Source of the DNA: Anaeromyxobacter sp.
Lineage (GTDB): Bacteria; Myxococcota; Myxococcia; Myxococcales; Anaeromyxobacteraceae
Reading direction: 5' to 3'
Length of the DNA: 64,000 nucleotides
NCBI GenBank assembly: GCA_049840735.1
Contig: JASGJN010000021.1
Span: 128,001-192,000, forward strand
The notes below the pieces were generated by a model. That model saw only the letters and a list, made by a program, of their open reading frames with translations, was not told the origin of the DNA and searched no databases. Shown here one piece after another: positions 1 through 64,000 of this stretch; the first letter of the stretch is position 1; each line of letters begins with the position of its first letter. Position numbers and translations under genes: made by a program.

Positions 1-1053
1 GAGAGCTGGACAGGCGGGAGCGCGAGAATCCTCCGCGTCCTGGTCCAGGACTACATCCAGACCGGCGAGCCCGTCGCCAGCCAGCCGCTGCTGGCGCGCC
101 ACGACCTCGACTGCTCGCCCGCCACGGTGCGCAGCGTCATGTCCGACCTGGAGGAGCTGGGCTTCCTGGAAAAGCCGCACCACTCCGCCGGGCGCATCCC
201 CACCGCGCGCGGGTACCGGCTCTACGTCGACACCCTGCTGAAGGTCCGCCCGCCCACCCTCGCCGACCGCGACCGGATCGAGCGGCTGGCCCAGGCCGCG
301 CCGGACGTCTCCTCGCTGCTGGAGGGGACCGCCGACCTGCTCCACGACCTCTCGCACCACGCCGGCGTGGTGACCACCCCGCGCCCCAAGGCCGACCCGG
401 TCCGGCAGCTCGAGTTCGTGCGGCTGCGCGAGAACCGCGTGCTGGCGGTCTTCGTCTCGCAGGCCGGGATCGTCACCAACAAGCTGGTCCAGCTCGAGTT
501 CCCCATGGAGCCGGCCGAGCTGGAGCAGGCGGCCAACTACCTGAACGAGAAGCTGCAGGCCGCCGCCGACGCGGAGGCGCTGGGGTCCCTGCGCGACCGC
601 ATCCTGGCCGACATGCGCGCCGACCGGAGCGCGCTGCACGACCTGCTGCACAAGGCGCTGCTGCTGGCCGAGCACAGCTTCGCCTCGCCCCCGGCCGAGA
701 AGCTGCTGCTGGAGGGCGAGGAGAGCTTCCTCGACGCCCCCGAGTTCGCCGACGTGCAGAAGGCCCGGGCGCTGCTCAAGGCCTTCGCCGAGAAGGACCG
801 GATCCTGCGGGTGCTGGACCGCGTGCTCCGCTCGCAGGAGGTGCAGATCTTCATCGGCGCCGAGAGCGAGTTCGCCGCGGTGCCCGACGTGTCGGTGATC
901 GCCGCCCCCTACGGCCGCGGCGACCGCGTGCTGGGCACGCTGGCGGTGGTGGGCCCCACGCGCATGAACTACGCCCGTGTGATCCCCCTGGTGGACCTGA
1001 CGGCGCGCCACATCTCGCGGGCCCTGTCGGCCCTCTCCTCCGACGGCGGCTAG
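1..1053 (+). CDS. hrcA: Heat-inducible transcription repressor HrcA (5' truncated by window; 1-nt indel at ~27)
   Basis: [26 protein letters not shown]...[30 protein letters not shown]...VVGPTRMNY; lies upstream of grpE-dnaK. Confidence 0.95.
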
Positions 1054-1184
1054 GGGCCGCGCCGAGCCTTCGGTCCGGAAGCGGCGCCTTGTTCCAGCCG
1101 CACGGCGTGTGCCATGATGTGGGCTCCCGGCGATCGGCTGCATCCGCCCGTCTTTCCCGCCCGATTCGCCCGTCAGGCTCGCCC

Positions 1185-1873
1185 ATGTCCGATACCCACG
1201 AGAGAGGGGCCTTCCAGGCCGACATCCCTGCCGACGCCGTGGAGGAAGCCCTCCGCTCGGTGGAGAAGTCCAAGGAGGCCGCCGCCGAGCCGGAGGTGGT
1301 GGTGGACGCCGGCGCGCCCGAGGCAGCCGAGGGGCTGGCCGAGCTGGTCCAGCGGCTGAGGAGCCTGGAGGCGCAGCTGGAGTTCTCGCAGACCAAGTCG
1401 CGCGAGACGCTCGACAAGCTGCGCGAGGAGCACGAGCGGCACCTGCGCGCCGTGGCCGACCTCGAGAACTTCAAGAAGCGGGCGCAGCGCGAGCGCGAGG
1501 AGACCCTCAAGTTCGGGAACGAGAAGCTGCTCAAGGATCTCTTCCCGGTCATGGACGGGCTCGATCGCGCGCTGGCCGCGGCGGCGGCGGACGATCCGCT
1601 CCGCCAGGGCGTGCAGCTGGTCCGCACCAGCTTCGAGCAGGCGCTGGGGCGCCACGGCGTGAAGGCCTTCAGCGCCATGGGCCAGCCCTTCGACCCGGCG
1701 CTGCACGAGGCGCTGATGCAGGTGCCCACGGCGGAGCAGCCGCCGGGGACGGTGGTCATGGAGCACGCGCGCGGCTTCCTGCTCAACGAGCGGCTGGCGC
1801 GGCCGGCCATGGTCGGCGTCTCGGTGGCGCCGCCCCCGGGCGACGCCGGGGACGCGGGTTCCGGGGGGAACGG

Positions 1874-1877
<4 letters not shown>
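1185..1877 (+). CDS. grpE: Nucleotide exchange factor GrpE
   Basis: [28 protein letters not shown] motifs; stop overlaps dnaK ATG. Confidence 0.95.
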
Positions 1878-3697
<1,820 letters not shown>

Positions 3698-3702
3698 TCC
3701 CT

Positions 3703-3900
3703 GGGCTTCGACTCCGCTCGCCCTGCGGGCTCGCTACGCTCAGCCCGAACGGTTCATGGGGCCCGTTCGCCCTGAGCGTAGCCGCGGCGAAGCCGCGGCG
3801 GCGTCGACCCGAACGGTTCATGGTGCCCGTTCGCCCTGAGCCCTTCGACTCCGCGCCCGCTGCGCGGGCGCTCCGCTCAGGGCAGGCGGAGTCGAAGGGC
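3703..3900. repeat. Cluster of REP-like hairpin elements (includes a nested pair at 3827-3900)
   Basis: TTCGACTCCG...CTACGCTCAG and CCTGAGCGTAG...GTCGA arms in alternating orientation. Confidence 0.85.
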
Positions 3901-3942
3901 AGGTCCCTCCACCGCCGGGCCCCTGTCCCCCGGCCCCTCGAA

Positions 3943-3970
3943 TTGTCAGCGCCCGATCGTGCGTTATATT
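3943..3970 (+). promoter_or_regulatory. Putative sigma70-type promoter for dnaJ
   Basis: TTGTCA-N16-TATATT 30 nt upstream of the dnaJ ORF. Confidence 0.5.
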
Positions 3971-4000
3971 GCCCGGGACCAGCCAGCCGTGGATCCGTAA

Positions 4001-5137
4001 ATGCCCGGGAGCACAGTGGAAAAGCGCGACTATTACGAGATCCTGGGCGTCGGCCGGGACGCCGACGACGCGACCATCAAGAGCGCGTACCGCAAGCTCG
4101 CGCACCAGTACCACCCGGACAAGAACCAGGGCTCCAAGGAGGCGGAGGAGAAGTTCAAGGAGGCCTCCGAGGCCTACCAGGTCCTCTCCGACCCGGACAA
4201 GCGGGCCCGCTACGACCGGTTCGGCCACGCCACCGGCCCGGGCGGCTTCGACGCCGGCTTCCCCTTCGGCGGCGCCGCCAACATCAACGACATCTTCGGC
4301 GACATCTTCGGCGAGATGTTCGGCGGCGGCGGCGGCCGCCAGCGCTCCCGCGGCCGGGCCCGCGGCAGCGACCTGCGCTACCACCTCGAGGTCTCGTTCG
4401 AGGAGGCCGCCTTCGGCACCACCGCGCGCATAAACATCCCGCGCGCCAGGCCGTGCGAGGTGTGCAAGGGCAGCGGCGCCAAGCCCGGCACCGGCCCGCG
4501 CCAGTGCCCCACCTGCGCCGGCGCCGGCGAGGTCCGGACCACGCAGGGCTTCTTCACCATCGCCCGCACCTGCCCCCACTGCGGCGGCTCCGGGCGCGTG
4601 ATCGTCGATCGCTGCACCAGCTGCGGCGGCTCCGGCGCCACCCGCGAGCAGGCCACCGTCGAGGTGAAGGTCCCGGCCGGCGTGGACACCGGCACCCGGC
4701 TGAAGCTCACCGGCGAGGGCGAGCCGCCGCCCAACCCGGCCGGCCTCCCCGGCGACCTCTACGTCGTGATCCAGGTGCGCGAGCACCCCATCTTCAAGCG
4801 CGAGGAGACCGAGGTCCTGTGCGAGGTGCCGCTCTCCTTCGCGCAGGCCGCGCTGGGCGCGTCCATCGACGTGCCCACGCTGGACGGTCCCACCAAGCTC
4901 AAGATCCCCGCCGGCACCCAGAGCGGCCGCGTCTTCCGCATCAAGGGCAAGGGCATCCCCTCGCTGCAGGGGAGCGGGCGCGGCGACCAGCACATCCGCG
5001 TGGTGCTGGAGACGCCCACCCACCTCACCCGCGAGCAGCGCGAGCTGCTGGAGCGGTTCGCCGAGATCTCCGGGGACGAGACCCACCCGCACGCCAAGAG
5101 CTTCTGGCAGAAGGTGAAGGAGCTGGTGCGGGAATAG
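4001..5137 (+). CDS. dnaJ: Chaperone DnaJ (start may be GTG 4016)
   Basis: J domain HPD, G/F region, four CxxCxGxG repeats. Confidence 0.98.
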
Positions 5138-5145
5138 GACCCCGG

Positions 5146-5218
5146 CCTTCGACTCCGCCTGCCCTGAGCGGAGCGCCCGCGAGGCGGGCGCGGAGTCGAA
5201 GGGCTCAGGCCGAACGGG
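5146..5218. repeat. Nested REP-like hairpin after dnaJ
   Basis: CCTTCGACTCCG[CCTGCCCTGAGCGGAG...CGGAGTCGAAGG]GCTCAGGCCGAACGGG. Confidence 0.85.
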
Positions 5219-5432
5219 CGAGGGTCGCCCGCAGGGACCACATCCCACCCGCGTCTCGCCTGACACGATCGGGCCCTGGCCCGGAAGAATCCCCGTGAAG
5301 TCGGGCGCCAACGCCGCGCTGGCAGAAGGTACAGAATCTGCTAGGGCTCCTGCCTGGCGGCCCTGCTGCCCCGCCACCCCGCCCGGGAAGCAACCGGTCG
5401 CGGCGACGGTTTCCAAGGAGATCCGGAGCTCC

Positions 5433-7520
5433 ATGCGCACCGTCGCCCCCCGCGTCATCGCCTTCCTCCTGCTGTGCCTGGCCGGCTGCCCCAAGCGCGT
5501 GGTCGTGAACGGCCAGGAGCTCTCCGTCCAGGAGGCGGACGAGCTGGCCCGCCGCGAGCTGGACCGGATCCGCGCCGAGACGCAGGGGCAGCCGCCGGCC
5601 GTCCGCGCCGACCGCCTGGCCGAGTTCGGCGCCCGCTACCCGGGCGTGCCCAGCGCCGCCGCCGCGCTCTTCGAGGCCGGCCAGGCCTACCGCGCCGCGC
5701 GCCAGCCGGACCGCGCCGCGCAGGTGCTGGGGACGCTCCTCACCGAGCACCCGCTCTTCGAGCGCTCCAACGACGCCAAGTACGAGCTGGCCCTGGCCGA
5801 CATCGAGCGCGGCCGCGCCCGCGACGGCCTGGCCACGCTGGAGTCGCTCTATCCCTACATCCCGCCGGAGCGGAGGCCGGAGGCGGCCGCCCGCGCCGCC
5901 GCGGCCGCCGAGGCGGCGGGCGCCAACGTGGAGGCCATCCGCTGGCTGGGCGAGGTGGCCGCGCTCGCGCAGGGCGACTCCCGCGCCGCCGCCAACCAGC
6001 GCATGGTCGAGGTGGTGGACCGGCTCTCGCTGGCCGAGGTGACCAGGCTGCGCCAGTCGCTGCCCAGGGAGGCGGCGGTGCAGGAGCCGCTCACCATGAA
6101 GCTGGCGCGCATCCAGCTCCACCTGCGCGACTACCCGGCCGCCGAGGCCGCCGCGCGAGAGGTCTTCCTGCGCTGGCCCACCGGCGCCTACGCCGCCGAC
6201 GCCAAGCAGCTGGTGGACCGGCTGGGCAAGCTGGCGCTGGTCCGGCCGGGCGTGATCGGCGTGGCGGTGCCGCTCTCCGGCCCCTACCAGCGCTGGGGCG
6301 AGGCCATCCTGCAGGGCGTGGGGCTGGCGCTGGGCGAGAACAGCGGCCTCAAGCTGGTGGTGCGCGACACGCGCGGCGAGCCGGACGGCGAGGCGCAGGC
6401 CATCGAGCAGCTGGCGCTGGACGAGGGGGCCATCGGCATCATCGGCGGCGTGACCAACGCCGGCGCCGAGCGGGCCGCCGCCACCGCCGAGGACCTGATG
6501 GTCCCGTTCATCTCGCTCTCCAAGCAGGACGGCATCACCGCCGCGGGCCCGTTCGTCTTCCAGAACATGCTGACCGCCAGCGCGCAGGCGCGGGCGCTGG
6601 TGGACTACGCCATGGGCAAGCGCGGGCTGCGGCGCTTCGCCGTCATGTACCCGCAGAACGCCTACGGCACCGAGCTGGCCAACGCGTTCTGGGACGAGGT
6701 GGAGGCGCGCGGCGGCGAGATCCGCGGCGCCGAGAGCTACACCGCCGACCGCACCACCTTCACGCCGCTGGTGAAGAGCATGGTGGGCAAGGCCGACCTG
6801 GATCAGCGCCCGGACTACCTGGCCCAGGTGAAGGAGATCGTCGAGAAGGAGAAGGACCCCTTCCGCCGCCGCAAGGCGCTGGAGAAGGCGCGCGAGCGGC
6901 TGGCGCCGGTCACCGACTTCGAGGCCATCTTCATCCCCGACTTCGCCCAGACCGTGAAGCTCATCGCCCCGGCGCTGGCGGTCGAGGACGTGATCACCCA
7001 GACCTGCCTGCCGGACGAGGTGAAGCGCATCGCCAGGTCCACCGGCCGGCCGGACCTGGCGCCGGTGCAGCTGCTGGGCGGCAACGGCTGGGGCGCGCGC
7101 CCCACCTCGCCCACCGAGGCGGCCCTGACCGACACCAGCCCCGGCGCGCCCGGCCGCTACGTCCGCTGCGCCGTCTACGTGGACGGCTTCTTCGCCGGCT
7201 CCGCCCGCCCGGCCACCAAGGGCTTCGTGGACGCCTTCACCACCAAGTACGCCGGCAAGGCGCCGTCCATCCTCGAGGCCAGCGCCTTCGACGCGGCGCG
7301 CATGCTCAAGGACAACCTGGGCGCGCAGAAGGCCCAGACCCGCGACGCGCTCCGCGACCGGCTGGCCGGCCTCAAGGCCTTCGCCGGCGCCACCGGCGAC
7401 ATCACCATGGGGCCGGACCGGACCCCGCAGAAGCAGCTCTTCTACCTGACCATCGACCCTGCCGGCCTGCGCGAGCTGACGCCGGAGGAGCTGGCCGTCA
7501 CCGCGGCCGCCGGACCCTGA
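5433..7520 (+). CDS. LppC/LpoA-like penicillin-binding-protein activator lipoprotein (TPR + periplasmic-binding fold)
   Basis: Lipobox LAGC; TPR-like helices; IGVAVPLSG, YGTELANAF, FEAIFIPD, FAGATGDIT motifs. Confidence 0.75.
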   Translation: MRTVAPRVIAFLLLCLAGCPKRVVVNGQELSVQEADELARRELDRIRAETQGQPPAVRADRLAEFGARYPGVPSAAAALFEAGQAYRAARQPDRAAQVLGTLLTEHPLFERSNDAKYELALADIERGRARDGLATLESLYPYIPPERRPEAAARAAAAAEAAGANVEAIRWLGEVAALAQGDSRAAANQRMVEVVDRLSLAEVTRLRQSLPREAAVQEPLTMKLARIQLHLRDYPAAEAAAREVFLRWPTGAYAADAKQLVDRLGKLALVRPGVIGVAVPLSGPYQRWGEAILQGVGLALGENSGLKLVVRDTRGEPDGEAQAIEQLALDEGAIGIIGGVTNAGAERAAATAEDLMVPFISLSKQDGITAAGPFVFQNMLTASAQARALVDYAMGKRGLRRFAVMYPQNAYGTELANAFWDEVEARGGEIRGAESYTADRTTFTPLVKSMVGKADLDQRPDYLAQVKEIVEKEKDPFRRRKALEKARERLAPVTDFEAIFIPDFAQTVKLIAPALAVEDVITQTCLPDEVKRIARSTGRPDLAPVQLLGGNGWGARPTSPTEAALTDTSPGAPGRYVRCAVYVDGFFAGSARPATKGFVDAFTTKYAGKAPSILEASAFDAARMLKDNLGAQKAQTRDALRDRLAGLKAFAGATGDITMGPDRTPQKQLFYLTIDPAGLRELTPEELAVTAAAGP

Positions 7521-7662
7521 CCTGACCGCACGCACGCCCCAGCCGCGCCGGCCCGGACCGGCCATCGAAGCCGCCGCGGTCGCGCTGGACGTGCCGGAGC
7601 GCAGCGGTCACGTGGGCCCCGCCATCAGCGCGGCCCGGCCGGACCCATTACCTTGTCCGGGC

Positions 7663-8640
<978 letters not shown>

Positions 8641-8714
8641 GGCTCAGCGGGGGCGCGCACGGACGCCGCCTCCCGTGGGCGCCGGGCCGCGCTTGGGCTA
8701 GACTCCCTCCTCCG

Positions 8715-9119
8715 ATGTCCGACCCGCTCACCACCCCGGCCCCCGCGGTCCATGCGCCCGCGCCGTCGCCCGAGGACGACGCCGCCTGGGCCGAGGTGCT
8801 CGCCCGCTGGGACGACCCGGCCGCGCACGCCGGCTACCTGGCCCGCTGCACCTCGCTGGAGTCGCTGGCCCGCGCCGGCGGCCACTACCGCGAGGTGCTG
8901 AAGACGCGCCCGGACGACGCGGTGGCGAGGAAGCAGCGGGAAGACATCGTGAAGCGGGCCACCATCGTCGGGCTGGCCGCGCTGCCCCGCACCGTGCCGC
9001 AGGAGAAGCCGGCCTGGTTCCGCCACCTGATCCGCGCGGCGGCCGTCGGGTTCGGCAGCATGGCGGCCTGGGCCGTCTACAAGCTGGCCGTCGCGCTGCT
9101 CGGGGGGCCGCAGCCCTGA
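8715..9119 (+). CDS. Hypothetical protein with C-terminal TM helix
   Basis: MSDPLTTP...WAEVLARWDDPAAHAGYL; good codon bias; abuts dinG. Confidence 0.7.
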   Translation: MSDPLTTPAPAVHAPAPSPEDDAAWAEVLARWDDPAAHAGYLARCTSLESLARAGGHYREVLKTRPDDAVARKQREDIVKRATIVGLAALPRTVPQEKPAWFRHLIRAAAVGFGSMAAWAVYKLAVALLGGPQP

Positions 9120-9151
9120 TCCCCGCCGAGGAGCGCACCAGCGTCGAGGAC

Positions 9152-11149
9152 GTGCTCGGCCCCGGCGGCCGCCTGGCCCAGGCGCTGCCGGGCTACGAGC
9201 ACCGCGAGGACCAGCTGGCCATGGCCCGCGCCGTGGCCGAGGCCATCGCCAACCGCGGCTACCTGGTGGCCGAGGCCGGCACCGGCACCGGCAAGACGCT
9301 GGCCTACCTGGTGCCGGCCATCCTCTCCGGCCGGCGCGTCATCGTCTCCACCGCCACCAAGACGCTGCAGGAGCAGATCTGGGAGAAGGACATCCCGCTC
9401 CTGCGCGAGCGCTGCGGGCTGGAGTTCCACGCCGCCTACCTCAAGGGCCGCTCCAACTACTACTGCCTGGCCCGCGGCGACGAGTTCGCCCGCGCGCCCA
9501 CCTTCGCCGCCCGCGACGAGGCGGCGCTCTGGCCGCGCATCGAGGCCTGGGCGCGCGAGACGCAGACCGGCGACCGGAGCGAGATCGACCTCCCCGACCA
9601 GTTCCACACCTGGCGCGACCTCTCCGCCACCAGCGACAACTGCCTGGGGCGGGAGTGCCAGCGCTACGAGGAGTGCTTCGTCACCCGCGCCCGCGCGCAG
9701 GCCGCCCAGGCCGACGTGCTGCTGGTGAACCACCACCTCTTCTTCGCCGACCTGGCCATGCGCACCTCGCGCGCCGGCGTGGAGATCCTGCCCGAGCACG
9801 ACGTCGTCGTCTTCGACGAGGCCCACGCGCTCGAGGACGTGGCCACCGAGTACTTCGGCCTGCAGGTCTCCAGCTACCGGGTGGAGGAGCTGTCGCGCGA
9901 CGCGCTCCGCGCCGTGGCCGACCGGCCCGACCTGGCCTCCATGATGAAGGAGGCCACCGGCGAGCTGCGCCGCACCGGCGAGCGCTTCTTCCAGGCGGTG
10001 GCCGAGGGGCTGCGTCCGGGCGGGCGCGGCGGGGCCCTGGCCCACGGCGCGCGCCACGGCCGCCACGCGCCGCGCGGCGGCTACGGCCGGCCGGCGCGGC
10101 CGGAGTCGGAGGAGGGCGTGCGCGCCCCGCTCAGCGCGGAGGTGCTGGAGGGCGCGGGGGCCGAGCTGGAGAAGCTGGACGGCTCGCTGGCCTCGCTGCG
10201 CGACCTGCTGGCCGACGCCGAGGCCGGCCCGCTCGCCAACGTGGCGCGCCGCGCGGGCGAGCTGCGGGTGGAGCTGGCGGCGGTGACCGCCATGAAGGAG
10301 CCCTCGCGCGTCTACTTCGGCGAGGTGCGCGGCCGCGGCGTGTTCCTGCGCGCGGCGCCCATCGACGTGGCGGAGGAGCTGCAGGCGCGCCTCTACCGCC
10401 GCACCGACACCGTGATCTTCACCAGCGCCACGCTGGCGGCGCAGGGGCGCTTCGACTACTTCCGCCGCCAGGTGGGGCTGGCGCCGGAGTTCGACGTGGG
10501 CGAGGCCCGCTTCCCGGGGCCGTTCGACTACACCAGGCAGGCCGCCATCGTCTCGCCGCACGGGCTGCCCGAGCCCAACGACCCGGCCTTCGTGGAGGAG
10601 GCGGCGGAGACCATCCGCCAGCTCACCGAGGTCACCGGCGGCCGGGCCTTCGTGCTCTGCACCTCCAACCGCAACATGCAGGCCTTCCACCGCGCCTGCC
10701 GCGAGCTGCCCTACCGGATCCTGCTCCAGGGCGAGCGGCCCAAGTCGCGGCTGCTGGAGGAGTTCCGGGCCGAGCCCTCGGTGCTCTTCGCCACCGCCAG
10801 CTTCTGGGAGGGCGTGGACGTCCCCGGCGACGCGCTCTCGCTGGTGATCATCGACCGGCTCCCCTTCGCGCCCCCCGGCGACCCGGTGGTCTCGGCCCGG
10901 CTGCGCGCGCTGGAGGAGGACGGCCGGGACGGCTTCTCCGAGCTGTCGGTGCCGGCCGCGGCGCTGGCGCTGCGCCAGGGGTTCGGCCGCCTGGTGCGGA
11001 CGAGGGACGATCGCGGGCTGGTGGCCATCCTCGACCGGCGCCTGGTCTCGAAGGGTTACGGCCGGGCCTTCCTGGCCACCCTGCCCCGCTCGCCGGTCCT
11101 GCGTTCGGTGGAGGAGGCCCGCCGCTGGTGGGAGGGGCGCGCGGGGTGA
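9152..11149 (+). CDS. dinG: ATP-dependent DNA helicase, DinG/YoaA family
   Basis: EAGTGTGKT, KGRSNYYC, Fe-S cysteines, DEAH, SATL, FWEGVD, QGFGRLVR. Confidence 0.93.
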   Translation: MLGPGGRLAQALPGYEHREDQLAMARAVAEAIANRGYLVAEAGTGTGKTLAYLVPAILSGRRVIVSTATKTLQEQIWEKDIPLLRERCGLEFHAAYLKGRSNYYCLARGDEFARAPTFAARDEAALWPRIEAWARETQTGDRSEIDLPDQFHTWRDLSATSDNCLGRECQRYEECFVTRARAQAAQADVLLVNHHLFFADLAMRTSRAGVEILPEHDVVVFDEAHALEDVATEYFGLQVSSYRVEELSRDALRAVADRPDLASMMKEATGELRRTGERFFQAVAEGLRPGGRGGALAHGARHGRHAPRGGYGRPARPESEEGVRAPLSAEVLEGAGAELEKLDGSLASLRDLLADAEAGPLANVARRAGELRVELAAVTAMKEPSRVYFGEVRGRGVFLRAAPIDVAEELQARLYRRTDTVIFTSATLAAQGRFDYFRRQVGLAPEFDVGEARFPGPFDYTRQAAIVSPHGLPEPNDPAFVEEAAETIRQLTEVTGGRAFVLCTSNRNMQAFHRACRELPYRILLQGERPKSRLLEEFRAEPSVLFATASFWEGVDVPGDALSLVIIDRLPFAPPGDPVVSARLRALEEDGRDGFSELSVPAAALALRQGFGRLVRTRDDRGLVAILDRRLVSKGYGRAFLATLPRSPVLRSVEEARRWWEGRAG

Positions 11150-11243
11150 TCGCCTGAAGAGGGGCCTCAGGCTTCAGGCCTCGGGCCTCAGGAAAGACGC
11201 GAGGCCGGCTGTGTCCCCTTGCGAATCCCGGCCCGGCGGTTAG

Positions 11244-11822
11244 ATGCTCCGCCGCATGGACGCCCGCGACGAGGAGGGCGCCGTCCGCGAGCGGCACGCC
11301 GCGGGGCGCGACGAGGTCGGGCTGGGGCAGGTGAGCGACGTGCTGGCCGCGCTGGCCGCCGTCGACCTGCGCCAGCTCCCGAAGGCGCTGCGCGGCTCGG
11401 AGGTGGCGCGCCGCCTCTCGCACGCGCTCGACGAGGAGTTCGGCAGCGCGGTGCGCGAGCCGGCGCCGGGCGTGGACGGCGCGGTCCGCACCCCCGACCA
11501 CGTGGTGGAGCTGCGCGAGGCCGAGGGCGGGCCGGTGCAGGCCGTGGCCGTCGCCTACCGCATCCTCGATTTCCGCCAGCTCGAGCCCGGGCAGCTGGAC
11601 CGCACGCTGGGCGAGTGCCTGGCCTACGCCGAGCGCTACCAGGCGGTGGTGCTGGCGGTGGTCTACCTCGAGCGCCCGCCGCACCCGGTCCCGCCGGAGT
11701 GGCGCGACCCCGGCCAGCCGCTGCACCTGGAGCGCGGCGGAAGGCGCGTCCCGCTCCACGTCCTGGCCCGCCCCGCAGACTGGGACGTGCTCTGGGCGGA
11801 GCAGTTCGAGCGGAAGAAGTAG
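11244..11822 (+). CDS. Hypothetical protein, possibly degenerate PD-(D/E)XK nuclease fold (start may be 11256)
   Basis: Good codon bias; TPDHVVE...LDRTLGECLAY resembles PD..ExK..GQxxxY. Confidence 0.6.
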   Translation: MLRRMDARDEEGAVRERHAAGRDEVGLGQVSDVLAALAAVDLRQLPKALRGSEVARRLSHALDEEFGSAVREPAPGVDGAVRTPDHVVELREAEGGPVQAVAVAYRILDFRQLEPGQLDRTLGECLAYAERYQAVVLAVVYLERPPHPVPPEWRDPGQPLHLERGGRRVPLHVLARPADWDVLWAEQFERKK

Positions 11823-11827
11823 CCGGG

Positions 11828-11905
11828 CCCCGGTCGCCCTTCGACTCCGGCCCGCAGCTCAGCGCGACTGAGCCCACCACGGGCCTACGCTCAGGGTGAC
11901 CGGGG
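11828..11905. repeat. REP-like hairpin
   Basis: CCCCGGTCGCCCTTCGACTCCG...CCTACGCTCAGGGTGACCGGGG. Confidence 0.85.
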
Positions 11906-11933
11906 TGCTCCCGTGCGCCGGCCGCGGACCCTT

Positions 11934-12471
11934 CCGTGCGTCCTGAGCGTAGGGCCCGGGGCCGCATGCCCCCGGCGGACCCACCGGGCCCGGAGTCGAA
12001 GGATGAACGGGACCGATCCGGGGTCCGCTCCGCCGCCCGGGTCCCTCTCCGTGCGTCCTGAGCGTAGGGCCCGGGGCCGCATGCCCCTGGCGGACCCACC
12101 GGGCCCGGAGTCGAAGGATGAACGGGACCGGGGTCCGCTCCGCCGCCCGGGTCCCTCTCCGTTCGTCCTGAGCGTAGGGCCCGGGGCCGCATGCCCCCGG
12201 CGGACCCACCGGGCCCGGAGTCGAAGGATGAACGGGACCGATTCCGGGGTCCGCTCCGCCGCCTGGGTCCCTCTCCGTTCGTCCTGAGCGTAGGGCCCGG
12301 CGCAGCCTGCCCCCGGCGGACCCACCGGGCCCGGAGTCGAAGGATGAACGGGACCGATCCGGGGTCCGCTCCGCCGCCCGGGTCCCTCTCCGTTCGTCCT
12401 GAGCGTAGGGCCCGGGGCCGCATGCCCCTGGCGGACCCACCGGGCCCGGAGTCGAAGGATGAACGGGACCG
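11934..12471 (+). repeat. Tandem array of five ~110-116 bp REP-containing units
   Basis: Units start at 11934, 12049, 12159, 12275, 12390; each CCGT(T/G)CGTCCTGAGCGTAGGGCCCGG...CCGGGCCCGGAGTCGAAGGATGAACGGG plus linker. Confidence 0.95.
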
Positions 12472-12507
12472 TCTGGAGCCCCGCGGACCGCCCGCCCGGG
12501 GCGCGCC

Positions 12508-12544
12508 TGCAAACGTTTGCACTAGCCCATGTGACCGCTCACAT
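12508..12544. promoter_or_regulatory. Two LacI/GalR-type operator palindromes upstream of the sugar ABC operon
   Basis: TGCAAACGTTTGCA (12508-12521, perfect) and ATGTGACCGCTCACAT (12529-12544). Confidence 0.65.
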
Positions 12545-12613
12545 CCCCGTTGACCCGGGTGTGGCAAACTGTCATCGTCCCGCTCCGCAGGTGGGCCCGG
12601 AGGCACCGGTCGC

Positions 12614-14158
12614 ATGGACCAGGGCAGCGCTCGTCTCACCGTCCGCAGCGTCAGCAAGCGCTTCGGCCCCGTGCACGCCGTGAGGGACGTCTCCTTCGCG
12701 GTGCGCGCCGGCGCGGTCCACGCGCTGGTGGGCGAGAACGGCGCCGGCAAGTCCACGCTGGTGAAGATCATCACCGGGATGCAGCGGCCCGACGCGGGCG
12801 CCATCCTGCTCGACGGCGAGCCCTGCGCCTTCGCCACGCCCATCGAGGCCCGGCGCCGCGGCATCACCGCCGTCTACCAGGACCCGCGGCTCTTCCCGCA
12901 CCTGGACGTGGCCGAGAACATCTTCATGGGCATCCAGCCCCGCACGCGGCTGGGCCTGGTGGACCAGCGCAGGATGTACGGCGAGGCCGGCCGCATGCTG
13001 CGCGAGCTGGGCGTGGACATCGACCCGCGCTCGCTGCTGGCCGGGCGCTCGGTGGCCGAGGTCCAGTTCGTCGAGATCGTCCGCGCCATGATCGCAGACC
13101 TGAAGGTGCTGATCCTGGACGAGCCCACCGCCTCGCTCACGCCGGCCGAGGCGGAGCGGCTCTTCGCGGTGGCGGACGGGCTGCGCCGGCGCGGCGTCTC
13201 CATCCTCTTCATCTCCCACCGGCTGGAGGAGATCCGGCGCATCGCCGACGACGTCACGGTGATGCGCGACGGCGAGCACGTGATCACCACCGCGGCCAGG
13301 GACCTCTCCGAGGAGGACATGGTCCGGCACATGGTGGGGCGCGAGCTCAAGTCGCTCTTCGTCCGCCAGCCGGCGCAGGTCAGCGGGCCGCCGGCCTTCG
13401 AGGTGCGCGGCCTGTCGCTCGAGGGCACCTTCGCCGGCGTGAGCTTCGGGATCCGCCCGGGCGAGATCGTGGCGCTGGCCGGGCTGGTGGGCGCCGGGCG
13501 GACCGAGATCGCCGAGTCCATCTTCGGCCTGCGCCCCCCCGACGCCGGCACGGTGGTGATCGGCGGGCAGGCGGTGCGGCCGGCCCGGCCGGCGCAGATG
13601 GTGGCGCACGGGGTGGCGTACATCCCGGAGGACCGCGACGCGCACGGGCTGGTGGTGGAGCAGGGCGTGGCCTCCAACGTCTGCATGCCGGTGCTGGACC
13701 GGCTGGCGGCGCTGGGCGGGCTCCTCACCCACCGCGCCGAGCTGGCCTTCACCGCGCCGCTGGCGCGCGACTTCGAGGTGAAGGCCGCCACGCTCGACGC
13801 GCCGGTGGGCAGCCTCTCCGGCGGCAACCGGCAGAAGGTGGTGCTGGCCAAGTGGCTGGCCACGCGCCCGAAGGTGCTGATCCTCGACGAGCCCACCCAC
13901 GGCATCGACGTGGGCACCAAGAGCCAGGTCCACCAGCGCATCGCGGCGCTGGCGGCGGAGGGGTACCCGGTGCTGCTGATCTCGTCCGACCTGCCGGAGG
14001 TGCTGGCCATGGCCGACCGGATCCTGGTGGTGGCCGGCGGCCGCATCGTGGCCGAGCTGGCGCGGGGCGAGGCCACGCAGGAGCGGATCATGACGGCCGC
14101 GGCGCTGGGGCCGGCGGCGGCGCAGCGCGCCGCAGAGGAGGTGGCGGGTGGCCGCTGA
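12614..14158 (+). CDS. Sugar ABC transporter ATP-binding protein (tandem NBD, CUT2)
   Basis: GENGAGKST, LILDEPT twice, LSGGNRQKV. Confidence 0.95.
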   Translation: MDQGSARLTVRSVSKRFGPVHAVRDVSFAVRAGAVHALVGENGAGKSTLVKIITGMQRPDAGAILLDGEPCAFATPIEARRRGITAVYQDPRLFPHLDVAENIFMGIQPRTRLGLVDQRRMYGEAGRMLRELGVDIDPRSLLAGRSVAEVQFVEIVRAMIADLKVLILDEPTASLTPAEAERLFAVADGLRRRGVSILFISHRLEEIRRIADDVTVMRDGEHVITTAARDLSEEDMVRHMVGRELKSLFVRQPAQVSGPPAFEVRGLSLEGTFAGVSFGIRPGEIVALAGLVGAGRTEIAESIFGLRPPDAGTVVIGGQAVRPARPAQMVAHGVAYIPEDRDAHGLVVEQGVASNVCMPVLDRLAALGGLLTHRAELAFTAPLARDFEVKAATLDAPVGSLSGGNRQKVVLAKWLATRPKVLILDEPTHGIDVGTKSQVHQRIAALAAEGYPVLLISSDLPEVLAMADRILVVAGGRIVAELARGEATQERIMTAAALGPAAAQRAAEEVAGGR

Positions 14159-15173
14159 ACCCTCCGCGCTGGTCTCGAGCCTGGGCGCCCAGCTCTCCCG
14201 CAACACGCTGCGGCTGCGCGTGGTGAGCGTGTTCCTGACCTTCCTGGGCGTGGTGGCGGCCTTCGGGCTCACCACCCAGAACTTCCTGACCCCGCAGAAC
14301 GCCCGCATCATCGCCTTCAACGCCGCGATCCTCACCGTGGTGGCCTGCGCCGAGGCCATCGTGGTGGTGACCCGCAACCTGGACGTCTCGGTGGGCTCGA
14401 TGATCGGCCTGGCCGGCTACGTGGCGGCCAAGTTCGCGGCGGCCAATCCCGAGGGCGGCCCGCTCATCATCCTGGTCGCGGTGGGGATGGGCCTGGCGAT
14501 GGGGATCGTGAACGGCTGGGTGGTCGCCTACGGACGCGTCCCCTCCATCGTGGCCACGCTGGGCACGCTGGCCGTCTACCGCGGGCTCACCTACCTGCTG
14601 GGTCGCGGCGTGGAGGTCCCCTCCGGCGCGCTGCCGTCCTGGATGATCCGCTGGGCGGACGCCACGGTGGCGGGCGTGCCGGTGGTGGTGCTGCTGGCCG
14701 TGGCCATCACCCTGATCCTGGCCTGGCTGCTCAAGCACGTGCCCATCTTCCGGCGCGTCTACGCGGTGGGCTCGAACCCCGCGGCGGCGGTCTTCTACGG
14801 CCTGCGCGCGCCGCGGGTGGTGCTCTTCGCCTACGCCGTGGCCGGCGCGCTGGTGGGCTTCGCGGCCTTCCTCTACGTCTCGCGGGTGGGGACCATCACC
14901 GTCAACCTGGGGCGCGACTGGGAGATGACCGCGCTGGCCGCGGTGGTGGTGGGCGGCGTCTCCATGACCGGCGGCTCGGGCAACCTGGTGGGCGTCCTCT
15001 TCGCCGCGCTGATCCTCTCGTCGATCGACAACGGGCTGGTGCTGGCGCACGCCCCGGAGTTCTGGCGCATGGCCATCCAGGGGACCGCCATCGTGGGCGC
15101 CATCGCGCTCGACGCCGGCATCGAGCGGCGCATCCAGGCCATGTTCAGGCACGGGAAGGCGGCGGTGCGATGA
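14148..15173 (+). CDS. Sugar ABC transporter permease
   Basis: RNLDVSVGS, PSIVATLG, YAVGSN, AAVVVGGVS. Confidence 0.93.
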   Translation: MAAEPSALVSSLGAQLSRNTLRLRVVSVFLTFLGVVAAFGLTTQNFLTPQNARIIAFNAAILTVVACAEAIVVVTRNLDVSVGSMIGLAGYVAAKFAAANPEGGPLIILVAVGMGLAMGIVNGWVVAYGRVPSIVATLGTLAVYRGLTYLLGRGVEVPSGALPSWMIRWADATVAGVPVVVLLAVAITLILAWLLKHVPIFRRVYAVGSNPAAAVFYGLRAPRVVLFAYAVAGALVGFAAFLYVSRVGTITVNLGRDWEMTALAAVVVGGVSMTGGSGNLVGVLFAALILSSIDNGLVLAHAPEFWRMAIQGTAIVGAIALDAGIERRIQAMFRHGKAAVR

Positions 15174-16192
15174 GCCACGGGCCGGCGCGCTACCGCTGGG
15201 AGCTGACCATCTCGGTGCTGGTGGTCCTGGCCGCCGGCGGGGCCACCTGGCTCTCGCCGTTCTACCTGGACGCGGACCAGCTGCTCTACTCCTCCCGCAA
15301 CTTCTGCTTCACCGGCATCATGGCCCTGGGGCTCACGCTGGTGATCCTCACCGGCGAGATGGACCTCTCCATCGGCTCCACGCTGGCGGTCTGCACGGTG
15401 CTGCTGGCGCGCTGCTCGGCGGCGGGGCTGCCGCTCTGGGTGGGCCTGCTGATCATCTTCCCGGTGGCCGGGCTGCTGGGCGCGCTCAACGGCTTCCTGG
15501 TGGCGCGCCTCAGGCTGCCGGCGCTGGCGGTGACGCTGGGGACCATGGGCGCCTACCGCGGCGTGGCCTTCATCATCGGCTCGGAGGTGGGCTACACCGG
15601 CTTCGACGACAGCTACCGCTGGCTGGGCTCCGCCACCCTGGGCGAGGCGGGCGTGCCGGTGATGCTGCTGCTCTTCTTCGCCGTAGTGGCGCTGTTCGGC
15701 GTGGTGATGCACTTCACCACCTTCGGCCGCCGGCTTTACGCGATCGGCTCCAACGCCGAGGCGGTCCGCTACGCCGGGCTGGGAGTGGTGCGGACCAAGC
15801 TCGGCGCCTACGTGGTGGCCGGCCTGACCGCGGCGCTGGGCGCCTGGATCTTCGTGGGCCAGTTCGGCTCGGCCCGCGGCGACAACGCCAACGGCGTGAT
15901 CCTGGGGATCATCACCTCGGTGGTGCTGGGCGGCGTGGACATCAACGGCGGCAAGGGGACGGTGGTGGGCGTGCTGGTCTCCACCCTCTTCCTCTGGACC
16001 CTGCGCAACGGCATGGGGCTGGCCAACATCGCCGGCCCCATCCAGCAGCTGATCATCGGGGCGCTGCTGGTGGTGACGGTGCTGATCTCGAACTTCTCCG
16101 GGCGGGGCGGCGGGCTCTCGCCGCTGCTCAGGTGGCGCCGGCCGGCGGCCGCCGCGGCCCCGGTGCAGGAACGGAGGGCGGGGGACGGCTGA
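15170..16192 (+). CDS. Sugar ABC transporter permease
   Basis: GEMDLSIGS, FGRRLYAIGSN, VVLGGVDINGG. Confidence 0.93.
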   Translation: MSHGPARYRWELTISVLVVLAAGGATWLSPFYLDADQLLYSSRNFCFTGIMALGLTLVILTGEMDLSIGSTLAVCTVLLARCSAAGLPLWVGLLIIFPVAGLLGALNGFLVARLRLPALAVTLGTMGAYRGVAFIIGSEVGYTGFDDSYRWLGSATLGEAGVPVMLLLFFAVVALFGVVMHFTTFGRRLYAIGSNAEAVRYAGLGVVRTKLGAYVVAGLTAALGAWIFVGQFGSARGDNANGVILGIITSVVLGGVDINGGKGTVVGVLVSTLFLWTLRNGMGLANIAGPIQQLIIGALLVVTVLISNFSGRGGGLSPLLRWRRPAAAAAPVQERRAGDG

Positions 16193-16291
16193 CCCCCCGC
16201 GACTCCCTGCGTACGGCCGCCGTGGAGGGCGGCCGCACGCCAACAGGGGCCACGGCCCCATCACGCAAGGCAGCAGCAGGGGAGGAACACC

Positions 16292-17281
16292 ATGAAGCGA
16301 GCGCTCAGGTTCGTGGCCATCGCGCTGGCGATGATCGGCATCGCGCAGGCGGCCCCGAACAAGAAGTACCGCATCTTCATGAACCCGAAGTTCACCGGCC
16401 TGTCGTACTTCGAGGTCTGCGCGAACGGGGCCAAGGAGGCGGCCAAGGAGCTGGGGGTGGACTTCACCTACACCGGCTCGGAGCAGGCCGACGTGCAGCT
16501 TCAAGTGCAGTCGCTGGAGAACATCGTGGCGCAGAAGCCCGACGCCATCATCGTCTCCGCCATCGACCTGAACGCGGTGGCGCCGCCGCTGCTCAAGGCC
16601 AAGAAGGGCGGCATCAAGGTCGTCTCCTACGACGCCGACACCGCCGCCAACGCCCGCGACTTCTTCGTGAACCAGATGTCCTACGAAGGCGCCGCCAAGG
16701 CCATGCTGGACTGCGCGCTGATCGACGCGCCCGAGGGCGGCGAGATCGCCTTCATCGCCGCGTCGCCCACCAGCCCGAACCACATGGCCCACATCCGGAT
16801 CATGACCGAGCTGACCAAGACCGATCCCAAGTACAAGAAGTTCAAGCCGGTAGACACCCAGTTCGCCGCCGACGACGAGGCCAAGAGCATCGAGGTGGCC
16901 ACCAACCTGATGCAGGCCCACCCCAACCTCAAGGTCATCATCTCCTCCTCCGCCGTCTCCGCCCCCGCCGCCGCCCGCGCCATCCAGAGCGCCGGCAAGG
17001 TCGGCAAGGTCTACGCGACCGGCGTGGCGCTGCCCTCGTCGATCCGCTCCTACCTGAAGGACGGCTCGCAGAAGGCCTTCTTCATCTGGGATCCGGCCAA
17101 CCTCGGCTACCTCTCCGTCTACGCCGCCAAGGCCGCGCTGGACGGCACGCTCACCACCACCCCCGGCACCAAGTTCAAGGCCGGCAAGCTGGGTGAGTTC
17201 GAGGTCGGGAAGGACGGCGAGATCGTCTACGGGCGGCCGCTGATCTTCACCAAGGACAACATCGACAAGTTCAACTTCTAG
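16292..17281 (+). CDS. Sugar-binding periplasmic protein, RhaS/LsrB-like
   Basis: Signal peptide; PKFTGLSYF, VVSYDAD, WDPANLGY, FTKDNIDKFNF. Confidence 0.88.
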   Translation: MKRALRFVAIALAMIGIAQAAPNKKYRIFMNPKFTGLSYFEVCANGAKEAAKELGVDFTYTGSEQADVQLQVQSLENIVAQKPDAIIVSAIDLNAVAPPLLKAKKGGIKVVSYDADTAANARDFFVNQMSYEGAAKAMLDCALIDAPEGGEIAFIAASPTSPNHMAHIRIMTELTKTDPKYKKFKPVDTQFAADDEAKSIEVATNLMQAHPNLKVIISSSAVSAPAAARAIQSAGKVGKVYATGVALPSSIRSYLKDGSQKAFFIWDPANLGYLSVYAAKAALDGTLTTTPGTKFKAGKLGEFEVGKDGEIVYGRPLIFTKDNIDKFNF

Positions 17282-17366
17282 GCGGCGCGAGCTGCTGGAA
17301 GACCTGAGGCATCAAGCCTCGGGCCTCAGGGAGGGCAACCCTGGGGCCCGAGGCCGTTCGTGTCCA

Positions 17367-17725
17367 CCCCCGGTCGCCCTTCGACTCCGGCCCGCCATCG
17401 GTCGCAACAGGCTGGAGACGGGCCTACGCTCAGGGTGACCGGGGGTGAACCAGCAGCTGACCGGACCCGTATCCGTTCGTCCCGGGCGCAGGGCCCAGCG
17501 CTGCGTGCGATGGGCGGACCGCCGGGCCAGGTGACCGGGGGTTATCCTGTGCGCCTCCCATCCGTTCGTCCTGAGCGTAGGGCCCGGCGCTGCGTGCGCG
17601 AGCCGGAGCACCGGGCCCGGAGTCGAAGGATGAACGGGACCGAAAGCGGCTCCCGCTTGGCGCTTCGGCCCGCCGTCCGGTTCCACCTGGAGCATGACGG
17701 GCCTACGCCAAGGGTGACCGGGGGT
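17367..17725. repeat. Cluster of 3-4 REP-like hairpins (some degenerate)
   Basis: Arms at 17377-17445, 17562-17641 and degenerate copies at ~17471-17541 and ~17662-17725. Confidence 0.8.
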
Positions 17726-17871
17726 GAAGCCGTGCGCAGGCCGGGTGTCGCCCTGACCGGGGCCGCTGCGCCTCGGCCCCGCCGTGACAACCCCGTGACC
17801 CGCGCCTGCGAGGGTACGACCCCGCAACGTGGCGTCGTCATCGACCCCCAGCCCAGCCGGAGCGCCACCCC

Positions 17872-18534
17872 ATGTGCTTCTCGCCCACCGCGAGCTTCGT
17901 CGCGAGCGCCGCCCTCACCTCCACCGGCGGCTACTGCGTCCGTGAGAGCGTCCGGAGGGACAGAAGATATCTGCCGCTCGCGCTGCTCCCGCTCCTCTTC
18001 GGCGTGCAGCAGGCCGCCGAGGGCGGCGTGTGGCTCGCCCTGCAGGGCGGGCACGAGCGGCTCGTGACGGCGTTCTCGCTCCTGTTCCTGCTCTTCGCGT
18101 TCGGGCTGTGGCCGCTCTACTGCCCCCTCATCGTGCACGTGCTGGAACGGCGGGGGACCGCGCGGCGGACCGTGCTGCTCGGCCTGATGGTGGCTGGCGC
18201 GCTCGTCGGGGCGCTGGTCTACCTCCCGCTCGTCACGGGGACGACGCTCTTCACCACGCGCATCGTGAACGCCTGCATCGCGTACGAGACCGACCGCCCG
18301 GCCTGGCTCAAAGGCCTCTACACCGGCGCCTACCTCCTCGTGACCATGGTGCCGTTCCTGATCGCGTCGAGCCGGCGGATCGTCGCCTTCGGCGCGATGC
18401 TCCTCGCGGCGGTGGTGGCGACCATGCTCTCCTACCGCTTCGCCTTCTTCTCGGTCTGGTGCTTCTTCGCGGCCTGGCTGTCGCTGTACGTCGTCTACGC
18501 GATCCGCCGGAGCCCTGCCGGCGCGGCGGCCTGA
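17872..18534 (+). CDS. Integral membrane protein, DUF6629-like
   Basis: MCFSPTASF start, PLLFGVQQAAEG, SVWCFFAA; 7 TM. Confidence 0.75.
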   Translation: MCFSPTASFVASAALTSTGGYCVRESVRRDRRYLPLALLPLLFGVQQAAEGGVWLALQGGHERLVTAFSLLFLLFAFGLWPLYCPLIVHVLERRGTARRTVLLGLMVAGALVGALVYLPLVTGTTLFTTRIVNACIAYETDRPAWLKGLYTGAYLLVTMVPFLIASSRRIVAFGAMLLAAVVATMLSYRFAFFSVWCFFAAWLSLYVVYAIRRSPAGAAA

Positions 18535-18587
18535 CCGCGGTCTGCACGGGAGACCCGAGCCCCGGCCACGTGTGGCAGATCCACGCC

Positions 18588-18965
18588 ATGCCGCGCCGAC
18601 GCCTGCTCCTGGTCCCGCTCCTCGCCCTGGCCGGCTGCTCCACCACCCTGAGCTGGTTGAGCGAGCACACCGTGGAATGGCGACACCTGCATTCGGCCTG
18701 CGTGCAGGTGGAGGCGCTGGAGCCGCGCCCGGTGCTTCACCTCACCGCCGCGAACATGGACAGCGCCCTCGTCTTCAGGCCCATGCGGCAGCAGAGACGT
18801 GGCGATACGCTGGACCTGACGGTCGTGCAGAAGCTGGCGGTCGAGGGCCAACGCCTTCGAGGCGACTTCGACTTCCGCGTGGAGGTGCCGGACGGCGTGA
18901 ACACGGTCCGCTTCGGGAAGGAACGGGCCGTGCTCTGGACGCGCTCGCCGCCGGATCAGCCGTAG
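18588..18965 (+). CDS. Hypothetical lipoprotein
   Basis: MPRRRLLLVPLLALAGC lipobox. Confidence 0.65.
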   Translation: MPRRRLLLVPLLALAGCSTTLSWLSEHTVEWRHLHSACVQVEALEPRPVLHLTAANMDSALVFRPMRQQRRGDTLDLTVVQKLAVEGQRLRGDFDFRVEVPDGVNTVRFGKERAVLWTRSPPDQP

Positions 18966-19027
18966 GGCCGCACCCGGGCAGCGCCCGGCCTCGAAGGCCG
19001 GCGCCCGCCGCTCGGCCTTGCCTCCGC

Positions 19028-19531
19028 TCAGCGCGGAGTAGACGACAGCAGCCCCGACTCGCGCATGACGCGCTGGGCGTGCTCGAACTCGTCGCCACCG
19101 CCGGAGAGCACTCCCGGCAGCATGATGAGCCGCCGCCGCCGCTTCGGGCCCTCCATGAAGTGCACGACGAAGTAGCCCCGCCTCAGCGGGGGCAAAGGCC
19201 TGCGCGCTTCGACGCGCTGGACGGTCGAGCGCGAGATCCGTGGAGCGGTGGAGCAGTCCCACGATCGGGCCGCGGACAGGAGGAGCCAGACCCCGAGCCC
19301 TGCAAGCGCGTAACTGGCGAGCAGCGCACCTCGCTCGAACGCTTCCGCCGCCTGGAACCCGAGGGCTCCGGCCAGGGCCACATACACGATGAGCAGCCGC
19401 GGGACGGAGGATCCGACCACCGCGTCGGCCATCGCCCCGCGGGGTCCCTCACGGCTCAAGACGATCTCGGCGTCGGTGATCGTGCACGTGCCTGTCTTCG
19501 TGCGGAACGAGCGTACGGGGTCGCTGGTCAT
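19028..19531 (-). CDS. Hypothetical membrane protein
   Basis: MTSDPVRSFRTKTGTCTI..., two TM helices. Confidence 0.6.
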   Translation of the reverse strand: MTSDPVRSFRTKTGTCTITDAEIVLSREGPRGAMADAVVGSSVPRLLIVYVALAGALGFQAAEAFERGALLASYALAGLGVWLLLSAARSWDCSTAPRISRSTVQRVEARRPLPPLRRGYFVVHFMEGPKRRRRLIMLPGVLSGGGDEFEHAQRVMRESGLLSSTPR

Positions 19532-19631
19532 GGGGCGGGGTTTCGGTACAGGAGGTAGGTCTGGTCGATGGTGTATCACCATCGGCACGCGCGAGAGGGG
19601 CCTCGCTGCCACCTCTCGTCAGGCAGCGGAT

Positions 19632-19710
19632 CCCCCGGTCGCCCTTCGACTTCGGCCCGCCGATCGGTCCGCCTGGCGTGTGACGGGCCTACGCTCAGGG
19701 TGACCGGGGG
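19632..19710. repeat. REP-like hairpin
   Basis: CCCCCGGTCGCCCTTCGACTTCG...CCTACGCTCAGGGTGACCGGGGG. Confidence 0.85.
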
Positions 19711-19951
19711 GTGAACCCCGCGCCGGCGCGGTCCAATCCGTATCTGCGGGTCTTCGCGCTCCTGGGATCGCTGGTCGGCCTGCTGATCTACAAGCTGGCC
19801 CAGGAGCGCGCGTTCATGCTGCGGCTCAACGCCCAGCTCGCGCTCTGCCAGCGCCAGATCGAGCTCAACACGCGGGGCCCGAGCGCGGTGGCTCAGGCGG
19901 CGTAAGGTCGACGACCGGCGGACAGGGGGCGGCGGGGTATCCAGCCGCCCC

Positions 19952-21706
<1,755 letters not shown>

Positions 21707-21813
21707 CCTGTGGCGCTCCTCGACTCCCCCGGACCAGGGAGTCTAGTCGAGGTGCTGGCCCCGTCCAATTGGGTGATCGGGAAAAGGCTCGAACGCCGAC
21801 CGAGGGTCCGGGC

Positions 21814-23507
21814 CAGACCCAATCCGCGCTGACGCGGGATGAGCTTCGCCGGTATCTCGGCGCCGCACTCTCAGCGGCGGGACGCAGGTCGCCCAGCGGC
21901 GTCGGCCGCGGGACGGGTCAGGTTGTCAGCGCGCAATGAAGAAGGGGCGGCCTGCGGGCCGGTGGTTCAGGTGACGACAGCGGGCCCGTGCTGATCGGCG
22001 ACGCGGGCGGCGAGCAGCGCGTCGCGGAGGGTCTCCGCGGCACGGGCCCAGGCGATGGGGCCGCCGTCCTTGCGAGGCGCCAGGGCCCGCCAGGCGCTCA
22101 GCGCGTTGTAGCCGATGATCCGCAGCCAGCTGACGGTCTCGATGGCGGCCCGGTTCGCCTGGCAGGGGTGGCCATCGTCCTCGCCCAGCACCACGTCCAG
22201 GGTCCAGTGGCAGCGGTTCTCAATCCCCCAGTGCAGACGGACGAGCGCCAGCTCCTGGTCCCGGGTCAGGGTCCCGGTGGGGATCGAGGTGACGAAGTAC
22301 CGCTGCTCGACCGCCACAATCTCGCCGCGCCGGTCGGTCGTGGTCTGGCAGACGTACCAAAGCTGCTGGGCGCCCTCCATGACGACGGAGGGGCTGCCGG
22401 CGACGTCGCGGACGTAGAGCTCCCGCACCACGACGTTACCTCTGTACCGCTCGGTGGTCCGGGCGACCGGGTCACCAATCGTGTACTCGCCGTGCTCGCG
22501 GGCGAAGGCGTGCAGGTACGGCTGGTTGCCCTTGAGGCCGAACAGGTACCAGCAGCCGAGCGAGCTCACGAGCTCCGCGTTCTCGCGGGCGCAGAGGCCT
22601 GCGTCGCCGGTGACGATGCGGAACTGCCCGCCCAGCGCCTCGTCAATCTTGGGGAGCAGTTCCCGGAAGGCGGGGGACTCGCCCTCCTTGGAGCCGATGA
22701 TCCGCTGTCCGACGCAGAGGCAGGCGGAGGAGGAGGTCAGCGCGGCGCGGAGGGCGCCGAAGGTCTGCAGCGAGGATCCCGCGGCGTCGTAGGCCGACTG
22801 CAGGGCGCCGGGCAGCTCCTCGCCGTCGATCCGGGACCAGGTCCCCTTGCCGTCGAAGCTCATCACGCCGACCGGGAAACGATCGTTCCTGGCCACCTTG
22901 CGGGCGACGAGAATCCTTCGCCTGCGCGAAGACGGTCTCCTCCAGGCCGGCTGGGTCCTGCTGGGCGAGCAGGCGGTAGAGGGTGGTGTCGCACGGCTTC
23001 CCCGCGACCGGGAGTCCCAGCGCGCGGCGAGCGCCCAGGCCGAGGTCGGCAAAGAAGTCCTCGGCGCGCCGCAGCGTCCGACAGCCCACGGAGAACGCGG
23101 CGGCCAGGCCTCCCAGCAGGCCCAGGTGGTCGTGGACGACCCAGGCCTCCTCGCGAGGGTCCTCGACTCCGTGGTCCCACGGGATGTCGGCGTGCCGCAG
23201 GGCACGTCGGGCTTGTGTTTCGGTGATCGGCATGATCTCCTGCCTCTCGGCCTCTTCTCGTTTTGCGCGAGTTCGGCCGTCTTTGGGGGTGGGGGCCCGC
23301 ATAGCCTCCACCCCTTCTCCTTTTGCGCGGGCGGGATGATCGCCGAGGTGGATCGCGGCGTCAATCTTGCCGATCAGGAATCCGAGGCGACGGCGGGCGG
23401 AGTCGGCCCCGCGCCACGAAAATCACCCTCGTCTCGGCGCGAGTTGGACTCTCAAGCGCCCCAGGCGCGAGAATCGCGAGACGACGGGTCAGCGGGAATC
23501 AGGTCTG
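21814..23507 (-). mobile_element. ISAs1-family insertion sequence, 1694 bp
   Basis: Imperfect 20-bp TIRs (CAGACCCAATCCGCGCTGAC / rc CAGACCTGATTCCCGCTGAC, 16/20); 11-bp direct repeat AGGGTCCGGGC at 21803-21813 and 23508-23518. Confidence 0.88.
21967..23302 (-). CDS. ISAs1-family DDE transposase (1-nt frameshift at ~22913)
   Basis: SFDGK, VTGDAGLC, LKGNQP, HWGIENRCHWTLDVVLGED; split over two frames at AKD/LVARK. Confidence 0.88.
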
Positions 23508-23606
23508 AGGGTCCGGGCGGGGCGGTGGGGGGCGGGCGGGCGAGCGGCCGGAGAACTCCTGGCAACTGGATCGGGGGCCCCTGCCGCGGATAGACTCCCG
23601 GGCTTC

Positions 23607-24296
23607 ATGGTCCAGTTCAACTCGGACACGCGCGAGATCGCCGTCAAGGTCGTCTATTACGGCCCCGCCCTCTCCGGCAAGACCACCAACCTCCACGCGC
23701 TCCACCAGAAGATCGACGGCAAGGTCCGCGGGCGTCTCATGACGCTCGACACCAAGGACGACCGGACGCTCTTCTTCGACATGATGCCCGTGTTCTTCAA
23801 GACCCGGGCCGGCGTGAAGGTGAAGCTGAAGCTGTACACGGTGCCCGGCCAGGTGATGCACGAGTCCACCCGGCGCATCGTGCTGCAGGGCAGCGACGCG
23901 GTGGCGTTCGTGGCCGACTCGCGGCGCAGCGAGGCCGCGAACACGCTCGCCTACTGGCAGAACATGCTCAAGAACCTGGAGGCGAACGGGCTCGATCCGA
24001 AGACCCTGCCCATCGTCATCCAGATGAACAAGCGCGACCTGCCGGACGCGCGCGGCGAGGACGAGTGGCAGGACCTGCGCGCCATCGTGCCGGCGCCGGT
24101 GGTGCCGGCCGTGGCCATCCGCGGCGAGGGCGTGGTGGAGACGCTGCACGCCGTGCTGCAGCGCTGCTACCGCAGCCTGGACCGGCAGTTCTCGCTGGAC
24201 GCCCACTGGAAGATCCCGGAGCGCGAGTTCCTCTCCCAGAATCTTCTCCAACGTCGACCTGCGCGGGACGGCCATGGCCGGGGAGGCCGGCGCGCG

Positions 24297-24300
<4 letters not shown>
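23607..24300 (+). CDS. MglA/SofG-family small GTPase (frameshift at ~24240 near C-terminus)
   Basis: KVVYYGPALSGKTTNL, DRTLFFD, TVPGQ, NKRDL. Confidence 0.88.
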
Positions 24301-25677
<1,377 letters not shown>

Positions 25678-25765
25678 CCGACGGCTCCTCACCCCGCTCG
25701 CCGCTCCCCAGGCTCCCTCCGCTCGGGGTGAGCCTGTCGAACCCCGAGCCGCGCCGAGGCCCCCG

Positions 25766-26842
25766 ATGACCGAGTTCGAGCTCATCTCGCGCTTCACCTC
25801 GCGCCTGCCGCTGGACGGCGAGGGCGTGCGCCTCGGCGTGGGCGACGACGCCGCCCTGCTCCGCCCGCCGGCCGGCGAGGTGCTGGTCACCACCGTGGAC
25901 ATGGTGGTGGAGGGCGTCCACTTCGACGACCGCTTCACCCCGGCCGACGTGGGCTGGAAGGCGCTGGCGGTGAACCTCTCCGACCTGGCCGCCATGGGCG
26001 CCCGCCCGCTCTGGGCGCTGGTGTCCCTGGCCCTCCCGCCCGGCATCGCGCCGGCGCGGCTGGACGGCCTGGCCCAGGGGCTGGCCGCCTGCGCCCGGCC
26101 CCACGCCGTGGCGGTGGTGGGCGGCAACGTCTCGCGCGCCAGGGAGCTGTCGGTCGCGGTGACGGTGATCGGCTCGGTGCCGGAGAAGCTGGCCCTGACC
26201 CGCGGCGGCGCCCGCCCGGGCGACCTCCTGCTCGCCTCGGGCAGCTTCGGCGGCGCGGCGCTGGGCCTGCGCCCACGGGCCTCGGCGGCGCTGGCCAGGC
26301 GGCAGCGCCGGCCCGAGCCGCGGGTGGCGCTGGGGCGGGCCCTGGCCGGCGTGGCGCGCGCCGCCATCGACGTCTCCGACGGCCTGGTGCAGGACCTGGA
26401 GCACCTCTGCGACGCCTCCGGCGTGGGCGCGGTGGTGGACGTGCGCCGGGTGCCGGTGGACGCGGCGGTCAGGCGGGCGGCCCGCGGCCTGCCCGACCCC
26501 GACCAGCCGGCGCTGGCCGGCGGCGAGGACTACGAGCTGCTGGTCGCGGTCCCCCCGGAGAAGCTGCCCGACGCCGGCGAGGCGGCGCGCCAGGCCGGCG
26601 TCCCGCTGACGGTGATCGGCCAGTTCACCGAGGGCGGCGACGTCACGCTGCTCGACGCGGCGGGCCAGCCGCGGGCGCTGCCGGCGGGCCACGACCACCT
26701 CCGCCCACCGCGCGGCCGGGAGCGGCCCGCGGGTGCGCCTTTGACTTCACCCCCCGGACGTCTAGGATCCGGACCGACCCGCCGCCGTCCAGGGCGGGCG
26801 ATATCACGACAGCGAGGCAGACGTGGTTCGAGCCAGAGGTGA
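25766..26842 (+). CDS. thiL: Thiamine-phosphate kinase
   Basis: [38 protein letters not shown]; homology ends near GHDH (~26700). Confidence 0.93.
26741..26768 (+). promoter_or_regulatory. Putative promoter of the dif operon
   Basis: TTGACT-N16-TAGGAT upstream of the MCP. Confidence 0.5.
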
Positions 26843-28211
26843 CGAGCGGCTCTCGACGCGCCCCAGCGCACGCGCCAGCGACGCGCCGCACCTGGTCGCC
26901 ATGCGGGGGCGGGCGCCCGAGCCGGCGCTCCGGCCCGCGCCGCAGGCGAGCGGCCTGACCGCGTCGCTGCAGACCAAGATCCTGGTCTCCTACCTGATCG
27001 TCGGCGCGGTGCTGTTCCTGGCCGTGCCGAAGGTGGGGGAGTACGTCAAGGTCTGGTGGATCGAGGCCATCGTGGTCCTCGCCATCACGCTGGCGCTGGG
27101 CGCGTTCCTGACCCTGCTGGTGGCCCGCGTGGCCCGCCTGGGCCGCCTGAAGGAGAGCGCGGTCGAGATCAGCCGCGGCGACCTCTCCCGCAGCGTGATC
27201 TCCGAGGAGCAGCGCGCCTTCCACGACGAGATCGACGACCTGACCGTCGCCATCCGCACCATGCAGGAGAACCTGCGGGACCTGGTGTCGCGCATCCAGC
27301 GCACCGCCCAGTCGGTCTCGGACAGCGCCACCGAGCTGCAGAACTCCGCCGAGGAGGTCAACGCCTCCACCGACGAGGTGGCCTCCTCGATGGAGAAGAT
27401 CGCCGAGGGCGCCGGGCAGCAGTCCGACCTGGTGGAGCGCACCTCCAAGGTGATCGGCGAGATCGCCGCCTCCATCGAGCGGACCGCCCGCAGCGCCGAG
27501 GAGGCGGCCCGCACCTCCGCCGAGACCTCCGGCGCCGCCCACTCCGGCGGCGAGGCCGCGCGGCTGGCCGGCGAGAAGGTGAAGAAGGTGTTCGCCCGGA
27601 TCGAGGCGGCCTCCGAGCAGGTCTTCGCCTTCGGCGAGCGCACCAAGGAGATCTCCAAGATCGTCGAGGCCATCACCCAGGTGGCCAACCAGACCAACCT
27701 GCTGGCCCTCAACGCCACCATCGAGGCGGCCCGCGCCGGCGAGTACGGCCGCGGCTTCGCGGTGGTGGCCGAGGAGGTGCGCAAGCTGGCCGAGTCGGCT
27801 GGGCGCTCCGCCGAGCAGATCTCCTCGCTGGCCACCGACATCTCCGGCCGCGCCGCCAAGGTGGTCGAGACCATGCAGGAGTCGGTCTCCGAGCTGGGCG
27901 ACGGCCGCGAGGACCTGAACGCCATCATCCGCACCCTGGCCGACATCGCCAAGATCGCCGCCACCGGCGCCGACAAGGTGGGCGTCATCTCCCAGGCCGC
28001 CCGCGACCAGCTGAAGGGCTCGGCGGACATGGTCCAGGCGATGGACCACATCTCCGACGTGGCCTCCTCCAACGCCAGCAGCACCGAGTCGGTGCGCAAG
28101 GTGATGGGCGAGCAGACGGCGGCGGTCTCGCAGATGGCCAGCGCCGCGCAGGAGCTGACCAACCTGTCGGTCGAGCTGCAGTCGGTGGTCTCGCGGTTCC
28201 GGCTCGGTTAG
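26823..28211 (+). CDS. difA: Methyl-accepting chemotaxis protein, DifA-like (two TMs, no periplasmic domain)
   Basis: Closely spaced TMs, [39 protein letters not shown]; operon order MCP-W-Y-A-C. Confidence 0.85.
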
Positions 28212-28214
28212 CCC

Positions 28215-28631
28215 ATGCGCCACGTCGTGTTCCGGATCGCGACCGAGCGCTACGCGCTCCCGCTCGACGCGGTCCGGGAGGTGGTGGTCCCGCAGCCGCC
28301 CTTCGCCCGCGTGCCGCGCGTGTCGGAGGCGGTGCGCGGCGTCATGAACCTGCGCGGCCGGGTGCTGGCGGTGGTGGACCTGGCGGCGCTGGTGGGGCTC
28401 CCTCCGCAGCCGCTCCGCGGGGGGACCGGGCAGGTGCTCATCCTGGAGGACCAGGGGAAGCGGGCCCTGGGGTTCCTCATCGGCGGCGTCCAGGGCGTCG
28501 AGCCGCTGACCCCTGGCAGCGAGGCCCCTGGGCTGGTGCGCGGCGTGGCCGCGGCCGGGGCCGGCGCGGTCACGGTGCTGGGGGTGGGGCCGCTGCTGGA
28601 GACCGCGCTGGGGCTGTTCGGGGAGCGATGA
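28215..28631 (+). CDS. cheW: CheW coupling protein (DifC-like)
   Basis: YALPLDAVREV, GVMNLRGRVLAVVDL. Confidence 0.92.
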   Translation: MRHVVFRIATERYALPLDAVREVVVPQPPFARVPRVSEAVRGVMNLRGRVLAVVDLAALVGLPPQPLRGGTGQVLILEDQGKRALGFLIGGVQGVEPLTPGSEAPGLVRGVAAAGAGAVTVLGVGPLLETALGLFGER

Positions 28632-28747
28632 GACGCGGCGTGACAGGCGGTCGCTGTGAGCCGAGGTGAGCAAGTCGGTCGATCGCTTGTCCGGCGAGTC
28701 AGTCCGGTGGTAGGGTCGCAGCACCTCCCGGGGAGGACCTTTTTTTT

Positions 28748-29116
28748 ATGCCGAAGCGAGTCCTGATCGTCGATGACGCGATCTTCATGCGCAACATGAT
28801 CAAGGACATCTTCAGCGGGTCCGGGTTCGAGGTGGTCGGTGAAGCCGCCAACGGACTCGAAGCCGTGGAGAAGTACCGCGAGCTGCGCCCCGACCTCACC
28901 ACGATGGACATCGTGATGCCGTTCAAGAGCGGCATCGAGGCCACGCGCGAGATCATCAAGACCGACGCCAAGGCGGTCATCGTGATGTGCTCGGCGCTGG
29001 GCCAGGAGTCGCTGGTGATGGAGGCCATCGAGGCCGGCGCGAGCGACTTCATCGTGAAGCCGTTCAAGTCGGAGGACGTGCTCTCGGTGGTCAAGAAGGT
29101 GCTGGGCGACGCTTAG
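28748..29116 (+). CDS. cheY: CheY response regulator (DifD-like)
   Basis: LIVDDA, TMDIVMP, FIVKPF. Confidence 0.95.
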   Translation: MPKRVLIVDDAIFMRNMIKDIFSGSGFEVVGEAANGLEAVEKYRELRPDLTTMDIVMPFKSGIEATREIIKTDAKAVIVMCSALGQESLVMEAIEAGASDFIVKPFKSEDVLSVVKKVLGDA

Positions 29117-29169
29117 CCCTCCCAGGTCCGCCGGCGCGCCGGCCGGCCGGCGAGGCTGGAGGAGGCGCC

Positions 29170-31240
29170 GTGGACCTCTCCAAGTACCTGGCGCTGTACG
29201 TGGCCGAGGCGGGCGAGCACCTCGCCGGCTACGGCCGCGACCTGGTCACGCTGGAGCGGGCGGTCCGCGAGGGCGCCGGGGACGTCCGCGAGGTCATCGA
29301 CAGCCTGTTCCGCCACGCGCACAGCGTGAAGGGCATGAGCGCGTCGATGGAGCTGGAGGGGCCGGCGGCGCTGGCCCACCGCGCCGAGGACCTGGTGGAC
29401 CTGTTCCGCCGCGGCGTGGCCAGGCCGGACGAGGCCTCGGTCGACCTGCTGCTCTCGGTGGGCGACACGCTCCAGGCCATGGTGCAGGCGGCGGGGCGCG
29501 GCGAGAAGCCGGCCGCGGACGCCGACCTGGTCCAGCGCGTCACCGGGCAGCTCAAGCGGCTCAAGGGCGAGCCGGAGGAGCCGGCCCCGGCCGCGGTGGC
29601 CCCCCCGCCGCCCGCGCCTGCCGCGGCCCCTCCTGCGCCGCCCCCGCCCGCCCCGGCGCCTGCGCCCGCCGCCGCCCCGGCCCAGCCGGAGTCGCGCGAG
29701 GCGGCCACGGCGGCCCGCGCCGAGGCGGCCCGGCCCGCGGAGGTGCGCACGCACCGGCGGGTCCAGGCGCTGGTGGAGATCGCCGGCAACTGCCCGGTGC
29801 CGGCGGTGCGCGGCTTCCTGGTGGTGAAGAAGCTGGCCACGGTGGGCGCGGTGGCGCGGGCCACCCCCACGGTCGAGGACCTCAAGATCGGCCGCATCCC
29901 CGGCAAGAAGCTGGAGGTGCTGCTCGACACGGCCGAGCCGCTGGCGGCCCTGGAGAAGCTGCTGGGGCAGATCTCCGACATCGCCACGGTGACGCTGCGC
30001 GAGCCGGAGCCGGAGCACGAGCCGGCGGCCCCGGCGGCCGCGCCGCGCCCGGCGGCGGAGGCGGTGCCGGCGGCGGAGGCGGCCCGCACGGTGCGCGTCC
30101 GCACCGAGATCCTGGACGGCTTCCTGGACGCGGTGGGCGAGCTGATCCTGGCCACCGACCGGATCCGCGGAATCGGCCGGACGGTGCCGGGGCAGCAGCG
30201 CAAGCCGCTGGAGGAGGGCGTCGACCGGCTGCACGCCATCGTCAAGGACCTGCACGACAAGGTCATGCGGGTGCGGATGACGCCGCTGGCGCTCATCACC
30301 GAGCGCCTGCCGCGCGCGGCCCGCGACGTGGCCCGCAAGGTCAACAAGCAGGTGGAGGTGGCCATCGAGGGGGCCGAGATCGGAGATCGACCGGGCCATC
30401 CTGGAGGAGCTCTCCGACCCGCTGCAGCACGTGCTGCGCAACGCCATCGACCACGGCGTGGAGCCGCCGCACCTGCGCCTGCTGGCCGGCAAGCAGGCCA
30501 CGGGGCACATCCGCATCCAGGCCCGGCGCGATCGCGACCGGGTGATCCTCGACATCTCCGACGACGGCAAGGGCATGGACCCGGCCAAGCTGCGCGCGGC
30601 GGCCGTGGCGCGCGGGGTGCTGACGCAGGAGGCGGCCGACGCGCTGACCGACCGCGACGCGCTGCTGCTGGCCTGCCTGCCGGGCGTCTCCACGGCGGAG
30701 CAGGTGACGGACCTGTCCGGCCGCGGCGTGGGGATGGACGCGGTCAAGCGCACGGTGGAGGCGGTGGGCGGCGCGCTGGAGATCGACAGCGTGCCGGGGC
30801 GCGGCACGAAGTTCACGCTGCGGCTGCCCCTGACGGTGGCGGTGCAGCCGGTGCTGCTGGTCCGGGTGGGCGAGGAGGTGCTGGGGCTGCCCATCGCCAA
30901 GGTGCACGGCGCGGCGCAGGTCTCGCTCTCGGCGCTGGACCGGACCCGCGGCGTGCCGGTGCTGCCCTACGCGGGCGACATCGTGCCGGTGCGCGACCTG
31001 GGCCACCTGCTGGGCTTCGACGAGGCCCCGGGGCGCGACGAGCGCGCGGTGGTGCTCACCGACGGCGGCGACACGGGCCGGGTGGGCCTGGCGGTGGACG
31101 GGCTGCTGGGCCAGCAGGAGGCGGTGCTGAAGCCGCTGGGCCAGCCGCTGGAGAACGTGCCGGGCCTCTCGGCGGTGACGGTGCTCGGCAACGGGCGCCC
31201 GGTCTTCATCCTCGACGTGCAGCGGCTCCTGGCGGCCTGA
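29170..31240 (+). CDS. cheA: CheA kinase (DifE-like), frameshift at ~30382
   Basis: Hpt FRHAHSVKG, Pro/Ala linker, LRNAIDHG, DDGKG, SGRGVGMD, C-terminal CheW domain. Confidence 0.92.
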
Positions 31241-31270
31241 CGTGGACCCCTCGGCGACACGGGTGCAGCC

Positions 31271-31891
31271 GTGAACCAGCTCTTCGGCCGCCGCGAGGTG
31301 GACGCGCTGCAGGAGCTGGCCTCCATCGGCTGCGGCCAGGCCATCACGGCCCTGGGCAAGCTGGCCGGTCACCGGCTGGAGATGGACGTGCCGGAGGCCT
31401 GGCTCTCGGCCCAGGCCGGCGCCATCGCCGCCTTCCTGGACGCGCTCTCGACCGACATCGTCACGGTGGGCGTGAAGCTGGAGGGGCCGCTCACCGGCGA
31501 CCTGCTGCTGGCCCTCCCGGAGCGCGACGCCGAGGCGCTGGCGGCGATGCTGGGCTTCCCGCCGGACAGCACCGGCCCGGACGGCCCGCGCTGGGCGGGC
31601 ATGGCGGAGAGCGCGCTGATGGAGTCCGGCAACATCGTGGGGAGCGCCTTCGTCTCCGCGGTGGGCACGCTCTGCCGCGAGAAGCTGCTGCTCTCCATCC
31701 CCACGCTGGTCCGCGGCAGCGGCCGCGCCTGCGTCGAGGCCCTCGTCTCCCACGCCGGGTCCGTCGCGCTGGCAACCCGCTTCACCGCCGGCGCGCAGGG
31801 CAAGCACAAGCTGGAGGGGCTGATCCTGGTGATGCCCGAGCCGGCCAAGATCGCCCGCCTGCTGGGGCACCTGCTGAAGCCGGAGGAGTAG
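31271..31891 (+). CDS. cheC: CheC phosphatase (DifG-like)
   Basis: DALQELASIGCG, SALMESGNI. Confidence 0.88.
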   Translation: MNQLFGRREVDALQELASIGCGQAITALGKLAGHRLEMDVPEAWLSAQAGAIAAFLDALSTDIVTVGVKLEGPLTGDLLLALPERDAEALAAMLGFPPDSTGPDGPRWAGMAESALMESGNIVGSAFVSAVGTLCREKLLLSIPTLVRGSGRACVEALVSHAGSVALATRFTAGAQGKHKLEGLILVMPEPAKIARLLGHLLKPEE

Positions 31892-31910
31892 GGGCGGGCG
31901 CGGTCCCTGG

Positions 31911-31951
31911 CCTTCGACTTCGCCGCCGCCGGTGGCGGCGGCTACGCTCAG
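31911..31951 (+). repeat. Left part of REP-like hairpin interrupted by the IS110-family element (continues at 33381-33390)
   Basis: CCTTCGACTTCG-hairpin-CTACGCTCAG | GCCGAACGGG. Confidence 0.9.
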
Positions 31952-32038
31952 ATGGAATGAAGCGGCTGGCCTCCACCTCGGGGTGGTGGCACGAATGCCC
32001 CACAACGCGGTCAGAGCCGCAGAGAGTGGAGACCAGCC

Positions 32039-33070
32039 GTGGACCATATTGGCATCGACCTGCACAAGAAGGACAGCCAGCTTTGCATCCTGAACGCGGA
32101 GGGCGGGGTTCTGGAGGTGCGGATCCCCACCCGGGCCGACCGGTTCGCCGAGGTGCTCGCGAACAGGCCGCGGGCCAAGCTCCTGCTGGAGGCCTCCACG
32201 GAAAGCGAATGGGTGGCGCGGCACATCGAATCGCTCGGGCACGAAGTGATCGTGGCCGACCCGAATTACGCGCCGATGTACGGGACGCGGACGAGGCGGG
32301 TAAAGACCGATCGGCGAGATGCCCGAGCGCTGGCCGAGGCTTGCCGTTCAGGGACCTACCGAGCGGCCCACCGGAGGTCGGAATCCAGGCGGACGGTCGC
32401 TGTCCGCTTGTCGGTGAGAGACACGCTGGTCCGCACCAGGTCGCGGTTCATCACGGTGACCCGGACGTCCTTGCGGAGCCATGGGCTACGGGCCCCGAGC
32501 TGTGAAGCCGAGCACTTCGCGCGGGTGGTGTTGGAGATGGCCCTGCCGGACGAGGTCCGCGACGAGGTCGAGCCGTTGCTGCTGATGTTCGACACGCTGA
32601 ACGCCCGGATCGCCAAGGCCGACGCTGACCTCGAGGCCATCGCCCGCGACAGCGCAGTGGTACGGAGGCTCACGACGGCGCCAGGCGTGGGCGTCGTGAC
32701 GGCCATTGCGTACGACGTCGTCATCGATGATCCCAAGCGCTTCCAGAGTGCCCAGCAGGTGTCCGCCTACTGCGGCCTGGTCCCTAGCGAGCTGAGCTCG
32801 GGCGAGAAACAGCGCAAGGGGCGGATCACCAAGACCGGCAACGCCAGGGTGCGCTGGCTTCTCGTCCAGGCCGCGCACTGCGTCTTGCGCAGCAAGAGCG
32901 CAGAGTCGCTGCCGCTGCGCGAATGGGCGGGGAAGATCCACCGGCGGAGGGGACGCGCAGTCGCCGTCGTGGCGCTGGCGCGCAAACTCTCCGGAATCCT
33001 GTTCGCGATGATGAGGGACGGGAAGGACTTCGACGGCAGCCGCACCTGCAGGGGAAACGCGATGGCCTAG
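32039..33070 (+). CDS. IS110-family DEDD recombinase/transposase
   Basis: GIDLHK, LLEAS, KTDRRDA (RuvC-like DEDD); TAPGVG, GLVPSELSSG (catalytic Ser loop); VALARKL. Confidence 0.96.
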   Translation: MDHIGIDLHKKDSQLCILNAEGGVLEVRIPTRADRFAEVLANRPRAKLLLEASTESEWVARHIESLGHEVIVADPNYAPMYGTRTRRVKTDRRDARALAEACRSGTYRAAHRRSESRRTVAVRLSVRDTLVRTRSRFITVTRTSLRSHGLRAPSCEAEHFARVVLEMALPDEVRDEVEPLLLMFDTLNARIAKADADLEAIARDSAVVRRLTTAPGVGVVTAIAYDVVIDDPKRFQSAQQVSAYCGLVPSELSSGEKQRKGRITKTGNARVRWLLVQAAHCVLRSKSAESLPLREWAGKIHRRRGRAVAVVALARKLSGILFAMMRDGKDFDGSRTCRGNAMA

Positions 33071-33365
33071 ACGACCGAAATCGGACCCAGTCGGGCGGAC
33101 GCCGGGCCGGAGATCCGGGAGTGAGGCGAAAGCGGGTTTCGAGACAGGGTGAGCGCGAGTTCGGCCTTGGCTGGTCACCAGGAACGGCCGTCGCTCAGAT
33201 GGCGCCCCCTGCTCGAATCCCCCACTGCGCCGGCGGCACTGCCGCCCCTGTCGAGCGCGAATAGAAGGCTGATGGAACTCGCGTTCGCCTGACTCCCTGA
33301 CCGATGGCCAACCAGCGCCGCCCAGGCTTCAGGACAAACGACATCACCGGCCCTTGACCGGGGAC
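33071..33365 (+). ncRNA. Putative bridge/seek RNA of the IS1111-type element (boundaries approximate)
   Basis: Structured NCR with GTTCGGCCT (33159-67), CGCTCAG (33192-98) matching the target and ATAGAAG (33261-67) matching the element end. Confidence 0.7.
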
Positions 33366-33472
33366 GCCGCTTCATAGAAGGCCGAACGGGGTTGCTGCAA
33401 CGGCCTGGCCGAGACGGGATGGCGCGGTCAGGCCGAGTGCGTGACGCAGTCAGGCCGAGCAGGCTTCACGGT

Positions 33473-33522
33473 CCGTTCGGGCTGAGCGTAGCGAGCCCGC
33501 AGGGCTCGCGGAGTCGAAGCCC
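33473..33522. repeat. REP-like hairpin
   Basis: CCGTTCGGGCTGAGCGTAG...CGGAGTCGAAGCCC. Confidence 0.85.
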
Positions 33523-33549
33523 AGGCTCATCCGCACGCGTCGACTGCGC

Positions 33550-34110
33550 TCACCCCAGCCGCTTCACCATCCGCGCCACCTCGCAGTCGAGGTCGCCCAC
33601 GCGGCACACCTTGCGGTGCACCTCGCTGAACCCGCAGCGCTCCCAGAAGGCGCGGCCGCGGGGGTTCTGGGCCACCACGGCCAGATACAGCGTGGTGAAC
33701 CCCTCGCCGCGCGCCCAGGCCTCGGCGGCGCGGAAGACGCGGTCGCCCAGGCCGGCGCCGCGGACCTCGGGCAGGAGCACCTGGAGCCCGAGGAAGCAGT
33801 CTCGCGGCTCGGGGAAGGCGCGCAGCAGCTCCACCGCGCCCACCAGCCGGCCGTCGGCGCGCCGGACGCCGAACACCGCCTTGTCGGCGGCGCTGCGGCC
33901 GGGCGGCACGTTGCCGAACAGGTCCTCCAGCTGGGCGTCGGAGGGCTCGCGCCCCTCGGACATGCGGACGTAGTCGGCGCAGCCCTGGAAGAGCGCCCGC
34001 AGCTCGGGGCCGTGATCCGGGGTGAGCAGCTCGAAGGCGTGAGCGGGGTCGGGGGGCGCGGGCACTGGGGGCACGGTCGACACGATACCCGGCGGGGAGC
34101 CGGGGAGCAC
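33550..34110 (-). CDS. GNAT acetyltransferase (start uncertain)
   Basis: PEVRGAGLG acetyl-CoA motif, NPRGRAFWERCGF. Confidence 0.88.
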   Translation of the reverse strand: MLPGSPPGIVSTVPPVPAPPDPAHAFELLTPDHGPELRALFQGCADYVRMSEGREPSDAQLEDLFGNVPPGRSAADKAVFGVRRADGRLVGAVELLRAFPEPRDCFLGLQVLLPEVRGAGLGDRVFRAAEAWARGEGFTTLYLAVVAQNPRGRAFWERCGFSEVHRKVCRVGDLDCEVARMVKRLG

Positions 34111-34149
34111 GCGGCGCCTGGTCGCCCGTGCGCGTGCTACATTTCAGGC

Positions 34150-34401
34150 GTGGCCACGACAGGCACACCGGGCCGCCCCAGCGGCGAGGAGCTCTCGCGG
34201 GCCATCGACGCCCTGGTGGACGAGTGGCGTGAGCGGTCGCTCTGGTACCTGCGCCGGGACTGGTATCCGCGGACCAGCGCAGAGCAGCGCAGCGCGCTGG
34301 AGGCCATCCAGCGCCGCTCCAATCTCGAGACGTTCAAGCGTGCAGCGAGGCTGATGGCATGGCTCTCACCGGATTCCAGCGCGACGTCTGCCGGGTCCTA
34401 G
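34150..34401 (+). CDS. Small helical protein, putative antitoxin
   Basis: GTG start 6 nt after TGc-TACATT; overlaps downstream NTase by 43 nt. Confidence 0.6.
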   Translation: MATTGTPGRPSGEELSRAIDALVDEWRERSLWYLRRDWYPRTSAEQRSALEAIQRRSNLETFKRAARLMAWLSPDSSATSAGS

Positions 34402-35168
34402 CCGAGCAGCGCCGCCGCGGAGGCGAGAGCTACGTCGCGGGCGGCGGGGCGCTCAACGAGCTGCTGGCTGCCCCTCGCCGGTCGCACGACCTGGACCTGT
34501 TCCATGACACGGCAGCTGCGCTGGCTGGGACCTGGGCGCGCGACCGTGAGGCCCTGCGCGCGGCGGGATACCAGGTCGTGCCGGAGCGGGAGCTGCCGGG
34601 GTTCGTGGTGGCGCGCGTGGCCCTCGGTGGCGACTCAGTGCTGGTCGAGTGGGCCCAGGACAGTGCCTACCGCTTCTTCCCGCTCATCGAGCATGAGCTG
34701 CTGGGCCTGACGCTCCACCCGTTCGACCTGGCCACGAACAAGCTGCTGGCCATCGCCGGCCGCCGCGAAGCACGGGACTGGGTGGATGGCCTGACCTGCA
34801 ACTCGCAGGTGCAGCCGCTGGGGTACCTGGCGTGGGCCGCGGCCGGAAAGGACCCGGGCTACACCCCCTCCGACCTCGTGGAGCGCTGCGCGGCGACCCG
34901 CTACGCCCAGGCTGAGCTCGACGCGCTCGACTTCGACGAGCCGCGGCCTGCTGCGGCCACGTTGTCCCGCAGCTGGCACCAGGCGGTCGAGGACGCGAGG
35001 GCGCTGGTGGTGGCGCTGCCCGGGGAGCAGGCCGGCACCTGCGTCCTGGACCTCGCTGGCAGCCTGCTGCGCGTCGGCCCCGATGAGCTCCGGACGGAGC
35101 TCGCAGCAGGGAAGGTGCGGTTCCACGCTGGTCGGATCCAGGGCGCGTTCCCGGAGCTCCGCCGCTGA
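34359..35168 (+). CDS. Nucleotidyltransferase, AbiEii/MenT (DUF1814)-like toxin
   Basis: YVAGGGAL...RRSHDLDLF, NKLLA...RREARDWVD. Confidence 0.75.
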   Translation: MALTGFQRDVCRVLAEQRRRGGESYVAGGGALNELLAAPRRSHDLDLFHDTAAALAGTWARDREALRAAGYQVVPERELPGFVVARVALGGDSVLVEWAQDSAYRFFPLIEHELLGLTLHPFDLATNKLLAIAGRREARDWVDGLTCNSQVQPLGYLAWAAAGKDPGYTPSDLVERCAATRYAQAELDALDFDEPRPAAATLSRSWHQAVEDARALVVALPGEQAGTCVLDLAGSLLRVGPDELRTELAAGKVRFHAGRIQGAFPELRR

Positions 35169-35252
35169 GGCGGGCCCTCCCGCCCGGATCCCTGGACGAC
35201 CCCGAACGCGCTCCGTGACTCGCCCCCCTCCGGCGGTTAGTCTTCGCAGCCC

Positions 35253-35996
35253 ATGGACGAACGGAAGCTCAGGGCCCTGCTCGGCCGCCTGGCCGGGGGG
35301 CAGGCCTCGGTGGACGAGGCGGTGCGCGCGCTGAAGGGCGTGCCGTTCGAGCAGCTCGGCGACGTGGCCACCATCGACCACCACCGCGCGCTGCGCAACG
35401 GGCTGCCGGAGGTGATCCTCGCCGAGGCCAAGACCGCGGCGCAGGTGGCGGCCATCGCGAAGAAGCTGGCCGCGCGCGGGCCGCTGCTGGTGACGCGGCT
35501 CTCCGAGGAGAAGGCGGGGCCGGTGCGCCGGGCGGTGAAGGGGTCGGTCTACGACCCGGTGAGCCGCACGCTGCGGCGCGGGCGGATGGACCTGCCGGCG
35601 CGCGGGCCGGTGGCGGTCTGCTGCGCGGGCACCTCGGACATCCCGGTGTGCGAGGAGGCGGCCGTCACGCTGGACGTGATGGGGCTGGAGGTCATCCGCG
35701 TCTACGACGTGGGCGTGGCCGGCATCCACCGGGTGCTGGCGCGCCGCGCCGACCTGGAGCGGGCCGCGGCGGTGATCGTGGCGGCGGGGATGGAGGGGGC
35801 GCTGGCCTCGGTGGTGGGCGGGCTGGTGGGCAAGCCGGTGGTGGGCGTGCCCACCTCGGTGGGCTACGGCGCCTCGCTGGGCGGGATCGCGCCGCTGCTC
35901 ACCATGCTCAACTCCTGCGCGCCCAACGTCTCCGTGGTGAACATCGACAACGGCTTCGGCGCGGCCTACGTGGCCGGGCTGATCGCCCGCGGGTAG
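35253..35996 (+). CDS. larB: NPN cofactor biosynthesis carboxylase LarB
   Basis: DHHRALRNGLPEV, AGTSDIPV, DVGVAGIHR, PTSVGYG, VVNIDNGFGAA. Confidence 0.95.
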   Translation: MDERKLRALLGRLAGGQASVDEAVRALKGVPFEQLGDVATIDHHRALRNGLPEVILAEAKTAAQVAAIAKKLAARGPLLVTRLSEEKAGPVRRAVKGSVYDPVSRTLRRGRMDLPARGPVAVCCAGTSDIPVCEEAAVTLDVMGLEVIRVYDVGVAGIHRVLARRADLERAAAVIVAAGMEGALASVVGGLVGKPVVGVPTSVGYGASLGGIAPLLTMLNSCAPNVSVVNIDNGFGAAYVAGLIARG

Positions 35997-35999
35997 AGG

Positions 36000-37260
36000 G
36001 TGGGCATGGCCTCGCTGCTCTTGCTGGAGCCGGTGGGCGGGATCGCCGGCGACATGTTCCTGGCCGCCGCGCTCGACCTGGGCGTGGACCGCGCGTCGCT
36101 GGAGGCGGCGCTGCGCACGCTGCCGGTGGGCGGCTTCCGGCTGGAGGTCCGGCGCAAGGGCGAGCACGGCATCCTGGGCACGCACCTGGACGTCGTGGCG
36201 GAGGGCGAGCCGCCGTCCGAGCGCCGGCTGCCCGAGATCCTCGCGCTCATCGAGCGGAGCGGCTTCTCCCCGCGCGCCCGCGACGCGGCGCGGCGGCTCT
36301 TCGAGCGGCTGGGGCGGGCCGAGGCCCACGTGCACGGGCTGTCGCTGGAGGAGGTGCACTTCCACGAGGTGGGCGCGGTGGACTCCATCGTGGACCTGTG
36401 CGGCGCGGCGGTGGCGCTCGACCTCCTGGGCTGGCCGCGGGTGATCTGCGCGCCGCCGGAGCTGGGGCGCGGGCTGGTGAAGACCGCCCACGGGATGCTG
36501 CCGGTGCCGCCGCCGGCGGTGCTGCAGCTCCTGGCCGGCAAGCCGGTGCGCCCGGGCGGCCCGCCCGGCGAGGCGGTCACGCCCACCGGCGCGGCCATCC
36601 TGGCCGAGCTGTGCGAGGTGGGGCCGCTGCCCCCGGTGGTGCCGGGGAGGATCGGCTACGGCGTTGGCACGCGCAGCTGGCCGGACCGGCCCAACGTGCT
36701 GCGGGCCATCCTGGGCGAACCGGTCGCTTCACAGTCCTTCGACTCCGCTCGCCCTGAGCGTACGGCCGCGGAGCGGCCCGAAGTCGAAGGGCTCAGGACG
36801 AACGGGGGGGGGCGAAGACCCGGAGTCGCTGTGGGTCCTCGAGACCAACCTGGACGACTGCCCCGGCCAGCTGGTGGCCCGGGCCATCGAGGCGGCGCTG
36901 GAGGCGGGGGCCCTGGACGCCTGGGCGGCCCCGCTGACCATGAAGAAGGGGCGGCCGGGGGTGCTGCTGGGGGCGCTCTGCACAGAGGCCTGCCGGGCGG
37001 GCGTGACGGGCGTCCTGCTGGCCGAGACCACCACGCTGGGGGTCCGGCGCCACCGGGTCGAGCGGGAGGCCCTGGAGCGGCGCCTGGACAGCGTGGAGAC
37101 GCCCTACGGCACGGTCCGGGTGAAGGTGGCCCTCTCCGGCGGCCGGGCCCTGGGCGCCCACCCCGAGTACGAGGACTGCCTGGCGCGGGCCCGGGCGGCC
37201 GGCGTGCCGGTCCGCGAGGTCATGGCGGCGGCCCTGGCGGCTCACCGTCAGTTGACCTGA
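36000..37260 (+). CDS. larC: Nickel insertase LarC, with internal REP and frameshift at G9 tract 36804-36812
   Basis: [26 protein letters not shown], then [27 protein letters not shown] in +1 frame. Confidence 0.9.
36736..36806. repeat. Nested REP-like hairpin inside larC coding sequence
   Basis: CCTTCGACTCCG..CCCTGAGCGTA..AGTCGAAGGGCTCAGGACGAACGGG. Confidence 0.88.
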
Positions 37261-37332
37261 CGGCGCGCCTCATCGCCGCACCCCCGGGGAATCCTTCCTC
37301 GGTGCTAACACGCCCGGTGCTAGAGTTTCCCC

Positions 37333-38940
37333 GTGCCCGGGAAGCTGCGTCGCAAGCCCCGCCCCACCGTCACGCGCCCCACGCTGCGGGCCGTCGACGC
37401 GCTCCTGACGCTCTCGCGCGAGCTGGCCGCCGCCCGCACCGAGGACGAGAATCACCGGCGCGCTGGCCAAGGCGCTGGACGCGCTCTTCCCGCGCCGGCT
37501 CTTCGCCATCCGGCTGCTCGACCCGCGCACGCTGGCGCTGCGCAACCTCCACGCCCGCGGCACGCTCCGGCCCGGCGCGCGCGACCGGCTGGTGCTGCGC
37601 CACCGGGCCGTGCACCGCACCGGCCTCTCGCCCGAGGTGCTGCAGGCGGGCGGCATCGTGCTGTCCGACCTGGACGAGCCGCTGTTCGAGGGCTGCAATC
37701 GCGCCGCCGCCATCCCGCTGGCCGCCTCCGGCCAGCTCTTCGGCGTGGTGAACCTCGAGTACCCGGCGGGCGCCCCGGGCGATCCGCACGCCGACGCGCA
37801 GCTGCTCAAGCAGCTCGCGAACCACGCCGCCCTGGGCGTGCGCAACCTGCGCTCCATCGAGGAGCTCACCTTCCTCAAGACCTACCTCGAGGACCTGATC
37901 CAGCACGCCAACGCGCTCATCCTGGCGGTGAACCGCCGGGGCGAGGTGATGGTCTGGAACGGCGAGCTGGCCTCGCTGACCGGCGTGGACCGGGTCGAGG
38001 CGTTGGGGCGGCCGCTCATCGACCGCGTGGCGCCGGAGGACCGCGAGACGCTGCAGGCCGCGCTGGAGGCCACGCTGGCCGGCGACGCGCTGGACGGCCT
38101 GCCGCTGCGGCTGCAGCGCGCCAAGGGCGGCGACGCGCCGGTGGTGATCGACACCGCGCCATCCACGGCGCCGAGGCGGTGGAGGGCGTGCTGGCCATCG
38201 GCCAGGACCTGGGCCCGCTCCGCTCCGCGCAGGCCGCCGCCGAGCACGCCGAGCGGCTGGCCGGCATCGGCCGGCTGGTGGCGGGCGTGGTGCACGAGCT
38301 CAACAACCCGCTCACCGCCGTCACCATGTACGCCGAGGCGCTGATCGAGAAGCACGCCATCCGCGGCGGTGACGCCGCCGACGTCGAGAAGCTGCGCGCC
38401 ATCCTCGACGGCGGCCAGCGCATCCAGCGCCTGGCGCGCGACCTCGTCACCTACGCGCGCCCGACCGGCTCGACCATCGAGCCCGTGGACCTGTCCGGCG
38501 TGGTGGACGAGGGGCTGCGGCTGGCCAAGCAGGCGCTCAAGGAGGCCGGCGCGGTGGTGCTGCGCGAGCCGGGCGAAGCGCCGGTGGTGAACGGCAACCG
38601 GCCCAGCCTGGTGCAGGTGGTGCTGGCGCTGGTCACCAACGCGGCGCAGGCGGTGGCGTCGGGTGGGCAGGTGCGGGTGAGGCTCGACGGCGCCGACGAG
38701 CTGGCCATGCTCACCGTGACCGACGACGGCGCGGGCATGAGCGACGAGGTCCGCCGCCGCGCCTTCGAGCCCTTCTTCTCCACCAAGACCGCGGTCGGCA
38801 TCGGCCTCGGCCTCCCCATCGTCCAGGAGATCGTGGAGCGCCACGGCGGGACCGTGTCGCTCGCCTCCGAGGAGGGCAAGGGGACGGTGGTGGTGGTGGC
38901 GATCCCGGTCCACGGGACCGGGGCGTACCCGCGGCGCTGA
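37333..38940 (+). CDS. GAF-PAS histidine kinase (compensating frameshifts at ~37450 and ~38160)
   Basis: GAF ([14 protein letters not shown]) and PAS in +1 frame; [22 protein letters not shown]. Confidence 0.85.
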
Positions 38941-38955
38941 CGCTGCCCTCCGCCT

Positions 38956-39049
38956 GCCCTGGGCCTGTCGAAGGGCTCAGGCGAACGGGTGTTCCAGCTC
39001 GGTTCGGGCTGAGCGGAGCGAGCCCGCAGGGCTCGCGGAGTCGAAGCCC
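38956..39049. repeat. REP-like hairpins between convergent genes
   Basis: GCCCTGGGCCTGTCGAAGGGC and GGGCTGAGCGGAG...CGGAGTCGAAGCCC. Confidence 0.8.
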
Positions 39050-39053
39050 AGGT

Positions 39054-40733
39054 CTACGTCGCCAGCGCCAGCACCGCGTAGCCCCTGAAGCTGGGCAGCA
39101 CCGTCGAGAGCGAGTAGCCCGACGGGTTCATGGCGATCTTCACGTCGGTGCCGTCGGAGGAGACGAAGCGGCCGCGGCGCACGCCGCCCGCCACGTGCTC
39201 GCCCAGGAACAGCGTCACGCCCTGCACCCGGTCCGCGCCCAGCGAGACCAGGTGCACGTCCACCGCCTCGCCGGACCGCTGCAGCACCACCAGCAGCGGG
39301 TGGCGCCCGGCCACGCCCGCCGCGCGGCGCCCGCGCCCCAGCAGCACCACCAGCGCCTTCTCCAGCGTGGCCGGCAAGAGCGGCTCGGCGCTGCCCTTCT
39401 CCGGTGCCAGCGGCGGCAGCTCGGCCACCGTGCCGGCGCCGACCTTCACGCCGCCGGGCTTGCCGCCCGGGAGCAGCGGCCCGGCCGGCCGGCCCTGCTC
39501 GTCCACCGTGCCCGCCTCGCCGAAGGCCAGCACCGCGGCGCCCGCCTCCAGCCGCCGCTTCACCTCCTTGCCCTCGTGCGCCGAGAGCGCGGTGGCGTCG
39601 GCCAGCACCAGCGCCGCGCCCGGCGGCGCGTCGGCCACCCGCAGCACCACCGGCGCCTGCACGTGGACCGCGGCCAGCGCCTCGCCGGCGCGCTCGACCG
39701 CCAGCCGGTGGCGGCCGCTGCTCCACAGGTCGGCCTCGGCCGAGTACAGGATGCAGGCCTCGGCGATGGGCACGGCCTGGGCCGGCGGCCGGGCCGCCTG
39801 CAGGGCCAGCTGGCGGGAGAGCCGGCGGATGGCCGCCACCTCCTGCCCCGGCGGGCCGGCCGGCTCCAGGCCGGAGATGTCGATGCCGCACGTGGCGCCC
39901 ACCGCCGCCAGCCGGACCAGCGCCGCTGGCGGCGTGGGGGCCGGGCCGGTCGGGGCCGCGATGGCGGCGGGGCGGCGCCCCATCGCGGCGCGCAGCAGGC
40001 GCGCGTGGCCTATGCCCACCCCGCCCGCCAGCGGGCCCGGGAAGATGGCCGCGTCGAGCTGGCGGGCCGCGCGCAGCTGCGCCGGCCCCAGCGCCTCGAA
40101 CTGCGCGATGACCGCGAACGGCCGCTCGCGCGCGCGGGCCGCGTCGCGGGCGCCGCGGACGTAGGCGCGGACCGCCGAGTCCAGCGCGTCGTTGCGCCAG
40201 CGCCAGAACTCGCGGCCGAAGGGCAGCGCGTCGGCGCCCACCGCGCCGGCCGCCTGCGTCACCACCTCGCGGGCCAGGCGCGGGAAGTCGAGCGGCTCGA
40301 AGTGCTCGCCGTAGAGGCGCGTCAGGTGCGCGTTGAACGCGGCCTGGCAGGAGCTGCAGAAGCCGGCGCCCAGCAGCCCCAGCGCCAGCGACGCGTCCGG
40401 CCGGTCCAGGCAGACGCCGGCGAACCCCGCCTCCAGCGCCGCCGCCGCGGCCGCCGCCACCCGCGCCCGCTGGGCGTCGCCGACCAGGCAGGCGCGCGGC
40501 GGACCGGGGAGGCCCGCCGCGTAGCCGTCCCCGCCGCAGCAGGCGTCGGCCGGCGTGGCGGCGCGGCCCGCGGGCAGATTGGCCAGGGCGCGGTTGACCA
40601 GCGGCGCCGGGAGCGGCTCGGTGGCCACCGCCAGCGGCGGATCGGCGGCGAGCGCCTCCGCCGCGCGCGCCGAGGCCTCGGCGTGCGGGCCCGCCGCGAG
40701 GCGGTAGGGGGCGAAGGCGGCGTCGAGCGGCAT
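39054..40733 (-). CDS. Hypothetical protein, remote GH42/GHL-like glycoside-hydrolase architecture
   Basis: GFAGVCLD...GFCSSCQAAF...YG; ACILYS and LVLADATALS resemble beta-galactosidase trimerisation domain. Confidence 0.55.
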   Translation of the reverse strand: MPLDAAFAPYRLAAGPHAEASARAAEALAADPPLAVATEPLPAPLVNRALANLPAGRAATPADACCGGDGYAAGLPGPPRACLVGDAQRARVAAAAAAALEAGFAGVCLDRPDASLALGLLGAGFCSSCQAAFNAHLTRLYGEHFEPLDFPRLAREVVTQAAGAVGADALPFGREFWRWRNDALDSAVRAYVRGARDAARARERPFAVIAQFEALGPAQLRAARQLDAAIFPGPLAGGVGIGHARLLRAAMGRRPAAIAAPTGPAPTPPAALVRLAAVGATCGIDISGLEPAGPPGQEVAAIRRLSRQLALQAARPPAQAVPIAEACILYSAEADLWSSGRHRLAVERAGEALAAVHVQAPVVLRVADAPPGAALVLADATALSAHEGKEVKRRLEAGAAVLAFGEAGTVDEQGRPAGPLLPGGKPGGVKVGAGTVAELPPLAPEKGSAEPLLPATLEKALVVLLGRGRRAAGVAGRHPLLVVLQRSGEAVDVHLVSLGADRVQGVTLFLGEHVAGGVRRGRFVSSDGTDVKIAMNPSGYSLSTVLPSFRGYAVLALAT

Positions 40734-41046
40734 TCCTGGTGGGCCGAGCGGGTGCGGCCGGCGGGCCGCAGCGAACGAGGGTACGACGGAGGTCGCCCCC
40801 GGGCAATTGCCGGGCCGGGAGAGGGGGAGCACCATCCCTTGCGGCGCGGGGCCGCCCTCCGCCGATCGGAGGTGCCGCCGGGGCGGGGTGCGCCGGGACG
40901 TGTTGGCGCTCACGCACGCCGGGTGCGTGGAGGGCGCACCCCGTCGCGTTGACGCCCGTGAAAACCCCGTGATAGGGGATCACGACCGAGGACAAGCGCG
41001 CGTTCGTGGGACACCCGCGCCGGCCCACCTCTGGAGGATCAGGGAA

Positions 41047-41730
41047 ATGCTCGAGACGATCGCGACGATCGGGAAGCACTACTCCGATGGCGGCTGGATG
41101 ATGCACGCCATCTCGGCCGCCGCGGTCGCGACGCTGGTCCTGATCGTGGACCGCGTCATCGCGCTGTACTTCCAGTCGAACATCGACAAGGAAGGCTTCC
41201 TGCGCGGCCTGCGCGAGCACATCTACCGCGGCGACCTCGACCGGGCCATCAGCTTCTGCGCCCAGCAGAAGAAGGTGCCGCTGGTGTCGGTCATCAAGGC
41301 CGGCCTGATCAACGTCCCCAAGGGCGAGGCCGACGTCCAGGCCGCCATGGACGAGGCCACCCTGCGCGAGTCGCCCCGCATCGAGAAGCGGACCGGCTAC
41401 CTCGCCATGCTGGGCAACGTGGCCACCCTGCTCGGCCTCCTCGGCACCATCATCGGCCTGATCGGCGCGTTCGGCGCCGTCGCCAAGGCCAGCCCCTCCG
41501 AGAAGGCGGCCATCCTCTCCAGCTCCATCTCGGAGGCCATGAACTGCACCGCCTGGGGGCTCCTGACGGCCATCCCGGCGCTGGTGGCCTACTCCGTCCT
41601 GCAGGGCCGCTCGCAGCACATGATCGACGACATCAACGAGTCGTCGGTGTCGGTGCTGAACCTGATCGTCGCCAACCGCGACAAGATGAAGATGCCCGCC
41701 ACGCTGTCCGACGACCAGGCGGCTGGCTGA
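41047..41730 (+). CDS. aglR: TolQ/ExbB/MotA-type gliding motor subunit AglR
   Basis: FLRGLREHIYRGDLD, GYLAMLGN, GLLGT, ISEAMNCT, DINESSVSVLNLIV. Confidence 0.85.
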   Translation: MLETIATIGKHYSDGGWMMHAISAAAVATLVLIVDRVIALYFQSNIDKEGFLRGLREHIYRGDLDRAISFCAQQKKVPLVSVIKAGLINVPKGEADVQAAMDEATLRESPRIEKRTGYLAMLGNVATLLGLLGTIIGLIGAFGAVAKASPSEKAAILSSSISEAMNCTAWGLLTAIPALVAYSVLQGRSQHMIDDINESSVSVLNLIVANRDKMKMPATLSDDQAAG

Positions 41731-41765
41731 CCGTCCCACCCGCGGACCCCTGACAGGAGGACGAC

Positions 41766-42254
41766 ATGGGCGGCGGAGGGATGCCCGAGCAGGGCGGTGG
41801 AGGCGGCAAGAAGAAGCGCAAGTCGCTGGACGCGGTCATCAACGTCGTCCCGGCCATCGACCTCCTCTCCTGCTGCATCACCTTCCTGCTCTACACCGCG
41901 GTCTGGACCCAGATCTCGCGGCTGCAGGTGCAGCAGTTCGGCACCGGCGCGCCCGAGCCGACCGCGCAGGTGGAGCAGCAGAAGCAGCTCATCGTCACGC
42001 TCGCCGTGGGCGAGCGCGGCATGTTCCTCAGCACCACCGCCGGCCTGGCGGTCGAGATCCCCCTGCGCCCCGGCGACCGCAAGCAAGATCTCAAGGTGCT
42101 GGCGGAGAAGGTGAAGGCGCTGCGGGCCGACTACCCCGACGCCGCGTCGGTGACCGTCTCGGCCGAGGACGTGATCCCCTACGGCGACCTGGTGTCGGTG
42201 ATCGACACCTGCGTCGGCGAGGGGCTCGTCTCGGTGCTGGTCACCGGAGTCTAG
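41766..42254 (+). CDS. aglQ: TolR/ExbD-type gliding motor subunit AglQ
   Basis: INVVPAIDLL TM with conserved Asp; TAVWTQISRLQV. Confidence 0.8.
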   Translation: MGGGGMPEQGGGGGKKKRKSLDAVINVVPAIDLLSCCITFLLYTAVWTQISRLQVQQFGTGAPEPTAQVEQQKQLIVTLAVGERGMFLSTTAGLAVEIPLRPGDRKQDLKVLAEKVKALRADYPDAASVTVSAEDVIPYGDLVSVIDTCVGEGLVSVLVTGV

Positions 42255-42259
42255 CGACC

Positions 42260-42835
42260 ATGCCCATCGTCACCCCGGGCAAGCGCCCCGCCAAGCGCTT
42301 CGAGAACTCCAAGGTCCTGGGCGGGAAGATCTCCAAGGGGCGCAAGGCGACCAACGCCGAGCTCAACGTCGTCCCCATGGTGGACATGATGACGATGCTC
42401 GTCATCTTCCTCCTGCAGCAGTTCAGCGCCACCGGCGAGGTGCTGTTCATGCAGAAGGACATCAAGCTCCCCACCGCCCAGCACGGCCAGGTGATCGAGA
42501 CCGCGCCGGTGGTGGCCATCAGCGGCTCGGAGATCGCCGTCACCGGCGTGAAGGTGGCGGACATCGCCGACCTCGAGCGCGAGAACGGCTACCTCAACAT
42601 CCCCGGCCTCGAGGAGCAGCTCCGCGACCAGAAGAAGACCTGGGAGTTCCTGCACCAGCAGGACACCACGCGGAAGTGGGAAGGCAACGTGAACATCCAG
42701 GCGGACGAGAAGGTCCCGTTCCGCATCGTGAAGCGCGTGATGTACTCGTGCGGCGTCGCCGGGTACTTCAACGTGAACTTCGCGGCCCTGGACGGCGCGG
42801 CCAACACCGAAGAGGGCGGGCCGCCGAAGACGTAG
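42260..42835 (+). CDS. aglS: TolR/ExbD-type gliding motor subunit AglS
   Basis: PGKR, NVVPMVDMM, FSATGEVL, NIQADEKVPF. Confidence 0.8.
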   Translation: MPIVTPGKRPAKRFENSKVLGGKISKGRKATNAELNVVPMVDMMTMLVIFLLQQFSATGEVLFMQKDIKLPTAQHGQVIETAPVVAISGSEIAVTGVKVADIADLERENGYLNIPGLEEQLRDQKKTWEFLHQQDTTRKWEGNVNIQADEKVPFRIVKRVMYSCGVAGYFNVNFAALDGAANTEEGGPPKT

Positions 42836-42845
42836 CGCGCCCGGT

Positions 42846-43090
42846 CCCGTTCACCCTTCGACTCCGCGAGCCGGCCTGGAAACGGGCCGGCTCGCTACGT
42901 TGGGGGCGCCACCCGCGGCAGCCCGACCGCACCGCCGCGACTCCGCGCCCGCGGGGCGGGCGCTACGCTCAGGACGACCGGGAGGACCACCCGGGCCGGC
43001 CGTGGGCAATCCCGTTCGTCCTGAGCGTAGGGCCCGGGGCCGGACCACCGTCGCGGCACGCCCGGGCCCGGAGTCGAAGGATGAACGGGG
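42846..43090. repeat. Cluster of three REP-like hairpins
   Basis: Arms at ~42855-42900, ~42938-42982 and 43012-43090. Confidence 0.82.
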
Positions 43091-43357
43091 ACCATCCGGG
43101 TGTGCCTCCCCGCACAGGTCCCGACCGCCCGAGTGGGTGCAGGTCACGCCACTGACGGGTATCCCCTCGGAAACCTTACGACGCAGCGTGTCTTCGGCTA
43201 CCCGGCCCGTTACAAGCTGTCGCAGGCTCACTTGCCATCGCCTGCGGCAGAATGTACATAGACCTGCTCTCCGTCGGGCGCTGACGGCGCACATCGTCGC
43301 GCAAACTGGCGAGTTTCTTCACTTTCTTTGATTTGTCTCCGAGGGGGCCGTCCTTCC

Positions 43358-45781
<2,424 letters not shown>

Positions 45782-45782
45782 C

Positions 45783-46478
45783 ATGGCCGAGTGGGTCGCC
45801 CCGGCCGATCCGAGGGCCGCGCTGCGCCGGGCCTGCAGCGCGCTGAAGGTGTTCCCGCTCCACGGCGTGAGCGTGCTCCCCGGCACGCCCACGCCGTTCC
45901 ACATCTTCGAGCCGCGCTACCGCGCGCTGGTGCGCGACGCGCTCCGCGGCGACCGGATCCTGGCCGTGCCCGGGCTGGTCGCCGCGCAGGGCGCGCGCGA
46001 GCTGCGGCCGCCGGTGCACCCGGTCGCCGGCGCCTGCATCATCGAGCAGGAGGAGACGTACGAGGACGGCCGCTACGACGTGGTGGTCCGCGGCCTCGCG
46101 CGCGTGCGCCTGGTGGAGGAGCTCCCCGCGGGCGAGCGGATCTACCGCGAGTTCAGGGCCGAGCTGCTGGAGGACGTCTGGCCGGCCGCAGGCCCCGGCG
46201 CGCTGGAGCCGCAGCTCGAGTCGCTCCGGCAGCTGGTCTTCGAGCTGTCCACGCGGCTGCCCAGCGAGTCCGGCGCGCCCGCGCTGGCCGAGGCGGTGGC
46301 CCAGATGAAGGACCCATCCTCGATCGCCGACCTGGTGGCGGCCGCCGCCATCGCCGAGCCGCAGGCGCGCCAGGCCGTGCTGGAGGAGCTCGAGGTGGGC
46401 GCCCGGCTGGACCGCGTGGTCTCCGAGGTGGCCGGGGTGGTGCTGATGCTGTCGCGCGGGAAGAACCCGCAGGCGTGA
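45783..46478 (+). CDS. Lon substrate-binding (LON N) domain protein
   Basis: VFPLHGVSVLPG..HIFEPRYR, DGRYDVVVRG. Confidence 0.88.
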   Translation: MAEWVAPADPRAALRRACSALKVFPLHGVSVLPGTPTPFHIFEPRYRALVRDALRGDRILAVPGLVAAQGARELRPPVHPVAGACIIEQEETYEDGRYDVVVRGLARVRLVEELPAGERIYREFRAELLEDVWPAAGPGALEPQLESLRQLVFELSTRLPSESGAPALAEAVAQMKDPSSIADLVAAAAIAEPQARQAVLEELEVGARLDRVVSEVAGVVLMLSRGKNPQA

Positions 46479-46490
46479 GGTTCAGCGCCT

Positions 46491-46774
46491 GGGCTTCGAC
46501 TCCGCGGCCGCTTCGCGGCCGCTACGCTCAGCCCGAACGGTCAAGCGTGCCGCGCCGGCGAGCGGTCAGGCGTGCCGCGCCGGCGAGCGGCCAGGCGTGC
46601 CGTGCCGGGGAGCGGCCAGGCGTGCCGTGCCGGCGAGCGGTCAGGCGTGCCCGTGCCGGCGAGCGGCCAGGCGTGCCGTGCTGGCGAGCGGTCCCCTCCG
46701 TTCGTCCTGAGCGTAGGGCCCGGCGCGGCGCGCGCAGGCCGGGGCACCGGGCCCGAAGTCGAAGGATGAACGGG
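46491..46774. repeat. Two inverted REP-like hairpins (46491-46540, 46698-46774) enclosing six 25-bp tandem repeats (46545-46693)
   Basis: Unit GCGTGCCG(C/T)GCCGGCGAGCGG(T/C)CAG. Confidence 0.9.
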
Positions 46775-46803
46775 ACCGAGAGGTCGCCGATCCTGGCGCG
46801 CCC

Positions 46804-47058
46804 TCACCCCGCCCGCGAGCCCAGCCGCAGCGGCTCCAGCGTGGGCGAGGCCGCCGGCTCGAACCGCTCCGGCAGCGGATCCAGCACCACCGGGACCGGG
46901 TTGCTGGGATCGAGCGCGTCCATCCGGGCCAGCTGCCGATCGAGCTGGCGCTGGAGCGCCTTGCCGGATTGGATGAACAGCGCCACCAGGACCGTCCCCG
47001 CCAGCGACAGCAGGATCCAGGCGGCCAGGCCCCACAGGGCGATCTGCGTCCAACCCAT
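46804..47058 (-). CDS. Small hypothetical membrane protein
   Basis: MGWTQIALWGLAAWILL... single TM; GAGGAG upstream. Confidence 0.5.
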   Translation of the reverse strand: MGWTQIALWGLAAWILLSLAGTVLVALFIQSGKALQRQLDRQLARMDALDPSNPVPVVLDPLPERFEPAASPTLEPLRLGSRAG

Positions 47059-47278
47059 GCGGACAGCTCTCCTCACGCCCCCCGGCCCGGCCTGCCCCAG
47101 AGCACCGGACCCCACATCGCTATCACGCTACGTCCCAGTCGCGCATCGGCAACTTTCCCGTCAGCGAAATCCCATATCCGCCTGACAGGCACCGTTGTCA
47201 GGCCCCCGTTCGCGCAGTAAACACGAATTGGCAGGGTGCGCCCGCCCGCAAGCCCGTACAGGGGGCGAGGAGGCTGGT

Positions 47279-48865
47279 TCAGCGCAGCGGCACCGCCAGG
47301 CCCGTCGCCACGCGATAGACCGGTTCGCTGTCCAGGAAGTCGCGGTTGGCGCGGTAGCCGCCGGAGACCTCCCAGGACAGCTCCACGCGGCCCGCGTAGA
47401 TCACCTGACGCAGGCCGCCAGACATCTCGGCGTCGTGGTCCGTGCCGCGGTCCGTCCCGGCGATCGCGTTCCAGAAGTAGGCGTCGTTGCGCCGGACGCG
47501 CTCCACGAACCCGCCGAAGCGGCCGCCCTTGGACAGCACGTCCACCGCCAGCGTCTGCGAGTCCCCGCCGGATCCGAACCAGGCGCCCATCGGCTGCCCG
47601 CCGTGCGTGTAGGCGACGTTGTTGGCGTGCGTGTAGAAGTACACGGTGTAGGGCGCCGGCTCGGCCTCGCCGGTGCTGGCCAGCTCGGCCGTGAGCCGCA
47701 CCCAGCGCGGGCCGGCCACGAAGAGCTTCTGCAGGCCGATCATCCACGCGCCGGTGCGATCCGGCAGTCGCACGAAGGACGCGAATGAGGCGGCGTCGTC
47801 GCGGGCGAACTCCCCGTAGAGCTCCAGGCCGCTCTCCGGGAACACCCAGCGCAGCCAGGCGCTGGCGAGCTGGTTGTCGTCGGGCTGGTTCTCCGAGTTG
47901 CTCTGGGGCTTGAGGAAGGGGAGGAAGTGGGCGTCCTTCATGGCCTCCCAGGTCTGCACGTAGCTGCGGGAGAGGCCGATGGACAGCCCCGGGACCCAGC
48001 GCGGCCCGTAGACGACCGCCAGGCCGCTGCGCCAGCGCTGCGTCTCGGGGTGTGCGAAGTACCGGGACCGCGAGATCGCCCCCCAGAGCGCCTGCGCCTC
48101 GAGCGTGCCGATCCCGATGTCCACGGGCCTGGCCGTGCCGAGGTAGAGGTGCGGGAACCCCTCCGCGTTGTTGGAGAGCGTCAGGGAGGTCCGCACGCCG
48201 GGTCCCCACCAGCGGTTCTCCGTCGAGACGCCCAGCTGGACACCCCACGCCTCCACCTGCACGAAGCTCTGGCCGAGCGTCGCCCGCCCGAAGGGGCCCG
48301 CGCCGAAGCGCTGCGGCTGGTCGAACGCCTCGCCGTAGAAGGGGTTCTCGTGGGCGCGGTCACCGGGCTGCCCCGTGGAGACCGTCTGGAACCAGTCGTT
48401 CTGAGACCAGGTGATCTCCGGCGCCAGCTGGCCGGAGAGCACGCCCCACGAGCCGCGCAGCCCCGCGCGCGCCGCCGTCGAGAACCCTCGCCCTTCCCAG
48501 AGCAGGCCGTCATCGCCCGGGCCCCCGGGGGACTCGCCACGGAACACCCCGGTCAGCCGGACGGGAACCGGCGCCAGCGCCGCCCGCGGACCGGTCCGCT
48601 CGAAGCGGCCGGCCCAGGGGCCCAGGACCACCTCGGTGCAGGCCACGCGCTCGGTGGTCGCGCCGCGGCGCAGCGTTCCGGAGGAGGCGTCGCGGAGGGC
48701 GCCGCGAAGCTCCAGCAGCCGCTCCAGCTCGGCGGAGGGCGTGCCGAGCCCCTCGACCACCAGCGGCGCTGGCGTGCAGCCCGGCTCCTCCGCCCGCGCA
48801 GGCAGGGGGAGCGTTGCGACCAGGGCGGTCAGGGCCAGGGACAGGCGCCGCAGCGTTTGCTTCAT
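47279..48865 (-). CDS. Capsule assembly Wzi-family outer-membrane protein
   Basis: Signal peptide; ENRWWGPG, LSNNAEGFP, DNQLAS, YGEFARDD; beta-barrel pattern. Confidence 0.78.
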   Translation of the reverse strand: MKQTLRRLSLALTALVATLPLPARAEEPGCTPAPLVVEGLGTPSAELERLLELRGALRDASSGTLRRGATTERVACTEVVLGPWAGRFERTGPRAALAPVPVRLTGVFRGESPGGPGDDGLLWEGRGFSTAARAGLRGSWGVLSGQLAPEITWSQNDWFQTVSTGQPGDRAHENPFYGEAFDQPQRFGAGPFGRATLGQSFVQVEAWGVQLGVSTENRWWGPGVRTSLTLSNNAEGFPHLYLGTARPVDIGIGTLEAQALWGAISRSRYFAHPETQRWRSGLAVVYGPRWVPGLSIGLSRSYVQTWEAMKDAHFLPFLKPQSNSENQPDDNQLASAWLRWVFPESGLELYGEFARDDAASFASFVRLPDRTGAWMIGLQKLFVAGPRWVRLTAELASTGEAEPAPYTVYFYTHANNVAYTHGGQPMGAWFGSGGDSQTLAVDVLSKGGRFGGFVERVRRNDAYFWNAIAGTDRGTDHDAEMSGGLRQVIYAGRVELSWEVSGGYRANRDFLDSEPVYRVATGLAVPLR

Positions 48866-48983
48866 GGGGCCGGAACACTACCACGACCCAAACGTGTCCC
48901 CAGGGGTAGGTCCTCGCGCCGGTGAGCGCATGAAGGTGGGCCGGCTTGCCGGAGGGAAGGAACTGCGGTAGCGAGGCGGGACG

Positions 48984-49880
48984 ATGAGGATTGCCATCAC
49001 CGGAGCGAACGGACTCCTCGGCGGCGCCGCCGTGGCGCAGGCCGGCGCCGACCACCAGGTCCTGGCCATCGGCCGCGGCGCCTGCCGGCTCCCCCCGGGC
49101 CGATACACCTGGGCCGACGCCGACCTCGGCGACGGCGCCTCGGTGGAGCGCGCCCTGCTGGAGTTCAAGGCCGAGGCCGTGCTGCACGCCGGCGCCGCCA
49201 CCGACGTGGACGGCTGCGAGCGCGACCCGGTGCTGGCGTGGCGGGTCAACGTCGGCGGCACCGAGCAGGTCGCCCGCGCCTGCCACGTGCTGGAGGCGCG
49301 CCTGGTGGCCGTCTCCACCGACTACGTCTTCGACGGCACCACCGGGGACTACCGGGAGGACGACGTGGTGAACCCCCGCGGCGCCTACGCCCGCTCCAAG
49401 CGCTGCGGGGAGGAGGCCGCGCTGCTCCTCGCGCCCGACGCCGCCGTGGCGCGCGTGGCCGTGGTGTTCAGCGGCCGGGCCGGCGCCAAGAGCACCTTCG
49501 CGACGCAGGTGATCGAGAAGCTCTCGCGCGGCGAGGTGGTGAAGGCCTTCGAGGACCAGGTGGTGTCGCCCACCCTGGCCGAGAGCGCCGCCGCCATGAC
49601 GCTGGAGCTGCTGCTCGAGCACGACTACCGCGGCGTGCTCCACACCTCCGGCGCCACGCGCGTCGGCCGCGTGCAGTTCGCGCAGCAGGTGGCCGCGCTG
49701 TTCGGCCTCGAGGGCACCATCCAGCCCGTCAAGACCGCCGACGTGAAGCTCCCCGCCCCGCGGCCGCTCAAGTCCGGGCTCAACGTGGACCGGGCCACCG
49801 GCCTGCTGCGCAACCGGCCGCTGACGCTGGAGGAGGCGCTGCGGGAGTTCAAGCGACAGTGGGAGGGGCGGGGGAGGTAG
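48984..49880 (+). CDS. rmlD: dTDP-4-dehydrorhamnose reductase family SDR
   Basis: TGANGLLG, TDVDGCE, STDYVFDG, YARSK. Confidence 0.85.
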   Translation: MRIAITGANGLLGGAAVAQAGADHQVLAIGRGACRLPPGRYTWADADLGDGASVERALLEFKAEAVLHAGAATDVDGCERDPVLAWRVNVGGTEQVARACHVLEARLVAVSTDYVFDGTTGDYREDDVVNPRGAYARSKRCGEEAALLLAPDAAVARVAVVFSGRAGAKSTFATQVIEKLSRGEVVKAFEDQVVSPTLAESAAAMTLELLLEHDYRGVLHTSGATRVGRVQFAQQVAALFGLEGTIQPVKTADVKLPAPRPLKSGLNVDRATGLLRNRPLTLEEALREFKRQWEGRGR

Positions 49881-49886
49881 CGCGGC

Positions 49887-50090
49887 TCACCCCTCCACCT
49901 CCCCTCGCACCGGCCCCAGGGCGCGCAGCGCAGTCCGGGTCAACCGGCGGCGCAGCGCGTCCAGCTCCGTCCGCAGCTCCACCACGAGCGCCAGCGCCTC
50001 GTCCCGCTCGGCGGTGCGCTGCTCGAGCGCCTCGCGCAGGCGGGCCTGCTCGTCGGTGGCGTAGCGGAGGAAGAGGGCCGAGGTCTCCAT
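49887..50090 (-). CDS. Small coiled-coil hypothetical protein
   Basis: Short ORF with typical codon bias. Confidence 0.45.
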   Translation of the reverse strand: METSALFLRYATDEQARLREALEQRTAERDEALALVVELRTELDALRRRLTRTALRALGPVRGEVEG

Positions 50091-50396
50091 GGCGTCGCTG
50101 CTTCAGTAACGCCGCGCGAGGCCGCCGCGCACGGGGCCGACCCACCCGGTTCCGTCCCGTGACCGTGCGTCCCGAAGTTCGCGGACCGTGAACGCGGGGC
50201 GGCTCGCTGCGTGAGGCGCAGCGCGGGCGGGGCCGCTCGGGGCGCGGCTGGCGGCCCAGGCGGAGCCGCGCAGGCGGCCTGACGGGAGGGCGGCGCCCCG
50301 GCTGCGGCGCTCGGCCCAGCCGCCGGCTCGCAGCGCCCCAGCCTTTCGCGAACGCGGGTAGCCGACTACACTGCCGCACGCTCGAGGGACAGGAAC

Positions 50397-51716
50397 ATGA
50401 AGACCTTGTTGGCAGCGATCTCGGACCGGACCGCACGCATCGGCGTCATCGGGCAGGGCTACGTGGGCCTGCCGCTGGCCCTCGTCTTCTCCGAGGCGGG
50501 CTTCCGCGCCACCGGCTTCGACGTGGACCCGCGCAAGGTGGAGGTGCTGGCGCGCGGCGAGTCGTTCATCAAGCACATCGGCGCCGATCGCGTCGCCCGG
50601 GCCGTGCAGTCCGGGCGCTACCAGCCGACCACCGACTTCGACCAGCTGCGCGCGTGCGACGCCATCTTCATCTGCGTGCCCACGCCCCTGGGGCCGCACC
50701 GCGAGCCGGACAACTCGTACATCCACGCGACGGCGCGGGAGATCGCCCAGCGCCTCCGCCCCGGTCAGCTGATCGTGCTCGAGTCCACGACCTACCCCGG
50801 GACGACCGACGGCGAGGTCCTGCCCATCCTGGCGACGAGCGGGCTGACGACGCCCCGCGACTTCCTCCTCGCGTTCTCGCCCGAGCGCGAGGATCCCGGC
50901 CGCAAGGACCACAACACCAAGACCATCCCGAAGATCGTCGGCGGCGTGAACGCGGAGTCCACCGAGGCCGCCGCGGCCCTCTACGCCGTGGCGCTGGATC
51001 GGGTGGTCCCGGTGGCGAACGCCAGGGTGGCCGAGGCCGCGAAGCTGCTGGAGAACATCTTCCGCTCGGTCAACATCGCGCTCGTGAACGAGCTGAAGAT
51101 GATCTTCGACCGGATGGACATCGACGTCTGGGAGGTGATCCGGGCCGCCTCCACCAAGCCGTTCGGGTTCATGCCGTTCTACCCGGGCCCCGGCCTGGGT
51201 GGTCACTGCATCCCCCTCGACCCCTTCTACCTGTCGTGGAAGGCCGCCGAGCACGGGGAGTGGGCGCGGTTCATCGAGCTGGCCGGCGAGATCAACACCC
51301 GGATGCCGCGCTGGGTGGTGGACAAGGTGGCCGAGGCCCTCAACGCGGACGGCCGGTCGGTGCGCGGCGCACGCGTCCTGGTGCTCGGGCTCTCGTACAA
51401 GGCCGACATCGACGACGACCGCGAGTCGCCCTCGTACGAGATCCTGGAGCTGCTCCGGGAGCGCGGCGCCGCGATCGACTACTGCGATCCCCACTTCCCG
51501 GCGACGCATCCGGTGCGCAAGCACGACCTGGGGCTCAGGTCGGTCCCGTGTGAGCCGGCCACGTTCGCGGCCTACGACGCGGTGGTGGTCTCGACGGCAC
51601 ACCAGGCCTTCAAGCACGCCGACCTGTTCCGCAGCGTCCGCCTGGTGGTGGACACGCGCAACCTGGTCGCCCCGCTCTTCCCGGAAGGTGGCGGGCCGAG
51701 GATCGTGAAGGCCTGA
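50397..51716 (+). CDS. UDP-N-acetylhexosamine 6-dehydrogenase (WbpA/WecC/TviB family)
   Basis: GQGYVGLP, CVPTP, ESTTYPG, SPEREDPG, GGHCIP. Confidence 0.9.
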   Translation: MKTLLAAISDRTARIGVIGQGYVGLPLALVFSEAGFRATGFDVDPRKVEVLARGESFIKHIGADRVARAVQSGRYQPTTDFDQLRACDAIFICVPTPLGPHREPDNSYIHATAREIAQRLRPGQLIVLESTTYPGTTDGEVLPILATSGLTTPRDFLLAFSPEREDPGRKDHNTKTIPKIVGGVNAESTEAAAALYAVALDRVVPVANARVAEAAKLLENIFRSVNIALVNELKMIFDRMDIDVWEVIRAASTKPFGFMPFYPGPGLGGHCIPLDPFYLSWKAAEHGEWARFIELAGEINTRMPRWVVDKVAEALNADGRSVRGARVLVLGLSYKADIDDDRESPSYEILELLRERGAAIDYCDPHFPATHPVRKHDLGLRSVPCEPATFAAYDAVVVSTAHQAFKHADLFRSVRLVVDTRNLVAPLFPEGGGPRIVKA

Positions 51717-51795
51717 AGCGGAGGAGGCGGCCGTGCCTGGGCGCAGCCGCCTCCGTGAGCCAACCGTCCGTCCTGCCGCCGAGCCGAACGACGGA

Positions 51796-51846
51796 CCCGT
51801 TCGGCCTGAGCGTAGCGCCCGCATCCGCGGGCGCGGAGTCGAAGGC
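51796..51846. repeat. REP-like hairpin carrying an intact empty IS target site
   Basis: CCCGTTCGGCCTGAGCGTAGC equals reverse complement of the reconstructed pre-insertion site. Confidence 0.88.
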
Positions 51847-51856
51847 CAGGGATCTG

Positions 51857-53164
51857 CTACGGCGCCGACCGCCCCACGCCGTAGTACGTGAACCCTGCCG
51901 CGCGCGCCTTGCCCGCGTCCCAGATGTTGCGGCCGTCGATCAGCACAGGCTGCTTCATGATCTGCTTGAGCCGCGCGAAGTCCGGCTGGCGGAACTCGTT
52001 CCACTCGGTGATGAGCAGCAGCGCGTCGGCGCCTTCGGCGGCGGCGTAGGGCTCCTGCGCCAGCTCCACGCCGCGGCCGTGGAAGATCTTCTCGGCCACC
52101 TCGGCGGCGACCGGGTCGTGCGCCTTCACCTTGGCGCCGTTGCCCAAGAGCCCCTCGATCACGGTGATGGCCGGGGCCTCGCGCATGTCGTCGGTCTTGG
52201 GCTTGAACGCCAGGCCCCAGACCGCGAAGGTCTTGCCGGCGATGGAGCCGAAGTGCTTGGTGGCCTTGTCGAGCGGCCAGCGCTTCTGGCGCTCGTTCAC
52301 GCGCTCGACCGAGCGGAGCAGGTCGAAGTCCAGGCCGATCTGGCGGGCCATGGTCATGACCGCCTTCACGTCCTTGGGGAAGCAGGAGCCGCCGAAGCCC
52401 ACGCCCGGGAAGAGGAAGGGGTGGCCGATGCGCTTGTCCGAGCCGACGCCGCGGCGGACCGCGTCCACGTCGGCGCCCAGCTTCTCGCAGAGCGTGGCCA
52501 TCTCGTTCATGAACGAGATGCGGGTGGCCAGCATGGCGTTGGCCGCGTACTTGGTCAGCTCGGCCGAGCGGATGTCCATGAACAGGACCGGCTGCTCGGC
52601 GCGGACGAAGGGCGCGTAGAGCTCGCCCATGACCGCCCTGGCGCGCTCGGAGGAGACGCCAACGACCACGCGGTCGGGCCGCATGAAGTCGTCGATGGCG
52701 GCGCCTTCCTTGAGGAACTCGGGGTTGGAGACCACGTCGAAGGGGTGGGCCGTGTGCTGCTTCACGACCGCCGCCACCTTCTCGCCCGAGCCCACCGGCA
52801 CCGTGCTCTTGTCGACGATGACGCAGTAGCCGGTCATGTTGCGGGCCAGCTCGGCCGCCGCCGCCAGCACGTACTGGAGGTCGGCCTCGCCGTTCTCGTT
52901 GGGCGGGGTGCCCACCGCGATGAACGCCACCTCGGCGTCCTTCATGGCCTCGGTGTACGAGGTCGTGAACTGCAGCCGCTTCTCCTTGGCGTTGCGCCTG
53001 ACCAGCTCCTCGAGCCCCGGCTCGTAGATCGGGATCCCGCCGGCGCGCAGCAGGTCGACCTTCTTCTGGTCGATGTCGAGGCAGGTGACGGTGTGGCCCG
53101 ACTCGGCGAAGCAGGTTCCGGTGACGAGGCCGACGTAGCCGGTACCGACGACGGTGATCTTCAC
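51857..53164 (-). CDS. ugd: UDP-glucose 6-dehydrogenase
   Basis: GTGYVG, AVGTP, KSTVPVG, NPEFLKEG, GFGGSCFPKD. Confidence 0.95.
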   Translation of the reverse strand: MKITVVGTGYVGLVTGTCFAESGHTVTCLDIDQKKVDLLRAGGIPIYEPGLEELVRRNAKEKRLQFTTSYTEAMKDAEVAFIAVGTPPNENGEADLQYVLAAAAELARNMTGYCVIVDKSTVPVGSGEKVAAVVKQHTAHPFDVVSNPEFLKEGAAIDDFMRPDRVVVGVSSERARAVMGELYAPFVRAEQPVLFMDIRSAELTKYAANAMLATRISFMNEMATLCEKLGADVDAVRRGVGSDKRIGHPFLFPGVGFGGSCFPKDVKAVMTMARQIGLDFDLLRSVERVNERQKRWPLDKATKHFGSIAGKTFAVWGLAFKPKTDDMREAPAITVIEGLLGNGAKVKAHDPVAAEVAEKIFHGRGVELAQEPYAAAEGADALLLITEWNEFRQPDFARLKQIMKQPVLIDGRNIWDAGKARAAGFTYYGVGRSAP

Positions 53165-53217
53165 GCAGAGACTCCCCTGGAAAGAGGCGGGAATCTAGCA
53201 CGGACCTCGCGCCCGGA

Positions 53218-54138
53218 TCACGGCGCGACGACGAGCCTGGCGGCCGTTTCGGTGCCACGGAGGTGGCGAAGGCGCGCAGGATCCCTGACCGTGTCCACGA
53301 CTCTCAGGACGGCCACGCGCTCGGGCCCCGAGAGCTCGGGACGAAGCCGCGCCGCGGCCTCCTCCGTCTCGGGGAAGAAGTGGGCCACGAGCACCAGGGC
53401 GCCGTGCAGCGCGCGGCCCAGGCCCGCCGCCGCGGCCCGCTCGCGGACGTAGGCGGCGTCGAGCGGCAGCTGCACCAGCTCGCGCAGATCGACGTAGGTG
53501 ATGAGCGGGGCGAGCAGCCCCATGGCCGCCTGGTCGCCGACCGTGGCCAGCAGCGCGTCCTCCGGGGACGGCCGGGCGGCCGCCGGCCCGAAGGCCCGGT
53601 AGGGGGCGCGGCGCGCGAACAGCGGCTCGTCCGCAGGGCCGCCAGGCCAGAGCCCCTCCTGCGCCTGGATGCTGATCTTCCCGTCGCTGAAGACCGCCAC
53701 CCGTCCCTCGTGCTCGGTCCGCTCCACCGAGAGCGCGCCTTCCAGCGCCTTGACGAAGCGCGGCCCGTCCTCGCCGCGCAGGGCCACGCGGAGCTCGCCC
53801 GCGGGCCGGAACGCCATGTGCGGGTAGAGCCAGTCCACGTAGGCCGCCGCCTCGAGCAGCACCACCGGCACGTCGTCCGGCACGCCGCGCAGCACGTTGC
53901 GGAGCGTCACGAGCTTGAGGACGTTGTCGTTTACGACCCCCTGGTAATGCCCCAGGAGCGCTTCCCGGAAGGCGGCAGGGAGGCCCGCACCCAGGCGCGT
54001 ATGCTCCAGCTGATACGACGCGAGCGGCGCCAGGCCGTGGGCGACGAGGATCTCGCCCAGCTCGTCCAGATCGCAGTCCGGCAGGCGGGCGGGCGGGGAG
54101 AAGGAGGTCACGGCCCGGAGCGCGTCGATGAGCGGCAC
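53218..54138 (-). CDS. Nucleotidyltransferase-family (NTP_transf_5-like) protein, possibly degenerate
   Basis: HGLAPL, VVLLEAAAY..LYP...RPAGELRVAL resembles LKG...R..DxD motif with substitutions. Confidence 0.6.
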   Translation of the reverse strand: MPLIDALRAVTSFSPPARLPDCDLDELGEILVAHGLAPLASYQLEHTRLGAGLPAAFREALLGHYQGVVNDNVLKLVTLRNVLRGVPDDVPVVLLEAAAYVDWLYPHMAFRPAGELRVALRGEDGPRFVKALEGALSVERTEHEGRVAVFSDGKISIQAQEGLWPGGPADEPLFARRAPYRAFGPAAARPSPEDALLATVGDQAAMGLLAPLITYVDLRELVQLPLDAAYVRERAAAAGLGRALHGALVLVAHFFPETEEAAARLRPELSGPERVAVLRVVDTVRDPARLRHLRGTETAARLVVAP

Positions 54139-54300
54139 GGCGGGAGCCTTAACCCGCCGGGCGCCCGGCGGCAATCGCGCTGTCCGGCGGGCGTGGACAT
54201 GATGCGGGCGAACCCCGGCATCAAGGAGGCGAGAGCACCGGCTGATCAGGATGCGGGCGAACCATTGACCCGAAGTTGTGGGCGAACGCACCGTGACCGG

Positions 54301-54361
54301 CCGTTCGCCCTGAGCGTAGCGACCGCCGGCCAGGCGGTCGCGGAGTCGAAGGGGCGAACGG
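54301..54361. repeat. REP-like hairpin between divergent genes
   Basis: CCGTTCGCCCTGAGCGTAG...CGGAGTCGAAGGGGCGAACGG. Confidence 0.88.
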
Positions 54362-54385
54362 TGTCGCCCCTGGAGAGGAGCCGAC

Positions 54386-55618
54386 ATGACCGAGCTGGAC
54401 GGGACGCTGGCCGAGCTGGCGCGGCTGCGCAGCGGCAGTGAGCCGATCGTGAGCCTGTACCTGGACGTCCGCTGGGGAGACGAGCAGCAGCGCGAGCGCG
54501 TGCGTCTCTTCGTGCAGGACAAGGTGAGGAAGACGCTGGCGCACTACCCGCCGGGCACGCCCGGGCGCGAGGGGCTGGAGCGGACGCTGCGGCGGATCCA
54601 GGAGTACGTGAGCGGGCTGGCCGGCCAGGCCTACGAGGCGGAGCAGGACGGGCTGGCCCTCTTCGCCTGCGAGGGGCTGAAGCTGTGGCGGACGTTCTTC
54701 TTCGCGAGGCCGTTCAAGGGCGAGCTCTGCACCGACGGCATCCCGCACCTGACGCAGCTGGCGCGGCTGGCCGAGGACGCCGAGCCGGCCATCGTAGTGG
54801 CGCCGCACCAGGACGGCGCGGACATCTACCATATCACGCTGGGTGAACGCTCCGGAGAGCGCCACGTGCGCGGGTACGTGCCGCGCGGCGGGGAGAAGGA
54901 GCAGGGCGCCGGCGCGCCCGTGCGGCGGCTGGAGCGGGAGGCGAAGGACGAGCGGCACCAGGAGGAGTACATCCAGAAGGCTCGCCGGGCTGCGCTGGCC
55001 GAGGTGATGCGGCTGCTGGGCGAGACCCCGGACGCGAAGCTGATCCTGGTGGGCCCCGCCGCCACGCTGGCGGCCTTCGAGCGCGAGCTGCCCGAGCGCG
55101 CCCGCGAGCGGGTCATCGCCCGCATGCCGCGCCCGCCCGACTGGACCGGCAAGGGCGGCCAGCTGCGCGACGGCGTGCTGGCCGAGGTGGAGAAGGCCAT
55201 CGCCGTGCACGGCAAGCAGAGCCAGGGCAAGGCCATCGACGCCGTGGTCGGCCAGTCGCTGCGCGGCGGCCTGGCGGTGCTGGGGCCGGACGACGTGGTG
55301 CAGGCGCTGAACCAGGGGCGCGTGCACCGGCTGGTGATCGAGGAGGACTTCGCCCGCACCGGCTGGCTCTGCGACAACTGCAACTGCCTGGGCCAGAACG
55401 CCGAGGCCGCCGAGGTGTGCCCGTACTGCGGCGGCGCCGTGCGGGCAGTGCAGTTCCTGGGCGAGGCGCTGGTGGCCCGGGCCCTGGCCGAGGGGGCCGA
55501 GGTGGAGCTGGTGCCGCACCACAACAAGCTGCACAGCTACCGCGGCGTGGGGGCGTTCCTCCGGCAGAGCAGCGCCACCGGGCTGCGAGGCGGCGGCGGG
55601 ACCTACGTGAACCAGTAG
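54386..55618 (+). CDS. Bacterial archaeo-eukaryotic release-factor-like (baeRF) protein with zinc ribbon
   Basis: VSLYLD, GLALFAC, LILVGP, eRF1 domain 3 (AVLGPDDVVQAL..GRVHRL), CDNC..CPYC, GVGAFLR. Confidence 0.8.
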   Translation: MTELDGTLAELARLRSGSEPIVSLYLDVRWGDEQQRERVRLFVQDKVRKTLAHYPPGTPGREGLERTLRRIQEYVSGLAGQAYEAEQDGLALFACEGLKLWRTFFFARPFKGELCTDGIPHLTQLARLAEDAEPAIVVAPHQDGADIYHITLGERSGERHVRGYVPRGGEKEQGAGAPVRRLEREAKDERHQEEYIQKARRAALAEVMRLLGETPDAKLILVGPAATLAAFERELPERARERVIARMPRPPDWTGKGGQLRDGVLAEVEKAIAVHGKQSQGKAIDAVVGQSLRGGLAVLGPDDVVQALNQGRVHRLVIEEDFARTGWLCDNCNCLGQNAEAAEVCPYCGGAVRAVQFLGEALVARALAEGAEVELVPHHNKLHSYRGVGAFLRQSSATGLRGGGGTYVNQ

Positions 55619-55632
55619 CCGTCCAGCCGCTC

Positions 55633-55734
55633 GCCCTGGGCCTGTCCAAGGGCGAGCGGGGCATCTCCGTTCGTCCTGAGCGTAGCGAGGCGGCCCGTTT
55701 CCGGGGCCGCCTCGCGGAGTCGAAGGATGAACGG
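55633..55734. repeat. REP-like hairpins between convergent genes
   Basis: GCCCTGGGCCTGTCCAAGGGC and CCGTTCGTCCTGAGCGTAG...CGGAGTCGAAGGATGAACGG. Confidence 0.85.
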
Positions 55735-55744
55735 CGCCGAAAGG

Positions 55745-56341
55745 TCAGTGCCCCTCGTGCCCCCCCGCGTGCGCATGCGCCTCGCCCTTCGGCGCCAGCG
55801 CCGCCTCCAGCGCCTCCACGTGGTGCACGTAGGCCACGTACGCCGCCACCCACTTCCGCCCGGCCTCCACGTCCTTCGCCGGCGGCTGCTGCGCCTGCAG
55901 CGCCGCGAACCGCTCCCGCAGCCCGTCGCGCAGCCGGTCCACCAGCAGCGCCTCCACCGCCGAGCCGTCGCCCGCCGCGATCCCGCGGTCCGCCACGCGC
56001 AGCGCCTCCGTCACGCCCTCCCCCGCCGGCTTGAGCCCGGTGTAGGCCGCCCCCTCGCCCTGCCGGTGGATCCGGACCAGCGTCTCGAAGAACCGGCGCT
56101 CGCTCGCCTGCCGCGCCGCGGCCGGTCCGCTGCGGGCCGCGCGCGCCTCGGCAAACGCCGTCCGGACCTCCGCCTCGCCCGCCGGCTGGACCCAGGCCAG
56201 CACCGGGGCCACCTGCCCGGAGTCGAGCGCCTTGTGTGCGGTCTCGAGGAGCGGTCCGTCGAGCGTGTCGCAGTGGGCGAGGGCGGTGGCGGGGGCGAGG
56301 AGCAGCAGGGCGAGGGTTCCGATGGCGAATGCGGTCTTCAT
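55745..56341 (-). CDS. Secreted DUF6448-like protein
   Basis: Signal peptide then HCDTLDGP; FFETLVRIHR.GEGA.YTGLKP; His-rich tail. Confidence 0.75.
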   Translation of the reverse strand: MKTAFAIGTLALLLLAPATALAHCDTLDGPLLETAHKALDSGQVAPVLAWVQPAGEAEVRTAFAEARAARSGPAAARQASERRFFETLVRIHRQGEGAAYTGLKPAGEGVTEALRVADRGIAAGDGSAVEALLVDRLRDGLRERFAALQAQQPPAKDVEAGRKWVAAYVAYVHHVEALEAALAPKGEAHAHAGGHEGH

Positions 56342-56504
56342 GGCGGTCTCCAGTGTGAGGTCCGAGGGGCCCCGCGCGGGTCGGGTTCGTCCGCCGCCGC
56401 TCGCGCTGCATGACGGGCAGCGGGCGAAGCGGTACGGTCCGGGCGAGGTCCGTTTGCTTCCAGCGCGAACCTGTCCGCCAGCGCCTCCGGAGACCATCCG
56501 GCAC

Positions 56505-57083
56505 ATGTCCCAAGCCGTAGACACCAGCCATTCCGGTGGGTTGCAGCGGGCCGCCGCGGCGGACGCCGCACCGACCCGGCCCTGGCGCGTGGCCGCGGTC
56601 GGGGCCGCGCTGCTCCTCCTGGCCGCGGTTCTGTGCGTGGACTTCCTGGCCAGGCCCGCCGGCCGCGACCTGCAGGCGCACGCCGTCGTGGAGCTGAGCC
56701 TCATGGCCGTGGCCGTGGCCGCCGGGGTCGCCTCCTGGTGGCGGTTCGTGCGGCTGCGCCAGCGCGAGCAGCTGCTGGTCCGCGACCTGGAGCGGGCCCG
56801 GACCGAGGCCGCCGCCTGGAAGCGCGAGGCCGCCGACGCGCTGCGCGGGCTGGGCGAGGCCATCGACGCGCAGTTCGAGCGCTGGGGCCTGTCCGCCGCC
56901 GAGCGCGAGGTCGGCCTGCTCCTGCTCAAGGGGCTCGCCCACAAGGAGATCGCCGAGCTGCGCGGGACCAGCGAGAAGACCGTCCGCCAGCAGGCGCTCG
57001 CCGTCTACCGCAAGGCCGGGCTGGCCGGGCGGGCCGAGCTGTCGGCGTTCTTCCTGGAGGACCTGCTCCTGCCGCGGCGGTGA
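56505..57083 (+). CDS. Membrane-anchored LuxR-type HTH regulator
   Basis: Two TMs, coiled coil, WGLSAAEREVGLLLLKG..KEIA..RGTSEKTVRQQ. Confidence 0.85.
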   Translation: MSQAVDTSHSGGLQRAAAADAAPTRPWRVAAVGAALLLLAAVLCVDFLARPAGRDLQAHAVVELSLMAVAVAAGVASWWRFVRLRQREQLLVRDLERARTEAAAWKREAADALRGLGEAIDAQFERWGLSAAEREVGLLLLKGLAHKEIAELRGTSEKTVRQQALAVYRKAGLAGRAELSAFFLEDLLLPRR

Positions 57084-57107
57084 GGTCGCGGGCGCAAACA
57101 CAAACGG

Positions 57108-57262
57108 CCGTTCGTCCTGAGCGTAGCGAGCCGGCCTGTCGGCCGGCTCGCGGAGTCGAAGGATGAACGGGACGGAACTTCAGCCGTGCGGACCGCGAGC
57201 CCGGCGTCCCGGTCATGGTGAGCGTAGCGGCCAGCCCCCTGGGCTGGCCGCGGAGTCGAACC
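57108..57262. repeat. Two REP-like hairpins between convergent genes
   Basis: 57108-57171 and 57217-57262. Confidence 0.85.
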
Positions 57263-57278
57263 ACGACCGGTAACGGAC

Positions 57279-58170
57279 CTACCCCTGGTACTCCCGATAC
57301 AGGTTCCCCACGTCCTTGACCGCCGGCCCCCGCTTCGGCGCCCACCCCACCTCCACGCCGCGCGCCGAGATCACCACCTGGTCGAACGCCAGCGCGTCCG
57401 CCATCGGCCCCATCGTCTTGCGCGCCTCCTCCACCGGGATGGACCGCACCGCCCCCTTCGCCGCGGCCGCGTTGCTGTACGCTGCCGCCAGCTCCGACAC
57501 CGTGGGCGATGTCCCATCCACCCCGTGGAACACCCCGCGCGCCCGCTGCTCCAGCACCAGCCGGTACAGCTCCGCCAGAATCCGCCCGATGGATGATCGC
57601 CCAGCGGTTGGTGCCAGGGCCGACGAAGGACGCGCGCCCCTCCGTCTCGGCCTGCTTGAACCAGGGCGTCAGCAGCCCGCCCTTCCCGCCCGAGACCATG
57701 CCCGGGCGGATCACCACCGCCGCCACCCGATCGCTCCCCGCGTCGAGCGTGAGCTGCTCGTGCACCGGACGATGCGCGGCGACCGGGGGCACGCTGGTGA
57801 CCGCCGCGGCTTCGGACGCCGGCTCGGTCCGGTTGCCCAGCAGCCACACGCCGGAGGTGTAGATGACCGAGACCGGCCCGGAGGAGGCCTTCGCGGCCTC
57901 GGTCAGCGCCTCGACGGCTTCCCGGTCCGCCGGCGGCCCCAGGCCGTAATCGACCGCGGCGTGCACCAGCGCGTCGAAGCCGGTCAGCTCGGCGCGGAGC
58001 GCCTTGACGTTGCCCAGCGCGCCGCGCAGCGGCCGGCCGCCCAGCTTCCGGAGCGCCGCGTCCGAGCTGTCGGAGCGGGAGAGGCCGGCCACCTCGTGGC
58101 CGTGCCTGACGAACGTCTCGGTGAGCGCCGCGCCGATGTAGCCGGTCGCGCCGGTGAGGAAGATGCGCAT
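57279..58170 (-). CDS. NAD-dependent epimerase/dehydratase (atypical SDR), frameshift at ~57580
   Basis: TGATGYIG, IYTSGVW, IRPG, HRAD/LAELY. Confidence 0.85.
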
Positions 58171-58242
58171 GTGAGTCCTCCGTGAGCCCCGGGACCTAAT
58201 CCAGGGCGGCGGGGACTTCCACGAACAACGCGGGAGCAGCGC

Positions 58243-59773
58243 TCAGACCACCGGTTCGCCTTGCGGCGCCGTGTGCGGCTGCGCCCCGGTCGGGCGGCAG
58301 ATGGCGATGAGCGACAGCGGAGGGAACGGCAGGAAGCGGTCGATGAGCCGGAAGATGGGCGTGAGCAGGTTCAGCGTCACGATCTGCCCCAGGCCGAAGG
58401 TGCGCCGCTTGAGCAGCTTGCCGTTGAGCCACCACGCCGGCGTTCCCACGCGGTTGAAGGTGAGGAACTGCTCCACCTCGAACCCCGCGTCGGCGGCCAG
58501 CTTGCGCAGCGTGGTCTCGGTGTAGCGGCGCCGGTGGCCCAGCACCTCGTCGAGCGAGCCGAACAGCTCCGGGCCGCGCGGCACCAGCACGATGGCGCGG
58601 CCCTCGGGCGCCAGCACGCCGCGGATGTTCTGCAGGGCGCCCACGTCGTCGTCCACGTGCTCGATCACGTTGAGGCAGACCACCGTGTCGAAGCCGCCCT
58701 CGACCTTCGGGAAGGACTCGCCCTGCGTGACGTCGGTGAGCGTGACGTCGAGGTAGGGCCGGTCCACCCTCAGCCCCTCCAGCGTCTGGAGGTAGAGCGG
58801 GTTCACGTCCGAGGCGACGTACGTGTCGCGCGGGACGAGCCGCCGGGTGAGGTTCCCCGTCCCGCTGCCGATCTCCAGCACCCGGTCCCCACAGAACGGG
58901 CGGATGGTGTCGGCCATCCAGGCGTTGAAGCGCGGCGCGCGGGCGAGGCGGCCCAGGATCTGCGAGCCGTGCTCGTCCTCGGCGTAGATGCGGTCGGGAG
59001 ATCCAGAAGCGGAGGATGGCCCAGAGCGCCTTGAGGCCGTCGACCCAGCCGATCTTCTTGCCCTCCTGGTAGGTGCGCCCGGAGTAGCTGATCGGGACCT
59101 CGAAGATTCGAGCCTCGCGCTTGGCCAGCTTGATGGCCAGCTCCGGCTCCATCCGGAAGTCGTCGGAGACGATGGGGATCGACTTGAGGAGGCTGGTGCG
59201 GACGGCCTTGTAGCAGGTCTCCATGTCGGTCAGGTTCACGTTGGTCACCCAGTTGGTGAGAAACGTGAGGAACCGGTTGCCGAGCTCGTGCCGGAAGAGG
59301 AGCGCGCGGCGCGCCTCGCCGCCGGCGAAGCGCGAGCCGAAGACCGCGTCGGCCTGCTCCTCCACGAAGACCTTCACGATGCGGAGGAGGTCCCTCGGGT
59401 GGTACTCGGAATCGGCGTCGTGGATGACCGAGAGCTCGCAGTCGGCCTCGGCCAGCGCCGTCCGGACCGCGCCGCCCTTGCCGCGGTTGAGGACGTGGCG
59501 GAGGAAGACCCACTCGATCTTGCCGTGGCGGCCGTGGCCGCGGAGCTCGACGCCGTTCTCGAGTGGGCCGTCGTCGGGGAAGACAATCCCGCGAGCGGAC
59601 GCGAAGGCCTCGAGGGTGCGGGGCGTTCCGTCGCGGGAGCAGTCGTCCACGACGATGATCTGGACCCGGTCGAGCAGCGGCGAGGACTCGAGCACCTCGA
59701 GCCGCTCGAGGGAGGCGGCGACCAGGTGCTGCTCGTTGTAGGCGGGGACGAGGACGGAGAGGGAGGTCGGCAC
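58243..59773 (-). CDS. GT2 glycosyltransferase (DPM-synthase-like) fused to class I methyltransferase, frameshift at ~58997
   Basis: VPAYNE, VDDCSRDGT, DAD, TDMETCYK; then VLEIGSGTG, NVIEHVDDD. Confidence 0.88.
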
Positions 59774-59834
59774 GGGGGCCGTTTCTACCAGAGCTGGAGC
59801 GCGAGATCAGGCGGACGTGCAGCCGCCGGGTCCA

Positions 59835-61837
<2,003 letters not shown>

Positions 61838-61892
61838 TCAACGCCGCCGCGCACCCCTGCGCATCCAAGGAGCGATGGAGGAAGATGCGCCT

Positions 61893-63557
61893 ATGCGAAC
61901 GCTCATCCTCCTGGTCGCCCTGGCCGCCACCGAACAAGGGTCGCCCGCCGAGTGCAGCACCGCTCCGAGAGCCTCGAGCCCCTGGGACGTACGGGGGCGG
62001 GTGCGCTCGGAGCAGACGGTGCACATTGCGCAGCCAGGCGCGGTCCGAGGTGAGGGGCTGAGCGCCTCTCGCCTGGAGTTCACCGGAAAGGGCAAGGCCA
62101 TCGAGCTGGCAGGACCCGACGTCGATCAGGTCATGCTCTCCTCCTTCCTGCTCCACGGCTGGCCAGGCGCTGGGGACCACTGCGTCGAGCAGCGGAACGA
62201 TGCCCAGGTGAGCTCGTCAGCCACGTTCTTGCAGCTGCGGGACATCCGCGTCGAGAACTGTCCCGAGAACCGCGCCGCCGTCCATCTTCTCGGGATCGCG
62301 CCTGCGGCCGGTGAGGGGAACGTGTACGGGACCCTGCTGCTGAACGCGCAGCTGGACGGCAACGCCGGTCACGGTCTGTGGCTGGACGCTGCCAGCGCGC
62401 GGGGGGCCGCCGGGACGGCGCTGACCAACGTGTGGGCCAGCTCGGCCTCCGGCAACGGCCAGCACGGGATCCTCTTCGACACGTCGCGCGCCCCAGCCAG
62501 CCGCCACGGCATCACCAACGTCTTCGGCTCGCTCCTGCAGGGCAATGGGCAGGCCGCCATTCGCGCCAGCTCGGTCGGCAACCTGAATCTCGTCGGTTCC
62601 TACTTCGAGCAGACCTCGGGGGCGCTGCCGCTGAGCGGAGGCGGCGCGGTGTTCCCAAACGGCCCCTGGTTCCTGGCCGGCAACACGGTCGGGAACGGCT
62701 CGCGGCTACCTGCCTACAGCTTCGAGCTCGGCGCCGATGCGAACTGGGGCCTGGTGGGGCTCGTGAGCTTCGCCAACACCTTCTCCCGAGCCGCGAAGGC
62801 CAACTACGCGATCCAGCACCTCCGAGGCGCGGTGATCGGCCCCGACAGCACGCCGGCTGCGGGCGACGCGTATGTCGACTGGGCCAGCGCCTGGGGCTGG
62901 TCCATGGTGCAGGTCTTCGACGTGAACGCGGGGACCTGGTCCTTCAGCTCCGACGGCAGGTACGCCGATCAGCCGCACGTGGGATTCGGTGTGCCCAACC
63001 CCAAGATCGCAGCCTACGTCCACGTTGCCGGGCGGAAGCCGCCCCCCGGCCCGCAGGGCATCGACGCCTTCCCGGCCCTTCGGGTGGACGGCCCCGAGGG
63101 AGGCAACGCGAACTCGCCCGCCGGTGACGGTGGACGGGGCGCCTCGATCGCGCTCTCGGCCGGAAGGGGTGGGGCTGGAGCTGCCGGAGGCAGCGCCGGT
63201 CGTGGCGGCGACATCACGCTGACGGCCGGAGAGGCCGGCGGCGGCGGCGCCCCCGCGGACCGGGGCCACATCGTCCTGAATGGTGGGATCGGGCAGGGGA
63301 CGGCTCTCAAGCACGCCCGGGTCCAGGTCGGGCCTGTCGCCGCCGGGCGCTCGGAAAAAGTGGAGGTGGGCTGGCGCGGGCGATTCGCCGACGACGACTA
63401 CACCGTGAGCTGCACGATGCAGGGCCGAGGGGAGGGGGAGGGCCTCTCAGTCCCCCGCATCCTCGAGATCACGCCCAGGGCGGTACAGCTGCTGCTCCGC
63501 AACTCCTCGAGCAGGCCGGCCGAGGGGATCGTCCACTGCATCGGTATCCACGACTGA
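61893..63557 (+). CDS. Secreted right-handed beta-helix protein with Gly-rich repeats (tailspike/tail-fibre-like)
   Basis: Short signal-like N-terminus; GNAGHGL/GNGQHGI/GNGQAAI repeats; GASIALSAG/GGDITLTAG repeats. Confidence 0.6.
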   Translation: MRTLILLVALAATEQGSPAECSTAPRASSPWDVRGRVRSEQTVHIAQPGAVRGEGLSASRLEFTGKGKAIELAGPDVDQVMLSSFLLHGWPGAGDHCVEQRNDAQVSSSATFLQLRDIRVENCPENRAAVHLLGIAPAAGEGNVYGTLLLNAQLDGNAGHGLWLDAASARGAAGTALTNVWASSASGNGQHGILFDTSRAPASRHGITNVFGSLLQGNGQAAIRASSVGNLNLVGSYFEQTSGALPLSGGGAVFPNGPWFLAGNTVGNGSRLPAYSFELGADANWGLVGLVSFANTFSRAAKANYAIQHLRGAVIGPDSTPAAGDAYVDWASAWGWSMVQVFDVNAGTWSFSSDGRYADQPHVGFGVPNPKIAAYVHVAGRKPPPGPQGIDAFPALRVDGPEGGNANSPAGDGGRGASIALSAGRGGAGAAGGSAGRGGDITLTAGEAGGGGAPADRGHIVLNGGIGQGTALKHARVQVGPVAAGRSEKVEVGWRGRFADDDYTVSCTMQGRGEGEGLSVPRILEITPRAVQLLLRNSSSRPAEGIVHCIGIHD

Positions 63558-63580
63558 TGCCGGCTCGGGGTAGCCAAGCG

Positions 63581-64000
63581 CTACCTGGCAGGAAGACGCG
63601 GAGGGGTGAAGTAGCTCTTGAGTCGGAGGACGCGACTCTCGAACCACCTCCACGAGAGCCGCGCCAGCACCCACACGAGTGCGAAGGCGAGCACCCAGGT
63701 GGCGAAGAACGACAGCACTGCGGCGGGTTCGCGCGCCCTGAGGCGCGCCCCGTCCACGCTCGTCCAGGCAACGATGAAGACCGGCATGTGGATGAGGTAG
63801 ATGCCGTACGAAACCTGGCCCACCGCACGCAGCACCCTGCTCCGGAAGAGCCTGGCCAGGGGATTGGTCCACAAGCAGCAGCCGAGCGCGCCGGTGAGGC
63901 CGATGGCAACGCCAAGGAAGACGAGAGCGGCGCCAAGCGGCGCGACGTGCAGGTACAGCGCGGACGCGAGAATGCTGGCCGGAAGGACCACCACGGCGGA
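63581..64000 (-). CDS. Acyltransferase-3 (OafA/YrhL) family, 3' part only
   Basis: GQVSYGIYLIH, LSWRWFESR..RLK. Confidence 0.85.
   Translation of the reverse strand, partial: SAVVVLPASILASALYLHVAPLGAALVFLGVAIGLTGALGCCLWTNPLARLFRSRVLRAVGQVSYGIYLIHMPVFIVAWTSVDGARLRAREPAAVLSFFATWVLAFALVWVLARLSWRWFESRVLRLKSYFTPPRLPAR

What the first reader, a model, noticed from the sequence alone, without database searches (positions are those of the whole stretch)
31911..33390. IS1111-type IS110 recombinase inserted precisely into the host hairpin repeat, with guide-like segments in its 3' non-coding region
Seen: the element splits a repeat at CTACGCTC|AG|GCCGAACGGG. The AG core (CT on the other strand) appears at both ends. 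A perfect 10-bp sub-terminal IR lies 5 nt inside the left core and 3 nt inside the right core. The reconstructed 21-nt empty site is present intact at 51796-51816 and partly at 5203-5218. The ~300-nt region after the transposase contains GTTCGGCCT (33159-67; reverse complement of core plus right target AGGCCGAAC), CGCTCAG (33192-98; left target plus core) and ATAGAAG (33261-67; element right end plus core). The first two flank a short stem (TGGCTG/CGGCCG). Known: IS110/IS1111 recombinases use a bridge/seek RNA, located downstream of the gene in the IS1111 group, and IS621 and ISPa11 target REPs. Inference: this is an intact RNA-guided recombinase programmed against this myxobacterial repeat family. 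The second donor guide is not clearly visible. GTTCGGCCT could alternatively pair within a long stem with 33266-33286.
Basis: partly seen in the sequence, partly recalled or inferred. Interest (0 to 1): 0.9.

Follow-up and report, generated by a model that had tools for sequence, protein, structure and literature searches.

The report
RNA-guided IS1111-type element in host repeat
This is an intact jumping gene of the known RNA-guided IS110/IS1111 kind that carries its own guide RNA and lands only in one sub-type of a short repeat scattered through its host genome; it is a well-documented new member of a known family, not a new mechanism.

Summary
Window 31952-33380 is a 1429-bp IS with AG at both junctions, 10-bp subterminal inverted repeats, a 343-aa IS110-family recombinase gene and a 310-nt 3' non-coding end. 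The genome holds 5 copies, and 5 of 5 sit at CTACGCTCAG|GCCGAACGG in different repeat copies. A further 101 sites are empty.

The guide reading is supported mainly by comparison, because the window's own matches are only modestly improbable (both together in 19 of 5000 shuffles). About 150 loci encoding recombinases 52-67% identical carry the same folded 3' RNA.
- 33159-33168 covaries with the right flank.
- 33192-33201 covaries with the left flank plus the first 3 nt of the element.
- 33260-33267 covaries with the right end.
No shuffle of 5000 reached the observed value in any of these tests, and the first two were repeated on held-out metagenome loci.

A guide for the left end was not found; three candidates failed. 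RNA expression, circle formation and activity are untested.

Verdict: a new member of a known kind (IS1111 group, seekRNA/bridge RNA, REP-type targeting as in ISPa11 and IS621). This scan has reported the same kind on other DNA before.

The parts
31907..31951 (+). Left part of the interrupted host repeat. It consists of CTGGCCTTCGACTTCG, a 9-bp hairpin (31922-30 / 31934-42), then TACGCTC + core AG. The left target half read by the RNA is CGCTC (31945-49).
   Evidence: 101 genomic copies share this layout, each with a different self-complementary stem.
31952..31966 (+). Left end of the element: 5-nt terminal extension ATGGA plus the left subterminal inverted repeat ATGAAGCGGC (31957-66).
   Evidence: The repeat is conserved in orthologues.
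32039..33070 (+). Recombinase gene, 343 aa, GTG start, intact. It has a DEDD/RuvC-like N-domain and a Tnp C-domain with the GLVPSELSSG motif.
   Evidence: Pfam PF01548 and PF02371. NCBIfam NF033542, 249.5 bits against a cut-off of 140. Sequence matches to the solved ISCro4 and IS621 recombinases.
33105..33309 (+). Predicted guide RNA domain (bridge/long seekRNA), closed by a long outer stem P0 (about 33105-37 with 33278-309).
   Evidence: MFE -108.4 kcal/mol, z -3.6. P0 cognate duplex energy -29.7 against -21.2 kcal/mol non-cognate, 0 of 2000 shuffles. Covariance model R1 hits at 33133-33299 (C21:161133-161299), 115.8 bits.
33140..33215 (+). Target-binding arm. Stem P1 pairs 33140-56 with 33202-15 and encloses an internal loop and the inner hairpin 33169-89.
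   Evidence: On A2, 91% of cells are paired against 55% or less for slid controls. 14 pairs show compensatory change, 0 of 500 shuffles. Among the five copies, 33172 is T or C, giving G-U or G-C in the inner stem.
33159..33168 (+). T guide (pairs with the top strand). GTTCGGC pairs with the right target GCCGAAC, CT with core AG, and the final T with the last A of the element's right end.
   Evidence: Cognate longest pairing run 7.4 against 3.8 non-cognate (34 distinct guides), 0 of 5000 shuffles. Held-out set: 6.9 against 3.7 (27 guides), 0 of 5000.
33192..33201 (+). B guide (same sense as the top strand, so it pairs with the bottom strand): CGCTC (left target) + AG (core) + ATG (first 3 nt of the element).
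   Evidence: Cognate 7.6 against 4.2 (46 distinct guides), 0 of 5000 shuffles. Held-out set: 8.8 against 4.5 (26 guides), 0 of 5000. The 3 nt after the core match the element start at 2.46 of 3 against 0.39 of 3 for the right target (n=59).
33216..33258 (+). Junction strand AATCCCCCACT (33216-26), then stem P2 (GCGC 33227-30 with 33255-58) enclosing hairpin 33232-37 / 33241-46.
   Evidence: helices 3 and 4; 5 of 6 hairpin pairs show compensatory change. The junction strand was tested as a left-end guide and not supported (636 of 5000 shuffles).
33260..33269 (+). Donor guide for the right end: AATAGAAG, same sense as the right end CATAGAAG including the core, followed by GC, which equals the first 2 nt of the right target.
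   Evidence: Column-to-column identity 36 of 36 at the variable position. One locus per distinct right end, n=16: 5.81 against 3.87, 0 of 5000 shuffles. The held-out set had only 4 distinct ends: 1244 of 5000.
33354..33359 (+). -35-like TTGACC facing outward, 12 nt before the right inverted repeat. It is the likely upstream half of a junction promoter that is complete only in the circular form.
   Evidence: TTGAC sits at this fixed place in 45 of 65 orthologous loci, and at least 4 of 5 bases in 50 of 65. No complete sigma-70-like promoter is found in the integrated element. The role is inferred from PMC12288879 and PMC11187229.
33366..33380 (+). Right end: subterminal inverted repeat GCCGCTTCAT (33366-75), extension AGA, core AG (33379-80).
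33381..33389 (+). Right part of the interrupted host repeat, GCCGAACGG. The right target half read by the RNA is GCCGAAC (33381-87).

Best explanation
An intact IS1111-group (IS110-family) insertion sequence. It encodes a DEDD/Tnp recombinase and, downstream of the gene, a roughly 200-nt structured RNA that specifies where the element goes.

In the target-binding arm, two strands of an internal loop read the site.
- The 5' strand (33159-68) pairs with the top strand of core plus right half-site (AG+GCCGAAC).
- The 3' strand (33192-201) pairs with the bottom strand of left half-site plus core (CGCTC+AG).
This sets both position and orientation within one sub-family of a host repeat.

A third segment (33260-67) reads the element's own right end plus core. 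Recombination is at the shared AG, so nothing is duplicated.

Shown here: anatomy, site specificity, conserved fold and guide-flank covariation.

Inferred from the family (PMC11187229, PMC11208160, PMC11208158): RNA-protein complex, circular intermediate, junction promoter and strand exchange at the core.
For: Family:
- Pfam PF01548 and PF02371.
- NF033542 'IS110 family RNA-guided transposase', 249.5 bits.
- Matches to the ISCro4 and IS621 chains with the IGID, LEA-ST, KTDxxDA and SG motifs aligned.

Site specificity:
- 5 of 5 copies lie at the same 19-nt site in five different hairpin contexts.
- 101 sites are empty.
- All 5 insertions are in the GCCGAAC sub-family, which is 106 of 382 repeat ends of the four main types plus CACGAAC.

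RNA:
- The fold has z -3.6.
- The structure is backed by compensatory changes: 91% of cells paired, 0 of 500 shuffles.
- Model R1 hits 74 of 80 sources at E<=1e-15 (43 of these are seeds) and 72 of 80 held-out metagenome loci.
- R1 hits exactly the 5 IS copies in the own genome.

Guides:
- Covariation tests, with the two target guides repeated on held-out loci.
- The order T then B is as reported for IS1111 seekRNAs (PMC11187229, sections read).

Recent activity: two copies are identical, the other three are about 99% identical, and 3 of 5 have intact frames.
Against: - No RNA data: no sequencing run was listed. Transcription, processing and binding are therefore unshown.
- No circle junction is present in the assembly: 0 hits. 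This is expected for an assembly and is uninformative.
- No guide for the left end was found.
- In this element the junction strand matches the left end worse than in most orthologues.
- Within the single element the guide matches are not very improbable (19 of 5000 shuffles for both).
- 2 of 5 copies are frameshifted.
- Some orthologous loci have flanks that do not fit their guide: L067, L069, L078, L097, L109.
Confidence: 0.92

Rival explanations
1. Target choice is made by the protein, or by the hairpin shape of the repeat. The complementary stretches in the 3' end are then chance, or a captured repeat fragment.
For: In the single element the matches are only modestly unlikely. The target is a structured repeat.
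Against: The same RNA positions change in step with the flanks across 34 and 46 distinct guides, 0 of 5000 shuffles. This repeats in 27 and 26 held-out guides. Orthologues target many unrelated sequences while keeping the scaffold.
Confidence: 0.03
2. Only the target-binding arm (about 33140-33215, a short seekRNA) is needed. The element's ends are recognised by the protein through the subterminal repeats, and by the 1-3 nt by which the two target guides run into the element. The right-end guide region is accessory, and no RNA guide for the left end exists.
For: Three candidate left-end guides failed (636, 2251 and 2405 of 5000 shuffles). The B guide's last 3 nt match the element start, not the target (2.46 against 0.39 of 3). 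For ISEc11 an 82-nt seekRNA alone supported transposition, and flanking target was needed for excision (PMC11187229, sections read).
Against: The right-end guide covaries with the right end (36 of 36; 0 of 5000). The outer stem and second arm are conserved with compensatory changes, which argues for function. Indels in the junction strand may hide a real left-end guide (one search shows partial complementarity in several groups).
Confidence: 0.35
3. The copies are relics. The element spread in the past and is no longer mobile in this genome.
For: 2 of 5 copies carry frameshifts. No promoter is found in the integrated form. Only 5 of 106 perfect sites are occupied.
Against: Two copies are 100% identical over 1429 bp at different loci, and three frames are intact. 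The RNA model scores are the same in all copies. Promoter-less integrated copies are normal for this family (PMC11187229).
Confidence: 0.12

Closest known systems
ISPa11 (IS1111 group; targets a Pseudomonas aeruginosa REP; seekRNA co-purified with its transposase; PMC11187229)
   Same: Subterminal inverted repeats, long 3' NCR, top-strand match 5' of bottom-strand match, and insertion at one position and orientation in a host extragenic repeat.
   Different: Different host and target sequence. Protein identity was not measured here because no ISPa11 sequence was on hand. Nothing here is shown experimentally.
ISEc11 (IS1111 group; 82-nt and 154-nt seekRNAs; junction promoter; PMC11187229)
   Same: Recombinase of 330-350 aa with a GL-P----SG motif, terminal extensions outside the inverted repeats, no target duplication, and guides that overlap at the insertion point.
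   Different: Targets a non-repeat 12-nt site. Here the RNA is a three-way junction closed by a roughly 30-bp stem, and the B guide runs 3 nt into the element.
IS621 (IS110 group; bridge RNA; solved structures 8wt6 etc.; PMC11208160, PMC11208158)
   Same: Same protein family (phmmer E 9e-13), REP targeting, a 2-nt core, guides on both strands, and a 1-nt handshake-like extension of the top-strand guide.
   Different: In IS621 the RNA is encoded upstream in the left end, the guide order is reversed, both loops are simple internal loops with four clear guides, and there are no long subterminal repeats.
ISPpu9 / ISPpu10 (IS110 group, Pseudomonas putida REPs; PMC12288879)
   Same: REP targeting, and recombination at an invariant AG dinucleotide.
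   Different: IS110-group layout (RNA upstream, no subterminal repeats). ISPpu9 has its own strong promoter and extra small RNAs.

Membership tests
IS110 family RNA-guided recombinase | N-terminal DEDD (RuvC-like) domain plus C-terminal Tnp domain | tested here: met
   PF01548 (3.1e-13) and PF02371 (1.1e-23). NF033542, 249.5 bits against a cut-off of 140.
IS110 family RNA-guided recombinase | Catalytic D, E, D, D and the serine of the SG motif | tested here: met
   IGID (D7), LEAST (E51), KTDRRDA (D91, D94) and SSG (S254) align to the same motifs of the solved ISCro4 chain. D7, E51, D91, S254 and G255 are invariant in the 9-sequence alignment A1; D94 is the consensus residue but is not in A1's invariant-column list. 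Residue roles are taken from IS621 (PMC11208158).
IS1111 group | Subterminal inverted repeats of 7-17 bp with short terminal extensions | tested here: met
   10-bp perfect repeat, 5 nt and 3 nt inside the core. Conserved in orthologues.
IS1111 group | Long non-coding region downstream of the gene; transposase 330-350 aa with GL-P----S(t)G | tested here: met
   310-nt 3' NCR against an 87-nt 5' leader. 343 aa with GLVPSELSSG. Criteria from PMC11187229.
IS1111 group | Site- and orientation-specific insertion without target duplication | tested here: met
   5 of 5 copies at the same site and orientation. One AG is shared between site and element. Intact sites carry a single AG.
seekRNA / bridge RNA | [quoted passage not shown] | tested here: met
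seekRNA / bridge RNA | Donor-binding guides for both element ends | tested here: inconclusive
   The right-end guide is supported. A left-end guide was not found.
seekRNA / bridge RNA | RNA is transcribed and bound by the recombinase; circular intermediate with a junction promoter | not testable with these tools
   No run was listed. Only a conserved -35-like box in the right end was found.
REP / REPIN (RAYT-associated repeats) as the target | Abundant extragenic palindromic repeat linked to a Y1 (RAYT) transposase | tested here: inconclusive
   The repeat is abundant and hairpin-bearing. Six Y1_Tnp matches exist in the genome, but none of the four loci looked at carries the repeat in the stretches fetched, about 1.5 kb on each side of the match.

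The most novel reading that the evidence does not exclude
In this soil-bacterial IS1111 clade, both target guides are written against the integrated junctions rather than the empty site.
- The B guide reads left target + core + the first 3 nt of the element.
- The T guide reads right target + core + the last nt of the element.
- No RNA segment covaries with the rest of the left end.

If real, the left end is recognised by a short bottom-strand 'handshake' plus protein contacts to the subterminal repeat. That would be a three-guide logic distinct from the four-guide scheme solved for IS621. It would also explain why IS1111 excision needs the flanking target.
Probability: 0.3. Interest if true: 0.55.

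Novelty: new member of a known kind. Interest (0 to 1): 0.35.

Why it matters
It adds a cleanly bounded, probably active RNA-guided recombinase from a high-GC host. Its natural target family and its discrimination between one-base variants of that target are both visible in one genome.

The roughly 150 orthologous loci collected here give several dozen natural guide/target pairs on one conserved scaffold. That is a ready-made reprogramming table for an IS1111-type system. It also points to an open question for this group, namely how the left end is recognised.

It does not change what is known about the family.

Tried and rejected
- **Rfam:** the scan of 31500-33900 found no relevant family; the three hits at E 3-7 were noise.
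- **DNA relatives:** 60 related genomes gave only short chance hits. The nearest protein relatives are 67% identical (one 1367-bp contig, L059) and otherwise 59% or less.
- **Left-end guide candidates (all):** junction strand 33216-26 by complementarity, 636 of 5000 shuffles (n=29 distinct ends; 1114 of 5000 in the smaller set). 3' half of the donor loop (33268-77) by complementarity, 2251 of 5000, and by identity, 2405 of 5000.
- **Mutual-information scan:** it recovered the B and right-end guides but is blurred by indels for the T guide and the left end.
- **Right-end guide in the held-out set:** only 4 distinct ends, 1244 of 5000 shuffles.
- **RAYT link of the host repeat:** not found.
- **Sequencing runs:** none was listed and there was no RNA holder.
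- **Promoter/terminator scan:** none in the integrated element.
- **Timed-out script:** timed out and was rerun in faster form.
- **Earlier scan notes near this place:** none.
Full report
**What is there.** The sequence shows a 1429-bp element at 31952-33380.
- AG stands at both junctions (31950-51 and 33379-80).
- The left end is ATGGA followed by ATGAAGCGGC (31957-66).
- The right end is GCCGCTTCAT (33366-75) followed by AGA and AG.
- One long frame (32039-33070, 343 aa) carries PF01548 and PF02371.
- It reaches 249.5 bits on NCBIfam NF033542, 'IS110 family RNA-guided transposase', cut-off 140.
- It matches the solved ISCro4 and IS621 recombinase chains (E 1.3e-15 and 9.1e-13). The IGID, LEA-ST, KTDxxDA and SG motifs line up in the printed ISCro4 alignment.
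- By the criteria in PMC11187229 (section read) it belongs to the IS1111 group. Those criteria are subterminal repeats, terminal extensions, a long downstream NCR (310 nt here), a 330-350-aa protein and a GL-P----SG motif (GLVPSELSSG here).

**Site specificity.**
- The own genome (6.67 Mb, 26 contigs) has 5 copies: two identical and three about 99% identical.
- 5 of 5 copies are flanked by CTACGCTCAG on the left and GCCGAACGG on the right. Each sits after a different self-complementary GC-rich stem, so these are independent insertions into different members of one repeat family.
- The repeat unit is CTGGCCTTCGACTCCG + variable hairpin + CTACGCTCAGGCCGAACGG.
- The 14-mer specified by the guides occurs intact 101 times. 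One of these is in the window at 51797-51815 on the minus strand.
- After CGCTCAG the family splits into GGCGAAC (118), GCCGAAC (101 empty plus 5 occupied), CCCGAAC (80), GACGAAC (69) and CACGAAC (9).
- All five insertions are in the GCCGAAC type, which is 106 of 382. If the types were equivalent this would have probability of about 0.002 (my arithmetic; small n).
- Three copies have intact frames and two are frameshifted.

**The guide-like segments, taken alone.** One search lists every match of 6 nt or more between the NCR and the four junction sequences.
- GTTCGGCCTT (33159-68) is the reverse complement of the right junction (A + AG + GCCGAAC).
- CGCTCAGATGG (33192-202) equals the left junction (CGCTC + AG + ATGG).
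- ATAGAAGGC (33261-69) equals the right junction (ATAGA + AG + GC).
- In dinucleotide shuffles of the NCR, a core-spanning antisense match of 9 nt or more appears in 101 of 5000. A same-sense match of 7 nt or more appears in 850 of 5000. Both appear together in 19 of 5000.

**Comparative evidence.**
- No DNA-level relative was found in 60 related genomes.
- Proteins 52-67% identical are common. 38 of 401 genomes of the phylum sample have a match at E<=1e-40.
- I also fetched 79 loci from genome contigs, spanning Methylomirabilota/Rokubacteria, Gemmatimonadota, Acidobacteriota, Myxococcota and others, and 80 loci from metagenomes.
- Their 3' ends share one scaffold:
  - an outer stem P0;
  - GGGnGGG-U-GA-GCGC-G, a variable 10-11 nt stretch, a GGCC hairpin, another variable 10-11 nt stretch, then G-GCGC-C-CCCnCCC;
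  - a junction strand;
  - GCGC-hairpin-GCGC;
  - then G-AAYAGAAGG.
- RNAalifold recovers the GCGC/GCGC stems and both hairpins.
- With the P1 extension added, 91.0% of 1110 cells pair, against 35-55% when partners are slid by 1-3 columns. 14 of 26 pairs show changes on both sides, and 0 of 500 shuffles reach the covariation score.
- The outer stem P0 is supported by cognate against non-cognate duplex energies: -29.7 against -21.2 kcal/mol, n=43, 0 of 2000 shuffles.
- In this element P0 runs from about 33105-37 to 33278-309. The 216-nt region folds at -108.4 kcal/mol, z -3.6.
- Among the five own copies, 33172 is T in two and C in three, which is G-U against G-C in the inner stem.
- A covariance model built from 43 loci (R1) hits 74 of 80 sources at E<=1e-15. 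Of the six misses, two loci end at the gene, two have truncated genes, and two scored 47-52 bits.
- R1 hits 72 of 80 held-out metagenome loci at E<=1e-10.
- R1 hits exactly the five IS copies in the own genome.

**Guide-flank covariation.** The statistic is the longest uninterrupted run of pairing or identity. Cognate pairs are compared with all non-cognate pairs, with 5000 shuffles of the pairing.

| Test | Set | n | Cognate | Non-cognate | Shuffles reaching observed |
|---|---|---|---|---|---|
| T guide vs right junction | all | 62 | 7.37 | 3.93 | 0 |
| T guide vs right junction | one per distinct guide | 34 | 7.44 | 3.76 | 0 |
| T guide vs right junction | held-out | 27 | 6.93 | 3.74 | 0 |
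| B guide vs left junction | all | 64 | 7.73 | 4.21 | 0 |
| B guide vs left junction | one per distinct guide | 46 | 7.63 | 4.16 | 0 |
| B guide vs left junction | held-out | 26 | 8.77 | 4.50 | 0 |

- The first, smaller run gave the same picture.
- Loci whose end motif had more than one mismatch, or that ran off a contig, were dropped before the counts. In one search this left 65 of 74 with a right end and 64 of 74 with a left end.
- Misfits were kept in the counts. They include L067, L069, L078, L097 and L109, whose flanks do not fit their guides.
- The order (top-strand match 5' of bottom-strand match, overlapping at the core) is the order reported for IS1111 seekRNAs and the reverse of the IS110 group (PMC11187229, sections read).

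**Donor side.**
- The segment after the second GAGCGC (AAYAGAAG) is the same sense as the right end plus core and changes with it:
  - CATAGAAG with AATAGAAG;
  - CACAGAAG with AACAGAAG;
  - CAGAGAAG with AAGAGAAG;
  - CATACAAG with AATACAAG;
  - CATAAAAG with AATAAAAG.
- The variable position is identical in 36 of 36 loci.
- With one locus per distinct right end (n=16), the score is 5.81 against 3.87, 0 of 5000 shuffles.
- The held-out set had only 4 distinct ends and shows nothing (1244 of 5000).
- For the left end I found no guide. The junction strand shows partial complementarity in several groups but fails once redundancy is removed (1114 of 5000; 636 of 5000).
- The 3' half of the donor loop, which contains this element's GATGGAA, fails by complementarity and by identity (2251 and 2405 of 5000).
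- Durrant et al. note that many IS1111 RNAs place donor-binding bases in a multi-loop (PMC11208160, passages). The three-way junction found here fits that remark.

- The three B-guide bases after the core match the element's first three bases, not the right target. The mean is 2.46 of 3 against 0.39 of 3, n=59. ATG/ATG occurs 18 times, TTG/TTG 12 times and AGG/AGG 2 times. On 22 distinct types, 64 of 5000 shuffles reach the observed value.
- The T guide ends with a U opposite the last A of the right end. That base hardly varies, so this cannot be tested.
- Both guides thus fit the integrated junctions or the recombination products.
- This recalls the handshake guides of IS621 (PMC11208158, passages).
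- It also agrees with the finding that IS1111 excision needs the flanking target and that an 82-nt seekRNA suffices for ISEc11 (PMC11187229).
- Whether this is a distinct donor-recognition logic is open. I rate it 0.3.

**Expression.**
- No sigma-70-like promoter or intrinsic terminator is found in the integrated element.
- A -35-like TTGAC lies at a fixed distance before the right repeat in 45 of 65 loci, here TTGACC at 33354-59.
- With a 17-nt spacer the downstream hexamer would be completed only by the left end after circularisation. This is the junction-promoter arrangement described for this family (PMC12288879, passages; PMC11187229). It is inference.
- No sequencing run was listed for this DNA.

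**Comparison and verdict.** What it works like and what it is coincide. It is an IS1111-group RNA-guided insertion sequence that targets a REP-like host repeat, as ISPa11 does in Pseudomonas and as IS621 and ISPpu9/10 (IS110 group) do for their hosts' REPs.
- The defining features that can be tested in silico are met.
- RNA expression, RNA-protein binding and the circular form could not be tested.
- The host repeat's link to a RAYT transposase was looked for and not found.
- I could not compare with ISfinder, so the element may already have a name there.
- Earlier notes of this scan describe the same kind of element on other DNA.
- The finding is correct and well supported, but it is a new member of a known kind.

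Noticed in passing
window 11885-12408, 17424-17580, 42963-43030, 46522-46716: Other members of the same host repeat family, mostly the GACGAAC variant. They include a head-to-tail array with a period of about 115 bp at 11934-12408. None carries the IS.
   Followed up: partly
window 33473-33491 (-): About 90 bp right of the insertion lies an inverted repeat member with one mismatch (CCCGAAC type). The interrupted repeat was therefore half of an inverted pair.
   Followed up: partly
L059 1-1367: The closest relative (67% protein identity, on a 1367-bp MAG contig) has the identical left flank CTACGCTCAG, left end and B guide. Its T guide differs and predicts the right half GATGAGCC. This looks like natural re-aiming of one half-site only. 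The contig ends before its right end, so this is unverified.
   Followed up: partly
L067 2581-3562: The RNA region plus right end is present twice, 768 bp apart. Only the second right end abuts a flank that fits the T guide, with 1 mismatch. About 550 bp of other DNA is thus enclosed between two right ends, a possible cargo-carrying or modular form.
   Followed up: partly
L033 / L077 (same contig) from about 2700: In this orthologue the RNA region is interrupted after the junction strand by unrelated DNA. The model score drops to 51.5 bits.
   Followed up: no
L069 and L109 right ends; L078 right flank: In L069 and L109 the right end reads CATAGCG instead of CATAGAAG. In L078 the flank does not fit the T guide. 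These may be decayed or rearranged copies.
   Followed up: no
own genome C4:42302-43733 and C26:118176-119612: Two of the five copies are frameshifted. The C4 copy has insertions of 2 and 1 bases, and the C26:118176 copy has insertions of 1 and 7 bases. Their RNA regions still score 117.8 bits with the model.
   Followed up: yes
own genome C17:580699-581022, C17:605173-605496 and four weaker places: Y1_Tnp (PF01797) matches exist in the genome. The four loci inspected carry no copy of the targeted repeat in the stretches fetched, about 1.5 kb on each side of the match.
   Followed up: partly
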